A DNA stretch of 61,574 nt from Prasinococcaceae sp. CCMP 1430 (taxonomy: Eukaryota > Plantae > Prasinodermophyta). The position numbers and the translations under genes were made by a program. The DNA is taken from positions 1 to 61,574 of the forward strand of contig RQSC01000998.1 of NCBI GenBank assembly GCA_013416795.1. The letters are read 5' to 3'. This document shows positions 1 through 61,574 of this stretch, piece by piece (the stretch's first letter is position 1; each line of letters begins with the position of its first letter). The notes under the pieces are model-generated. The model worked only from the letters and a program-made list of their open reading frames with translations. It was not told the origin of the DNA and made no database searches.

Positions 1-736
1 GACCCCATCGACGGGACGGCGGGCTTCCTTCGCGGCTGCGCCGCGCCGCGCCGGCGGCGGCGGCTCTCGAGGCGGCACGCTCTTTTTTGCCGCCCTCCGC
101 CCGCCAGGCCGGCGGCCGCGGGCCGGCGGAACGAGCAAAAAACCGGACCGCGCGCGCTCGCCCTCCAACCAACCAACCAACCCATCGATCGAACTGCCGG
201 TCAACATCAGTCTGTGCACGAAGGGTCTGCCCAGGGAGCGCGTGGCGAAGCCGGCCCCTCCACCCCCCGCAGCTTCAGTCAGCTTCGCCGGGCACCGGCC
301 AAGGAGCGAATCGCGGCGTGCGCCCGCGCGAAATGTTTTCCGTCGAGTACATCAAAGCGCACTCGGGCGCCCTCGGCGACCTCGACTCTGATACGAGGTC
401 AAAGTGTGCGCTTTCGCGGACGACCGCGCGCGAAAAGGAAGGGGCCCTGCACCATCGAGGCCTCGGTCGGGGTCGGCAGCCTCGGCCTGTCCGCGCCCAT
501 CCCCTGGCTCGACGGAGGCTGGTTGGTTCGGGTTCCCGCCGCGCGAACACCCGCACGGCGCAATTCGGAATTCACGCGGGCCGAGGCGCGCGGCGCGGCG
601 CGCCACACCCCGGCGCCAACGCACAGCGAGCGGCGACGCGGCGCGCCGGGGGCGTCAATCGGCAGGCGAGAGGCGAGCTGCGCGCTCCGCCGAGAGGGCG
701 AAGCAGGTCGTCCGCCGCGGCTGGGCGCGGGCCACC

Positions 737-1687
737 ATGTCCGCCGCCGCGCGCCGCCGCAGCGAGGCGGACGACGCGGGCGCGTCGCCCTCCAAGCGCT
801 CTCGGCACGAGGCCAAGCAGGTGGCGCTCGCGGGCGCCCGCGGCGAGCCGGGGCGGGACGGCGACGATCAGTCGACGCAGGTGGACGACGAGGACGACGG
901 GGAGATCGACGTGGACGCGCTCACGCAGGCCGCCGCGCAGAACACGCAGCTCGCGCTCACGCAGGCCCCGCGCGACTGGTCGTCCTCCAAGGAGCTGCCG
1001 CACAAGGAGGCCGACGACCTCGTGGCGGTCGTCATGCGCAAGATGCTCTTCGCGCACCACAAGGGGGGTGGCGCGCCGGTGAAGCGCACAGACCTCGCCA
1101 AGGAGGTCAACTCGCGGTACTCCCAGCAGAAGCGCGGCCTCGCGGACTTCATCATCGCCGAGGCGCAGGTGACCTTCCCGCAGCTGCTCGGCTTCGAGAT
1201 GCGGGGCGTCGAGCGCGTCGTCAAGCCCGCGGGCGGCGGCGCGGGCGCCAGGCGGCTGGCGGCCGACAGCGAGGAGCGCAAGGAGATGACCTACGTGCTG
1301 AGGTCGTGCCTGGCGCCGCAGCTGCGCGCTAAGTACGCCGAGACGGACGAGGGCCGCGCGTGGGCCGGGCTGTGCGCGACGGTCGTGTCGCTCGTGTCGG
1401 TGGCGGGCGGGCAGCTGAACGAGTCGGGGCTGTGGGGCTACCTGGCCCAGCTGGGGGTGCAGCGCGACTCGATCCATCCGCAGTTCGGCGACACGGCGCT
1501 CCTGCTCAAGGCCCTCGTGGACCGGCGTGTGCTGCGCGCGGAGAAGCCCACCAGCGAGGACGGCGAGACGCAGTACTCCGTCGCCGAGTACGGCGCGGAC
1601 GCGCTGCCGGAGGCCAAGCTCATCGGGCTCCTCAAGACCATACAGAGCGCCGAGCCCGAGGAGGAGGACGTGGAGGCGGCCTCCTGA
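737..1687 (+). CDS. NSE3: NSE3/MAGE-family protein (SMC5/6 complex subunit)
   Basis: ATG in GCCACCATG context at 737; acidic N-terminus followed by MAGE-like motifs (PVKRTDLAKEV, AQVTFPQLLGFEM, TYVLRS, LWGYLAQLGV, HPQFGD); intronless. Confidence 0.75.
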   Translation: MSAAARRRSEADDAGASPSKRSRHEAKQVALAGARGEPGRDGDDQSTQVDDEDDGEIDVDALTQAAAQNTQLALTQAPRDWSSSKELPHKEADDLVAVVMRKMLFAHHKGGGAPVKRTDLAKEVNSRYSQQKRGLADFIIAEAQVTFPQLLGFEMRGVERVVKPAGGGAGARRLAADSEERKEMTYVLRSCLAPQLRAKYAETDEGRAWAGLCATVVSLVSVAGGQLNESGLWGYLAQLGVQRDSIHPQFGDTALLLKALVDRRVLRAEKPTSEDGETQYSVAEYGADALPEAKLIGLLKTIQSAEPEEEDVEAAS

Positions 1688-2349
1688 GCGACGAGCGGCG
1701 CGCCGGACCCGCGAGGTCATAATACATACACACTTGTCGACAGGCAGGCCGCGCCGCTGAAGATCGCGAGGCGGCAAGACTGTCCAGCCGCGGCGCGTCA
1801 CCAGGAGAGAAGGAGAGTCTCCGCGGGCGGCGCGCGCGCAGCGCTCGCCCGCGCAATCTGCGGGCGCGCGCGCCGCCCGCCCGCCGGGCTATTAGTTGGG
1901 GGCCTCTCCCTTGGGCTCTTCGACGTCGTGCTCCTCCCACCGGTCCGCGGCGCTCGCCGCCTCTTCACCGCCCGCGATGTCCAGCACGCGCAGCTTCGTG
2001 AGCTGCTGTCGGTGTCCGTTCGTGCGCTGGTAGCCCTTCCTGCGCTTCTTCTTGTGCACGATGATGGTCGCGTCACGGAACTGCTCCTCGACGCCGGCCG
2101 TCACTGTCACGCCGTCGACCGTCGGTCGCCCGATCAGCGTGTCCTGCGCGTTTCCCCACAGCAACACGTTCTCCAGGGATACCACGTCGCCCACGCCCGC
2201 GCCGATCAGCTGGTGGGGGGGTGGGAGTGTGTGTGGGGGGGGGAGCGCGCGGTCGGCGGCACGCACGCGCGAGTCAGCAGCGGCGCGCACGGCCGTCTGC
2301 CGCGACGGCGGGGCATGGCTGCGCGGCGGGCGGGCGGCAGCGGCCGCGA
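760..2349. repeat. 1,590-bp direct duplication, copy 1
   Basis: Matches 3732-5321 at offset 2972 with no differences seen; ends at the N gap 2350-2662. Confidence 0.95.
1892..2209 (-). CDS. RPL21: Organellar ribosomal protein bL21, last exon (5' exons missing)
   Basis: VLLWGNAQDTLIGRPTV...IIVHKKKRRKGYQRTNGHRQQLTKLRV is the bL21 signature; acceptor CCACCAG precedes 2209. Confidence 0.85.
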   Translation of the reverse strand: MIGAGVGDVVSLENVLLWGNAQDTLIGRPTVDGVTVTAGVEEQFRDATIIVHKKKRRKGYQRTNGHRQQLTKLRVLDIAGGEEAASAADRWEEHDVEEPKGEAPN

Positions 2350-2662
2350 NNNNNNNNNNNNNNNNNNNNNNNNNNNNNNNNNNNNNNNNNNNNNNNNNNN
2401 NNNNNNNNNNNNNNNNNNNNNNNNNNNNNNNNNNNNNNNNNNNNNNNNNNNNNNNNNNNNNNNNNNNNNNNNNNNNNNNNNNNNNNNNNNNNNNNNNNNN
2501 NNNNNNNNNNNNNNNNNNNNNNNNNNNNNNNNNNNNNNNNNNNNNNNNNNNNNNNNNNNNNNNNNNNNNNNNNNNNNNNNNNNNNNNNNNNNNNNNNNNN
2601 NNNNNNNNNNNNNNNNNNNNNNNNNNNNNNNNNNNNNNNNNNNNNNNNNNNNNNNNNNNNNN

Positions 2663-3731
2663 GGCGGCCGCGGGCGCGACCGAGGAGGCCCTCGCGGCCG
2701 GCGGCGCGCGCGCGGCGCGCACAATCCGGCGCGTGCGCTGCGAGGACCTGTCGCTGCGCGAGTTCCGCGCTGGTGTCCAGGCGCGCTCGGAGCCGCTGGT
2801 CATCACCGGCCTCGGCGATGTCCTCACAGAGGACGGCGCTGACGGTGCGGAGCTGCGATGGCTGCGGCGGCACGCCGCGTCGAAGACTGTCGCCGTGTCG
2901 CAGCGCCATGCGCACACGCGCAGCGAGCTGCGCGCGGCCGACTACGAGCTGAGCACCGTGGGCGAGCTGCTCGACGCGGTGGACGCGGGCGAGGCGGACG
3001 GGCGCTACCTGTACGACTGCAGTCTGCCGCTGAAGCTGCCCTCGCTCCTGCAGGCCGTGCGCGTGCCGCGCTATTTTGCGCACGACTTCCTCATGCGCAC
3101 GATGCGCCTCCACGCGTTCAGCGCGAGCTGGCCGAGCCTCTTCGTGGCCGCAGCGGGCACGCAGTCCAGCCTTCACGTCGATCAGTGGCAAGGACACTTC
3201 TGGATGGCCATGGTGCGCGGTACCAAGCGCTGGACGCTCTTCGACGCCGCCGACCTTCACTTGCTGTCGCCCGACTGGGGGCGCAACACGCTCGATCCAG
3301 CAATGCCGCCGCTCGACGAGCTCGACGGGCTCGACGACAAAACCGGCAGCGAGCGGCGTCACGCGCTCGCGCGCCTCGCGCGGCGCTACGAGGTCGATCT
3401 GGGCCCCGGCGAGGTGCGGTCTGTAGCCGCGCGCGCGGCCTTGCCCGCCCGCGCATCCGCCACACGTCGGAAATGCCACGCTGCCGCTCCCGCTGACGCG
3501 CGCGCGCACACGCGCGCACGCACGCACACAGGTTCTCTACGTGCCGGGGGGGTGGCCGCACCACGTGCGCAACCTGGATAATACCGTGTCCTTCGCCGGC
3601 AACTACTGCGACGAGACCAACATCGAGCGCGCGCTCGCCGACATGCAGCTCATGGGCGCCCGTCAGGGCGACGCGATGGCCGATTCGTTCCGCGCGGTGG
3701 ACGAGGTGGACTTCGAAGAGGCAGGAGCCAC
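2663..3731 (+). CDS. JmjC (cupin 2-oxoglutarate/Fe dioxygenase) protein, partial; exons 2663-3413 and 3532-~3731
   Basis: SSLHVD (HxD), GTKRWTLF; splicing the GT-AG intron 3414-3531 restores PGE|VLYVPGGWPHHVRNL, which carries the distal His. The reading frame runs on into the NSE3 duplicate. Confidence 0.8.
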
Positions 3732-5321
3732 CAGCGAGGCGGACGACGCGGGCGCGTCGCCCTCCAAGCGCTCTCGGCACGAGGCCAAGCAGGTGGCGCT
3801 CGCGGGCGCCCGCGGCGAGCCGGGGCGGGACGGCGACGATCAGTCGACGCAGGTGGACGACGAGGACGACGGGGAGATCGACGTGGACGCGCTCACGCAG
3901 GCCGCCGCGCAGAACACGCAGCTCGCGCTCACGCAGGCCCCGCGCGACTGGTCGTCCTCCAAGGAGCTGCCGCACAAGGAGGCCGACGACCTCGTGGCGG
4001 TCGTCATGCGCAAGATGCTCTTCGCGCACCACAAGGGGGGTGGCGCGCCGGTGAAGCGCACAGACCTCGCCAAGGAGGTCAACTCGCGGTACTCCCAGCA
4101 GAAGCGCGGCCTCGCGGACTTCATCATCGCCGAGGCGCAGGTGACCTTCCCGCAGCTGCTCGGCTTCGAGATGCGGGGCGTCGAGCGCGTCGTCAAGCCC
4201 GCGGGCGGCGGCGCGGGCGCCAGGCGGCTGGCGGCCGACAGCGAGGAGCGCAAGGAGATGACCTACGTGCTGAGGTCGTGCCTGGCGCCGCAGCTGCGCG
4301 CTAAGTACGCCGAGACGGACGAGGGCCGCGCGTGGGCCGGGCTGTGCGCGACGGTCGTGTCGCTCGTGTCGGTGGCGGGCGGGCAGCTGAACGAGTCGGG
4401 GCTGTGGGGCTACCTGGCCCAGCTGGGGGTGCAGCGCGACTCGATCCATCCGCAGTTCGGCGACACGGCGCTCCTGCTCAAGGCCCTCGTGGACCGGCGT
4501 GTGCTGCGCGCGGAGAAGCCCACCAGCGAGGACGGCGAGACGCAGTACTCCGTCGCCGAGTACGGCGCGGACGCGCTGCCGGAGGCCAAGCTCATCGGGC
4601 TCCTCAAGACCATACAGAGCGCCGAGCCCGAGGAGGAGGACGTGGAGGCGGCCTCCTGAGCGACGAGCGGCGCGCCGGACCCGCGAGGTCATAATACATA
4701 CACACTTGTCGACAGGCAGGCCGCGCCGCTGAAGATCGCGAGGCGGCAAGACTGTCCAGCCGCGGCGCGTCACCAGGAGAGAAGGAGAGTCTCCGCGGGC
4801 GGCGCGCGCGCAGCGCTCGCCCGCGCAATCTGCGGGCGCGCGCGCCGCCCGCCCGCCGGGCTATTAGTTGGGGGCCTCTCCCTTGGGCTCTTCGACGTCG
4901 TGCTCCTCCCACCGGTCCGCGGCGCTCGCCGCCTCTTCACCGCCCGCGATGTCCAGCACGCGCAGCTTCGTGAGCTGCTGTCGGTGTCCGTTCGTGCGCT
5001 GGTAGCCCTTCCTGCGCTTCTTCTTGTGCACGATGATGGTCGCGTCACGGAACTGCTCCTCGACGCCGGCCGTCACTGTCACGCCGTCGACCGTCGGTCG
5101 CCCGATCAGCGTGTCCTGCGCGTTTCCCCACAGCAACACGTTCTCCAGGGATACCACGTCGCCCACGCCCGCGCCGATCAGCTGGTGGGGGGGTGGGAGT
5201 GTGTGTGGGGGGGGGAGCGCGCGGTCGGCGGCACGCACGCGCGAGTCAGCAGCGGCGCGCACGGCCGTCTGCCGCGACGGCGGGGCATGGCTGCGCGGCG
5301 GGCGGGCGGCAGCGGCCGCGA
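3732..5321. repeat. 1,590-bp direct duplication, copy 2 (NSE3 lacking its first codons, stop at 4659; bL21 last exon 4864-5181 on minus)
   Basis: Same sequence as 760-2349. Confidence 0.95.
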
Positions 5322-5772
5322 CGTGACGTTCATAGTGGGCGAGGAGCGCGAGCGCATCAGGGCACACAAGCTCATCCTCGGAGCGCGCTCGGACGTGTTT
5401 TTGACGATGTTCAACTCGCCCATGCGGCAAGGGCAGGAGGAAGGCATGGAGGTCGTGCAGGACACGCAACCCGAAGTCTTCAGAGCGCTGCTCCATTTTG
5501 TCTACACGGGTGAGCTGCGCGCGCGCGACGACACACCGGAGATGAGCCAGCACCTTTTGCGCGCGGCGGATTTCTTCAGACTCGACAGGCTGCGCCTGAT
5601 GTGCGAGAGGCGGCTCTGCGAGAAGGTCGACGCCTCCAACGTGTCGACTACTCTCGTGCTGGCGGACATGCACAACGCCCAGCAGCTCAAGCAAGTGTGC
5701 CTCGACTACGCCGCGGCCAACCTGCAGGGGGTGATGTCATCGGACGGTTTCGGGACCCTCATGCAATACGAC
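5320..5772 (+). CDS. BTB/POZ(-BACK) domain fragment, SPOP/BPM-like
   Basis: DVTFIVG...AHKLILGARSDVF..MF...PEVFRALLHFVYTG...LLRAADFFRLDRLRLMCE; no start codon; ends at the single N at 5773. Confidence 0.8.
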
Positions 5773-6475
5773 NGCGCGTCCCCCCGCCCGCCCGAGGCTG
5801 CTCCGCGCGCCGAGCCACCGCGGCAGAGCAGGCAGGCGCGCGCCCGTTCCGACCGATGGTGTCCTCCGGCCTCGCCCCCCGGGGCTCCCGATCGACGATG
5901 CCCCGACCGATGCGCGCGCCAAAGCAGCGCGTCCGAAACGAACCGGAACGCGGGGCGGAAGCTGGAGCGGAACCGATGAAGCTCTGTTGAAGTCCCCCCC
6001 CTTCCCCTTCCCCCCGCGCGTTCACATCCCCCCCGCACACCCGCTCTCCCGCCCGGCGAGGCTCGCGTCGGCCTCGGCAACAAACTAACAAATATCCGCG
6101 CGCGGCGCGATCCTCCGAGGGCGCTTTTTTTTCCGAGCGCGCTCGCTGTCGGGCGGGTGCGGGGCGACAAGGGGCGCAGGGGGAGTAGGGCACGCCTTGG
6201 CACACGCGCGTCCGAGGGCGGGCGCCACAAGGCGCGTGCGCGGGACGCGCGGGGCGGCGGCGGGTGGGGGCCGCCGAGCGGAGAGCGCGAGAGACGCGCC
6301 CCCTCGGACAGGCCGGCGACGGCGCGGCGCGGGCGCGCCGAGTCTCGCCGGACACTGCTGCCGTCGCCATCCAGCGCTCGGACAGAAAAAGACGCGGGCA
6401 TTGTTGGCGGCGGCGCGAGCGGGCAGGAAGCACGCGGCCGAGCCCGAACCCGGCGCCGTGAGCACAGCGCCGGCG

Positions 6476-8044
6476 ATGGCTGGCGCCGCGCTTGCACAGG
6501 GGGAGCCAAGGGTGGCGGCGGTGCGCGGCCCCTGCGCGCGCCGGCCGTATGCGGGCGCGCGGCTGCCGCGCCGGCCGCGGGCGGAGCCATCTCTCCGTCG
6601 CCCCGCGCGGGCTCGGGCAGAGGGAGGCGCACACGAAGAGGGCAGTCCCAGCTGCAATGCCGGCAGCGGCAGTGACCAGAGGTCGCTCGATCGGAGCCAT
6701 CGCATGCGCCCCAGCGGAGCCACGGTCGCAGCCGGCGGCGCGGCGTCAACGGCAGCCGGCACAGCAATATCAGCCGCGGCGTTCACATCCAGCGGCGGCG
6801 CGAGCAGCCCTGGCGTCTTTGAGTTTATTGCAAACCTTGGAAGAGGGGCCCTCGTGGCACTGTACGAGCTCACTTGGGGAGAGCTCACATTCCTTCTGGG
6901 CGGCGCGGTGGTTGGCCTCGCGTTGTGTCGCGCGGCCGATGTGATCGGTCAGAGGAGGGCGAACGATGGCGAGGACGGTGTCGCTTCGGACAAAATTACG
7001 GTGAGGCTCGCCTCGGGCGGCGCCGCCGACGTCGCAGTTGAAAGCAGTACCAGCAGCGGCGGCGTCGACGGCAGCAGGGGTGGTGCGCAGCGGGGCTTCG
7101 GACGTGGCACCGAGTCGGTACCCGGGTCGGGTGCTGAGGGCGCCAGCGCCAGCACCGCGCCCGCCCGTACAGTCTTCGACACGAGCGAGCGCAGCGACTA
7201 CCGGCAGCCCGAAGCGCGCACGCCGCTCGATGCGGCTGGCAGCTTTGCCGCGGCACTCACTCCGCCACCGGATGCGACGTCGTCGCTGAACGGCGACAAG
7301 GCGCTCGCCGCCGCTGCTGCTGCTGAGGATGGGGGCGCCAGTGATGAGTCGGAGCAGTCCACGACGAGCACCAAGAAGCTGCTCGAGAGCATTAAGTCGA
7401 TTCGCCACAGCGGGAACGGGGGGAGCAAAAATCGTGCAAAAGCGGCTGCCAGCGACGGCAAAGCCGGCGCCTCGCTGCTGCCGGCAACGGGCGCTGGCCC
7501 AAAGGCTGCGGATGGTAACGCCGCGCCTCGGCAGGGCATCTTTCGGTCCCTTGGACGCCGGCTGAAGAAGGTGATCGGCCGTCCGGCGGTCGAGGAGCAG
7601 GCCTTTCCGGAGCAGGAGAGCGCGTCCGACACAGTCGCGGATGGCAACGACGCTCCGAGCGAAGAACAGCAGCCATCCTCACAGACCGCAACGCGGACGA
7701 AAGTGCCGCTCTTTGACTCGTCGCTCTTGGAGGAGGCGGCGGGCCCGGCACCGTTCGGGGAAGCCGCCCGTGCCGACACCAAATGGAAACTACCAGAGTC
7801 ATGGCGCCGCGAGGAGGCGCCAAAGGAGGCGCCCAAGGAGGCGCAGGAGCGCAGGGCCAGGGGCCGTGCCGAGTCGCCAGGCATCGCCATTGCGGCCGTT
7901 GTGATGACCATTGCTGTTCCGCTCGTCTACGTTGTGGTGGATTTGGTGAGCAGCCTATCCAGTGGCTCAGAGGCGGATCCGACTTCTGACGAGGAGGGGC
8001 TCCTTGGCGGCGACGTCGATACCGGCAGTTCGAGCGACGACTAG
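6476..8044 (+). CDS. Hypothetical low-complexity protein with two hydrophobic (possible TM) segments; start uncertain
   Basis: Long ORF 6197-8044; hydrophobic stretches LTFLLGGAVVGLAL and IAIAAVVMTIAVPLVYVVV; TGTAA near 8275 downstream. Confidence 0.5.
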   Translation: MAGAALAQGEPRVAAVRGPCARRPYAGARLPRRPRAEPSLRRPARARAEGGAHEEGSPSCNAGSGSDQRSLDRSHRMRPSGATVAAGGAASTAAGTAISAAAFTSSGGASSPGVFEFIANLGRGALVALYELTWGELTFLLGGAVVGLALCRAADVIGQRRANDGEDGVASDKITVRLASGGAADVAVESSTSSGGVDGSRGGAQRGFGRGTESVPGSGAEGASASTAPARTVFDTSERSDYRQPEARTPLDAAGSFAAALTPPPDATSSLNGDKALAAAAAAEDGGASDESEQSTTSTKKLLESIKSIRHSGNGGSKNRAKAAASDGKAGASLLPATGAGPKAADGNAAPRQGIFRSLGRRLKKVIGRPAVEEQAFPEQESASDTVADGNDAPSEEQQPSSQTATRTKVPLFDSSLLEEAAGPAPFGEAARADTKWKLPESWRREEAPKEAPKEAQERRARGRAESPGIAIAAVVMTIAVPLVYVVVDLVSSLSSGSEADPTSDEEGLLGGDVDTGSSSDD

Positions 8045-8459
8045 AACTGCAAGTCTGACCATTGCGGCATGTAGTCCGAGCAGTCACAGCACCGATGGGC
8101 CCACCTCCTCGACAGATGACACCGACGCGGCAGCAGCGTGAGATGCGACCGCGAATATTCGCACGCGCTCAGCAGCAGGCAGGACGGCGGGTCGAGGCCC
8201 CGCAAACGAGTGGTCCGGGCGCAGAGGGGCGGACTGCGTTGTGCACACGCACGCGAACACACACCGCCTGCTTTGTAAGGGAGAGCAGCCGGCCAGCAGG
8301 GCACGGCGAAGCAGGAGTAGACAGGTGTTCCGAGGCAGACTCTACTAGAGAGCGCTGCAGGGCTCGCCCTCGACATTTATACAGTATACCAAGCCACGAG
8401 CCGATCGACCCATGCTGCGCACATGGCCGTAGCGTGAGCACCGACTGCCCCGAGAGAGT

Positions 8460-10463
8460 TCACGAGCTCGCTGTCGCGGCAGCCTGTCCTAGCAGAAACT
8501 TGCGGTAGACCACGAGTGCCTCCTTATCAGTGGGCATGATGTGACCGCACCTGTGCCTGACGACGACCCTCGAAGCTGCGTCGAAGCGGGCTGCCAGCGC
8601 TTCGGCCTCGCGCGCGACGCGCGCGCCGTCAGCGCCCCCGTACCCCACGTCGCCTTCTGCGCTTCCGTCACCGTAGATGTGCAGCGACGGCACGGCACTC
8701 ACGGCGCCATCTGCGGAGTCAGCGACGACAGGCGCGGCGGGCGACTCGAAGCCGGACGCGAGCACGACGAAACTGAAGCTCTCCGGCCGCCGAGACGCCA
8801 GCGCGGCTGCGACCGCCGCGCCCTGGCTAAAGCCCAATACGCCATCAAAGGGCCCCGCCGCTGCCGTCACCTCGTCGAGGCGCGCCAGAGACTGCTCCCA
8901 TCCGTACCTCTGGGCGGCCCACACCGTTGCCGCGGCTGCGGCATCCTCGGCGCCGCCCTCGGCGCCCGCGCCTGCATCTCTTTCCGGGCTTGCGCGGACC
9001 GGCCCGTAGAGCCGCTCGTGGTCCTCCCTGCCCACGAGCCACGCGCGCCTGGGCGCCGCAGGCGCGGGGGCGTTGTGACCCTCGTCCTTGGGACCGCCTT
9101 GCTCGTCTGCGCACTCAAGTCGGCGCCTCGCTCGCTGGCGTTCGTTCCACTCTCGCGGCGAGAGTAGCAGGTGAGGCGCGTCGGCGAACTTGAAGTCGAC
9201 GAGGTCTCCGAGCTTGCCGCGTAGTTTGGCGAGCCGTCCGCGAAGCTGCTTGCCGGTCTGCCTGAAGCCGTGGAGGCAGAGCACCCTGAGCCTGCGCTGC
9301 GGCGGCGGCGGCGCGCGCGCGCGCTCCGCAGCGGCGGCGGCGCACAGCGCGCACTCCCACTGCCCCCCGGCTTGGTCCGCTGCGGCCGCACGCGCTCCGT
9401 TGCACGCCGCGCAGGCAACGACGAGCATGCGGCACTTTCCGCACCGCTGTCGGCCGCCGACGGCGTAGTCGCTGCACGGCGCGCCGCATCCGAGGCACTC
9501 GCCGACCGCCTCGCTCGTGCCCCCGCCGCTGCCGCGCCCGCAGTGCTCGCCTCCGCCGAGCGTCGTGCCGTAGTCCGTCGCCAGCCGGTCGTCGTACACG
9601 AAGAGTTTGCCCCTGAAGAGCCCCCGCGTGCCGTAGGCATCGAGATAGCGGTGCACGCCGCCGCTGAGCTGGTAGCAGTCGAGCACGCCCAGCTCCTTGC
9701 GCAGGTAGGCGCTGGCGCGCTCGCAGCGCACGCCGCCCGTGCAGTACATCAGGCAGCGCTTCCCGCGCAGTGCGCGCTCGTTGTCTTCCGCCCACTGTGC
9801 GAAGTCGGACATTTGGCGTATCTGCGGCGTGAGCGTCGGCGGAGGGCGCTCCACGGCGGCCGTCGGAGCGGGTGTGCCGCCCGGGCCCGCATCCCCACCC
9901 GCGCTCGCTCTCGCTTCGGCGGCAGGCACCTCGAATCGGCCAATCGCCGACTCGTACGCGTTGCGCGCGTCGATGAGCACTGTGTCCGCTGCGGTGCCAG
10001 CATTGGCCAGCGCGTGCCACTCCTGGGCGCTGAGGTGTACGCCCGCGTCCGCCACGGTTGCTCGCGCAGCGCGCGGCCCCAGCGTGACGAGCTCGCCCGT
10101 GACGCGCACGTGCAGCGCGTCGACGCCGCACTGGGCGGCGAGCGCCCCGTCCGCGCCGTCCGCTGCCTCTCCAGGCCCGTACTTGAAGTCGACGCCGGCC
10201 GCGGCGGTCCCGAGCGCCTCCGCGCACCCCAGCGCGCGCTGGTGCGCCCGCAGCTGGCGCTCGCTCCCGCGCAGCGTGGCGTTGGCCCCGTCGGCCGCCA
10301 CCCGCACCCGCCCGACGAGGCCGCGCGCGCCGCAGTCGCGCTCGTACCAGCGTGCGACGTCGCGCTCGCGTCCGGCGAGCGGCGCGTAGCAGTAGTAGAG
10401 CAGCACCTGTCGCGTGGCGTCGACATCCCCAGGCGCGCCCTCCTCCGCGGCGTCCGAGGCCAT
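8460..10463 (-). CDS. Rhodanese (TrhO/TSTD2-like) fused to FSH1 serine hydrolase (plant STR6-like)
   Basis: VLLYY, GRVRVA.DG.N, IDARNAYESAIGRF, YCTGGVRCE, CxxC cluster; then LCLHGFRQ, GFSQG and HIMP of the FSH1 family. Confidence 0.9.
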   Translation of the reverse strand: MASDAAEEGAPGDVDATRQVLLYYCYAPLAGRERDVARWYERDCGARGLVGRVRVAADGANATLRGSERQLRAHQRALGCAEALGTAAAGVDFKYGPGEAADGADGALAAQCGVDALHVRVTGELVTLGPRAARATVADAGVHLSAQEWHALANAGTAADTVLIDARNAYESAIGRFEVPAAEARASAGGDAGPGGTPAPTAAVERPPPTLTPQIRQMSDFAQWAEDNERALRGKRCLMYCTGGVRCERASAYLRKELGVLDCYQLSGGVHRYLDAYGTRGLFRGKLFVYDDRLATDYGTTLGGGEHCGRGSGGGTSEAVGECLGCGAPCSDYAVGGRQRCGKCRMLVVACAACNGARAAAADQAGGQWECALCAAAAAERARAPPPPQRRLRVLCLHGFRQTGKQLRGRLAKLRGKLGDLVDFKFADAPHLLLSPREWNERQRARRRLECADEQGGPKDEGHNAPAPAAPRRAWLVGREDHERLYGPVRASPERDAGAGAEGGAEDAAAAATVWAAQRYGWEQSLARLDEVTAAAGPFDGVLGFSQGAAVAAALASRRPESFSFVVLASGFESPAAPVVADSADGAVSAVPSLHIYGDGSAEGDVGYGGADGARVAREAEALAARFDAASRVVVRHRCGHIMPTDKEALVVYRKFLLGQAAATASS

Positions 10464-10816
10464 CGGCTGTGCGGGAGGGGGGAGGGAAGGGTGGGGATGC
10501 GCCCGCGGGGGCGCGCGCGCGCCCGCGCGCGCCTGCCCGCGACCGTTCGTTCAATGCAATTTGATGATGCCCTCGAAAAACGACCCCAGACCGCTCGATT
10601 CGGAGCGCCGCGCGGCGCGCCGCCGCCGCCGGACGCGCGCCCGGCGTCGATTCCCCATCAGATGCTGGATGCGGGCCGCGCGCGGGACGACCAACGGAAC
10701 GAACGAACGAACGAACGGAGGGAGCGCGGGGGCGGGATGCGCCGCAGCGCACCCACCCGCGACCACACAAAGGGAAGGTGCGGCGACGGTCGGCGACAGT
10801 GCTTCGGGGCCGGGAA

Positions 10817-13327
10817 TGGCGAGAGGCAAAGCACCTGCATGCCTCTCGGTGCTGCCGCCACCTCCCCACACACAGACGCGCACACGCACGCACCGCGGCA
10901 GGGGGGACGCGGCGGGAGCCGCCGCCTCGCCCGCGGCCGATACCGCTGGCGCGGACGGCGAGGGCGGCAAGAAGAAGGCCGCACGTGACGACGAGGGGGC
11001 GAGCGACGCCGATGCCCTCGCGGGCGGGTGGGATCGCTCCCCGCGGCGGCGGCGCACGGCCTCCTCGGCGAGCGCACGCGGCCAGCAGGAGGTGGACGGC
11101 GAGCTCTTCTACGACGCGCTCGCGGTGTCGCAGCGGTCCGGAAGTCTGATGGGCGTCGGCAGCAGCGGGAGCGTTGGCGCGTCTCTAAGCTCCTTCACAC
11201 GCACCGTCAGCGCGGCGGGCGGCGCCATGGCGGGCACCGTCGCATCGGCGGCGCGAGCGGGCGGGTTGCTCTCGGTCAACGAGGAGACGGGCGCCCACAG
11301 CCTGCACGTGCCGGGCGAGGAGCAGGCGAAGCGCTTGGCCAAGATCGCCACGCGCGCCGTGCTCGGGCAGTCGGAGGCGAGCAAGCAGCGCGCGCGCGCG
11401 CGCATGGAGCTGCGGGAGGCCAAGGACGTCGAAGCACTTCGCGTCGAGGTCATCAAGCGTGGCGGTGCGGTTGCGCACGCTCGCTCGCGGTGTGCGCGCC
11501 GTCCCGTGGTGCCGTCCGCTGCGTGTGCCGTGACACTGACCGCGCCGTCGCGCGCGCGAACGGGCCAACGGGGCCTCGCGCGCTGAACGCCGCGCGTGCG
11601 CAGCCCTCGCTCCCGACGCGACCGAATGGCACTCCCATCCGCTGTGGCACTCTCTGCGGCGATTCCTGCGAGCGCGCGACGGGGACGTGAACAGGGCGGC
11701 GGGCATGTTCTGCGATCACGCGCGCTGGCGCCGTGAGTACAGGGCAGACTCCATCCTCGAGGTGCGCCAAAATGAGCGGCGCCGGCTGCTTGCTTGGCTG
11801 TCTGCGCCGTGCCGCTCGCGGACTCGTCGGCGCTGGCTGACGCAGGCCGTGCGCTCTGCCCTCTGCGGACCGCGACGCTGTCCGCCCCCGTCGCGCGGCC
11901 TGCGCGCTGCCACTCCCCCCGCGCCTGTCCACTGTCGCTCGCGCGTCGCAGTGGTTCAACGAGGACTTCGCGGAGAAGGACGCCGTGCGCGCGGCGTACC
12001 CGTCGTTCTACCTGAGACAGGACAAGCTTGGGCGCCCAGTATATGTCGAGCGCATTGGCCTCCTCAACCTCAAGGAGCTCACCAAGGTGACGTCCATCGA
12101 GCGTCTCGTCACGTATCACGTTTTTGAATACGAGGCGCTCCTGAAGCACCACTTCCCGCACCTGCAGAGCCTCAAGCCGGAGGAGGAGCGCTGGGACGAC
12201 AAGTCCGTCCAGTCCATGACGATTGTTGACCTCAAGGTACGTATGTTCTTGCGCATGCCATCGCAGAAGCCACGTACATTGCGTGTCGGTCTCGATGCCG
12301 TCTGTGCGGCTCACTCCGAGCGCCCGAGTCCAAACGCCTCGAAAGTTGCGCGCAAGCGCTGCGCGGAAAGAAGCGCGATCTGAGCAGCGGCACCGGCACT
12401 GACAAGGGCTAGCCCCAACGCTTCACACCTTCGCTGCCACTGCGTCCTTTGCAAAAGGGTGTGAACCTGGCATCCTTCCGCAGCGAGGTGCGCGATTTCA
12501 TCGGTGCGATCACCAAGATCGACCAGGCCAACTACCCCGAGCTGCTCGGCAATCTGTACGTGATCAACACGCCACTGCTCTTCCGCACTGTATGGGCAAT
12601 CGTGCGTCCAATGATCGACGAAGACACGGTCAAGAAGATTCACATCTACGGCAAGGACTACAAGCGCCATCTCCATGCAATCATCGACAGAGCCGACCTT
12701 CCGCCGTTTCTCGGCGGCACGGACAAGAGCCTCGAGACAGGAGTGTGCATGACCGACAAGTACTTGCCCAAGCCATCGTGGCGGATGACGCCCGAGGAGC
12801 GTGAGGCGCAAAAGGCGCTCGCCGCCGCCGCCGCTGGTGACGGCGGCCACAAGGTCGAGCAGGAGGAAGGGACGACGACGACGCAGTCGGTCGAAAAAGA
12901 AGAAGCGCAGGAGGACGAGGCGAAGGAGGAGGACAAAGAGAAGGAGGAGTGGTTCGATGTGCCACTCGATGAGGGCGTCGCGACGCCGCCTGGAAGTCCC
13001 GCTCGCAGGGCGCAGAGCACGGAGGGATCGGGTGGAGCGACCGGCGTGCGCCGCTGGGAAACCTTCAAGGGGGTCATGAAATCACCTGTCAGTGCAGTGT
13101 ACACCCTGGCGGACCTCGTCCGGAACGGGTCCGCCGTCGAAGAGGGGGCGTCGGGCACTGCTGGCGCTTCCGCGCAGCAGGGGAAACTTGAGGACGAGAT
13201 TAAGGCGATCCAGGAAAAGGTCAGCGCGAGCGATCCTGCCCACAAGCCTCACCGCAACATCATCGGACAGGTCAAGCTTGTCGAGGCGGTCATCAACCAC
13301 GGGCTCCAGCAGACAGACAGAGTCTGA
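10817..13327 (+). CDS. SEC14/CRAL-TRIO lipid-transfer protein; exons ..11464, 11604-11761, 11952-12237, 12458-13327 (5' end uncertain)
   Basis: The spliced product gives LRRFLRARD, DKLGRPVYVERIG, IVDLK|GV, DQANYPELLG, INTP and LPPFLGG; junctions are canonical GT-AG. Confidence 0.85.
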
Positions 13328-13655
13328 GAGGCTTTCGTACGACGCTTTGTAACAGACTCGCGCAGCACGACCCGGTCCTCGCAGGCTCACAGACAGGGCA
13401 CGCGTCGCCAGCGAGCTTTCCCATTTCTTGAACGTGCGCGATGGACGTTGGTGGTCGTGCGTGAATGGACAAATACACACGCGTTGTGGCGACACTTCGC
13501 TTACTCGCACCTACGCAACGCCTAAACTTCATCCGGCGCCATTGCCTCGCTACGCGGACGTACTTGCTCGCTCGCCGCCGAGTTATTGTGCCGTTGGCGT
13601 CGCTCCGCCCAGAGAAAGTGCGTCGCTCGCGTCTGCGTCGAGCGCCATCGCGTAT

Positions 13656-15523
13656 CTAGGGACTGGTGATCTCGCACTGGAGTCCTGCAAACGTGAGCGA
13701 AATGTCGGCGCACAGCTGCAGACATGGCTCCGCGCAGAAGCAAGTGAGGCCTGACTGCTCTGGCGTCTTGTACTCGCCGACGAAGGCAGTGCCCGATGCG
13801 CCGATGCCCTCACATTGGCACGAGCACACGTACGCGCCTTCGTCCGGGCCCTTGACCGCGTCCACTGCACCTCCGGCGACTGCGCCGCCGGGCGGTGGCG
13901 GAGCACCCGCCGCCGCGCCCCCCGGCACGGCCGGCACGGCCGGCACGGCCGGCACGGCCGGCACGGCCGGCACGGCCGGCACGGCCGGCACGGCTGCCTC
14001 CTCTGCGGGGCACAGCGGAGCGCCGAGCTCGCCCGCGTACGCATACTCTGGGTGCGTCTCGTCGTGCGGGTCGTGCGGGTACAGTCCGGCTATGAGAGCC
14101 TGAAAGTCCACTTGGCTCAACTCCTGCGGAAACTGCGGGGGCAGCGGCGGCACGCAGAAGCCCGGTGCCTGCACCGACAGGTCGAGCACCCGCAGCGACG
14201 TGAGGGGCTGGAAGATGGTGTTCGGCAGCGACTCAAGCTCTGCGTCGGGCATGTACAGCGCCTCGAGGTTGGTGGCGTTGGCGAAGAGCGCACCCGGCAG
14301 GGTTGGTCCGAGAGGGTTGCTCCCGACTTGCAGGATGCGCAGCGAGGGCAAGCCGTCGAGCAGGCTCGGCGTGAGGTCGCCTATCTGGTTGGAGCGGATG
14401 TCGAGGTGCTCCAGCTTGTCGAGGCCGGCGAAGGTGTTCGGATCAAGCACCTGGAGGCCGTTATTGGGCATGCGCAGCACCCTGAGCGACGTCAGATTTT
14501 GGAAGATGTCGACTGGCAGCCTGTCGAAGAGGTTGCTCACGAGGTCGAGCTCCTCCAGCGCGCTCAGACCGTTGAAGAGCCCCGCCGGCACGAGCGACAT
14601 GCCGTTGGCGCGGAGGCTGAGGAAGGCGAGCTTGGTCAAATTGCTGAAGATGCCCACGGGCAGCGTGGTGAGCGAGTTCTCTCGGAGGCCGAGGAACTCG
14701 AGCTTTGTGTTGTTCTTGAAGATGTCCACCGGCAGGGAGGTCAGTGCGAAGAAGTGCATCTCAAGCTGCCGAAGCTCGGACAGCGAGTCGAAAACGCCCG
14801 CCGGAAGCTCGCTGATGGGATGGCTCCCGAGGTCCATCACGCGCAGTGCGGCCATGCCATCGAAGATGCCTTCGGCGAGCCCGGTCATCAGACCCTCGCC
14901 GCCGTGCATATCGAGGGCGCCGCACGGCGGGATGCTGGGGACGCCCAGGGCGAAGCCGCAGTCGCCGGTCGGCGGCTCGCGCTGCAGCGTGCCGACCTCG
15001 TCCGTGAAGAAACGGCATATGCCGCACGTCTGACGAACCACGCGGGCGGCAGCAACGACGCGCGGCGACCGTGCCGCCCCACCGCGCGCGCGCGCGTCAG
15101 CGGCGAGTGCGCGAACGCATGCCGCTCTGCTGCAGAGATCGATCCGCTGCTGCGCCAACACGAACACGAGACCCCACCCACCACCAAAACCGCGGGGAGA
15201 AAGCCGGGGGCAGCAGTGGGACGTGGGAGGGAGCGAGCACCTACTGCACCTCCACATTTGGCGCGCTCTCCGCAAGCACGCGCACGCACCGCGACGACGC
15301 CAGAGCCTGGGGCACCCTCCACGCTGAAGCTAATCTCGGGCACCTCATCGGGCGCGTCGGAGGAATTGGTGGCGTTGGTGCCAAGGTTCAGGTTGCTGTT
15401 GATGTCCGGGGACTGCGCCGCTGCGCTGACCAGCGAAGGGATGCCCGTCCAGCGCGGCCCTTGCCGTTGGTTGCCGGCCAGGGCCAGTGCAGCGAGCGCG
15501 GCTAGCACCCAACTCGCGCGCAT
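13656..15523 (-). CDS. Secreted leucine-rich-repeat protein; exons 15523-15290 and 15029-13656
   Basis: Signal peptide MRASWVLAALAALALAG; about ten 24-aa repeats of type LxxLxLxxNxLxxLPxxxFxxL; (AVP)8 linker; small Cys-rich C-terminus; phase-0 GT-AG intron. Confidence 0.8.
13924..13995. repeat. Coding 9-bp tandem repeat (GGCACGGCC)8, read as (AVP)8 on minus
   Basis: Directly visible. Confidence 0.95.
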
Positions 15524-17365
15524 TGGTCTGGCCGGAGCCGCCGATGTGCGCGAACGGCGCGGGCGCTGCGCGGCGCCGGCGGGGGCAGCTCCACCACTAG
15601 TCGCAGCAGAAGCTGCCGCGGTGGCAGGCGGCTGATTGCCCCACGCCGTGCTGTCCTGATGCGCCAGCACCTCTGACTCAGCATGCCCTCGCCGCTCGCT
15701 CTCCCAACCGGGTGTCGGCCGGCGCTGCACCTGCTCGTGCGGACGCAGCCCCATATGCTGGCGCGTCTGCTGCCACGAGCGAATTTCTAAGAGGAGCGCG
15801 CGGCCGCGATGCGTCACCCGCTCCTTAGGCACGGCGACCATTTGGCGCGGCGGCGGACGGCTCTCCCGCGCGCCGCTGTGCGCGACTTCCCCGCTCTGGC
15901 CAGAGCACTGCCGTGTCGCGACGGGGTAGGCGCTGCGAGCTGCGCGGCTGCCGGTGCCCCCGAGTGTGAGCCTGCGTCGTTGCCCCCTCTCTCTGGCTCA
16001 CCCACGCGCTTTTCTTTTTTTTTGGTTGGGCCGGCTCGAAGCAAAAGCGCACAAACAAACCCCGCTTCGTACTCCGCGCACTGTGCCCCCCTCCGCCCGC
16101 TCGGCCCGGCGCCTGCGCGCGGGCAGCGCTGGTGCGCGCCCCCCTCGCCGCGGCAGGGAGGGCCTCCTGGGACCCCCTTCTCCCCCTCCCGCGTGCTCTC
16201 CGTCCCTTCCCCCGCGCTGCGCCGCCGCGCCCGCCCCGCGCGCGCGCTGTGGCCTTCGCGCGCCGTCCTTCGCAGCTGACTGACTGATGATCACCGACCC
16301 GCCGGTCTGCGTTTTTTTCGGATCCGCTCCCCCCTCTTTCCGGGGCTGCCGGCGCGTGCCCCGCGCGGCGGCACCGCGAGCGCAAACGACGGCCGCACGA
16401 TGCCGCGCCCGATTCCCGCCGGCCGTTTGGACTTTGCGCTCTGCGATTTGTGCGCGCGCCGCGCAAATCGCCCGCGCCCGCCGAGAGAGGCGCCCGCGAC
16501 GCTCTGGGGCGCGCGTGCGGTGCCGCAACGCGGTCGCGCGCGTGGCGCCATCGGATCGGCGCGCCGCGTGACCGTCGGACCGCCGCCGATAGCACCGCAA
16601 ACTGCTGCGAGCAAGAGAGCGAAAGCTTGTGCTCCGCGGACGCACCACGAGCCGCGTGCGTTTAGTCCTACACATACAGAAGAGATCACGAGAGCATCCA
16701 TCGCGATGACTTTCGCGGCGCACCAACGTACTGGGCGCCGCAAGAAATTCGAATGGCTTGCCAATGGTGTGGGCGTCAGGAGCGCTGACGCGCTGACAAG
16801 CGTGCCTGTGGCGTGGCGGCCTCTTACAGTAGTGCTCTGGCACATCGTTGCCCTGTCAAACCTGACTTTGTTGTCTTCGTGCACACACGTTACGTGTGCG
16901 AGCGACCCTTCCCTCCTGCCATGTGGTGGCTCTCCGTTGGAGCGCGATGCTCAAGAGCCATCGCCGGATGCCTCTTCCTCCCACCCCGCATCGCGTCCCG
17001 ATCCCGACAGCGAGCCGGGGCGATGGCCATCACACACGGCAAACGAGCGCAACTGCTCTGCGTCTCCACCTACTCGACTGATGGGAAAATCCATTTCCGA
17101 CACGCATTTGATCTCTGTTTGCATGCTTGGCCATTGGGCATCGATTTTCGGCCTCTGCAACACGAGCGAGCGGCCCGCGTCGCGGGCCGAGCGCCCTCGG
17201 GTGGGGTGAGCGCGGGACCGCGGCCGCCCGCGCGCCCACACGCCGCGCGCCGGCCAGCCTACTTCGCGTACGAGGATGCCATGCGCGTGCTCGAGTGCCT
17301 GCACGTCGATGTCGACAATCCGTGCGCCGCATCTGCCACGAATTATGGGGACGGCCACGGGCCAN

Positions 17366-19484
17366 CGCCCCGGCGCTGCGCGGCGCGGCCGCAGATGCGG
17401 ACGCGTGGGCGGCGGGTGAGGAGGCCAGGGCGCGCGCGCGCGCGGACACCCTCAAGGGCGCCGCGGCGTTCGCCTTCCCGGAGGCGTGCCCCGTGGACGA
17501 GGCGACGCGGCGCAGCACGAACAGCGTGTTCTACACGTTCGTGCTCACGGACTCGAGCGGGAAGCAGACGACGGGCTTCTGCAGGCGTGTGGCCGCGGCG
17601 ACGGTCGGCTCGCAACTCGCTCCCGACGGCCTCCCGGTGGTGATGTGCATTCTGAGCCGGCGCCCCTGGCACGGCGCAATCGGGGCCGTGCTCGCCGCCT
17701 GCGAGGAGCTCGCGCGCGCCCAGCCGGCGCCGGGCGACGCGCCGCTCTCGCACGCCGCCGAGCAGCTCGCTGAGAATTGCGCGCTCTACCGGCTCATGGC
17801 GGAGCTGGGCGACATCGTCGAGCCCTCGCCGGGCCACGCAATACAGGTCGAGCTGAGCGCGATTCCGCAGGGAGCAGACGGTGGGGGAACGCGGCCCGGG
17901 CTTCCAGCGCCTTTCTGCGTGAACGTCGACTGCCCGCGCAGCGACGACAATCCGGTCGTGGACGTCAACCTCGCGTACCTCATCAAGCCGATGGGCGTGG
18001 GCTGCACCGTGCGTCTGCTCGCGGCGCTGCTGAACGAGAGGCGCGTGCTCATCCTGGGGTCGGACCTCACGTACGTGAGCTGCGCCGCGCAAGCGGCGCG
18101 CGCGATGCTCTACCCGCTCGAGTGGCACCACGCCTTCCACCCGCTGCTGCCCAGCCACTTCGCAGAGTATGTGACCGCGCCGATGCCCTTCATAGCTGGC
18201 ATACACTCGAGCCTGCTGCCCGTGATTCAGAAGCTGCCCATCGACGAGGCCGTGGTCATCAATCTGGATGAAGAGGTCGGGAACTTCCCACACGATAAGG
18301 ACATCGGCACATTGCCCGCGCACGCCGCGTCCGCGCTGCAGTCGGACTTGGCTGCACTGCTGAAGAACAAGAGCAAGTGGGACAACCGGGCGTGCGCGGC
18401 GGCGTTCCGCCGCTTCTTCCTGCGTGCCCTGGGCAACTACAGGACGCACTTGCGGCGCTCCTTCGGGGAGATGGGCAGCGAGTGGGGCTCGTCCGAGCGC
18501 GCCGACCTGTGGTTCGACATCGACGCGATGGACCGCGCGCACCGCTCGCGCACGACGTCGCTCTTCCTCGAAAGGTGCCGAAACACGCAGGCCTTCGAGC
18601 AGTTCGTCATGCGCCGCCTCGCGATCGCGACGGGGGGTTACAGAGAGCAGGATCTGTGGGAGCGCGAGGTGAGCTCGCTGCCAGCCCCGGCTCGGAATGC
18701 CGACAAGGACGCCGGCAAGAAGATCGGCAAGCATGTCGATGAGGCGCAGCGGATCGTCGCCGAGCGCGACAGGGTGCGCTGGCAGCAGGAGGAGATGGAG
18801 CGACAGAGCGAGCGCAACCGGCATCTGCGCAGCCCGGGGCGCGCCGATGCCGCCCAGCCCGCCGTCGGCCAGGCGTTGCCGCGGCGAGAGGGCGGGCGCA
18901 TCGGCAATTCGCCTCCGCCGGCGCATCAGACGAGCGCACGGTCGCCCCAAGGGCGCGCCGCAGTCGCGGACGCGCAGGCGAACGGCTCGGCAGGCGCAGG
19001 CGCGGGCGCGGGCCGGGTGGGGGGCGGAAGCAGCGACGGAAAGGGCGCATCCCATTCGAGGGACGCGTCGGCGGCCGACACCGTTGGCGACCTGCTCAGC
19101 TTCGACGAATCCGGCGACGGCAGTGGCTTCGCCACGCCGTCGAGCAGCGTGGCTGGGGACGGCGGAAGCGCAGCGTTCATGACCCCCACCGGGGAGGGTG
19201 GCGCGGCCTCTTCCGACCGCGGGGGCGCGGGCGGGAGCCCCGTCGCGGCTGCACCCCGCGCGTCGGGCGCCCAGGACGACACAGATCCGTTCGGCGACCC
19301 TCCGCCGGACTGGGATCCGTTCGGCACCCGCGTCACTGTCGCAAACGCGGGCGACGCGCTCGCGGCGGCTCTGGGCATGATGGACGTGGGTCAGGCCAGC
19401 GCGGGGTCAGGGGCGACCAGAAATGGCGACATGGTCGCCCCTGGGAGGGCTGGGGACGGGACGATGAACTTTCTCGGGCTGTGA
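17366..19484 (+). CDS. DENN-domain Rab GEF (DENND1/connecdenn-like), 5' truncated at the N at 17365
   Basis: FAFP, YTFVLTD.SG...GFCR, CILSRRPW, ALLNERRV, MLYPLEWHH, APMPFIAG, TQAFEQF; the tail has DLL and two DPF motifs. Confidence 0.85.
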
Positions 19485-19500
19485 CGAGGATGCGGTGTAA

Positions 19501-20056
19501 TAGGCGTGGTTGGGCATTTTGGCTACACCGAGTTTGTAGATTAGCACCCAGCTGCGCACGCCCCCATGCGTTTTGATAGGGACGGTTCCCCCAGCGCGCG
19601 TGATCCGCGCGGGATCCGTTTTTGGGGGGCGTGCCACTCTTGCTGCTTTGCGCGCTGCGCGCGCAACCCGTGCGACGAACACGCCTTGTTTTTCTTTGGC
19701 TGGCTTCGGGACAACCCCACTCGGGGCACCCCGAATACCAGCGACTAGAATGGCATCAAGGCAGGGTACACTACAAGCGTGGTTGGGCATTTTGGCTACA
19801 CCGAGTTTGTAGATTAGCACCCAGCTGCGCACGCCCCCATGCGTTTTGATAGGGACGGTTCCCCCAGCGCGCGTGATCCGCGCGGGATCCGTTTTTGGGG
19901 GGCGTGGGTGAGAACGACGAAACGCGCGACGCGCGCGTTGGGTGGGTGGGTAGGGCCCGATATTGCGGTGCGGCCTGACAGCAGCATTTTAGATCAAAAA
20001 TTTTCAGTGTTTACCGTAAAAGTGACTTTCAGGCATCAAGGCAGGGTACACTACAA
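19501..20056. repeat. Two tandem ~275-bp units sharing a 130-bp head and a 25-bp tail, with different cores; possible non-autonomous mobile element
   Basis: Head at 19504-19633 and 19777-19906; tail GGCATCAAGGCAGGGTACACTACAA at 19752-19776 and 20032-20056; TGTAA on both flanks (19496-19500, 20057-20061). Confidence 0.75.
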
Positions 20057-20797
20057 TGTAACATACGTCAGCGGCGCAGGTGCCCGCCTCGTACCACTGC
20101 AAGCCCTTATCTCCGCGCGATCCGCCGCGCACGCGCAAACCCTAAAGAGCGCCCACAACCCGAATGTATGACCGAAACTCCATGCCTTTGCACCATTGCT
20201 GAGCCCTCCGAGGCACGCGCCTTGAAGGCTCTGGCAAACTGTTTTTTCCCCAAATGGCTGTGCCAGCTGGCGCGGAGCGGCTCTTTCCGTGCACGGACGT
20301 TGCTGGGACGCCCGTGGGAGGACTCGAAGAGGGGTTCGAGCGGCCGCCGCCGGCCGCCGCGGCGCTGCCATCGTGCGGCGACAAAGACGAGCTCCGAGCG
20401 GGAGAGCATCCACGTGCCGCAAGGTCTGATGGTGGCATTTCATCCAGTCCAAACAATTGCATGCAGCGCACGCCCCCTCGCGAGGCGACGTCGAAAATTC
20501 CGTGGGACGGCGGCAATGCCTGCCGGATCGCGACCGCCCGACCGTTGCTTGCTCATCGGGCGTTCGCGTTTGGTGAGGGTCCTGAGCACCAGTTCCTACA
20601 CACGTTGTGTGTGGGGTGGTGGCAGCGCGCTGGCGCGCGACGGGAGCGCGGCGGGCACACGGGGCGCGGCTGGCGCGCCCGGGCAGGGGACCGGCGCGGG
20701 CCGAGGCTGCCTGCATCTGGAAAGCGGGGCGGCCGTGCCTCCAGTCTCTGTCGCGGAGGCGGCGGGGGATGGGAGGTCCGCGTGCGTGGGGCCCGCC

Positions 20798-23341
20798 ATG
20801 CCGTCGCCGCGCGCGCGCCCGCTCGGCGCGCCGCGTGGCTTTTTTCTGGGCGCGGCGGCTTGGACGCTGCTCGCCGGCGCACTCCTCCCCGAGGTGCTGG
20901 CAGGGCGCGCTCTGATGGAGGCGGAGAAGCCCGCGCCTGCCCCCGAGTTTGAGGAGGGCTGCACCCTCACCGGCGGAGAGTTCGTCCCCGTCGGCTGGTC
21001 GGGCATGGACACCGGCTCGAACGCTTGCAATTCGTGTGTTTGCGGTGCTCCGGAGCTCATGGCGTGCACTCTCGCCTTGTGCGGCGGTCGCAGACTGAGC
21101 GAGGCTCATGCGACGGAGGCGGAGAAGCCCGCGCCTGCGCCCGCCATCGAGGAGGGCTGCACCCTGACCGGCGGCGAGTTCGTCCCCGTCGGCTGGTCGG
21201 GCGAGGACACCGGCTCAAACTGGTGCAATGCCTGTACATGCGGTGCTTCAGAGCTCATGGCGTGCACTATCGCCTTCTGCGGGCCCCAGCCCGACGGCGA
21301 AGGCGACGACAACACAAACGCCGACGATGAGGGCTGCACGCTGACCGGCGGTGAGTTCGTCCCCGTCGGCTGGTCGGGCAAGGACACCGGCTCAAACTGG
21401 TGCAATTCGTGCATATGCTCCAAGCCAGATGTAATGGCGTGCACCCTCGCCTTCTGCTTCCCCCAGCCCGATGGCGATGGCGACGGCGACGCAAACGCCG
21501 ACGATGAGGGCTGCACGCTGACCGGCGGCGAGTTCGTCCCCGTCGGCTGGTCGGGCGAGGACACCGGCTCGAACTCGTGCAATTCTTGCGGATGCGAAGG
21601 CCCGGAGCTCCTGGCGTGCACGGACGCCTTCTGCGGCCCCCAGCCCGATGGCGATGGCGGCGGCGACGCAAACGACGACGATGAGGGCTGCACGCTGACC
21701 GGCGGCGAGTTCGTTCCCGTCGGCTGGTCGGGTAAGGACACAGGCTCGAACTCGTGCAATTCTTGCGGATGCGAAGGCCCGGAGCTCCTGGCGTGCACGG
21801 AGGAATTCTGCGCCAGGCGCAGACTCCAGCAGGACGCAGAGAAGCCCGCCCCCGCCCCCGCCCTGGACGAGACAGGCGAGACAGAGTCGCTGGGGGCGGA
21901 AGAGGGCTCGTGTACCCTCGACGGTGGGGAGATCGTCCCAGATGGCTGGTTTGGAAAAGGCTCGAGCTTCAACTGGTGCAATGATTGCCGGTGCGTCAAT
22001 GGCGTCCAACTTTGCACGAAGAAATTCTGCGGCGAGGAGGACGCTGGATCGAAACCTATGAAGAGGCGCGCGGCTGCTCGCCGGCACCTGCTTGACTCCG
22101 GAGCCCGCGGCGCCCGCAAGCTCTTGTCGCACGCATCCATCTGCCTCTGTCCCGAGGTAGCTGGGGATGCCAGGGTGTGTGGGAGCGACAACGTCACGTA
22201 CCAGAACGCGTGCTGGCTCGTGTGCCTAGGACACAGCAACGACGTGACCCTTCAGAGCGCAGGGCCGTGCCCAGTGAATACGCCCGAACCCGAGCGCCCG
22301 ACGCATCTTCTGCTGAACTTCACCGACCCGTTTCCAAACCCGACCGATGACTCAGCCCCTACCGTCCAGCCCGCCCCTGGGCCCCTTCCTGCCCCGGCAC
22401 CGCTGGCTGCCGCGGCTGTGGGGGAAGCCGAGGAAGCGCTCAGCGCTGTGTCCGTCAACGAGGACTTGGCATCGTCGTCCAACGAGCAGGCTTCCTCATC
22501 CGCCGGTGCAGGCGGTGCTCCCAAGTGCACCCTGGCCGATGGCTCCACCGTGGACGTAGGCTTCAAAGGCAATGACCAGCCCCCCAACGACTGCAACTTT
22601 TGCACATGTCAAATGGGGCCTGATGGCCCGGTCCTTGCGTGCACGGAGATCGCCTGCAGCGTCGGAGATCAAGGGGCGCCCGACCCCAACGGCGACGTGA
22701 CAAACTCAAGCGGTGGATCCGACGATGCGGACTGCACCTGCATCCTGCTCTGGGACCCCGTGTGCGGTGACGACGGAAAGACGTACTCAAACGACTGCTT
22801 CGCCACCTGTGATGGCAAAACGTCCGTCGCATCACGCGGAGCGTGCCCGGACGACACGTCCGACGACGCGGACAAGGACATTGACGAGTGCATATGCACC
22901 CTGCTTTATGACCCCGTATGCGGTGAGGATGGAAAGACGTACGGGAATGAGTGCTTCGCCACCTGTGATGGCATTGCTGTCGCATCTCCCGGAGCGTGCC
23001 CGGACGACACGTCCGACGACGCGGACTGCGCGTGCATCGAGCTCTGGGACCCCGTATGTGGTGACGACGGAAAGACGTACTCAAACGACTGCTTCGCCAC
23101 CTGTGATGGCAAAACGTCCGTCGCATCACGCGGAGCGTGCCCGGACGACACGTCCGACGACGCGGACAAGGACATTGACGAGTGCATATGCACCCTGCTT
23201 TATGACCCCGTATGCGGTGAGGATGGAAAGACGTACGGGAATGAGTGCTTCGCCACCTGTGATGGCATTGCTGTCGCATCTCCCGGAGCGTGCCCGGGCG
23301 ACACGTCGATCGCGGCGGCGGAGCCTGCCCCGGGAGACTAA
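20798..23341 (+). CDS. Secreted multidomain serine-protease-inhibitor precursor (7 pacifastin-like and 5 Kazal domains)
   Basis: Signal peptide ending LLPEVLAG; seven C-x(n)-CNxCxC-x(n)-CTxxxC modules; five CxC..VCGxDxxTYxNxC Kazal modules; internal 177-bp and 294-bp tandem units. Confidence 0.8.
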   Translation: MPSPRARPLGAPRGFFLGAAAWTLLAGALLPEVLAGRALMEAEKPAPAPEFEEGCTLTGGEFVPVGWSGMDTGSNACNSCVCGAPELMACTLALCGGRRLSEAHATEAEKPAPAPAIEEGCTLTGGEFVPVGWSGEDTGSNWCNACTCGASELMACTIAFCGPQPDGEGDDNTNADDEGCTLTGGEFVPVGWSGKDTGSNWCNSCICSKPDVMACTLAFCFPQPDGDGDGDANADDEGCTLTGGEFVPVGWSGEDTGSNSCNSCGCEGPELLACTDAFCGPQPDGDGGGDANDDDEGCTLTGGEFVPVGWSGKDTGSNSCNSCGCEGPELLACTEEFCARRRLQQDAEKPAPAPALDETGETESLGAEEGSCTLDGGEIVPDGWFGKGSSFNWCNDCRCVNGVQLCTKKFCGEEDAGSKPMKRRAAARRHLLDSGARGARKLLSHASICLCPEVAGDARVCGSDNVTYQNACWLVCLGHSNDVTLQSAGPCPVNTPEPERPTHLLLNFTDPFPNPTDDSAPTVQPAPGPLPAPAPLAAAAVGEAEEALSAVSVNEDLASSSNEQASSSAGAGGAPKCTLADGSTVDVGFKGNDQPPNDCNFCTCQMGPDGPVLACTEIACSVGDQGAPDPNGDVTNSSGGSDDADCTCILLWDPVCGDDGKTYSNDCFATCDGKTSVASRGACPDDTSDDADKDIDECICTLLYDPVCGEDGKTYGNECFATCDGIAVASPGACPDDTSDDADCACIELWDPVCGDDGKTYSNDCFATCDGKTSVASRGACPDDTSDDADKDIDECICTLLYDPVCGEDGKTYGNECFATCDGIAVASPGACPGDTSIAAAEPAPGD

Positions 23342-23457
23342 GCGAGCGAGAAAACACAACGCGCGGCGCGAAAGTAGGTCGCAGACACAGAGAGCGAAGT
23401 AACGGATGAGATAAATGGTAGGTGTACAACAATCGCGCGTCTCCCTACGCGCCCCCA

Positions 23458-26341
23458 TCACCGACGCGGCCCGACGGTGACTTTGGTGTCCTCTTGCACG
23501 GCGCGCTCGTAAGCAAATCTGTCCCTGTACGAGGCCGGCACGCGCGCAATGACAACGCCCTCGTTGCCGGGGTGCCCCCTCCACTCCACGCCAGCGCTCG
23601 ACAGAAAGCGGCGCACGGCGTCCTATGGCGGACCGAGCGGCGAGCGGCAGCAAGCGGATGGCAGGAGCGTTAGGACGGGGCGGAACCAGAGCGCAGCGCA
23701 GGCGAGCACACGCGCACACGTCGCGCAGACGGCGCACCCTGAGTACCCCGAAGCCGCCGCGGCTGTGCAACCCTTTGCCGGTGATGAAGTGAATCTCGAA
23801 GCTCTGTCCGGCCGCCACCAGCATCGAGAGCACCTTAAGCTGAGCGTTGACGATGCGGAGCGCCTCGGTGCGCTCCTGGCCGTGCAGGTCCACCTCGGTC
23901 TTATTAATCGTGTGGGCGTTGACATCACGGAACGTCGCCCGGCTCGCCGGCGCCGCAGTCTCCTTGAGCCTCGCATCGATCGCGGCGAGGCGCGAGCGTT
24001 TCTCGTCCTCGCCGCCTCCCGCCAACCCCCAGAAAATGTCCCTCTGCAGCTCGGCCTTCTCGGCCTTGAGCGCTTGCCGCTCGTGCTGGTGGACCTTGTA
24101 AGGAGACTCCACGTGCGCCTTCGCCATGCGCTTCCCCCTGGCGGCCCTCGCCCGCCTGGCGTCGATCTCGCTGCGCGACTGCGGAGGCAGCATCGCCGCG
24201 CCGTTCTCAGCCATGTCGCCCCAGTCCTGCGAATTCACCGCTGCGCGCACGTTCGCGGGCACTCGCGTGCCTGGCACGAGCTGTGGGCGCCCTCGCGCGT
24301 AGTCACTGGCGATGGCGGTCGCCGTGCGTCCGTCTCCTGTCTGCACCCTGTCCGCAGGCATCTCGCAAGCATCGTCGAGCGCGGTGCGGCTCGAGCTGCT
24401 CCCCGCGCGCTGAGGAGCAGGCACGCGCACCGGGGTGGGTCGGCTCTTCATGTTTCGAGCTCGAGCCTTGCCGCTGGCCGCACGCGTGCTGGCGCCCAAG
24501 GGGCGGTACTCGTCCGTGGCGTCGCCCAGCTGCTCCCCCAGCGCCTTCTGCGCCTCTTTCAGACTAAACCCATAGTCCTCAAGCACGCACTGCAGCACCT
24601 CGTCGCTGACCATTGGAAATCGTGAGCGAAGGTGCTCCACCTTGCGGGCTGTCGACTTGCTGCCGTGGACGCCCTGCCTCTGGCCACCCGAACCGCCCCT
24701 GCCGGCCTCGAGCATGGTGGGCCACTCCGACGCGGGCTCGTCCGCGAGCATGATGTACGGATTTGCTCGCATGCCCTCGTCTGCGTCTGCACCGGTGGCG
24801 GGGGGGTCGCCACTCGCCACTGCGTCATCATCCTCGTCGCCATCGTTTACGCCGAGGAGCTCAAGCGCTCCAAGGAGGTCGCCGCCCGCCGCCTGCAAAT
24901 AGAAAGTCAACTCATCCCGATCCTTGCCAGGGACCATCTCAGCGAGCTGCTGCAGGGCGTTTCCCCCGCCGTCGCCAGCTGAAGTCGCGTTCTCCACACG
25001 CATGGGCGCCGTAGCGCCGCTCAACAAGTCGCCGGAGGTGCTCAGGAAGTCAGGCCGGTCGTCGGCTTCGTCGAGCACGCTGAAAGGGTCCTCATCCTCG
25101 TCCTCGCTCTGGTTACAGGCATCGACGGCCTCAGCATTCTCGAAGTACTCGTCGGGACCGTCGGAGTCATACCAGTCGTCCATCGGGCTGCTCAGCTGAA
25201 TGAGCATGTCCAGCGTCTGCTGCACGTCGTTGCCGAATGCCATGAGCATGTCGGTCACCATGGCACTCTGTTCTGGGAACATTTCACGAAGCTTTTGCGC
25301 GTGCGCCACGGCCTCCTCCTCCTCGCTCGCGCGGATGGCTTCCTCCTCCTCCTTGCTCAGCTTGAGAGGCGAGCTACCGAGGCGAGTATCGCCGCCAAAG
25401 CGCACAGGATCACCATCGAGCATCAACTTAATTGCCGCTTCGGTGTGTTGGAAGTCGTATCCCTTGGCGGCCGCCACGTCTGCGATCATCACCGCCGCAG
25501 TTGGGTACAGCTCTTGCAACACACTGATGGTGGTCCGTTGGCTCTCTGTCAGGCCACCCACGACGCCGCTCGCAATTCCTTTGGACTCCTCCGAGATCTC
25601 AGCACCCGGGCGAGGCACGTGATGGTCGCGTCCATCCTCTACGAAGACGTACGGGTCATCGGAGCGACCATGCCCGGGGTATGCCCGTGTCACACCTGGG
25701 AGCACGCTCAGGTCTGGCCCATGGTCATTCACAGGCAGCCGCGGTACGAATGTGAACGGCGGCGGCTCCGCTCGTGCGGACGCGGGCGGCGGCGCACCCG
25801 ACCCCATTGCTGCCGCTGTGCGCGGCGACGGCGCCTGCAGCCGCTGTCTTGCAGACGCGTCATCCTCGTGCGTTTGCTGTCGCGTCTGCTGTGGCTGCGA
25901 GCTCGGCGGTGGCAAACTCGCCCCTCCTGTGTGACCGTCCCGCCCGCACGCCGCCTCTACACGCGCGTGCTCCGCGGTAGCGAGCTCCTGCTGCTTTCTC
26001 TCCACCGCCAGCGTCCAACACGGCCACCATCGCCTGTGCGGAGGCCTCGCGCCCACAGGCCTGGGCGGAACACTGACGCGGCGCATCTCCTCGAGGCGTT
26101 CGGCCGCCCCTTCTGAGAGCCGGCCGCGCAGGTTGCGCGACGGCGGCATCGGCGGTGCGCGGTGCGTGCGCTGCCAGGCGTACATGCCAAAGACGGGTGC
26201 GCTCCCTCTGTGCCCACGGCCGCGCGAGCGGCCCCCCCTGTCGCCTCCGCCTCGCGCCATTGCCGACCACCCCAAGCCCTCATCGCGCGAGCGTCTGTCC
26301 CGTGGCCCGCCCCCGCGCCCACCCCCGACGGCCTGCGCCAT
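23458..26341 (-). CDS. CUE/UBA-like repeats plus a C-terminal Smr endonuclease domain (N4BP2/Cue2/NONU-1-like); last intron 23737-23623
   Basis: EVDLHG and ITGKGLHS; the spliced exon gives DAVRRFL...NEGVV; several L.EMFP-type CUE-like helices upstream. Confidence 0.8.
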
Positions 26342-26639
26342 CGCCTCTGCACGCCGCCGCTACCTGCGGCGGGCAGGGCTGGCGATTGCGGCGCTTCAGT
26401 CCCTCGCCGCCCGCGTGCTCGCGCCGCCTCGCCTCGTTGTGCCCCGCGGCGGCCGCGGCGGCAGCCGCGGGGGGCGTGCGGCGCGCCTCGTGTGGTGGCA
26501 CGTGGGCGGGGATGAATTCAAAGGAAAGTCACATCGCTTCGGCACACGTGCACTCGTTGGCGCGCGCGGGCTGCCGCCACTTGACGCACGGCACGCCGGT
26601 GCGCGGCGCGGCACGGCGCTGCGGGGAGGCACGGCGTGC

Positions 26640-26986
26640 ATGCCGTCGTTGGGACTGCTCGCCAGTGCGGTCGGCGCGCTGGCGGCGTTCGCGCTGCAGG
26701 GCGCGCTGCAGCGCGCGGCGTGCGGCGCCAACGGCGGCTTCTGCGGGGCAGGCGCATGCAGCCGCGCGCGCGGAGCGCTCGAGGAGCAGCTCGTCGGGCA
26801 GGGCGCGGCGGTGGCGCAACTGGGCGATGCCGTGTGCGACCACCTCGACAGGGATGTGCCGCGGAGGAAGCCGCTCGTGCTCAGCCTGCATGGCCCGCCG
26901 GGAGTTGGCAAGTCGCTCACCCACGCGCTGCTCGCCCGCGCGCTGTACGACGCAGATGGCGCCGAGCGCACTCGCGCAGCGACTCG

Positions 26987-27033
<47 letters not shown>

Positions 27034-28085
27034 GAGGGCAGCAATCCTTGCCGTGTCCAGGGGTGGGGTGCCCCGCGTACCGAGTGGTGTTTGGAACGGA
27101 CTATGCGGCTGCGGAGCGCGGTGCACAGCTGCGCGCGCTGCGCTCGGCGCTTGGCGCTCACCTCGCGAAATACCCGCAGTCGCTGGTCGTCGTTGAGGAG
27201 TACGACAAGATGGACTGTGCGAGCCGCGCGCTGGTGCGCACGATGCTTGACGGCGGGGGCGCGGCGCCCACTCTCGGCGGGGACGACAACGGTGAGAGCG
27301 TGAGCATCGATCTGTCAGCGCCGCAGCGGCAATTTGGTGAGTCTATATTCGTTCTCGAGAGCAACGTCGGCTACCTCGACATCTACCGGCACGCTGAGGA
27401 CGCACGCGAGGGCGCTGGGGAGGAAGCTGAGAGCGAGACGCCCCTCTCGGACGAAGAGGCCGACCGCACGCTGAAAGACGCCGTCTTTGACTCGTGGCTG
27501 GCACAGGAATGTGAGAGCCGCGTTGACACGCAGCGGCTGCTGGGCCTCATCGACGCGTTCGTGCCGTTTCAGCCTCTGCGCCGCACCGACCTCGCCGAAC
27601 TTGCGCAGCGCCGGCTGGAGGTGCGGCGCCTGCTGGAGCTCGACAGGTTCGCACTGTCGTGGGAAGACTCCGTGCCCGACTGGCTCGCCGGGCGCGCCGA
27701 GTACGAGTACGTTGGGGGCTGGGCGATCGAGGGTGCGAAGGAGATTGACACCATCATCAGCAGGCACGTAACTCGCGCGCTTCGAGAGTGGGCGCGCTCG
27801 AAGGCGCTGCCCGAGCGCGAGAGGCATCCCCAGCACCGCGGCCTCTCGCTCGGTGCCACGCTGCGCGGTGCGGCTCTGGAGTACCTCCGAGGCGCTGGCG
27901 TGCTGCCAGAGGGTGAGGATGCCGTGAAGGCGGAGGAGCAGCACGAGGGTGAAAGCTCGGATGTGCCATCGGCGCGCCTCGTGGTGTACGACGGCAAGGT
28001 TCGCGCTATCGATGGGCCAACGAGAAGCGAGCGGGGTTTCGATGCCGGCGCCGAGTGCGACGCGGCCGCCCGCACAGCTGCGTGA
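26640..28085 (+). CDS. Torsin-family AAA+ ATPase with signal peptide
   Basis: LVGQ, KPLVLSLHGPPGVGKS (Walker A), VVEEYDKM (Walker B), IFVLESNVG, LIDAFVPFQPL and EGAK occur in the order seen in torsins. Confidence 0.8.
26988..27032 (+). repeat. (CAG)14CAA coding microsatellite, polyQ15
   Basis: Directly visible, just after Walker A of the torsin-like ORF. Confidence 0.95.
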
Positions 28086-28177
28086 GCTGCAGTACCCTGA
28101 GGGGACGAGCGCGCCGCACACACTCCGTAAACAAAATCGATGTACTGTACACAGAGATTGTCAGGCTGCGCCCGCCG

Positions 28178-29722
28178 TCATCTCTTCACGCTCGCGCTGC
28201 CGGCGGCAACGCCGCGGACTGCCGCCGCTCCCAGCGCGCTCTCACCCCCGCCCGCACTGGCACCCTCGCCGCCGCCGCCCTTCGCCACGCCGGCGCCTCC
28301 CTCCACGCCGCCGCGGCGCAGGCGCAAGGAGCGCTCGGGCAACATCGGCGGCGGCAGAAATGGGAACGGCGCAAGGCTGAGCTGCTCGAGCGCAAGCGCG
28401 GCAGGCATGTCCTCATCGGCGGCCGAGCGCGCACCAAGCACGTTGGTCGCCGGCCCAGCGACTGCGGACGCGCCGGTGCCCTCTGCGTGCGCGCGCGCTC
28501 CGGCGGTCTCGCGCTCCGCCGCGTCCGCGTTGGGCAGCCTGTGCCAGCACATGGCCGCCATGGCCATGGGCAGATACCCCAGGGACGTGAGGAAGAGCGT
28601 GCGCGCCGTGGCGTTGCTGAGGCGGATGCGGAAAGCGGCAGAGCTCATGGTGAGCGCCAGGGCGAACGCCGCGCTCTCCCAGGCGAAAAGCTCGGTGGTG
28701 ACGCCCAGCGCGTACGCGGCGTAGCTCAGCGGCAGCAGAGCGAGCGAATTGCGTAGCGCCACGTTGGCCACGCGCCGCCCCGTGGCATCCATTATCGGCA
28801 GCATGCGGAAGCCGCCGCGAGCGTAATCCTCGCGGTGCATCCACGCGAGGCTCATGAAGTGCGGCAGCTGCCAGCAGTACAGCAGGCCGGCCAGCACGAG
28901 CGCGCCCGGCTGCAGGCCGTCCGCGGCCGCCGCCCAGCCCATTAGCGGCGGCACGCCGCCGACCACGGCCCCTACCCATGTGTTGGCCACGGACATCTGC
29001 TTGAGCGGCGTGTACACGCCCGCGTACAGCGCGATGTTGCCGGCGCCGAGGACGGCCGCCTCCGTGCCGCTGAACGTCGCCAGCACGCCCACGCCGGTCA
29101 CCGTGCACGCCGCGGCGAACGCGAGCGCCTGCGGCACGCTGCACGCGCCCGCCGGCAGCGGGCGCTTCATCGTCCGCGTCATGCGGCCGTCATTCATCCT
29201 CTCGTACACCTGGTTGAGCGTGTTCGCCGCCGAGGAGGCCAGCATGGTGCCCAGCGTCACGTAGCCGGCGCCCGCCCAATCGACACTCTCGCCGGAGCCG
29301 ACGACGTAGCCCGCCGTCGCCGTGGACGCGACAAACGCGCTCAGCCTGAACTTGGACAGCTTCTCAAAGACGCGCAGCCACTCGCCCGGCGTCGAAGCGC
29401 GCCCGCCGGCGGCCGCCGCCGACGCGCCCGGTAGACCCGGGTTCGCTCGCGACCACGCCCGCGGCGCGACCGACCCAACCAAACCATACCACAACGGTAA
29501 CCACAAACGCGCATGTTACCCCAAACGCCAACCCGAACCGTTCGAACGTGCGGCACGCGTGTTGCACGCGTGGCGAAAAGGAATCTCTTTTGGGGGGGCG
29601 GCGGCGAGAGCCGCACGCGCGGGCACTGTGAGAACCGCCGCCGCTGCTGCCGGGGCCTTGGCGGCGCCGCGTAGGCCCCTCGCCGCGGCTCGCGCGCGCG
29701 CGATCAAGAGCGCCGACATCAT
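28178..29722 (-). CDS. COX10: Protoheme IX farnesyltransferase (heme O synthase); 5' structure unresolved
   Basis: LSKFRLS, ANTLNQVYE..NDGRM.RT..RPLP, YTPLK, NTWVGAVVGGVPPLMGWAA, WQLPHF, REDY; a presequence-like stretch starts at 29722 in a different frame. Confidence 0.9.
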
Positions 29723-30235
29723 CCCCCCCCCTCCCTCCCCTGCGCGCTCTCCGCGCGCGCTATGCCGCACACCCACCGCCCTCCCGCCAGCCGCCGCCCC
29801 GCTGGCCCCTGCGCCCCCCCACCCCCAATCGGCAAATCTCCGCCCCGCCGAGGGCCTCTCCCTCCCTCCCTCTGCCGCGCGGACGCGGGGGCGCGCCGCG
29901 CCGCCCGCGCGCAGAAATCCGCTGCTGTGCTGTGAGGCGCGCGCACCTCCCGGCTGTTGGCCCGCCAGACGAACGGCCGGTCGCACCGCACCCTCATTTG
30001 ATAGAGGCGAGCCTCTTCTCCCCCCCCCCCCTTTCGTTGGCGTTGGCCGGTGCGCGTTCGCGTTCGCGAGAGCGGGCGAGGGCCGTTGGGAGAAATGATG
30101 CCGAAACGGATGGGGACTGGGGCGGGCCGGGCGCGCGGCCGCACTGCGGGCGGTGGCGCAGCAGGGCTGGCTCGCGGGTGCGCCGCGCACGACGCCGGCC
30201 GCGCGCGCGCGCGCGGGGGCGCGGCCGCGGCGACG

Positions 30236-32521
30236 ATGTCGATGTTCTCGTCGCTGAGCACGCTCTTCGGGAAGGAGTCTCCGCTCAAGTACGACGTCGG
30301 CGAGCGCTACGGCGGCTGGTCGCACTGCGGCTGGCAGCACCACAAAGGCGCGTCCAAGGATGAGCCGCCCGCGCCGGTGTCTGTCTTCGTCTACACCGCG
30401 TCGTCCGACAACGACCCGCAGCTGGCCGCCGCACGCGCGGCGCTCAAGCGCATGCGCACGCTGCGCCACCCGCACGTCCTCAAGTGCCTCGACGGCGTCG
30501 AGGTGCCCAACGGCATCTCAGGGCGCGACCCAGGCCCGGTGCTCTACATCGTCACCGAGCCGTGCGCGCCGCTCCCCTACGCGCTCGGCGATCTCGACGC
30601 CGACGGCCTGCGCGGCAACGAGCGCGAGGAGTACCTCGCGTTTGGCCTGCGGCAGCTCACCGAGGCGGTGGCCTTCCTGAACGTGGACTGCAAGATGGCG
30701 CACGGCTACGTATGCGCGTCGGCGGTCGCCGTGACGCCCGAGCTGGACTGGAAGTTGCACGCGTTCGACTTCCTCGACAGCTGGTGGGACGGGCCGGGCA
30801 GCACGATGATGCCCCCCTCCGAGGGGCTGCGCGCGGCATCGGCCGTGGCGCCCGCACACGCAGCGTGCCAGGAGCTCATCAAGGCGGACTGGGAGGGGCT
30901 GCGCAGGGCACCGCCCTGGTCCGTGGACGCGTGGGGCCTCGGCTGCACCATTCAGGAGATCTTCCGCGCGCCGAAGCCGTTCGACGCCGTCGAGCAGCTC
31001 CGCGAGATGCAGCACATCCCGCGCGCGCTCGCGCCTGCGTACCAGCGGATGCTCTCGTCCCAGCCGGGGCGGCGGCTCAACCCCAAGAAGCTGCTCGCGC
31101 AGTGCGAGTTCTTCAGCAACCCGCTCGTGGACTTCCTGGGCTTCCTGGACCAGCTGGCCCTCAAGGACAGCACAGACAAGGAGTCGTTCTTCCGGAAGAT
31201 GCCCGCCGCGCTGGACAAGATCGCGCCAGTGATCGCCAAGCGCAAGGTGCTGCCGCTGCTGGCGAAGGCGCTGGAGTTCGGTGCCGCGCCCGCGAGTGGG
31301 CTCGGGTCCATGCTCAAGATTGGCAAGGAGCTCGAGGAAGACCGCTTCGCCGCCGACGTGCTGCCTGTCGTCGTACGGCTGTTCTCGTCGAACGACCGCG
31401 CGGTGAGAATCTCCCTTCTGCAAAACATGGACAGCATTGGCCCGCACCTGAGCGCCGAGCTGGTTGAAGGTCAGGTGTATCGCGACCTCGAGAAGGGCTT
31501 CGCCGACACGTCGGCCTACCTGCGCGAGCTTACGCTGAAGACGTTGCCCATGCTCGCGCCGAAGATGAAGGCGGCCACGCTCAACTCGAGCGCGCTGAAG
31601 CACCTCGCGAAGCTGCAGGTCGACGAGGAGCCCGCGATCCGCACCAACACCACCATTTGCCTGGGCAACATCGCGCGCTACCTGGGCGAAGCCAGCCGCA
31701 AGCGAGTGCTGATCAACGCGTTTAGCCGCGCGCTCAAGGACGTCTTTCCACCCGGCCGCGCCGCTGGCCTCATGGCGATGACCGCCACTGCGTGCTACTA
31801 CAGCTGCGAGGAGCTGGCGCACCGCGTGCTGCCGGCGGCGACGCCGCTGCTGGTGGATGCCGACGCGAGCGTTCGCGAGAAGGCGTTCGCCTGCGTAGAC
31901 GCGGCGTTGGCGCGCCTGCGCGAGCGTGACGAGGACGTGCGAGCGGGGAGGGAGGAGAGCGATGATGCGAAGGGCGCCCCGGCCGACGGCGGCAAGGGCA
32001 TGTCCTCGCTGCTCGGCTGGGCTGCGAGCGCCGCGGCCGCCGTCGGCACCAGTACCGGCGCGTCGCCCATGAAGGCGCCGCCTGCCGGGGGCGCCATCGG
32101 AGCCGCCTCGAGCAGCGGCAACGCAGATGCCTACGGCGCGGCCGCGGGCGAGGCGAGCCGCCCGCAACAGCAGAGGCCACCATCGCATCAACCGCGGCGG
32201 GAGCAGGAGGTGCGCTCGAGTGGGCCAGCGGTGGTCGCTGCGGCGGCCTTGGAGGACGACGACGACGGGTGGGGAGACAGCGAGGAGGACCTGGACCTAG
32301 ACCCGATGAGCATGATGAGCGGCGCGTCGCAGTCCAAACATTCTGCGATGTCATTCACGGACGATGGCGAGAACGATGGCTGGGACTCGATGAACTCACC
32401 TGCGCCCAAGGCGGCGCCCCGGCCCGTGGTCCCCAGGGCCGTGCCGCGCAAGGGTGCGCTCGCCGGCGGCAAGAAGGCGACGAAGAGCCTCAAGCTCGGC
32501 GCCAAGAAGCGCGCCGACTGA
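30236..32521 (+). CDS. SCYL1: SCY1-like pseudokinase with HEAT repeats
   Basis: KRMRTLRHP, IVTE, DAWGLG, DRAVRISLL, LRELTLK, LQVDEEPAIRTNTTICLG, AFSRALKD; C-terminal KLGAKK. Confidence 0.9.
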   Translation: MSMFSSLSTLFGKESPLKYDVGERYGGWSHCGWQHHKGASKDEPPAPVSVFVYTASSDNDPQLAAARAALKRMRTLRHPHVLKCLDGVEVPNGISGRDPGPVLYIVTEPCAPLPYALGDLDADGLRGNEREEYLAFGLRQLTEAVAFLNVDCKMAHGYVCASAVAVTPELDWKLHAFDFLDSWWDGPGSTMMPPSEGLRAASAVAPAHAACQELIKADWEGLRRAPPWSVDAWGLGCTIQEIFRAPKPFDAVEQLREMQHIPRALAPAYQRMLSSQPGRRLNPKKLLAQCEFFSNPLVDFLGFLDQLALKDSTDKESFFRKMPAALDKIAPVIAKRKVLPLLAKALEFGAAPASGLGSMLKIGKELEEDRFAADVLPVVVRLFSSNDRAVRISLLQNMDSIGPHLSAELVEGQVYRDLEKGFADTSAYLRELTLKTLPMLAPKMKAATLNSSALKHLAKLQVDEEPAIRTNTTICLGNIARYLGEASRKRVLINAFSRALKDVFPPGRAAGLMAMTATACYYSCEELAHRVLPAATPLLVDADASVREKAFACVDAALARLRERDEDVRAGREESDDAKGAPADGGKGMSSLLGWAASAAAAVGTSTGASPMKAPPAGGAIGAASSSGNADAYGAAAGEASRPQQQRPPSHQPRREQEVRSSGPAVVAAAALEDDDDGWGDSEEDLDLDPMSMMSGASQSKHSAMSFTDDGENDGWDSMNSPAPKAAPRPVVPRAVPRKGALAGGKKATKSLKLGAKKRAD

Positions 32522-32911
32522 GAGCCGTGCCACCCTCGCCCCGCACGCACGAACGCCGCGCCCCCCCCCCTCCTGTAATATGCGACCAACCCTCGCAATG
32601 GATTGCATTCTGCCGATGCGGCGCGCGTGGGCGCGGGGCTTGCGCTCTGGACGGTGCGCCCCCTACCCCACCCACCCATCCCCCCTCCCTCCCTTCCCTC
32701 CCCCCAGGTGTACGCAACGCCGCTGGGAAGCACACATGGGCGCACGGTGCAAAGCTCGGAGCGCGCGGGCGCCCGCACCGCGCGCATGCGGGGTGGCGCG
32801 TCGCCCCATGGCGCCTACCGCCACGCCAACAGGGCACGTCTTGAGGGCACGATTAAGGCACAACGCGCGCAAGTGGCGGGCGGCACGCCTAGGGGAGGCG
32901 CGGCGACAGGG

Positions 32912-34096
32912 ATGACCTTCAACGATGGCGCAGGAGCTCGCGGCGCGGCCGCGCGCTCGGCGATCGCTGCGGGCGCGCTCGCGCTCGGCGCGGCGGCAGT
33001 TGCGCAGGCCGCCGGTGGCTCGCAGCGCACCCCGCGCGCGGCGGCGACGCTCACGCCGCGCTCCGGGCCGCCGGCCGCGGCGGACCTTATCCTCGGCTGC
33101 TCGGCGCTCGCGGGCATGTATGAGCCCATCGGCGCTGCCGCAGCGAGTGCGGCGGTCGTGTACGCCATCGAGAGGGGCATCAAAGACTTCGATACCGCGC
33201 CTCATTACGGCCTGGGGCTGAGCGAGGAGCGCTTGGGTGCTGGCCTTGTCGCCGCGAACGCCGCGAACGACCCCACGGTGCGCGTGTGGAGCAAGGTGGG
33301 CCGCCTGGTGCGCCCCCTGGCGGACCTGAAGCCGGGCGACGTCATCGAAACTGGAAACATGGCGGGCGAGCCGACGTGCATCTTTCCTGAGACGCGCAAG
33401 CAGATAGCGCCCGTCCTGGACTACACGGCCGCGGGAGTGCGTGCGTCGCGCGAGGACACGCGCGAGAGGCTCGGGCCTGCCGCTGACCGGCTGCACGGGC
33501 TGCGCGTGCATGACTGCGACGAGCCGGAGCGCTATGCGCAGGCCATGGCGCGCGGCGGCGGCGTAGACGGGCTCGTACAGCTCCGCAACGAGGGCCTCAT
33601 CGACAGCGTGAGCGTCGGCCTGAATGACCCTGAGTGCGTGCTGCGCATGGTGCGCGCGCGGCCTGCTGGCACGTTTGACAGCGTCATGGTGGCAGGCGCA
33701 TGGAACCTCATCGATCAGGACGCGCTGCCGCTCCTTCTAGAGTGTCAGCGGCGGGGAATCGCAGTGCACAATGCGGGTTGCTTCGCGAGCGGAATCCTGG
33801 TGGGCGGCAGCAGCTACAAGTACGGCGCCCCCCCCCCGGAGGTGCGCGCTAAGGTGGAGGCGTGGACGGCGCTGGCGGAGCAGCACGCTACGCCGCTACC
33901 CGTCCTTGCCATCGCGTTCGCCTTGCTGCCAGCAGTGGTCACGCGGCTTGCGGTGGGTGTCAAGAGTGCCGAGGAGATCAAGCAAAACCTGGAGTGGGTG
34001 CAGCAAGCGGGGAAAGTGCCGGCGGAGCTCTGGCACGAAGCCAAAGCGCAGGGGTTGCTTGCTCCGGAGGTCGACCTGCCGCCAATGCAGGCCTGA
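32912..34096 (+). CDS. Aldo-keto reductase (L-fucose/D-threo-aldose dehydrogenase-like)
   Basis: FDTAPHYGLGLSEERLG, SKVGR and VHD give an intact D/Y/K/H tetrad; intronless. Confidence 0.85.
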   Translation: MTFNDGAGARGAAARSAIAAGALALGAAAVAQAAGGSQRTPRAAATLTPRSGPPAAADLILGCSALAGMYEPIGAAAASAAVVYAIERGIKDFDTAPHYGLGLSEERLGAGLVAANAANDPTVRVWSKVGRLVRPLADLKPGDVIETGNMAGEPTCIFPETRKQIAPVLDYTAAGVRASREDTRERLGPAADRLHGLRVHDCDEPERYAQAMARGGGVDGLVQLRNEGLIDSVSVGLNDPECVLRMVRARPAGTFDSVMVAGAWNLIDQDALPLLLECQRRGIAVHNAGCFASGILVGGSSYKYGAPPPEVRAKVEAWTALAEQHATPLPVLAIAFALLPAVVTRLAVGVKSAEEIKQNLEWVQQAGKVPAELWHEAKAQGLLAPEVDLPPMQA

Positions 34097-34349
34097 GACG
34101 CTGCTGTAGTGGCACTCTGCAGTTGACTGGTTACCAGTGGCCCACGCGCCCACGTGCGCGAGGCGCCTGTGTGCACGCGGGGGCGCACGCGCACGGGTGT
34201 ACTCTCGGCTCACACACCAGCACCATCGCCGTCGCTGTGGGCGCATGTATAAACAATTAGTGTGACATTGACTACGCGTACTGCACGCAGCGGTGCGCGC
34301 CACGCAAGGATGCGACCGACCCAAAAGACGCTGCTACAGGAGCATGCCG

Positions 34350-36124
34350 TCAGGGCCTCTGCGCCTGCGCTCGCGCCAGCGCGTCCTGCGCCCGGGCGTA
34401 GCCCTCCGCCTGGCGCGCTTCCCTTGCCGACAGCGCTCGCGCCTCGCTCGCAGCACGCCCGCTGGGCCCCCTGTCGACTTTGCCGTATGCTGGCAGCGGC
34501 CGTCGGTCGCCGTGACCCCACTGCCGTCGCGCCAGGCGAGCATGCGCGTCGGGGAACAATTTCTCCCACGTTCGCGCCATGTGGGTTGGCAGCGGCGCCT
34601 CAGCCGACACGCGGGTGGCCCCCGAGGGGTCTGCCGGGTGCGGCACAGACAACGAACGGCAGTGGAGGTGGAGGCTCGCGGACTCACCCCCAGCGGCGTC
34701 CGGCCAGGTCAGCGGCTTGTATGCTCGCCTCCGCCGCACCGGGTAGCGCCAGTCGCCTACGATGGGACACCCCAGATGTTCGGCCATGTGGCGGCGCAGC
34801 TGGTGCTTGCGACCGGTCTCGAGCACGAGCTCAACCCACGCAGCGCTCGTGTCGACGACGCCCACGCCACCGTCACTTTCATTGCTGTCGACGGCAGTCG
34901 CATCGTTGGAAGCGCGAGCCGGGCGGGCAATTCCAGCGCCTCGGTTGACGTTCCTGGCGCCTCCGGCCCCATCACCGCTGCAGCCGCTACCGCCGCTGCC
35001 GTCGCCCAGACGCTTGGTGTGCGCGACCTCCACCACCCTGAAGCGCGAGGCCTCGAGCGCGCCACTCTCGCGACAGCGCGTGACGATGCGACCCTCTGCA
35101 CGCCGCGGCGGCGGCGCAACCAGTGCCCAGTACGTACACCGCGCCGCGCGTGCCGGCGCCGCATTGGATTCACCACCCTCTGCCCGCGCGGCAGCGCCGA
35201 GCACGGCTGCCGCGCTCCCGCAGCTGTCGTCCTCGAAGTCCAACGAAGCCGTCTCTCCTGCCTCCTCGGCGTCGCTGTTGTCGGCGTCGGCAGGCACGCT
35301 CTGCGCGGGCTCGAACGCGCGGGCAAGCGAGCGCGCCGCGCCGGGCGTGCGCGCAAGTGCGAGCACGCCCGAGGCATCGCGGTCCAGGCGGTGCACAACG
35401 CGCGGCGCGGGCAGGCCGCGCACGCCGCTGCCCCCGCTGGCCGCCAGCACGTGCAGCATGCCGTCGAGGTGCGCGCGCACGCCCGTGCCGCCCTGCACGG
35501 CGAGGCCCGCAGGTTTGTTCAGCAGGATGAGGTCCTCGTCTTCGTATAACACTGACTCGAGCAGCTTTCGGCGCTCGCCGGGCTTGACTACGAGCGCGAG
35601 GACACGGGGAGATGCCGGACGAGAGTGGCGCGAGAGTGTCAGAGGCGATGTTCGCCATGGGCGGGGGTGCAGACACGCGCGCACGCACGCTCTGCTCACC
35701 TTCGAGCGCGCGAGCCCCCAGTGGCGCTGCCCAGCGCGGGAGCTTTCCTTCCTCGTACAGCCACTCGGGCACCGTGATGACGTCTCCGGGGCTCACCGGT
35801 GCGCGCAGCGAGCGCACCCGCCGCCCACCGCCCGGCGCCGCGGCGACGGCAGCACGAGACATCCGCGCGGCGAGAGCAGCCTCGGAGGTGTCGGCGGCGC
35901 CGCGCTCGCCGTCGCACGCGCGTGGTGCAAACCGCGGCAGCGACCGCACGCTGCCCGCACCCAAGGCACGCGGCATGGCGCGCCGCACCGCCGGGGCGAC
36001 GCGCACCGTGTTGGCGTCGATGGCCTCGCGCAGCCGCGCCCAGCGCGCAGGCGACGCCTGCCGGCGGCCGCGGCGCCCCGCGCGGCAGCGGTCGAAGCCG
36101 CCTGCCGAATAGCCGCGTCGCCAT
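34350..36124 (-). CDS. RluA-family pseudouridine synthase; intron 35699-35588; 5' end uncertain
   Basis: LYED..LLNKPAGLAVQGG, VHRLDRDASG (catalytic Asp), YWALV, TGRKHQLRRH, PIVGD..Y, LHLHC. Confidence 0.85.
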
Positions 36125-36746
36125 CGGCGCCCCCGCCAGCCCCAGCTGTCGCCCCCACCTCTTCCCCCCGCACGCTTCCCTTTCACCGCACTACACCAAT
36201 TTCTCTCGTCCTTCCCCCTCCCCGCTCGCTCGCCCCCCGCTCGCGCCCGCGCGCGCAGGCGCGAGCGTGTGCCTCCCACCGGGGGGCCGTCCCCTCCCCC
36301 CTCCTCTCCCAGCGCCGGCGTCGCGCGAGGCGGTGCACCGCAGCCCGCCGGCCAGGTGCTAGTGAGCCTAGAGGGTCAATCGAAACCCTTGTCTGTACAG
36401 TACACGTACCATCTGATGGTACAGTACGATGGTATGTGCACGGCACACCCAAAACATTGTGAGGGTTTGGGTTATGTTCGTCGTGGGTGGACCTGAAAGA
36501 GTGAGCGATCGAACGCGAAAGCTTGTGTGATGAGGTGTGACCGACCTACCTGGCGCACTGGGGCCCCTGCTCGCGGGCGCGCATGCTGGCCTCATGGGCG
36601 GCCACGCGAGCAAGGTGTGTGTCAAGTACAACCCGCCCTTATTATTTGATTCGCAGTCTACGTGTCTACTACCGGCGGCTGGGCTCGCGGCGTTGCATTC
36701 AAGCCCATGCCATGCCCCGGTCGACTGGCTGGTCGAGAAGCAGACC

Positions 36747-38111
36747 CTACTTCTTGTCCTTCTTCGCTTTTTTCTCCTTCTTCTCCTTCTTCTCCTTCTT
36801 GTCCTTCTTCGCCTTCTTCGCGCTCTTCTCTTCGGCCCCGTCGTCGGCCTTCCGCTTCCTGTCCTTCGGTGTCACTGTCACGTCCGCGTCCGCGTTGTAC
36901 GCCGGCGCGGCGCCACCGTTCGGCGCGGCGCCACCATTCGCGGCGAGCGCGCCCTTGGCCGCCGCGCCGCCCGAGATGGCGGTGATGCCCTTGCCCTCCA
37001 GCTGCCTGAGGCGCGCCTCGACCTTTGCGCGCGACTCGATGCCCAGCGACGCGTCCGTCGACTCGCCGAGCGCGTCCACGCGGATCGACAGCGAGCACTT
37101 GGCCGCCAGCACGCGCGAGATTTTGCCCTTGAGCTTGGGCGCGCTCTGGCCGATGAGCGACGCGTGGTAGATGAGGCCGTACTTGGGCGTCTCGTGCTTG
37201 GTCTTGAGCGCGCGGAAGAGGGCCTTCTCGGCGCCGAGGATCTGCACGGTCGACGCGGGCTGCTTGGCCAGGTTGAGCAGCGAGCCGGCGTGGGAGATGA
37301 GGCGCGCGCCCACGAGCTCGCCCACGAGCACTGTGAGGTTGGGCGCGATGGCGGCCATGCGGCTCTTCAGGTAGTCGTACAGCTGCGCGCGGTACTCGGA
37401 GAGCGAGATCACCTGCTCGGCGAGCGCCTTGACGTGGTCGACGTCCTGCACGGAGATCTCCGTGCCCATCGACACGATGGAGGCCTCCTTGAGGGACGCC
37501 TCGGCCTCCTCGGTGAGGATGCCCGAGAAGTCCAGCTCGGCGGCGCGCTCGCGCGTGGACATGAACTGCACCGTCTTGGCGTACTCGATGTTGTCGGTGA
37601 TGATCTTGCCCATCTCCGGGAAGTGCCAGCCGTACCACTCGCGCACGCGCATGGCGTACGTGTTGAGCTCCTTGTCGAGCTCATCGAGCAGGCCGATGGC
37701 CTGGATGATCATGGTATCCACCTTCTCGGGCGAGAACTTGAGCTTGTAGCGCGACAGCGAGTGCGACAGGCCGAGCGCCATCGGGTGCAGGTCCTTCGCG
37801 CTCAGGTTGTCGGCGAGCTCGCCAAGCATGGAGCGGACGCCGCGGAGCAGCTCGAGCACGCTCTGCGAGTACACGCAGTTGATGCCGAGCTTCTCCTTGA
37901 TGACGCCGCCGAGTTTGGCGTCGAACACGCCGAGGGTGTCATCGTCGCCGACGTGCTTCTTCAGGAGCTTCTTCAAGCCCTTGGAGAGCTTGGAGTCGAC
38001 GAGCGCGGCCGCCGACGCGAGCGCGTCGGTGGTGTCCTCGAACTTGGAGAACGCCTTGAGCTTGAGCAGCTTCTGCGCCTTTTCGGGCGACTCGAAGTCC
38101 TTGGCGAGGTC
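36747..38111 (-). CDS. NOP58: Box C/D snoRNP protein NOP58 (first exon in the N gap)
   Basis: LGLSHSLSRYKLKFSP, REWYGWHFPE, PASTVQILGAEKALFRALK, TPKYGLIYH; KKE/D tail; acceptor CAG before 38111. Confidence 0.95.
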   Translation of the reverse strand, partial: DLAKDFESPEKAQKLLKLKAFSKFEDTTDALASAAALVDSKLSKGLKKLLKKHVGDDDTLGVFDAKLGGVIKEKLGINCVYSQSVLELLRGVRSMLGELADNLSAKDLHPMALGLSHSLSRYKLKFSPEKVDTMIIQAIGLLDELDKELNTYAMRVREWYGWHFPEMGKIITDNIEYAKTVQFMSTRERAAELDFSGILTEEAEASLKEASIVSMGTEISVQDVDHVKALAEQVISLSEYRAQLYDYLKSRMAAIAPNLTVLVGELVGARLISHAGSLLNLAKQPASTVQILGAEKALFRALKTKHETPKYGLIYHASLIGQSAPKLKGKISRVLAAKCSLSIRVDALGESTDASLGIESRAKVEARLRQLEGKGITAISGGAAAKGALAANGGAAPNGGAAPAYNADADVTVTPKDRKRKADDGAEEKSAKKAKKDKKEKKEKKEKKAKKDKK

Positions 38112-39086
38112 CTGCGGGGGCGCGGAGCGAGCGGGCACAGACGCCAGGGCCGCGATCGTCAGCATCGGCGCTCGGCGGTCGCATTCCCGCGCGCGCCCGC
38201 GCGGCGCGGCGCGACGGCCACGCCTCCCTACCCCCTACCCCACCGACCTACCCACCCACCCACCCACCCACCCTAAGCGCGCCGTGCCAGCGCGCCCCGC
38301 GGCGGGCGGGCGCGCGCCACANNNNNNNNNNNNNNNNNNNNNNNNNNNNNNNNNNNNNNNNNNNNNNNNNNNNNNNNNNNNNNNNNNNNNNNNNNNNNNN
38401 NNNNNNNNNNNNNNNNNNNNNNNNNNNNNNNNNNNNNNNNNNNNNNNNNNNNNNNNNNNNNNNNNNNNNNNNNNNNNNNNNNNNNNNNNNNNNNNNNNNN
38501 NNNNNNNNNNNNNNNNNNNNNNNNNNNNNNNNNNNNNNNNNNNNNNNNNNNNNNNNNNNNNNNNNNNNNNNNNNNNNNNNNNNNNNNNNNNNNNNNNNNN
38601 NNNNNNNNNNNNNNNNNNNNNNNNNNNNNNNNNNNNNNNNNNNNNNNNNNNNNNNNNNNNNNNNNNNNNNNNNNNNNNNNNNNNNNNNNNNNNNNNNNNN
38701 NNNNNNNNNNNNNNNNNNNNNNNNNNNNNNNNNNNNNNNNNNNNNNNNNNNNNNNNNNNNNNNNNNNNNNNNNNNNNNNNNNNNNNNNNNNNNNNNNNNN
38801 NNNNNNNNNNNNNNNNNNNNNNNNNNNNNNNNNNNNNNNNNNNNNNNNNNNNNNNNNNNNNNNNNNNNNNNNNNNNNNNNNNNNNNNNNNNNNNNNNNNN
38901 NNNNNNNNNNNNNNNNNNNNNNNNNNNNNNNNNNNNNNNNNNNNNNNNNNNNNNNNNNNNNNNNNNNNNNNNNNNNNNNNNNNNNNNNNNNNNNNNNNNN
39001 GACGCGCACGCGCCGCGCGGCGCCGCGCGGGCAGCTCGGTTGGGCCCGCTCGGGCCGAGCCACAGCCGGCCGACCCGACCATAGCC

Positions 39087-39193
39087 GGCGGATGCGCATG
39101 CGGATGCGGATGCGGATGCGGACGCGGATGCGGACGCGGATGCGGCCTCGGCGAGGGGTTGGGGTCGGGGTTGGGGTGTAGGGTTTAGGGTTT
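39087..39193. repeat. (GCGGAY)n hexamer array followed by G-tract and telomere-like repeats including TTTAGGG
   Basis: Directly visible: gcggatgcggat... then ggggttggggtcggggttggggtgtagggtttagggtttt. Confidence 0.8.
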
Positions 39194-39412
39194 TGAGCGC
39201 TGATGACAGAACGTGTGATGTCCGGAGAGTGCTGTGGCTGGCGGCCAACCTGTGCCTGGGCCCAACCACGCCAGCCGGCGCTGGAGGGGTCGATGCCGAC
39301 ATTGGGGTAAACCCTGATGGCACGCGGCGCACGGCTGGCGGGCGCGGCGGCGGCGGAGCGCGGGCGCGAGGGCAGCCGCCGACGCCGAGGCACGCCTGCT
39401 GCTTCGCGGCAG

Positions 39413-40772
39413 GCGCGGCCGACGCCGGCGACCGGCGGGCCAAGTACGCCGGCGCGAACGTCCTCGCGCCGATGGTGCGGTGCGGGACGCTGCCGCTGCG
39501 CCTCTTCGCGCTCGAGTCGGGCGCGCACCTGGCGTACGGTGAGGAGCTCGTCTCCATGCGCTTCGAGAAAGCCGCGCGCGTGAGCAACGAGCGGCTCGGC
39601 AGCGCCGACGTGGTGGGCCACGACGGGCGCGTGCTCTTCCGCACGCTCGAGCGCGAGCGCGGGCGCTGCATCTTCCAGCTCGGCACGGGGGACGGCGCCT
39701 CGGCGCTGCGCGCGGCGGAGCTGGTCGCTCGCGATGTCGCGGCGGTCGACCTGAACATGGGGTGCCCCAAGAAGTTCTCCACCTCGGGGGGCATGGGCGC
39801 CGCGCTGCTGCGCGAGCCCGAGCGCGCCGAGGACATCCTCAAGACGCTGCGCCGGAACCTGCCCGCCACCTGCGGCGTCAGCTGCAAGATACGCCTCCTG
39901 GACGGTGCGCCGCGCGACGCGCGACGCCCGCGCCGTGCGCCGGCCCCAGCCGCGGCAGCGCGCTGACCGCGGCACGCGCCGCGCTCCTGCCGCCGCCCGC
40001 CCCCCTTCCAGACGGCACCGGCGATAAGCGCACCTTCGACCCGCGCGCGAGCGTCGAGCTCGCGCGCCGGCTGGAGGCGTGCGGCATCGATGCGCTGGCG
40101 GTCCACTGCCGCATGCCCGACCAGCGCACGCGCGAGCCGGCGTTCTGGGAGCACCTCGCGCCCGTTCGGGACGCGATTAAGACGGCGGCGCTCGTCCTCA
40201 ACGGCGACGTGTACAGGTACGAGGACTTCGACAGGGCGCGCGCGGCGACCGGCGCAGACGCGGCCATGGCGGCGAGATCCGCCATGTGGAATCCCACTGT
40301 CTTTTCGCCCCACGGCATGATGAGCAAGGAGGACGCCATGCGGCGCTTCGCAGAGCTCTGCCTGGAAACCGACAACATCCTCGCGAACACGAAATACACG
40401 CTCAAGGAGATGCAGCTGGGCGGCGGCGCAAAGTGGGGCAGACAGCCGACGGGCTCCCTCGAGGATGGGGTGGGCAAGGGCATCAATCGCGCGAAGACCT
40501 ACCGAGAACTCTTCGTCGCGCTGGACCACGCCGCGTGGCATGACGACTTCGTCAAGGGACTTCGACCTCAACCCACGCGGTGTCCAAAGCACGCGGGGCA
40601 GCAGCAGCAGCACCAGCAGCAGGTGGACTCTGGTCCGGCAGACGCGGGCCATCAGCGGGTCGGCGAGAAGCGCTCCGGTCGGGATGAGTGCGCGAGTCTC
40701 GGTTGCGAGGCCAAGGTGTGCCGCACGCACATCTCCGCCGAGGTCGGCGCGGGCGCCGCGCGAGCTCGATGA
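39413..40772 (+). CDS. DUS2: tRNA-dihydrouridine synthase 2; intron 39905-40011; start not resolved
   Basis: LAPMVRCGTLPLRL, IFQLGT, DLNMGCPKKFS..GGMGAALL, CKIRLL, AVHCR, LNGD. Confidence 0.88.
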
Positions 40773-40988
40773 CGGCGCCGCTCGCCGCGCGCCCCGGGTC
40801 GTAAACACACGCACATTTTGGCGCACGAGCGAGCTTTCGCCTGCCTGCGCGGGAGGCAGAGCGAGGGCCCGTCCGATGCGGACGGAGTGAGAACCAGAGC
40901 GCCATCGCTTCGCGAAGTTCTTATATGCGCGTGAAATGTAGTGTAGACGGCGCGCTGTTGCTGCTGCGCGCCGGCATCGGTCCTCCGC

Positions 40989-42100
40989 TCAGCGTATGGA
41001 GGTGTGGCCCGCGCCCCACGAACTTGAGTCGTTCCCGGGGCCCGCCCGAGCCGCCGACGGGAACACGCTCCAGAATCGCAGCGTTTCGTCGCCCGCTCCA
41101 GTCACTATGGTCTGCCCGTCAGGCGAGATGGCCAAGTACAGCACGCGCAGCGTGTGGCCCGTGAGCGTGGCGAGCTTGGACATGTTGGGGTAGCGCCAGA
41201 CAATCACCTGGTTCTGCGAGTATCCGTGCGTCGACACGAGCTCGTTGACGTTCTTGCTCCACACGAGGTTGCACACCTGCGAGCCCGTGTCCACGCAGCT
41301 GAGAGCGCTGTTGGTGGTGGTGCTCCAGAAGCGGATGCAACGGTCGGCAGTGCCGCCGCCGCTCGCCAGCAGGCCGTGCGTGTGCGGGCTCCACGCGATC
41401 GCCTTGACCGCCGCGGTGTGCTCGCTGAACCTCAGCACGGGGTTGGTCGAGTGGTGGTTCCAGATGAAGAGCTGGTTGTCGTTGCCGCCCGACGCGAGCT
41501 CGCGGTCGTCGTAGCTCCACTTGAGGCCGCACACCTCGCTCGTGTGGCCCCTCAGACAGTGCACGAAGTCGCGCTGATCGCGCATGTCCCTGTATCGAAT
41601 GGTCCTATCCCTGCTGCCTGAGCACAGCACACTGCTCGACCACGCGAGCGTGCCCACGCGCAGCACGTGGCCGCCCATCACCCGCACGCGCTTGATGCGC
41701 ACCGCGTCCCACACCTGCACCTCGCCCTTGTGCGTCCCGACGGCCAGCAGCGAGCCGCGCTGCGTCCAGCTCACCGAGCACACCGAGTCGCTCGGGCTCA
41801 AGTCGCACAGCTTTGTCACCTTGCTCGTGCACGCCGACCACAGATACACGCACGACCCGAGCCCGACCGCCAGCACGTTGTGGCTGCTCCAGTCGACGAG
41901 GTTGAGGTAGAAGTCGTCGTGCAGCTGTGGCGCGTCGAGGACCTTGAAGGGCGAGCGCGCGATCTTGCGCGGCGCGCGCCGAATGGGCAGCGCCGACGAG
42001 GGGCTCGCGAACGGGTTCAGGCTCGACGGCGAGTCCGCCGGAGGCGGGCTGCTCTTGAAGCGAAACAGCTTCTTGCCCGAGCTCGGCGCGAGCGGCGAGC
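40989..42100 (-). CDS. CDH1: APC/C coactivator CDH1/FZR (CCS52); native N-terminus not seen
   Basis: PFKVLDAP.L.DDFYLNLVDWS, WD40 repeats, LASGGGTADRCI, STHGYSQNQ, TGAGDETLRFW, C-terminal IR tail. Confidence 0.93.
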
Positions 42101-43612
42101 CGCCGCCGCCGCCGCCCCCCCCGCCGCCGCCGCCGCCGCACTCGCCCACGGCCACACCATCCTCACCGTCATCGATGCCGACTCCGGAGAACTCGCCGCC
42201 AACCCGCTCATTTCGCGGCACGGCACCGCCCCACACGTACATTCCCGCGCCCGCGCGATAGCAACGTAGCGCCTCCGCAGCGGCAGCTGCGCGCTCAGCG
42301 TCGGACACCAGCACTGGCACGGACGCACCGGCAATGGCTTCCGTCGGCGACGACGCGGCCGGTGCATGTGCGGTCGACGCACGTTCGAGCAGCACACGGG
42401 CATCGCGCGCGCGCGCGTAGCCTTCGTAGCGGTCATCTAGTAGAGTGACTCGTACAGCCACCGCGGTACTCGCATCAGCATGAGCACTTGCTTCGGAGCC
42501 GTTGCTGNCTCGTGCGCCTTGAACTCCGCGTGCCCCCCTCCCTCCCCCCCGCTGCGCCCCGCGCGCTCGACTCCCGCCAAAACGCGCGCGGGTTCCCCTC
42601 CGGCGCCCGGCGCGCGCCCGCAGGACCGCCCGGATTCCGCACGAAGAGAATCACAGAAGATGTGCACATGGGATTCCGCACCCGCGCGGACAGGCGGAGA
42701 GCGCGCGGCATCCGCCCCGGGGCCGCTGCTGCGGTGGTCGGCACGCACACTACTCACTCGAGGTGCGATGTCGAGATCGACATACGTCGAGGGGAGGCGG
42801 GGGGGGGGGCGCGCGGTGGGACGCAGCGGATCACGAGGCGTGCGTCCCCGGGGTGTCCCGCCACCCTCAGACCGGGGTGAGACGGGGCGTACCCGGGTGT
42901 GATTCTTCCCGACCCCGCCCACCCCGGCCCCGCCGGCCTGGCGGCGCCCCGGAACAGGCTGTCGGCCCCGTCGAGGGGCTAACACCGCCGCCGCTCGCGC
43001 CACCGCGCGCTCATCAAAAAAACCGCCCGGGGAGGGCTGGGGGGGGGGGACAAGCGGTCTGACCCAGGTACATGCGGGGGAGATCCAGTATGATCCGAAG
43101 GGACCGGGGGTCGTACCCGGTCAGATGAGGCCTTGCCGTCTCGTGACCAGGGGTCGGGTGCACGCGCGTGGGCGGGGCGGGGCGCCCAATCGAGCTGCGG
43201 GCGCCCTCCCTCCCCCCCCTCCCCTCCCCCGCCTCGACGGACGGGGCGTGGGCTCGGGGGGCGCGCAGACGCGGTAGGAGCGCGGGGTGGAGGGGACCGC
43301 CCACGCGGGTCGGCAGCATGGGGGGGCACGCTCAGGAGGCGGGGGTGAAGGGGAGAGGGACGAGGGACGAGGAGGGGCTGGGGGTCGCGGCGTCCGTGGG
43401 CGCCGGCGGTGCCACAAGTGCGCGCTGCGGCGCCGGGCGAGCGCGGGCCCCGAGCGGCGCAGGGCGCCGGCGCCAGCCTGGGCGGCGGGCGGGCCGCCGA
43501 GCTGGGGAGGGCGGATTCGGAGGGGGGCAGGGTTGGCACAGGTGTGTTGCGTGGGGACGGGGGCCTCGGGTTGTATTCCCACGGTCCGCCGCCTGCCGCG
43601 GCGCCGTGCGCC

Positions 43613-44590
43613 ATGGAGGGCGCGTGCCGCGTGTACAAGTCCGACCTCCTGAACGACCTCGTGGCCGACGCGAAGGAGGCCGAGGCGCGAGACAGGCGCG
43701 CGGCGGCGCGCGCTCGGGGAAAGGGCAGCGAGAAGAGCGCGGGGACGCCGTTTGGGGCGAGCGAACACCCGCGTCTTTCGTCCGAGGCGCGGCTTCTGGC
43801 CCAGAAGGAGATGCGCGAGGCGCGCTACCGCGAAAAGACCGAGCAGTCCCTGCGCGACGCCGAGCGCCGGCGCGCGGAGAAGGCCAGGCGCCGCGAGGAG
43901 GCCTTCCAGCGCATGTACGCGAGCGTGTGCGAAGGGCTCGACGGCGGCGACGGGGTGGTGCGCGAAGTGAGCGAGAAGCTCGAGGAGCACGCGCGGCTGA
44001 GGCGCAAGAAGGCCGCCACGCTGCACAACGAATGGAAGGAGGCGGTTTTCGACACCATCCAGGGGCGCGTGCAGGAGCAGATTGACAACATGTCCACCAA
44101 AGACGCCGCGGCACGCCGTGCGGAAGCGTACGACACGTACATTCGCACCGTCAATGCCAAGGCGTTGGGCGGTGTCTTCCGCGACATCATCATTCCCTCC
44201 GACTACGACCCGCTCACGCTGCGCGAGCACACGCTCAAGTATGACGGGCGCGTGAAGGATCCCATCAAGCGCGATCTCACCAAGGCGATGAACGAGAGGC
44301 GCGACATGGGGCTGTCGGCGCAGAGCACGCAGGCGCGGCAGACGCTCGATGTACAGAAGTGGGCCACGGAGAACATCGGCTCCACGCCCTACGGCCACGA
44401 CGCCCGGCTCTTCGACGACCAGGGCAACTTCGTCAAGAACAACACCGGCTTCACAGCGAGCATGACAAAATCCAAGGTGAACATGGACCACTACAACGTG
44501 GAGACGGGCAAGGAGGCCATGCTGAAGGAGACCAAAAAAAGCAAGCGCATGTTCCCCGGCATGAACTCGGCCAGCACGGTCGAAATCTGA
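43613..44590 (+). CDS. Coiled-coil protein, FAM228-like
   Basis: RRKK..LHNEWKEAVFDTIQ and VFRDII.SDYDPL resemble FAM228 motifs as I recall them; clean coding composition. Confidence 0.55.
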   Translation: MEGACRVYKSDLLNDLVADAKEAEARDRRAAARARGKGSEKSAGTPFGASEHPRLSSEARLLAQKEMREARYREKTEQSLRDAERRRAEKARRREEAFQRMYASVCEGLDGGDGVVREVSEKLEEHARLRRKKAATLHNEWKEAVFDTIQGRVQEQIDNMSTKDAAARRAEAYDTYIRTVNAKALGGVFRDIIIPSDYDPLTLREHTLKYDGRVKDPIKRDLTKAMNERRDMGLSAQSTQARQTLDVQKWATENIGSTPYGHDARLFDDQGNFVKNNTGFTASMTKSKVNMDHYNVETGKEAMLKETKKSKRMFPGMNSASTVEI

Positions 44591-44798
44591 GAGGATGCGA
44601 ACGGCGGCGCGGGGCGGCAGCGCCGCGTGGGGATCGTTCGGGCGCTGGGCGGCCGCGAGCAGCCCCGTCACTCCTGGCGGGGCGCCACTGCTCACTTGTA
44701 CATAATCATCACGCATTATCACACACGAGGGCGCGATCGCGTCGATCGCGCTTGCGCAGGGAACGGGGGTCGGGCCTCGCGACGCGGCGCTCGTGGCG

Positions 44799-47700
44799 CT
44801 AGGAGGCTTGCCTCATCGATGGCTGCTCCGCCTCCGCCGATCCTGCGGTCTCTGCGGGCACCAGCGGCGGCGGCGGCTGCAGCACCTGCTCGGTGGAGCC
44901 CGCAGCAGTCGCCTGCGCGTCCGCGCCACCTGAGGAGTCCTTGACTTTGCCACGACCGAACGTGCAGCAGCCCCTCTTAGGTTCGGGCGACACGGGCCCC
45001 TCCTGGGCCGGTGTTGGAGCGGCCTGCGCCGCCGCGTCCCCGCCGCTGGCCGCCTCGGCCGGTGCAGGCGCAATCCCGTCGCTCGAGTGATGGCTCCGCG
45101 CGTCGCTCCCATCGCGCTGCTGTGACTTGCGTTGCGTCGCGCTCCACGACTCGTCCGGCGCGTCGCCTGAGTCCGTCGATACCGGCAGCTCGGGCTCCTC
45201 GTGCACGTCACCGGCAGCGACGGCCTGCCGGAGTTGCGCTTCGAGCGAGCCCTGCATCTGCTCTTTCTGCGCTGCGAAGGCGTCGGGTGGGGGCACCTTG
45301 TGTCCGAGCGAAGCGTACCACTTGTCGAAGGCGTCTTGTTCGAAGTAGACCTTGGCGGCGTCGATGTTGTCGCTCTCAAGGAAGAAGTCGCCAACCTCGT
45401 GCGCGATGTCGTCGGAGGCAGCAAAGTCAACGCCGGTGAGGCCCTCCAGGCGCGCCATCATCTTCATGCCATCTCCGGCGGCAACGGACGAGCCGAGGAG
45501 ATCAATGCGCCCGCCGGGGGCAACGAGCTGCGACAGGTCCTGCCAGAAAGCCCGGACGCCGGGCACGGCCTTGAGTGTGTCGATGTCCGTGCGAAATCCT
45601 TTGGTGAGCACGATCGTCGCCGCCTTGCTGTTCGTCACGAGAGCCAGAGACTCCACGGGCGAGTCGTTCAGCTTGGTGCGAATTGCGTGCAGCAGGCCAG
45701 CGGGCGTGGTCCTGTTGAACTCATAGGTGAAGCACCCGCACTCGTGGCTCTTGAGCGCAAACGCCGGAACCTCGTCGTGTCCAACGCGCGATGAGATGAC
45801 CATCAGGCGCTTCCAGCCTCCTGGCGGGGCGTCGTCGCCGTTCACCGCGGGAGTGCCCTTGGGCGCCTCCCCCAGAGGCGGCAGCTCGCGCTTCCAAGAT
45901 GGCGCAGCCGCGGCGCTCGCCTTGATCGCGGGCGCGGCCGAAGCCGGGCCAGCGGGCAGCGGAAGTGTGGGGAATGGTACGGCCGCCGCGCCGCGTCCGA
46001 GGCCCGCGCCCGAAATGGCGCCATTCCCAGGCTGTGCGCCTCCAAGCACGCCGGGAGGGAGCTGCGGGGGCATCGCACCGAGGGGGGCGAGCGCAGGCAG
46101 GCGACTACCTTGAGCGACCAGTTGCCTCCGCGCACCCAGCGGGACCGCGCGCGACGTAATGAGCGCCTTCACATCCGCGTACGCCACGGCGCCTTGGTTG
46201 AGCTTGTCGCAGGCGGCCATGCGCACCAGCCAAAGCCGCACGTCCTTCTTGGTACAGTTGGGCCTCAGGGACCGGAAGACTGCGACCATCTGGGGATAGT
46301 CGCACATGCCATCCTTGTCCGCGTCGTAGTGGTCGAAGGCGCGCTTGAGCACTCCGCGAAATTGCTCCAGGGTCTCAGATAGCCCACGCAATGTCACCTC
46401 GCCAGCTGAAAGGTCCTCGTCTTCCTGCACGGTCAGAGCGGGGTCGTGGACCTTGCGATGCAGCTCGGAGCAAGCTCGCAGAGCCTCCAGCACACCGCGC
46501 TGCGTCATGCCTGCTCGGACCGTGCCGGTCGGCGGGGGGCGGCCGTAGTCGTAGCCGGTGGTCCCAGCCTTGGCCAGGCGCTCGACGCCTTCCGCGTAGG
46601 CACCCTCGACGTCAAGCATCGCCTTGAAGTACGCCAGCTGCGCCGCGGAGATGTCCTGCACGGCGGTGCGCCCGAGTGTGCCGATCTCGGCATAGCCCAG
46701 CGTGCCGTCCTGATTAGTGTCGAATGTGCGCAGGAGGAAGAAGTCGTCTTTGGTGAGCTGGATCTGGGCTTTCAGCCACGTGCGCGCTCGCTTGAAGACA
46801 TTCTCGGACGCGGCCTTTTCGATCTTGGCCTTGGCGATCCTCAAGAGCTCCTCTGGGGACTCGCTTCGGCGCGCGCGCTCCACGGCGGCCTTGTCGCTCT
46901 CTGCAAATTGTTTCGCGATGCCGGCGCCCATGGGCCCAACGCGCTCGAAGTACTCGCGCAGCTCGGCAAGCGAGAGCGCGCCGTCGCCGTCGGTGTCGAC
47001 CTCTGCGAGATTCGCGAGCAAGTATCGCATCTCGGTCGCATCGAGCGCGGGCAGCAGCGTGGAGAACAGGTCTCTGAGCTCCTTGGCGTCGAGCGTACCG
47101 TTCCCGTCTTTGTCAAATTGGTTGAAGACGGCTTGTGCCGTCGTGCTCTCCGCAGTGACGAAGTGCGCGAGCCGCGACATGAGATCAGACACGCGCACCA
47201 CGTCCTCGTCGCCGTCGGCGAGCGCGTCAGCCGAGCGCAGCTTCTCCGACATTGCCTTGCCGCTCTTGAGGGCCGAGCTGAACTCGCTGGCGCTGATCTC
47301 GCCGTCCCCGTTTACGTCGCAGATGACGCAGAAGTAGCGCAGCTCTCTGTCGGTGATGGTTGGCTCGATTGCCTCCATCATGCGCTCTATCTCCGCCATC
47401 GACAGCTGGCCATCGGCGGACACCCCCCCTTTGTCAAAACGCTGGAAAAGGGCCTGCACCGTGGTGTCATTCTTCTCGATGTACTTGAGCACAATGGAGA
47501 AGATGTTGCGGTCACCAGGCCTTGCCGTAATGAGCGGCCGGTGCCTTTGCGTCAGCGTGGAGTCACCCTGAGCCAGCGCTGCTGGTGGTTGGGCTCCCGC
47601 TGGGGCCGACGCAGCAGCAGGCGGCGCGAGCTGTGTCGCTGGTAGGCCGCCAGCGTATGGCGGCGGCGGCGACTGCAGCGCCGCGAGCTGCTGCTGCTGC

Positions 47701-48814
47701 TTCTGCAGGGCCTCCTGCTGCTGCGCAAGGAGCATCTGCTGCTGTTGCGCCTGCTGCTGCGCTTGCGCTTGCGCCATCGCCATGGCGGCCGCCTGCGCCT
47801 GCATCTGCTGCTGCTGCACCTGCACCTGCACCTGCATCTGCATCTGTTGCTGTTGCTGTTGCTGTTGCTGCGCGGCGGCCTGCATCTGTGCCTGCGGCTG
47901 CTGCGCGGCGACTGGTGCCGCGGGCGACGATTGGGGAGCGCTCAGCGAGGACGCCCAGGCCCCGCCCTGCTGTTGCTGTTGCAGCTTCTGCTCGGATGCG
48001 GACGTCACCGTGGGAGAGCTCGGAGCGGAGCGTGCCACTTTCTGCTCTTTGATGTAGCTACGCAGCTCTGCAAGAGACACCTTTCCGTCCCCGTCGACAT
48101 CCAGTTCGTGCACGCGCTGCATGAGGTATCGCAGCTCCATCTGATTGAGCCCCGGACACGCGTGCTTGAAGAACTTGACGATCTCCAGTCCCTCGAGCTG
48201 CCCGTTGCCGTCCGCGTCGAACTTCTTGAATATCTCCGCGACGCTTTGCCCTGTGCTCTCCATGTTCTGTCGAAGGCGGCGGATGATGTCGTCCACACGC
48301 ACGACGTCCGCGTCGCCCGCGGCGCTCGGGTCCGCCTTTCGGTCGCCGGCTTCGGCCATGACTGCGCCACGCACGGCCCGCGTGAACTCTTCCAGGCTAA
48401 CTTCGCCGCTGCCGTCGATGTCCACCATCAGCATGAAGTGCCGAAGCTCCCTGTCAGTGATGGTCGGCTCGATGAACTCCATCAGGCGCTCGAGCTCCTG
48501 GCAAGCATCAGGTGTGGGGCAGTAAGTAATGGTGGTCAGCGCCGGCGCGGATGGTGCGCCGCGCCTCTTGCACGCGACTAGGCATCGCAATCAGAGCCGC
48601 CCCTCTGTGCGCACGCGCTCGCTCGCTCGCTCACCTGGGTGCTGAGCTTGCCATCCGCGCGGCCCATCTTGTCGAACTGCGCGTACAGCTGGCTGGCCGA
48701 GCGGTCGGTGCTATCAAGGTGATCTTGCACGCGCTTGAAGATGTTGCGGTCCCGCACGCCGCTGCTGTCACCGCCGGACACTCCCGGCGCGGCGGCCATC
48801 CTTGGCGACTGCAT
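44799..48814 (-). CDS. Multi-EF-hand protein with Q-rich linker and C-terminal DUF4347-like domain; exons 48814-48635 and 48497-44799
   Basis: Many DxDGxG loops in three calmodulin-like blocks; C-terminal GGRIDLLGSSVA...LEGLTGVDFAASDD; phase-0 GT-AG intron. Confidence 0.8.
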
Positions 48815-49470
48815 GGGCCGCCGCGAGCCCCCGCCGGTGGGCGCTGGCTGCGGCGTCGCCCGGCCCACAAACCGCCTCTGCTGGTGCCGCGCCGGGGACG
48901 ACGGCGCCCGCTCCTCCCCCGCGCCGCGACCGCGCCCGCCCCGCGCCCCTCCCGCGCCGCGCCGCGCCGCGCGCAGGGTCTCCCTCGCGGGAACACCGTC
49001 ATTCGATGTTTCCAACCACTCGCTCGGAGCAACCGCCCACAAGCTCGAACAGACCCCAAACAAGTCCCCGACCCGTCGCTCCCGGCCCGGGCGAGCTCGC
49101 GGGCGGACCCGGCACCCGTTCCCCGGCCGGCGCGGCGGTGCGGTTCAAACCGAAACGATGGGTGGGGTCCCCAACAGTCGCCTCGGCCGGCGGCGAGGCG
49201 CACACGCTCGGCCGGCCGGCCCGGGCGGGCGCCTTCTGTTCCCGCGCTGCCCTGCGTGGCGCTGGCTGGATGGCTGGCTGGCTGGTGGGGGACACCCACC
49301 CTCTGCCGGCGGGGAACAGACAGGCAGGGGGGGGATCGACAGGAGGGGGGAGAGCGGCGTTGGTTGGCGTTGGGTGGATGGGCGGCGAAGCGGCGGCGGG
49401 CTCCCGGCCGGCGGGGGGCGGCGTCGGCGACCGGATCCGCGGCGGGGTGGTGGGTTGTGGTGTGTGTGTN

Positions 49471-50841
49471 GCAGCGCGTGCGCTCGTCGTCGAGCTCGGG
49501 GCGCCCGCGGCGGCGGCCACCGACGGGGTCGCACTCTGCGCGCCGGCCGGCGGCGAGGACGGCGCGCTGCGGCTCGCGCCGGGCGCGGGGTGGGAGCTCG
49601 CGAGGGTAGAGGAGGGCGGCACGCAATTCGACGCGAGCGCGCTGGCCTCCGCGGGAGTCGCCTTCCTCGCCGCCGAGGCGGAGGCCGCGAGCGTCGCGCC
49701 GCTCGAGGGCGCGAGCGTGTACGACCTGCTCGCGACGGACCCGTACTACGCGAGCAGCTATCACAGCGCGCGGTACGACGACCTGCGCGCGGACGCGCAG
49801 GGGCGCGGGCTTAGAGGATTCTTCGGGGACGCAGGGGATGCGGATGCCGCCTCGCCCGCCGCACCCGCAGGCAGCGCGGCCGAGGACACACGGGTGGCCA
49901 ATGGCAGCTGCGTGCTCGTCACCGGGCCGTTCAGGGCAGGCGAGCGCTACGCGCTCACCTTCGTGGCGGACGCGTCGGACGTCGCCGTGGATCCTGGAGC
50001 GCTCCCAGAGCTGTGGTACCTCCCCATGAGCTACGACGACGACGGGGCGGGCGGACTCCGCCTGGACGTGCGCGGGGACAAGCGCGGGACGGTGTGCGAG
50101 GCGCGCAGCGGGGTGGCGACCGAGCAGGTCCCGCCCGCCGCGACGCCGACGCTGTCCCTCGGCCTCGAGGGGGAGGCTTGCGCAGCGGGGCAGGCACGCG
50201 CGTCGCTACGCTACGGCGGCGAGTGCGTCGAGTGCGAGAGCGTGTCCGGTGTGGTGTCCTTGGCGGAGGGGACGCAGCGTTGCGACTGCCCCGCGGACGT
50301 CCACGTTGTGCCCGTGGGTGGCGCAGCGTGCGGAGCGCAATGGGTGGAGGGAGACGCCGACGGCGACGCGCCGGTGACAAACGCCGCACAGCTCGCTGCG
50401 AACCTGTGCGCGCGGCTAGCTGCCGAGCTCGCCGCAATCGAGGCCGGCACCGGATCGGACGCGGTGGCGGCGTCCGGCGCGGCACTCAACTTGCTGCGCG
50501 ACGACGGCACCGCGCTGCTCGATGAGACGACCATCGCGGCGGCAGAGGCCGCAGTGGACGCGGAGATGGCGCCGGACCCGCGACAGCGGGGCGATCCGAT
50601 TCGCCGGACGGGCCTGCGCGCCAACTGCGAGGGCTGCGGGACACAGGACGGCTCATTCACGGACGCGTCCTCCGGCCAGTCCTCCCACTACGTTGACACG
50701 CGCTATGAGGCGGCACGCGCCATGCGCATCGCAGGGGTGGCCATGGAGCTCGCGGGCTATCCGTGCGCAGACGACGCGCTGAGCAGGGGGGACGTAGATG
50801 ACGCCGTGCGCCACGGTGATGGGCTGTGCAGCATCGAGTAA
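49471..50841 (+). CDS. Hypothetical Cys-containing (possibly extracellular) protein, 5' truncated at the N at 49470
   Basis: Open frame of about 455 codons with coding-like composition; no family recognised. Confidence 0.45.
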   Translation, partial: AARALVVELGAPAAAATDGVALCAPAGGEDGALRLAPGAGWELARVEEGGTQFDASALASAGVAFLAAEAEAASVAPLEGASVYDLLATDPYYASSYHSARYDDLRADAQGRGLRGFFGDAGDADAASPAAPAGSAAEDTRVANGSCVLVTGPFRAGERYALTFVADASDVAVDPGALPELWYLPMSYDDDGAGGLRLDVRGDKRGTVCEARSGVATEQVPPAATPTLSLGLEGEACAAGQARASLRYGGECVECESVSGVVSLAEGTQRCDCPADVHVVPVGGAACGAQWVEGDADGDAPVTNAAQLAANLCARLAAELAAIEAGTGSDAVAASGAALNLLRDDGTALLDETTIAAAEAAVDAEMAPDPRQRGDPIRRTGLRANCEGCGTQDGSFTDASSGQSSHYVDTRYEAARAMRIAGVAMELAGYPCADDALSRGDVDDAVRHGDGLCSIE

Positions 50842-50977
50842 GATGTCCGCCGAGGGCCTGCGAGCCGTCCAGTCCTTTACACGTGCGTGCGCACGCGTGC
50901 GCTTTTTTGCGCCCACGCACACTTGTGGTTTGAGGGTTGGGCGGATGGGGCGCGTGGGCGGGAGAGACGCGGGGCGC

Positions 50978-52916
50978 TCACGACTCCATCGCCTTGGGGG
51001 CGCTCTCACCCTCCTCTCCAGCAGCGGGAGCAGCGCCCGGCGTGAACGTGCGCTCTGCGTACAGCTTGATGTAGCCCATGTGCCAGTCGCCGCCTGGTAT
51101 CGCGCGCGCCGACAGAGCGAAACGGAGCGAGGTGAGGCGCGCCCGCCCCCGTCAGCGTTCGTGTCTTCGACAACGCCTGCGCAGATCTGCGACCAGCGCG
51201 CGCAGGCCAGCGAGATGGCGCATCGCGCGTGGAACAAATGCGCATGCCGAGCAGCGCACCGCGCGCGGAGCGCACCTCCGTTTAGCTTGAGGATGTCCTC
51301 TTCCTTCTGGGGCTCGACGTCGTCGTCGTCGAAGCGTAGCCACTGCCCATCCTTCTGTTTCGTCCAGCCTATGTAGTGGCCGCCGTCGGCCGAGCGCCCC
51401 TTGTGTGTAAGCACGGCCACCAGGTCATACTTGCCCGTAGGCAGCGGCTTGCCCACCTCCGGCGCTGGCGCGTCGCCTTCGTCCGCCATCGCCGAGTCGC
51501 CATCGGTGTCCTTGTTGGCCGCCTCGGTCGGCACGTCGGAGCCGCCCGCGGCCCCTCCGGCCGCGTCGGTCGCGCCGTTCAGCGCGCGCTTGCGCGCGGC
51601 AACCGCGTCGGCGGCCTCGCGCTCTGCCCTGCGCCCCACATCCAGCTGCTTCTTCAGCTCGGGCGTGCACAGGTCGTACACGTCGAGCGTGAGCGGAAAG
51701 GTAACGGCCTTCATGATCTTGCACTTGGTCTGCGTCTCCACCTTGTAATAGAATCTCACAGTCTCGACAGGGAAATACCTGGGAAGCTTGGAGAGCTTGG
51801 TCTCCTTGGTCCAGACCGCCGAGCGGCCGAGCTGCTCCGAGTTCTTCTCCACGGTTCCGTTGAGGCACTCCTGCATGGCCAGGTTGAGGTGGTTCACCGA
51901 CTGCGTGACGTTGCACTTGAACATGAAGTCGGAGGACTCCTCCTTGGAGGTCTCGCCGCTCTCTGCGCAAGTGAGCGTGCTCTCGTAGCCGATGGAGAAC
52001 AGGTCGCGCACCGAACTGCGCGCCTTCTCATCAGCGCCCGCGGCGTTGATGCGCATGTCGAGCGCGTTCACCAGCCCCGTCCAGCACTCTTCCGCGTCCT
52101 GCTGGGAGTACACGCCGCCCTGGCCCTGCTCGTTGAACTGCGGAAAGCGCTGGCGCAGCGTCGTCAAGAACTTGAACGGCACAACCGCCTGACGGCTCGT
52201 CCTCATCTCCTTAATGAGGTCCCGCGTCGCGAGCACCAAATTGTGGCTCGCGTCGGCCTCGATGCCGGAGCCCGAGTCGTACGCGTTCAGCGCGTCGCCG
52301 AGCTCGGGCACGTTGGCCAGGCACTGCATGGTCGCCGCCATGTAGCATGTGTTCCCGAGGTTCACCAGGCCCGCACCGTAGTCCTTGGGCATCATCGCCG
52401 CCTCCTGCTCCTCCTCGGGCAGGTCCTCCACGAAGGTGATGGCCTTCTCCGGCGCGACCGGGATCGCCTCGGCGGAGCCCATCATCATGAGCTTCTGGCC
52501 CTCCTTCAGCTTGACCTTGCCCCACTCGTCCTTCAGCATGCCGCCCTTGACCATGATCTTCTGGCGGTCCACGGGCACCCCCGTCAGCGAGAACACCTGC
52601 GACTTGAACACCGCAGGCGGCTCATCGAGGTCGATCTCGACAGGGTACGTGCCGCGATTCCATGACACGACCACTGCGGTGGGACGCAAGCAGGAGAGGC
52701 GTTCGTTGGCGCGCCCGGGCGCCGCGCGGCGGTGTGAGTGGGTGCATGGAGCAGATGGGCGCGGGTGCGCTGCATTCGTACTCGCGCGGGCGCGCGCGCG
52801 CGCCGAAGATCTCCGCGCTGCGCCAAGCTCTGCCCCCCTCCGCGCGCGCGCGCGGCGCCTTTTCCCCCGTGCGGCGCGCCAGGGCCCGAGCCGATTCGCA
52901 AGCACGCACCCTTCAT
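50978..52916 (-). CDS. USP14: Proteasome-associated deubiquitinase; exons 52916-52910, 52673-51276, 51093-50978
   Basis: UBL domain (LTGVPVDRQKIMVKGG), GLVNLGNTCY, QQDAEECW, THKGRSADGGHY; splicing gives MKVVVSW and GGGDWHM. Confidence 0.95.
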
Positions 52917-53447
52917 CGCTCCCGGGCCTTCCCCTCCCCCTCGGCGCCGTGCTCACAGGGCGTGCGCAGCGCCCAGCAGCTGCGATGTGGCGCGCGCGCG
53001 CGCGCGCGCGCTGCCTGCTCGGTGCACGCGCGGCGGCGGCGAGGTCAAAAAGCAACGGGCGGATCGATCGCCATGCAGCGCATGCCACACGCCGGCACGA
53101 CCCAGCCATCATCCCGACATCGTCGATAATATGCCTTGCTTACCAAAAAAAAAAAGGCCAAAGAAAAAGGAACCGGCGCGAAAGGCGGTGCCGCTGCAGC
53201 TGTTGACGATGCTGATGCGCTGTTCCTGCTTCGGACGGAAAATATTTGGCGGTGGTCTGTCCGCGGATTCTGCTCGGCACAGGCCCGAGGCGCTTGCCGG
53301 AGCGCTCGCCCCGCCGGGCGCGGCGCGGATTTCGCCGGTGCCTCCAGTCTTTTTTCCTGCATGGGCGCTGGGTGTGGGGGGGGGGGCAGCGTCGCACCAG
53401 TCAGCGCGCACGGGGCGGGGCGCCCCCCCGGGCAGCGCAGCAGAGCC

Positions 53448-54478
53448 ATGCTGCGACGCGCGCTGTCACGCGCCGCGAGCCCGGCAGCGCAGGCGGTGCG
53501 CCAGGCGCAGGCGGCAGGCTTCGCCTCTGCTGCTGGCGAGCTGCACCAGGCGCAGCGCGAGCTGTACAGCAGGTGCGGAGCGCTGGCGGCGCCCGAGATT
53601 GAAAAAGGGGGGGAAAGAGGAGTCGCTTTAGGGTTGGCAACCGTGCCGGCCCAGGCGCTGCGCCGCCGCCGCGCGTCGCGGACGGCGTGTTGCTCCGCCG
53701 CAACACCACGAGCGCCGCTTAATGATGCCCCCCTCCCCCCCCCTGCCCCCCGGCGAAGTGCGTCCTAACGCGCTGACACGTCCTCGCCCGTTTGGGCCCC
53801 CCTGCCGCTCCGACGCTGCTGCGCTGCTCACCGCGCCCCGTGCTCTGCAGGGCGCGGACAGAGATCCCCATCGGCGACACGTTCCCGGCGGTGACGAACA
53901 CCACGTACGTGGCGCCCAGTGCGTCGCTCGTGGGCGACGTAAACGTGGGTGACGCCTGCTACATCGGCTACGGCGCTGTCCTCCGCGGCGATGAGGCAGC
54001 CGTCAACGTGCACCTGAAGTCGCGCATCGGCGACGGTGCGGTGCTTGCGACCGCCAAGTCGGTGGCGACGGGGTTGAACGCTGAGACGTTTGTGGGCAAT
54101 TACTCGACCGTGGGCGCTGGGTGCGTGCTGCGTTCGGCCACGCTAGACGGCTTCTGCGTGGTGGGGGATAACTCTGTGCTGGGCGAGGGCTCGATCATGG
54201 AGGAGTGCAGCGAGCTGGAGGCCGGCTCGGTGCTTCCTGCCGGCCACCGAGTGCCGGCGGGCGAGGTGTACGGCGGCAACCCCGCGACGTTCGTGCGCAT
54301 GCTCTCGAAGACCGAGGCCTTCGAGCGCCGCACCGCTGCCCAAGAGGCCTACACCATGATCACCACTGCGCACCGCGACGAGTTCCTGCCCGTCGGCAGC
54401 GAATGGAAGGATGCTGAGGCGCGCCGCGAGGCCCTCGCCAAGCTGCTCGCGTCCAAGGACCCCGCTCTCGCGGCCTGA
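53448..54478 (+). CDS. Mitochondrial complex I gamma-carbonic-anhydrase-like subunit; intron 53573-53850
   Basis: Presequence MLRRALSRA; YVAPSASLVGDV, GAVLRGD, hexapeptide repeats, GGNPA.FVR; Zn-ligand His residues absent (CAL type). Confidence 0.88.
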
Positions 54479-54663
54479 ATGGCTCGGCATCGCCGGTTCC
54501 TAAGCAAGCACACAGCAAGCGGAGAGGTGCCCGGCGCGCTGCGCGCACTGGCCACTGTCCTTGTTGTAATCTACATTTTTGACGTACGCTACAGATTGGT
54601 TCGGTGTGGATCGCTGGGCCTGATCGCTGGGAGCAGCGACGCGTGCTCCGGCGAGCAAACACG

Positions 54664-55581
54664 CTAGGCCTTCCGCACGAAGTCCAGTATCGCCCTCTGG
54701 AGCGCCTCTGGCTGCTCGATCATGGGGAGGTGCGCCACCCCCTCCATTGACTCGTGGAGCACATCCGCGCCCATCTCCCTCAGCCGGCTCACCAGCGCTC
54801 GAGCGCTCGACGGGGGAATGACCTTGTCCTCCTCGCCGCTCACCACCAGGATGCGCCCGCAGGCTGCGACGGCGTCAGCCGCGTGCGCCTCGGTAATCGG
54901 TTTGTAGTGGCCATAGAACCCCTGACACACTCGAAGGTCGTCGCGCCTGTTGTGAGCGAGACAGAGCTTGCGCAGAGAGCCATCTTTGTCTCCCTCGTTG
55001 AAGATGGCGGCGTCGGCGAAGCCGTTGCTGAGGGAGCTACGCAGCATTCTCAGCGCAAAGAGGGGCAACCACCGAAACAGAGCACGAGCGCTGGACACCG
55101 CCGCCCCGGGCAGATCGTCTGGGCACACGAGCACTGCAGAGGCGGGCTTGAGTTGCGCCGCCGTGGCGAGAGCAACCTGGCAGCCGAAGCTGTGCCCCAC
55201 GACGACGACCTGTCGCGCCGCGCCTCGCCGCTGTTCCACGACGCGCACTGCGTCCTCGTACAACTCCTGGCTGGCGTACGCAGCTCCACCTCGCGGTCTG
55301 CTGGACTCACCGCATCCAAGCGTGTCGAATGCGACCACGCGCATGCCCGCCGCCTTTGCAGCGGCGAGGAGCGCCGAAGATTGCCGCCAGGTAGCCATGC
55401 TCCCGTGGAAGAGCGCCAGCAGCGTGTGCGCGTCCGCGTCGCCGCACTCGATGACGCTGAGCTCCCTCCCCGCTCGGACCACGCTGCGCTCAACGCGCGC
55501 ACCCAGCGTGCTCAGCGCGGCGCCGAGGACTGCATGGCGGGCGTAGAGCGCATCGTACGAATCTGCGCCGGCGGCGGCCAT
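54664..55581 (-). CDS. Alpha/beta-fold hydrolase
   Basis: FHGS, D.LGCGES, GHSFG nucleophile elbow, GEEDKV, AHLPM. Confidence 0.85.
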   Translation of the reverse strand: MAAAGADSYDALYARHAVLGAALSTLGARVERSVVRAGRELSVIECGDADAHTLLALFHGSMATWRQSSALLAAAKAAGMRVVAFDTLGCGESSRPRGGAAYASQELYEDAVRVVEQRRGAARQVVVVGHSFGCQVALATAAQLKPASAVLVCPDDLPGAAVSSARALFRWLPLFALRMLRSSLSNGFADAAIFNEGDKDGSLRKLCLAHNRRDDLRVCQGFYGHYKPITEAHAADAVAACGRILVVSGEEDKVIPPSSARALVSRLREMGADVLHESMEGVAHLPMIEQPEALQRAILDFVRKA

Positions 55582-56004
55582 GCCGGCGCGCCGCGCCTCA
55601 CATCGGCGCCGAGTGGCGTGATGGTCGTGTCAGTGCCTCCAGGGGCGGCTGGGCATCGCACCCGCTGGTCCGTGAGCGCTGCCACGCCCCTCTGCAGCGA
55701 GCGTCGGGTTTCACACGTGTCGATCTGGAAGAGATCTCCCGTGGGGAATCCAAAAGAATTTAGACTACTTGCTATGCCTATGATCTAGATTTGGTGTGTG
55801 TGTGTGTGTGTGTGCTGCGCGCGTGCGCGCACGTTCGAGCCTGTGCGTGTTTGCGTGTTTGCGTGCATGGGGGCGCGCACGCGCGATGGCGCTGCTGGTC
55901 GTGCTCGCCGGCCCATGCGCGTGAGGCTGCGCCCCTGAGTGGTCTCACGCTGCAGTGCTGCTGTCCCCGTCAGGGCGGGCTCCCGCTGCGCGTGGCGGCG
56001 ACGG

Positions 56005-56709
56005 TCACGGCGCAGACTTCTTCTGTTCCGCCTGCCTCGCGTCGCACCTGTCTTCCCGCGTCGAAGGCGCGGCCGGGAGCGCCAGCGCCTGCGGCTGTAC
56101 TGGGAGGCTGGCGGGCGCCTCGCCCGCTTCCCCTCGAGCGTTAACGTAGAGCGAGAGGGCGATCGTCCAGCCGAACGAGCACGAATTCGCAAACACCACC
56201 CTCAAGGGGGGCGGCACGTATAGGAAATTCACGTACATGGCGGGCACCATGACGGACCACGCTCCGAGCGTGGAGTCGCGCCACTTCTCTCGGAATCGCT
56301 GCGTGATGGTGTCGAGGTCGTCGCCCCGCCACAGCCCAGTCGAGTAGTAGAACACTGGCATGTAGCTGAACGGCGCCTGGAGGCCCATGTCAACCGCCAC
56401 CTTGGCGGCGGCTTGCACGGCCCTCGGCCGCCCCGCAAGGGTCCTGTGCACCCCGGATGACACCGCGGCGAACCAGCGCGGAATGAACATGCCGCTATAG
56501 AAGCAGCCGAACACGCTGAAGGCGGATGTCCTGCGCCAGTCCACGTCCTTCAGCTCGCACCCCTCGCCGACCGTCTGCGCGACGAGATCCGCGCTGGTCG
56601 CCAGCCCCGCGCTCACCGCGGGCTGGAGCAGCACGTAGCGCGAGAGTGCGCTCGTGTAGGCCGCCAGCAGCCTGCCCACCACTGTGGGATTGCTCCCGGG
56701 GGGCACCAT
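56005..56709 (-). CDS. Mpv17/PMP22 family membrane protein
   Basis: ADLVAQ, DWRRT, KVAVD, W.VMVPA..VNF.YVP..LRVVFAN. Confidence 0.85.
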   Translation of the reverse strand: MVPPGSNPTVVGRLLAAYTSALSRYVLLQPAVSAGLATSADLVAQTVGEGCELKDVDWRRTSAFSVFGCFYSGMFIPRWFAAVSSGVHRTLAGRPRAVQAAAKVAVDMGLQAPFSYMPVFYYSTGLWRGDDLDTITQRFREKWRDSTLGAWSVMVPAMYVNFLYVPPPLRVVFANSCSFGWTIALSLYVNARGEAGEAPASLPVQPQALALPAAPSTREDRCDARQAEQKKSAP

Positions 56710-57057
56710 AGCGTGCCGGCGAGCGGCAGCACTTCGGCCGCCCTCCACCTGGAGCGCGCGCCCGCGCTCACGCCCGCGCCCACGCGCCTCCTCCCTCTGC
56801 CTGGCACCTGCCCCTCTCCTCACTCACCCGCCCGGCTCAAACCCCTCATCCACCCCCCGCGCCAATACCCCCCACCCCTTCCCCCCCACTCACTCACACA
56901 CCCGCTACCGCCGCGGCCGCCGCTCGCCCGCGGTGTGCCGCGCGCACGAGCGCAGGCGTGCGCGAGCGAGCGCGCCACGCAAACATCAGCGTGTCAGTTG
57001 AAGAGGAAGACACGCGTGCAGCCGCGTGCGCCGAGCCTCGAGCGCATCCCGCGCACC

Positions 57058-57305
57058 TGGATTTATCTGCAGCTCGCCCAATGTGAGCGTGGCGATGGAG
57101 GCCACCAGCCACATCATGTTCGCCTTGCGCTCGAACACGCAGCTGTCGTCGGTGCACGTCACCCGCGTAGTAGCCGAGCCCGCCGCAATAATCACTTGAG
57201 ACAAGAACAGCGTGGCAGCGCCAAATGCCATCTTCCTGATCGTGTGGGGCTCGCGGCCGCGCGCGTCAAGCCGCGAGTACGTGCCCTGCACGAGCGGTGT
57301 GAACG
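57058..57305 (-). CDS. Fragment resembling a POT/PTR2 peptide transporter
   Basis: FTPL...KMAFG...MMWL...LTLGELQINP resembles PTR2 C-terminal helices; bounded by the N at 57306 and a GTGCGC donor; orphan fragment. Confidence 0.4.
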
Positions 57306-57306
57306 N

Positions 57307-58074
57307 GGGCCGGCGCGGCGCGCGGCGGCGCGCGCAGCCGCGGGGGGCAGGAGCCCCTATGAGGTGCTCGGCGTGTCGCGCCAGGCGAGTGCAAAGGAGA
57401 TCAAGAGCGCCTTTCGCAAGCTCGCGCTCAAGATTCACCCAGACGTGAGCAAAGCGCCCGATGCCGCGGAGCGCTTCGCGGAGGCCAAGGAGGCGTACAA
57501 CGTGCTCTCGAACGACGAGCGGCGCCGGCAGTACGACATCGGGGCGGGAGGATTCGGCTTCGGCTTCGCCGAGGACGGCGGCGGTAGCGGGAGTGGGTAC
57601 ACCAGCGGCAGCTACGGCGGCGTAGGTGGCAGGCGGTATTCCCGCAGGCCGAAGCAGCGCAAGGCAGAGCCCAAAGAGGACTTCTACGGCCTGGGCGACT
57701 TCTTCAAGGATCTCGGCGACGACCTCGACCGCATGGCCGAGAAGCGAGAGAAGCGCACCGGCCGTCGCGAGCCCGCGTCGCTTTGGGAGGAGCTCGCCGA
57801 CCTGGGGGAGGAGTTCGTGGAGTTCCTAGAGGAGGGCGCGAGCGAGAAGGAGAAACAAGCCGCGGCCAGGAGGGCGGCCGCGCAAGCCGAAATGGACGAC
57901 GTCGACAGGGCCGCGCGCGCGGCGACCAGCGCGCGAGGCGGCGGCGCCTCGGGCGGAGCTGGCAGCGCGTCGCAGGGCGCGAGTGCAGGCTCCGGCGCAC
58001 GCAGGGCAGGCGCTGGCGACGATGCGAGCGTCGACGAGATGCTCGCCAAGCTCAAGCGCGAGATGGGGCTCTGA
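57307..58074 (+). CDS. DnaJ (J-domain) protein, type III; 5' truncated at N
   Basis: PYEVLGV...[17 protein letters not shown]...YNVLS...RRQYD; C-terminus [10 protein letters not shown]. Confidence 0.88.
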
Positions 58075-58174
58075 CGGCGCAGGCTTTGCGACGCCCCTCC
58101 CGTCGCTCGCGTCACGCCCGCGCGCCCGCGCGGCGTCATGCCATGTACCAATACACACATTTAAAGAATGACAT

Positions 58175-59191
58175 TCAGTACGATGCGAGCGCCTTGTCGC
58201 TCATGGGCGGCGGCTGGTTCCACCTGTCCTGTCTGGCTGTCGCGTAGAGGTCGTGGTCGGTGTGCAGCCACTCGTGGTAGGCCTCGAGCGTGGTGTAGCG
58301 GCGCGCCTTCTCGGCAGCATCGGCCGTCGAGGCGGCCTCGCGCTCGCGTCGCGCCTCAAGCACGTCCTCAGCCAGCCCCGCATCGGGCGTTGCCTCGTAC
58401 GTCAGCGCCACCTGCGCGTCGGGCGCGCACATGCCCTCAAGGCCGTACACCCACTCGTGCAGCACTCGCGAGCGCGGCATGTGGAACTCGGACGTGACGA
58501 CTGTGACGTTGCGCCATCGCCGCGGTACGGCGTGCTGCGCGGCGACGTAGTAGGCGTTGCCCACCGTGTCGTGCGAGCTCCACTCCTTCAGGATCCTGTC
58601 GGGAGCCACGCCGCACTTCTCGACGAGGTACTCGGCGCATATCAAAGACTCCCAACGCACGTAGCCCGTCTCGGATAGCGGCGGCGGCTTGTGCGGCGTT
58701 CCGCCACCAGAGCACACCACGTAGCCCCTGCCACCCTGCGACGCATGGAGCTCGGCGGCACGGTCCAGGCGATTGACTACCCATGGTGGGAGGCCGCCCT
58801 CGGCGGTCAGCCCTCCCGCCAGGATGATGATCGCGTCGGCCTCACCTGCGTCGGCCGGGACCCACTGCGCCGCCGCACGTCGCGGCCCAGTTGCCGACGG
58901 AGAGGCGCAATCGTAGGAGTATTGCATCGGTGGGTCAGCGGAGCGTCAGAAGGAGCGGCGCACGAGCGCGCACGGCACGCGCACCGGTGATGCACTTGGC
59001 TCGCGCTGCGCGCTCACCTGCTCGGCCGCCGCACACACGCCACGCAGCTGTCCTCCGTGGCTAGGGCGCGATCCCCGCGCTGGTCCCCGCGCCGGCGCCC
59101 GCGTCGCAGAATGCAGCGGCCGCGCGCCACCGGCCCTCGCGCGCGACGCTGCTGCCGCGGCGCCGCGCATCATTGCGGTCACCGCGGCCAT
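58175..59191 (-). CDS. DUF218/YdcF-like protein with transit peptide; exons 59191-59018 and 58864-58175
   Basis: DAIIILAGG, RLDRA, CSGGG, EWSSHDTVGNA, VVTSEFHMPR; phase-0 GT-AG intron. Confidence 0.85.
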
Positions 59192-59359
59192 CGCGCCGCC
59201 GACGCCACGTGCTGCTGCCGCGCGCGCACCGCGCAGTGTGGCCGCGCACGGACAAGCCGACGGCTCGCGTGGTCGCGAGAATTCACTGGACCCTCAACCG
59301 CAACCATACCAAAAAAAGCGGTTTAGGGTCACCTTGACCTAAAGTTCTAATTAACGCTA

Positions 59360-60540
59360 TCACGAGCAGTCCTCAGCCACGCCGGCGGTGCGCCACCCGC
59401 CACCCGCTGCAGCGTCGCGCTCGAGCGTCCAGAGCAGGCTATGCCGGTCGCCATCGCCCACCTCGAGCAGCACGGACACTTCTGAGCAGCCGGCGGTGAT
59501 GGTAGCTCCAAGCACCTCTGCCTCCCCCGCCTCTGGGCCGAGCAGAGCAGCGAAGGTGGAGTGCCCACGCAGGACGGCGCCGAATTGCGCAGGGCCACCC
59601 AGGCGCTCCTGGTTCCCCGCGCTGCAAAGCGCGAACGCTGCCTCCACACCGGCGTCGCCACCCACCCGCAGGCACGCGAGCTGTGCTCGCACAACTTCCA
59701 GCGCAGCCTCTTTCCCCTTTGGCGGCGATGGCGCCTTCTCTCTCTCGACGCCGACGGCCGAGCCAGCGACGGCGGCAGCGCGGGCGGGGGTGGGGTCAGC
59801 AGCAGCGGCTGCGCTAGGGACGTCCGTGCCGTCCTCCGGCGGATACAGCGCGAGCGTCTCCTCGAGCGAGAGGAGGTAGGGTGTGCCGGCGTGGCCGTAG
59901 TGCCCGAGCAGCCCGTTGTGGAGTGCCTCCGCGAGCACCTCCGCGGACTCCACCACCCGCGGCCCGCTGCGGTTGAAGAGGCTGCTACCGTCCGTCACCC
60001 ACACGCCAGTGTCGCCGCTAGCTTCGAGGCCGCGCAGCGCTGCGAGCAGCTCTGGGCAGCGGCGCAGCTCCCTTGCCACGCGCGATGCGTCGAAGCCACA
60101 GAGCGCAAGTACAATCGCGTCCAGAGGCGTGGACAGCAGCTCCTCCACGCCGCCCCACAGCGTTGGCGTCTTGCCGTCAACCGCAGCGTGCACGGGCACG
60201 CCCCCGGCCAGCTCCACGATCTCGGGAAGCCAGTCGGCGCAGCCCATGATCGGCGCGCACCACTCAAGGAGCGCGACCCTCGGTTTCATCGCCACGCCCC
60301 GCGCCACCTCTGCCACGTCCGCGCGCACCTCTGCCAGCCGACGGTCAAGTCGCTTGCGCAGCTTTGCCCCGCGCGCTGGGGCGCCCACTGCTGCCGCCAC
60401 GCGCTCCACGTCGTCCAGCACGCCCTCCAAGGTCTTCGGCCTGAGCACGAGCATTGGCGCGTCGGTATCGACAATGCCGGGCGTGACAGCGCACACACTG
60501 CATTGGTTCTGCATGGATTGGTTGCGGAGAAGACGGAGGT
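59360..60540 (-). CDS. BtuF-like (cobalamin/Fe-siderophore) substrate-binding protein fused to a DUF4864-like domain; 5' truncated at the N at 60541
   Basis: QNQCSVCAV, P.TL..V..D, LEW..P, WLPEIVELAGG, LCGFD, DGSSLFNRSGPRVVESAE; then EVVRAQL..LR...AFAL.S..N. Confidence 0.75.
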
Positions 60541-61574
60541 NGGATGGAGCGAAAACTCTGGCGGGGCGAAGGGGAGGGGGCGCCCGGGCGCAGGCGGGAG
60601 AGTGTCCACGGATGAGGGCGGCGGACGCACCGTCGTGGCGCGCGCGCGTGCGCGCCTCGCCTCTGCCCTTGTGCGCCGCGCGTGCGCTGTGGCGGCGAGC
60701 CCATGAACGCCGAGGGGTGTTGACGCTCGCGCTGGCGAAGGGCGAAGGCCATAAACCTCAAACAATCTAACCCAAAGGGGGTGCTCAGAGCGTTTTCTTG
60801 CAGGGGGTCGTGCTGGAACGAATGTTACTCGAGGCCGCGGGGGGGGGGGGATGCCCACGGCGTATGAGCCCAGGGGGCACTCATCTGCGTTTGCGGCTCC
60901 GAGGGCTTTAAAATTTTGCTTGGATGAGCAGGCGAAGGGGCGCGCGCCTGCGCGGTCCGCCGAGGCGCGAAAGCGCGGGCCGGCTGCGCTTCCGGCGCCC
61001 GCGCGTGGCGCTAAGGCGAGGGCGCGTCCGCGGCGGCTGGGCGCCGCCGCTCGCCCGCCCAATTCGCCCGAATCCGCCGCGGCGCAGCGGAACATGCGGC
61101 CCACGGCGGCGCTGAAGCCGCGCGCCATCCGAAACGTGTGCGCGCTCGGCGCGCCGCTTCGACGTACTGCAGCAACCCTACCATCTGCCCTCAAACCGAA
61201 ACCCAAACTAAGAGGGCGCGCCCGCGCCGCCGGCCAGCCAGCGCGCGCGAGCCCCGCTCGGGCCCCGCCGGCCGGGCCGACGCCGGGGCCGCATGCACGT
61301 CCGAATCGACGAAATCATCCGTATCGCGCGCGCGAGCCCTTCGAAGGGGCGAAGAGTCCCGCAGTCGCCCCGAGGGTTTTTGGCTCTGACTGACGTGCTG
61401 GGCACACCCCTGCCTGTCGTCGATCGAGCCAGCCAGAGTCCAGCGCACGAGCCCCCCCGGTGCGGGGCCCAGGTGGGGGGCGCCACAGCGCGGCGGGGCG
61501 CTGAGGCTGTGGCCGGCGGGCGTGGCCTTTGAACGCGGCATAATACAAGGGCGTCGTTCCCTCGTCATCGGCTC

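What the first reader, a model, noticed from the sequence alone, without database searches (positions are those of the whole stretch)
20798..23341. Pacifastin-like plus Kazal protease-inhibitor polyprotein with diversified reactive sites and RxxL processing motifs
Seen: a signal peptide, seven 6-Cys modules matching C..CNxCxC..CTxxxC, and five Kazal modules. At the candidate P1 position the pacifastin-like modules read CTL, CTI, CTL, CTD, CTE, CTK and CTE; the Kazal P1 residues are E, L, L, E and L. Blocks are separated by RALM, RRLS, RRLQ, RHLL and RKLL, three of which are soon followed by a repeated AEKPAPAP. Known: pacifastins (MEROPS I19) are arthropod inhibitors made as multi-domain precursors, with P1 directly after CT; RxxL/RxLx motifs are subtilase (S1P-type) sites. 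Inference: this is an algal precursor cut into a panel of inhibitors against proteases of different specificity, possibly for defence against grazers or pathogens. I know of no description of this architecture in algae.
Basis: partly seen in the sequence, partly recalled or inferred. Interest (0 to 1): 0.8.

Follow-up and report, generated by a model that had tools for sequence, protein, structure and literature searches.

The report
Algal secreted multi-headed protease inhibitor gene
A marine green picoalga expresses one intron-less gene for a secreted protein carrying seven pacifastin-like and five Kazal protease-inhibitor domains, which extends a domain family recently reported as absent from plants into the green lineage; inhibition and processing are untested.

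Summary
Window 20798-23341(+) is one transcribed, unspliced ORF of 847 aa.

The six-Cys modules hit Pfam Pacifastin_I (65 bits summed; 20.7-30.2 bits for the four modules scanned singly). A profile built from them finds solved locust pacifastins. The AF2 model (pLDDT 90.8) superposes on PMP-C at 1.6 Å.

They are the long-N-terminus "ancestral" pacifastin-like type described in 2026 for metazoa, fungi and bacteria. That type also relates to the N-terminal half of VWC, but these modules lack the VWC second half.

About 585 protein clusters carry the module, including choanoflagellate and diplonemid proteins. Their partner domains are mainly other inhibitor families (Kazal, Kunitz, TIL, TIMP).

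The protein is most likely a secreted compound serine-protease inhibitor. Processing at RxLL or dibasic sites is plausible but untested and is not shared by relatives. Positive selection is not shown (dN/dS < 1).

Novelty is modest: a new member of a known kind, in a lineage where the family was reported absent. Multi-Kazal proteins were already known in green algae. The scan holds no earlier pacifastin finding in this genome.

The parts
20798..23341 (+). Complete single-exon CDS (847 aa plus stop) of the secreted compound inhibitor
   Evidence: ORF and translation. RNA contigs are colinear from 20840 to about 23409 with no joints. A TARA gene call has an identical N-terminus.
20798..20902 (+). 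Predicted signal peptide (aa 1-35): Arg-rich n-region, hydrophobic core at aa 14-30, V-L-A before the likely cut
   Evidence: Kyte-Doolittle profile. No dedicated predictor was available, so this is an inference.
20960..21082 (+). Pacifastin-like domain 1 (Cys1-Cys6); reactive loop C-T-L-A-L-C
   Evidence: Pacifastin_I 20.7 bits alone. AF2 model pLDDT 90.8.
21158..21280 (+). Pacifastin-like domain 2; C-T-I-A-F-C (Val at P1 in the TARA variant)
   Evidence: (22.7 bits).
21335..21457 (+). Pacifastin-like domain 3; C-T-L-A-F-C
21512..21634 (+). Pacifastin-like domain 4; C-T-D-A-F-C. One 59-aa module-plus-linker unit (deletion placed at aa 218-276) is missing from the TARA variant, which lacks the C-T-D-A-F-C loop.
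21689..21811 (+). Pacifastin-like domain 5; C-T-E-E-F-C
21911..22030 (+). Pacifastin-like domain 6; C-T-K-K-F-C. The only module that passes the Pfam cut-off on its own.
   Evidence: 30.2 bits against a cut-off of 27.9.
22526..22657 (+). Pacifastin-like domain 7 (divergent, longer Cys4-Cys5 loop); C-T-E-I-A-C
   Evidence: 21.0 bits.
22142..22270 (+). Kazal domain 1 (P1 Glu)
22733..22846 (+). Kazal domain 2 (non-classical C-x-C type, P1 Leu)
22889..22999 (+). Kazal domain 3 (P1 Leu); closest solved relative is the leech tryptase inhibitor LDTI, E 8.9e-11
23027..23140 (+). Kazal domain 4 (P1 Glu); a copy of domain 2 that differs at Thr>Ala and at P1 Leu>Glu
23183..23293 (+). Kazal domain 5 (P1 Leu); identical to domain 3 at the DNA level
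22727..23297 (+). Two copies of a 294-bp tandem duplication (Kazal 2+3 and Kazal 4+5). Positions 22766-23003 equal 23060-23297 exactly; the six differences all lie in 22726-22765.
   Evidence: The junction 22997-23160 appears in a metatranscriptome contig with no mismatches. The duplication is absent from the TARA variant.
21089..21100 (+). RRLS in the linker after domain 1 (a dibasic or RxLx candidate cleavage site), followed by AEKPAPAP at 21119-21142
   Evidence: Sequence only.
21818..21829 (+). RRLQ (within ARRRLQQ) after domain 5, followed by AEKPAPAP at 21836-21859
22082..22126 (+). RHLL ... RKLL in the basic linker between domain 6 and Kazal 1. These are the two motifs that fit the plant RRLL/RKLL subtilase processing consensus.
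   Evidence: The motif literature is cited.
22271..22525 (+). 85-aa Pro/Ala/Ser-rich linker (contains NFT and PAPAP); exonic, not an intron
   Evidence: RNA contig 21772-22795 is colinear with the genome and has no gaps.

Best explanation
This is a native, expressed nuclear gene of a GC-rich marine green picoalga. A scan note names it Prasinoderma coloniale, and the GC content fits.

The gene encodes a secreted 'beads-on-a-string' protein with twelve small disulfide-rich heads joined by acidic or Pro-rich linkers. Seven heads are pacifastin-like domains of the long-N-terminus ('ancestral') type. Five are non-classical Kazal domains.

Each head would present a canonical substrate-like loop. In the pacifastin-like heads this is Cys5-Thr-P1-P1'-x-Cys6. 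In the Kazal heads it is Cys2-P2-P1-P1'. The loop would dock into the active site of a serine protease (standard Laskowski mechanism).

The P1 set is Leu/Ile, Lys and Asp/Glu. One molecule could therefore cover chymotrypsin-, subtilisin- or elastase-like, trypsin-like and acid-preferring (Glu-specific or subtilase) enzymes. The targets could be the alga's own secreted proteases or those of bacteria and grazers.

Shown here: the gene model, transcription, domain identities, the predicted fold, the distribution of relatives and their inhibitor-rich partner domains.

Inferred: secretion, inhibitory activity, the targets, and any cleavage at the basic linkers.
For: - Pfam: Kazal_2 1.9e-31, Kazal_1 1.5e-27, Pacifastin_I 3.9e-18 with 7 stretches, and no VWC hit. 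Single modules score best against Pacifastin_I.
- A profile of 29 modules finds 12 solved pacifastin sequences (E 0.008-0.16) aligned from Cys2 to Cys6.
- hhalign against conventional short-loop pacifastin domains gives 96.1% probability, E 3.7e-9 and 48% identity.
- The AF2 model has pLDDT 90.8. It fits PMP-C bound to chymotrypsin at rmsd 1.6 Å over 36 columns, TM 0.72-0.74 by target. It fits a pacifastin at Z 3.4, rmsd 1.8 Å over 33 of 34 residues. It fits bacterial 'Pacifastin domain-containing' clusters in the ESM Atlas at TM 0.86.
- Asn after Cys2 and Thr after Cys5 are present in 7 of 7 modules, and in 221 and 198 of 255 family modules.
- Among 101 proteins carrying the module, the non-PLD partners are chiefly inhibitor families: Kazal 9, Kunitz 5, TIL 1, TIMP 1. 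One relative combines PLD, Kazal and Kunitz.
- Amino-acid change among modules 1-5 is concentrated between Cys2 and Cys6: dN 0.266 against 0.041 in the N-terminal half.
- The Kazal heads match the inhibitors LDTI and ovomucoid.
- RNA: colinear contigs in two runs that also carry a spliced neighbouring gene, plus pieces in a marine metatranscriptome.
- The neighbours are ordinary eukaryotic genes, and the same DENN neighbour lies beside the gene in the TARA scaffold.
Against: - No biochemical evidence exists for any long-N-terminus pacifastin-like domain. The 2026 survey is computational.
- Single modules mostly fall below the Pfam cut-off.
- All structural matches are statistically weak because the domain has only 47 residues. 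The top VIA matches are fibronectin type I modules (Z 4.4), which are not inhibitors.
- The module is also related to the VWC N-terminal subdomain (93%), a binding or matrix module.
- Kazal-like domains in agrin, follistatin and RECK do not act as inhibitors (those proteins appear among the hits).
- dN/dS stays below 1.
- Disulfide connectivity and loop geometry could not be inspected.
- The signal peptide was judged by eye only.
Confidence: 0.62

Rival explanations
1. The protein is a polyprotein precursor. After secretion it is cut at the basic R-x-L-x or dibasic linkers by a subtilase (S1P/SBT6.1-like or kexin-like). The fragments would be module 1, modules 2-5, module 6, and Kazal 1 through Kazal 5, acting as separate inhibitors. 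This refines the best explanation rather than excluding it.
For: - RHLL and RKLL match the RRLL/RKLL processing motifs of plant pro-pectin-methylesterases, and S1P cuts RALF23.
- RR, RRR and KRR occur only in three of the twelve inter-domain linkers, exactly where linker type changes.
- According to PMC13388995, arthropod pacifastin linkers are enriched in dibasic cleavage motifs and are probably processed.
- Other notes of this scan report subtilases in the same genome (unchecked).
Against: - The evidence is motifs only.
- RALM, RRLS and RRLQ belong to one repeated linker unit ending in AEKPAPAP, so they are not independent occurrences.
- RALM abuts the signal-peptide cut.
- P1 residues Ser, Gln and Met are atypical for S1P sites.
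- Close relatives have no such linkers.
- The 2026 survey finds low processing potential in the ancestral class.
- The PAPAP stretches could instead be hydroxyproline-glycosylation sites, which are typical of green-lineage wall proteins (own knowledge).
Confidence: 0.25
2. The protein is a structural or adhesive component of the cell wall or colony matrix. On this reading the six-Cys modules act as FnI- or VWC-like binding modules, the Pro/Ala-rich linkers are glycosylated spacers, and the inhibitor-like loops have no protease target.
For: - The best whole-module structural matches are fibronectin type I and mucin/VWF modules (Z 4.1-4.4).
- hhalign relates the module, including its N-terminal hairpin, to VWC.
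- PMC13388995 interprets the ancestral class as matrix-embedded.
- The linkers contain AP-rich motifs, and one relative carries a transmembrane anchor.
Against: - The fusion partners across the family are overwhelmingly bona fide inhibitor domains rather than adhesion domains.
- Thr at P2 and the C-T-x3-C loop are conserved.
- Variation clusters on the loop side of the module.
- Five Kazal heads of the LDTI type are retained.
- The VWC second subdomain is absent.
Confidence: 0.13

Closest known systems
[quoted passage not shown]
   Same: - Six-Cys core with Cys2-Asn and the Cys5-x-P1-P1'-x-Cys6 loop.
- Long Gly- and aromatic-rich N-terminal hairpin.
- Tandem arrays inside multidomain secreted proteins that also carry Kazal or Kunitz domains.
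- A family P1/P1' profile rich in Lys, Glu and Met.
   Different: - That survey lists metazoa, fungi and bacteria and states the family is absent from plants. This one is in a green-lineage alga, with relatives in choanoflagellates, diplonemids and many uncultured marine eukaryotes.
- The Cys1-Cys2 spacing here is 20-22 residues, at or just beyond the 13-20 residues the paper gives for the N-terminal extension.
- Some linkers here are basic.
Locust and crayfish pacifastins (PMP-C/LCMI-II, SGCI, SGTI, pacifastin light chain; MEROPS I19, Pfam PF05375)
   Same: - The motif C-N-x-C-x-C ... C-T-P1-P1'-x-C.
- The Leu-type reactive loop (PMP-C, as aligned, has C-T-L-x-A-C; module 1 has C-T-L-A-L-C).
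- Multi-domain precursors.
- The model superposes at 1.6-1.8 Å.
   Different: - The arthropod domains have a short Cys1-Cys2 loop (9-12 residues) and no N-terminal hairpin.
- Their inhibition and processing are established experimentally (prior knowledge and the pacifastin review literature); both are untested here.
Multi-domain Kazal inhibitors of green algae (Chlamydomonas, Volvox) and, from own knowledge, oomycete EPI1/EPI10 and apicomplexan TgPI
   Same: - Tandem Kazal heads in a secreted protist or algal protein. Multi-Kazal proteins are documented in chlorophytes (PMC4189545).
- Acidic P1 residues occur in the oomycete subtilase inhibitors (own knowledge).
   Different: None of those is described with pacifastin-like domains. 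MEROPS family I19 is not listed for Viridiplantae in PMC4189545.
VWC (chordin-like cysteine-rich) domain, N-terminal subdomain
   Same: The hairpin with G-x-x-[VY]-x-x-G-W, followed by C-x2-C-x-C ... C-x4-C. hhalign gives 93% probability over 35 columns.
   Different: - There is no second subdomain (no C-C-x2-C) and there are only 6 Cys.
- The window protein has no Pfam VWC hit.
- It has the pacifastin-type Asn and Thr.

Membership tests
Pacifastin (Pfam PF05375, MEROPS I19) | HMM score above the curated cut-off | tested here: met
   The whole protein scores 65.3 bits against a cut-off of 27.9, with 7 stretches. The four modules scanned alone score 20.7, 22.7, 30.2 and 21.0 bits, so only module 6 passes on its own.
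Pacifastin (Pfam PF05375, MEROPS I19) | Core motif Cys2-Asn-x-Cys3-x-Cys4 ... Cys5-Thr-x3-Cys6 | tested here: met
   Present in 7 of 7 modules. A Gly lies in the Cys4-Cys5 loop in 6 of 7 modules.
Pacifastin (Pfam PF05375, MEROPS I19) | Short Cys1-Cys2 loop of 9-12 residues (conventional arthropod architecture) | tested here: not met
   The spacing is 20-22 residues in all seven modules. This matches the extended 'ancestral' architecture of PMC13388995, not the conventional one.
Pacifastin (Pfam PF05375, MEROPS I19) | Fold: small antiparallel beta-sheet superposable on solved pacifastins | tested here: inconclusive
   The model has pLDDT 90.8. It fits PMP-C at rmsd 1.6 Å over 36 columns but with Foldseek E 1.6. 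VIA Z is 3.4, below the FnI matches at 4.4. The Atlas gives TM 0.86 to bacterial pacifastin-annotated clusters.
Pacifastin (Pfam PF05375, MEROPS I19) | Disulfide pattern 1-4, 2-6, 3-5 | not testable with these tools
   The model coordinates are not exposed.
Pacifastin (Pfam PF05375, MEROPS I19) | Tight-binding inhibition of serine proteases through the Cys5-Cys6 loop | not testable with these tools
   This needs recombinant protein and enzyme assays.
Kazal (Pfam PF00050/PF07648, MEROPS I1) | HMM match, six Cys, the P-V-C-G-x-D-G-x-T-Y core, and similarity to solved inhibitors | tested here: met
   Kazal_2 scores 108.3 bits and Kazal_1 95.8 bits, with 5 stretches each. LDTI matches at E 8.9e-11 and ovomucoid at 1.8e-11. 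The domains are the non-classical C-x-C subtype.
VWC (Pfam PF00093) | Ten Cys, including the second subdomain with C-C-x2-C | tested here: not met
   The modules end at Cys6 and are followed by acidic linkers. There is no VWC hit at E <= 1. Only the N-terminal subdomain is related.
Fibronectin type I module | Four-Cys pattern (1-3, 2-4) and an HMM match | tested here: not met
   The modules have six Cys. Only module 6 gives a weak FnI_RECK hit (E 0.058). The resemblance is structural only (Z 4.4).
S1P- or subtilase-processed precursor (plant RRLL/RKLL type) | R-x-[LIV]-[L..] motif in an accessible linker | tested here: inconclusive
   RHLL and RKLL fit the motif. RALM, RRLS and RRLQ fit only loosely.
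S1P- or subtilase-processed precursor (plant RRLL/RKLL type) | Demonstrated cleavage products | not testable with these tools
   This needs N-terminomics or a western blot.

The most novel reading that the evidence does not exclude
A deep-branching green picoalga secretes, at a high level, a polyprotein that subtilases cut at RxLL or dibasic linkers. The cuts would release a cocktail of up to twelve canonical inhibitors with deliberately different P1 specificities. Copy number and P1 residues would vary between natural populations. The cocktail would be an extracellular anti-protease defence against bacteria, grazers or parasites, assembled independently of the arthropod pacifastin system.
Probability: 0.15. 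Interest if true: 0.65.

Novelty: new member of a known kind. Interest (0 to 1): 0.45.

Why it matters
The finding places pacifastin-like domains in the green lineage and in several free-living marine protists, which contradicts the recent statement that the family is absent from plants. The long-N-terminus form recurs in fusions with Kazal, Kunitz, TIL and TIMP domains, and this is the best available indirect argument that these 'ancestral' domains are real inhibitors.

The gene is short, intron-less and transcribed, and its modules are about 45 residues long. It is therefore a convenient system for the first biochemical test of that class. Extracellular protease control in picophytoplankton is almost unstudied.

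Tried and rejected
- **Single-sequence PDB search.** Searching the N-terminal half against PDB found no pacifastin. Only the 29-module profile did.
- **The search for related loci.** It failed with the module alignment because no conserved stretch was available. With the whole protein in genome contigs it found nothing. That collection holds only bacteria and archaea, so the blank says nothing about eukaryotes.
- **ESM Atlas search by features.** The whole protein gave no usable hit.
- **Foldseek against PDB.** No match reached E <= 0.001. All structural statistics are weak for a 47-residue domain.
- **Positive selection on the reactive loop.** Rejected as unproven. dN is 6.5-fold higher in the Cys2-Cys6 half, but dS is higher there too and omega is 0.40. 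Gene conversion keeping the N-terminal half uniform is an equally good reading.
- **The six differences at the start of the Kazal duplication.** These include synonymous changes, so they point to a mosaic history rather than a clean signal at P1.
- **PEXEL/TEXEL-like reading.** RALME, RRLSE, RRLQQ and RHLLD all fit RxLx[EQD]. I dropped this reading because three of the four are copies of one linker unit and no such export pathway is known in green algae.
- **Linker aa 492-576 as an intron.** Rejected, because an RNA contig spans it colinearly.
- **The low-GC dip at 38-40 kb.** It is an assembly gap of N.
- **Organism name.** It rests on another agent's note plus GC content and was not verified independently.
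Full report
**What is there**

The window averages about 68% GC. Its longest + strand ORF in this region runs 20168-23341. Translating from the ATG at 20798 gives 847 aa.

A regex scan finds seven modules of the form C-x20-22-C-N-x-C-x-C-x6-10-C-T-x3-C. After Cys5 they read CTL, CTI, CTL, CTD, CTE, CTK and CTE. The scan also finds five Kazal-pattern modules whose P1 residues (second residue after Cys2) are E, L, L, E, L.

The protein has 72 Cys, exactly six per domain. The N-terminus has three Arg, a hydrophobic core at aa 14-30 and V-L-A before the likely cut. The C-terminus has no hydrophobic tail. No paralogue lies elsewhere in the window.

**Gene model and expression**

Contigs of two runs of 'organism A' cover 20840 to about 23409 colinearly, with no joints. 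Nothing lies upstream of 20768, and only thin coverage lies downstream. The same two runs carry a 115-nt spliced joint (23621>23737, CT..AC, which is GT..AG on the minus strand) in the convergent neighbouring gene, so they hold RNA.

One 1024-nt contig (21772-22795) spans module 6, Kazal 1, the 85-aa Pro-rich linker, module 7 and the start of Kazal 2. The linker is therefore exonic.

A related 'organism B' has 2-, 2- and 11-nt indels at 20751-20764. That region is therefore non-coding, and 20798 is the first in-frame ATG in the transcribed region.

A bona fide marine metatranscriptome holds pieces at 95-100% identity. One piece is the Kazal 3>Kazal 4 junction (22997-23160) with no mismatch.

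Depth over the gene is 20-50 times that over the neighbour in these contig sets. The tool warns that contig depth is a poor measure of expression, so this is only suggestive.

**A natural variant**

A TARA metagenome scaffold encodes a 690-aa version (P0001) with the same N-terminus and the same upstream DENN gene. The flanking DNA is 99.4% identical.

The variant differs by ten substitutions, one of them at a P1 position (module 2, Ile>Val). It also lacks one module-plus-linker unit (59 aa) and one 294-nt Kazal 2+3 unit. This could be real copy-number variation or short-read collapse of tandem repeats. The metatranscriptome junction contig shows that the five-Kazal form exists in nature.

**What the six-Cys modules are**

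- *Sequence.* Pfam gives Pacifastin_I 3.9e-18 (65.3 bits summed, cut-off 27.9) and no VWC hit. Four modules were scanned alone. They score 20.7-30.2 bits, always best against Pacifastin_I, and match profile positions 5-10 to 32-36, which is Cys2 to Cys6.
- *Profile against PDB.* A profile of 29 modules from this protein and two relatives (A1) retrieves twelve distinct solved pacifastin sequences (SGPI-1, LCMI-II/PMP-C, SGTI and others) at E 0.008-0.16. VWF scores only 0.79.
- *Structure.* AF2 folds module 1 at pLDDT 90.8 as a five-strand mini-sheet.
  - Foldseek finds nothing significant. PMP-C from its chymotrypsin complex superposes at 1.6 Å over 36 columns with 36% identity.
  - The exhaustive VIA search ranks fibronectin type I modules first (Z 4.4, 46 residues). 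Mucin/VWF modules follow (4.1), then a pacifastin (Z 3.4, 1.8 Å over 33 of 34 residues) and VWC (3.1).
  - In the ESM Atlas the best matches (TM 0.86, 46 residues, 1.3 Å) are bacterial clusters auto-named 'Pacifastin domain-containing protein'.
- *Profile against profile.* I compared A1 with 57 conventional short-loop pacifastin domains and 92 full VWC domains, both taken from the search hits.
  - A1 against conventional pacifastin: 96.1%, E 3.7e-9, 48% identity over the core.
  - A1 against VWC: 93.1%, 35 columns, including the N-terminal hairpin.
  - Conventional pacifastin against VWC: 96.1%.

The three are therefore one superfamily. The algal module has a pacifastin core (Asn after Cys2, Thr after Cys5, ending at Cys6) plus a VWC-like N-terminal hairpin.

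This is the 'ancestral' architecture described in PMC13388995 (Sci Rep 2026) for metazoa, fungi and bacteria. That paper reports Kazal and Kunitz among the partner domains, and a family P1/P1' profile rich in Lys-Met and Glu.

My alignment of 255 unique modules gives the same picture. Thr after Cys5 occurs in 198 of 255. P1 is Lys in 63, Glu in 41, Leu in 37 and Arg in 32. P1' is Met in 87.

**Distribution**

An exhaustive profile search of 1.84 billion representatives finds 585 clusters at E <= 1e-3 and 177 at E <= 1e-10.

The named sources are a choanoflagellate (Didymoeca costata, three proteins, one of them PLD+Kazal) and a diplonemid (Sulcionema specki). The rest come from TARA, ENA, JGI and Logan assemblies.

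Among 101 proteins with at least one full-length module, the partner domains are Kazal (9), Kunitz (5), TIL (1), TIMP (1) and little else. One relative combines PLD, Kazal and Kunitz. A metazoan-type protein combines 19 PLD with 16 WAP domains. This recurrent fusion to bona fide inhibitor families is the main indirect argument for an inhibitory role.

**The Kazal heads**

They are robust Kazal domains: Kazal_2 1.9e-31, LDTI E 8.9e-11 and ovomucoid 1.8e-11. They belong to the non-classical C-x-C subtype.

Kazal 2+3 and Kazal 4+5 form a 294-bp tandem duplication. The copies are identical over 238 nt and differ at six positions within the first 40 nt. Those differences include Thr>Ala, P1 Leu>Glu (CTG>GAG) and two synonymous changes in the coding part.

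**Diversification**

Among modules 1-5 the N-terminal half has dN 0.041 and dS 0.277. The Cys2-Cys6 half has dN 0.266 and dS 0.666.

Amino-acid change is therefore concentrated on the putative binding side: P1, P1', P2', the Cys4-Cys5 loop and the Cys3-x-Cys4 position. But omega is below 1 and dS differs between the halves too. Relaxed constraint or patchy gene conversion explains this as well as selection does.

**Processing**

Twelve inter-domain linkers exist. Basic residues occur in three of them. One follows module 1 (GGRRLSE...). One follows module 5 (ARRRLQQ...). One lies between module 6 and Kazal 1 (KRR...RRHLLD...RKLLS).

RHLL and RKLL fit the RRLL/RKLL subtilase processing motifs of plant pro-pectin-methylesterases. 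RR and KRR would equally suit a kexin-type enzyme.

RALM, RRLS and RRLQ belong to one repeated linker unit that ends in AEKPAPAP, so they are not independent. Close relatives have neutral or acidic linkers without such motifs. The 2026 survey finds low processing potential in this class.

Cleavage is possible but unproven. From own knowledge, the AP-rich stretches could equally be hydroxyproline-glycosylation sites typical of green-lineage wall proteins.

**Context and organism**

The neighbours are a DENN gene, a CUE-domain gene, a torsin-like ATPase and a UbiA prenyltransferase. None is functionally linked, so this is a native nuclear gene.

Another agent's note names the genome Prasinoderma coloniale. 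The published GC of 69.8% fits. I did not verify the name independently.

The genome paper does not mention Kazal, pacifastin or protease inhibitors. Multi-Kazal proteins are already documented in chlorophytes, and MEROPS I19 is not listed for Viridiplantae (PMC4189545). PMC13388995 states explicitly that the family is absent from plants.

**Verdict**

The protein is most likely (about 0.6) a secreted compound serine-protease inhibitor.

This is a new member, in a new lineage, of a kind described in 2026, and not a new architecture class.

Noticed in passing
window 26133-28082 (+): An ORF with a Torsin-family / AAA_16 match (E 4.4e-7).
   Followed up: no
window ~38330-39000: The apparent low-GC dip at 38-40 kb is a run of N (an assembly gap). 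It lies between a Nop56/58-like ORF (36747-38165, minus strand; named from reading its translation) and a GC-rich region.
   Followed up: partly
window 23621-23737 (-): A 115-nt GT..AG intron of the convergent CUE-domain gene, confirmed by RNA contigs in two runs. The 3' ends of that transcript and the inhibitor transcript abut near 23400-23490.
   Followed up: partly
P0018 (Logan contig, 359 aa): A secreted protein from an uncultured eukaryote that combines four pacifastin-like modules, one Kazal domain and one Kunitz/BPTI domain (E 1.4e-19). This is a three-family compound inhibitor.
   Followed up: partly
L002 6001-7992 and 8930-11446: Two adjacent genes (663 and 838 aa) that consist almost entirely of 11 and 13 pacifastin-like modules. 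They lie on a 1.24-Mb eukaryotic contig near a calpain gene.
   Followed up: no
P0014 (JGI, 412 aa): A protein with seven pacifastin-like modules that ends in a hydrophobic segment followed by KRR. It looks like a membrane-anchored version of the array.
   Followed up: no
P0046, P0023, P0056 (metagenomic, metazoan-type): In these proteins the same stretches hit Pfam Pacifastin_I, VWC, FnI_RECK and VWF models at once. These Pfam families therefore overlap in sequence space, and single-model annotations of such repeats are unreliable.
   Followed up: partly
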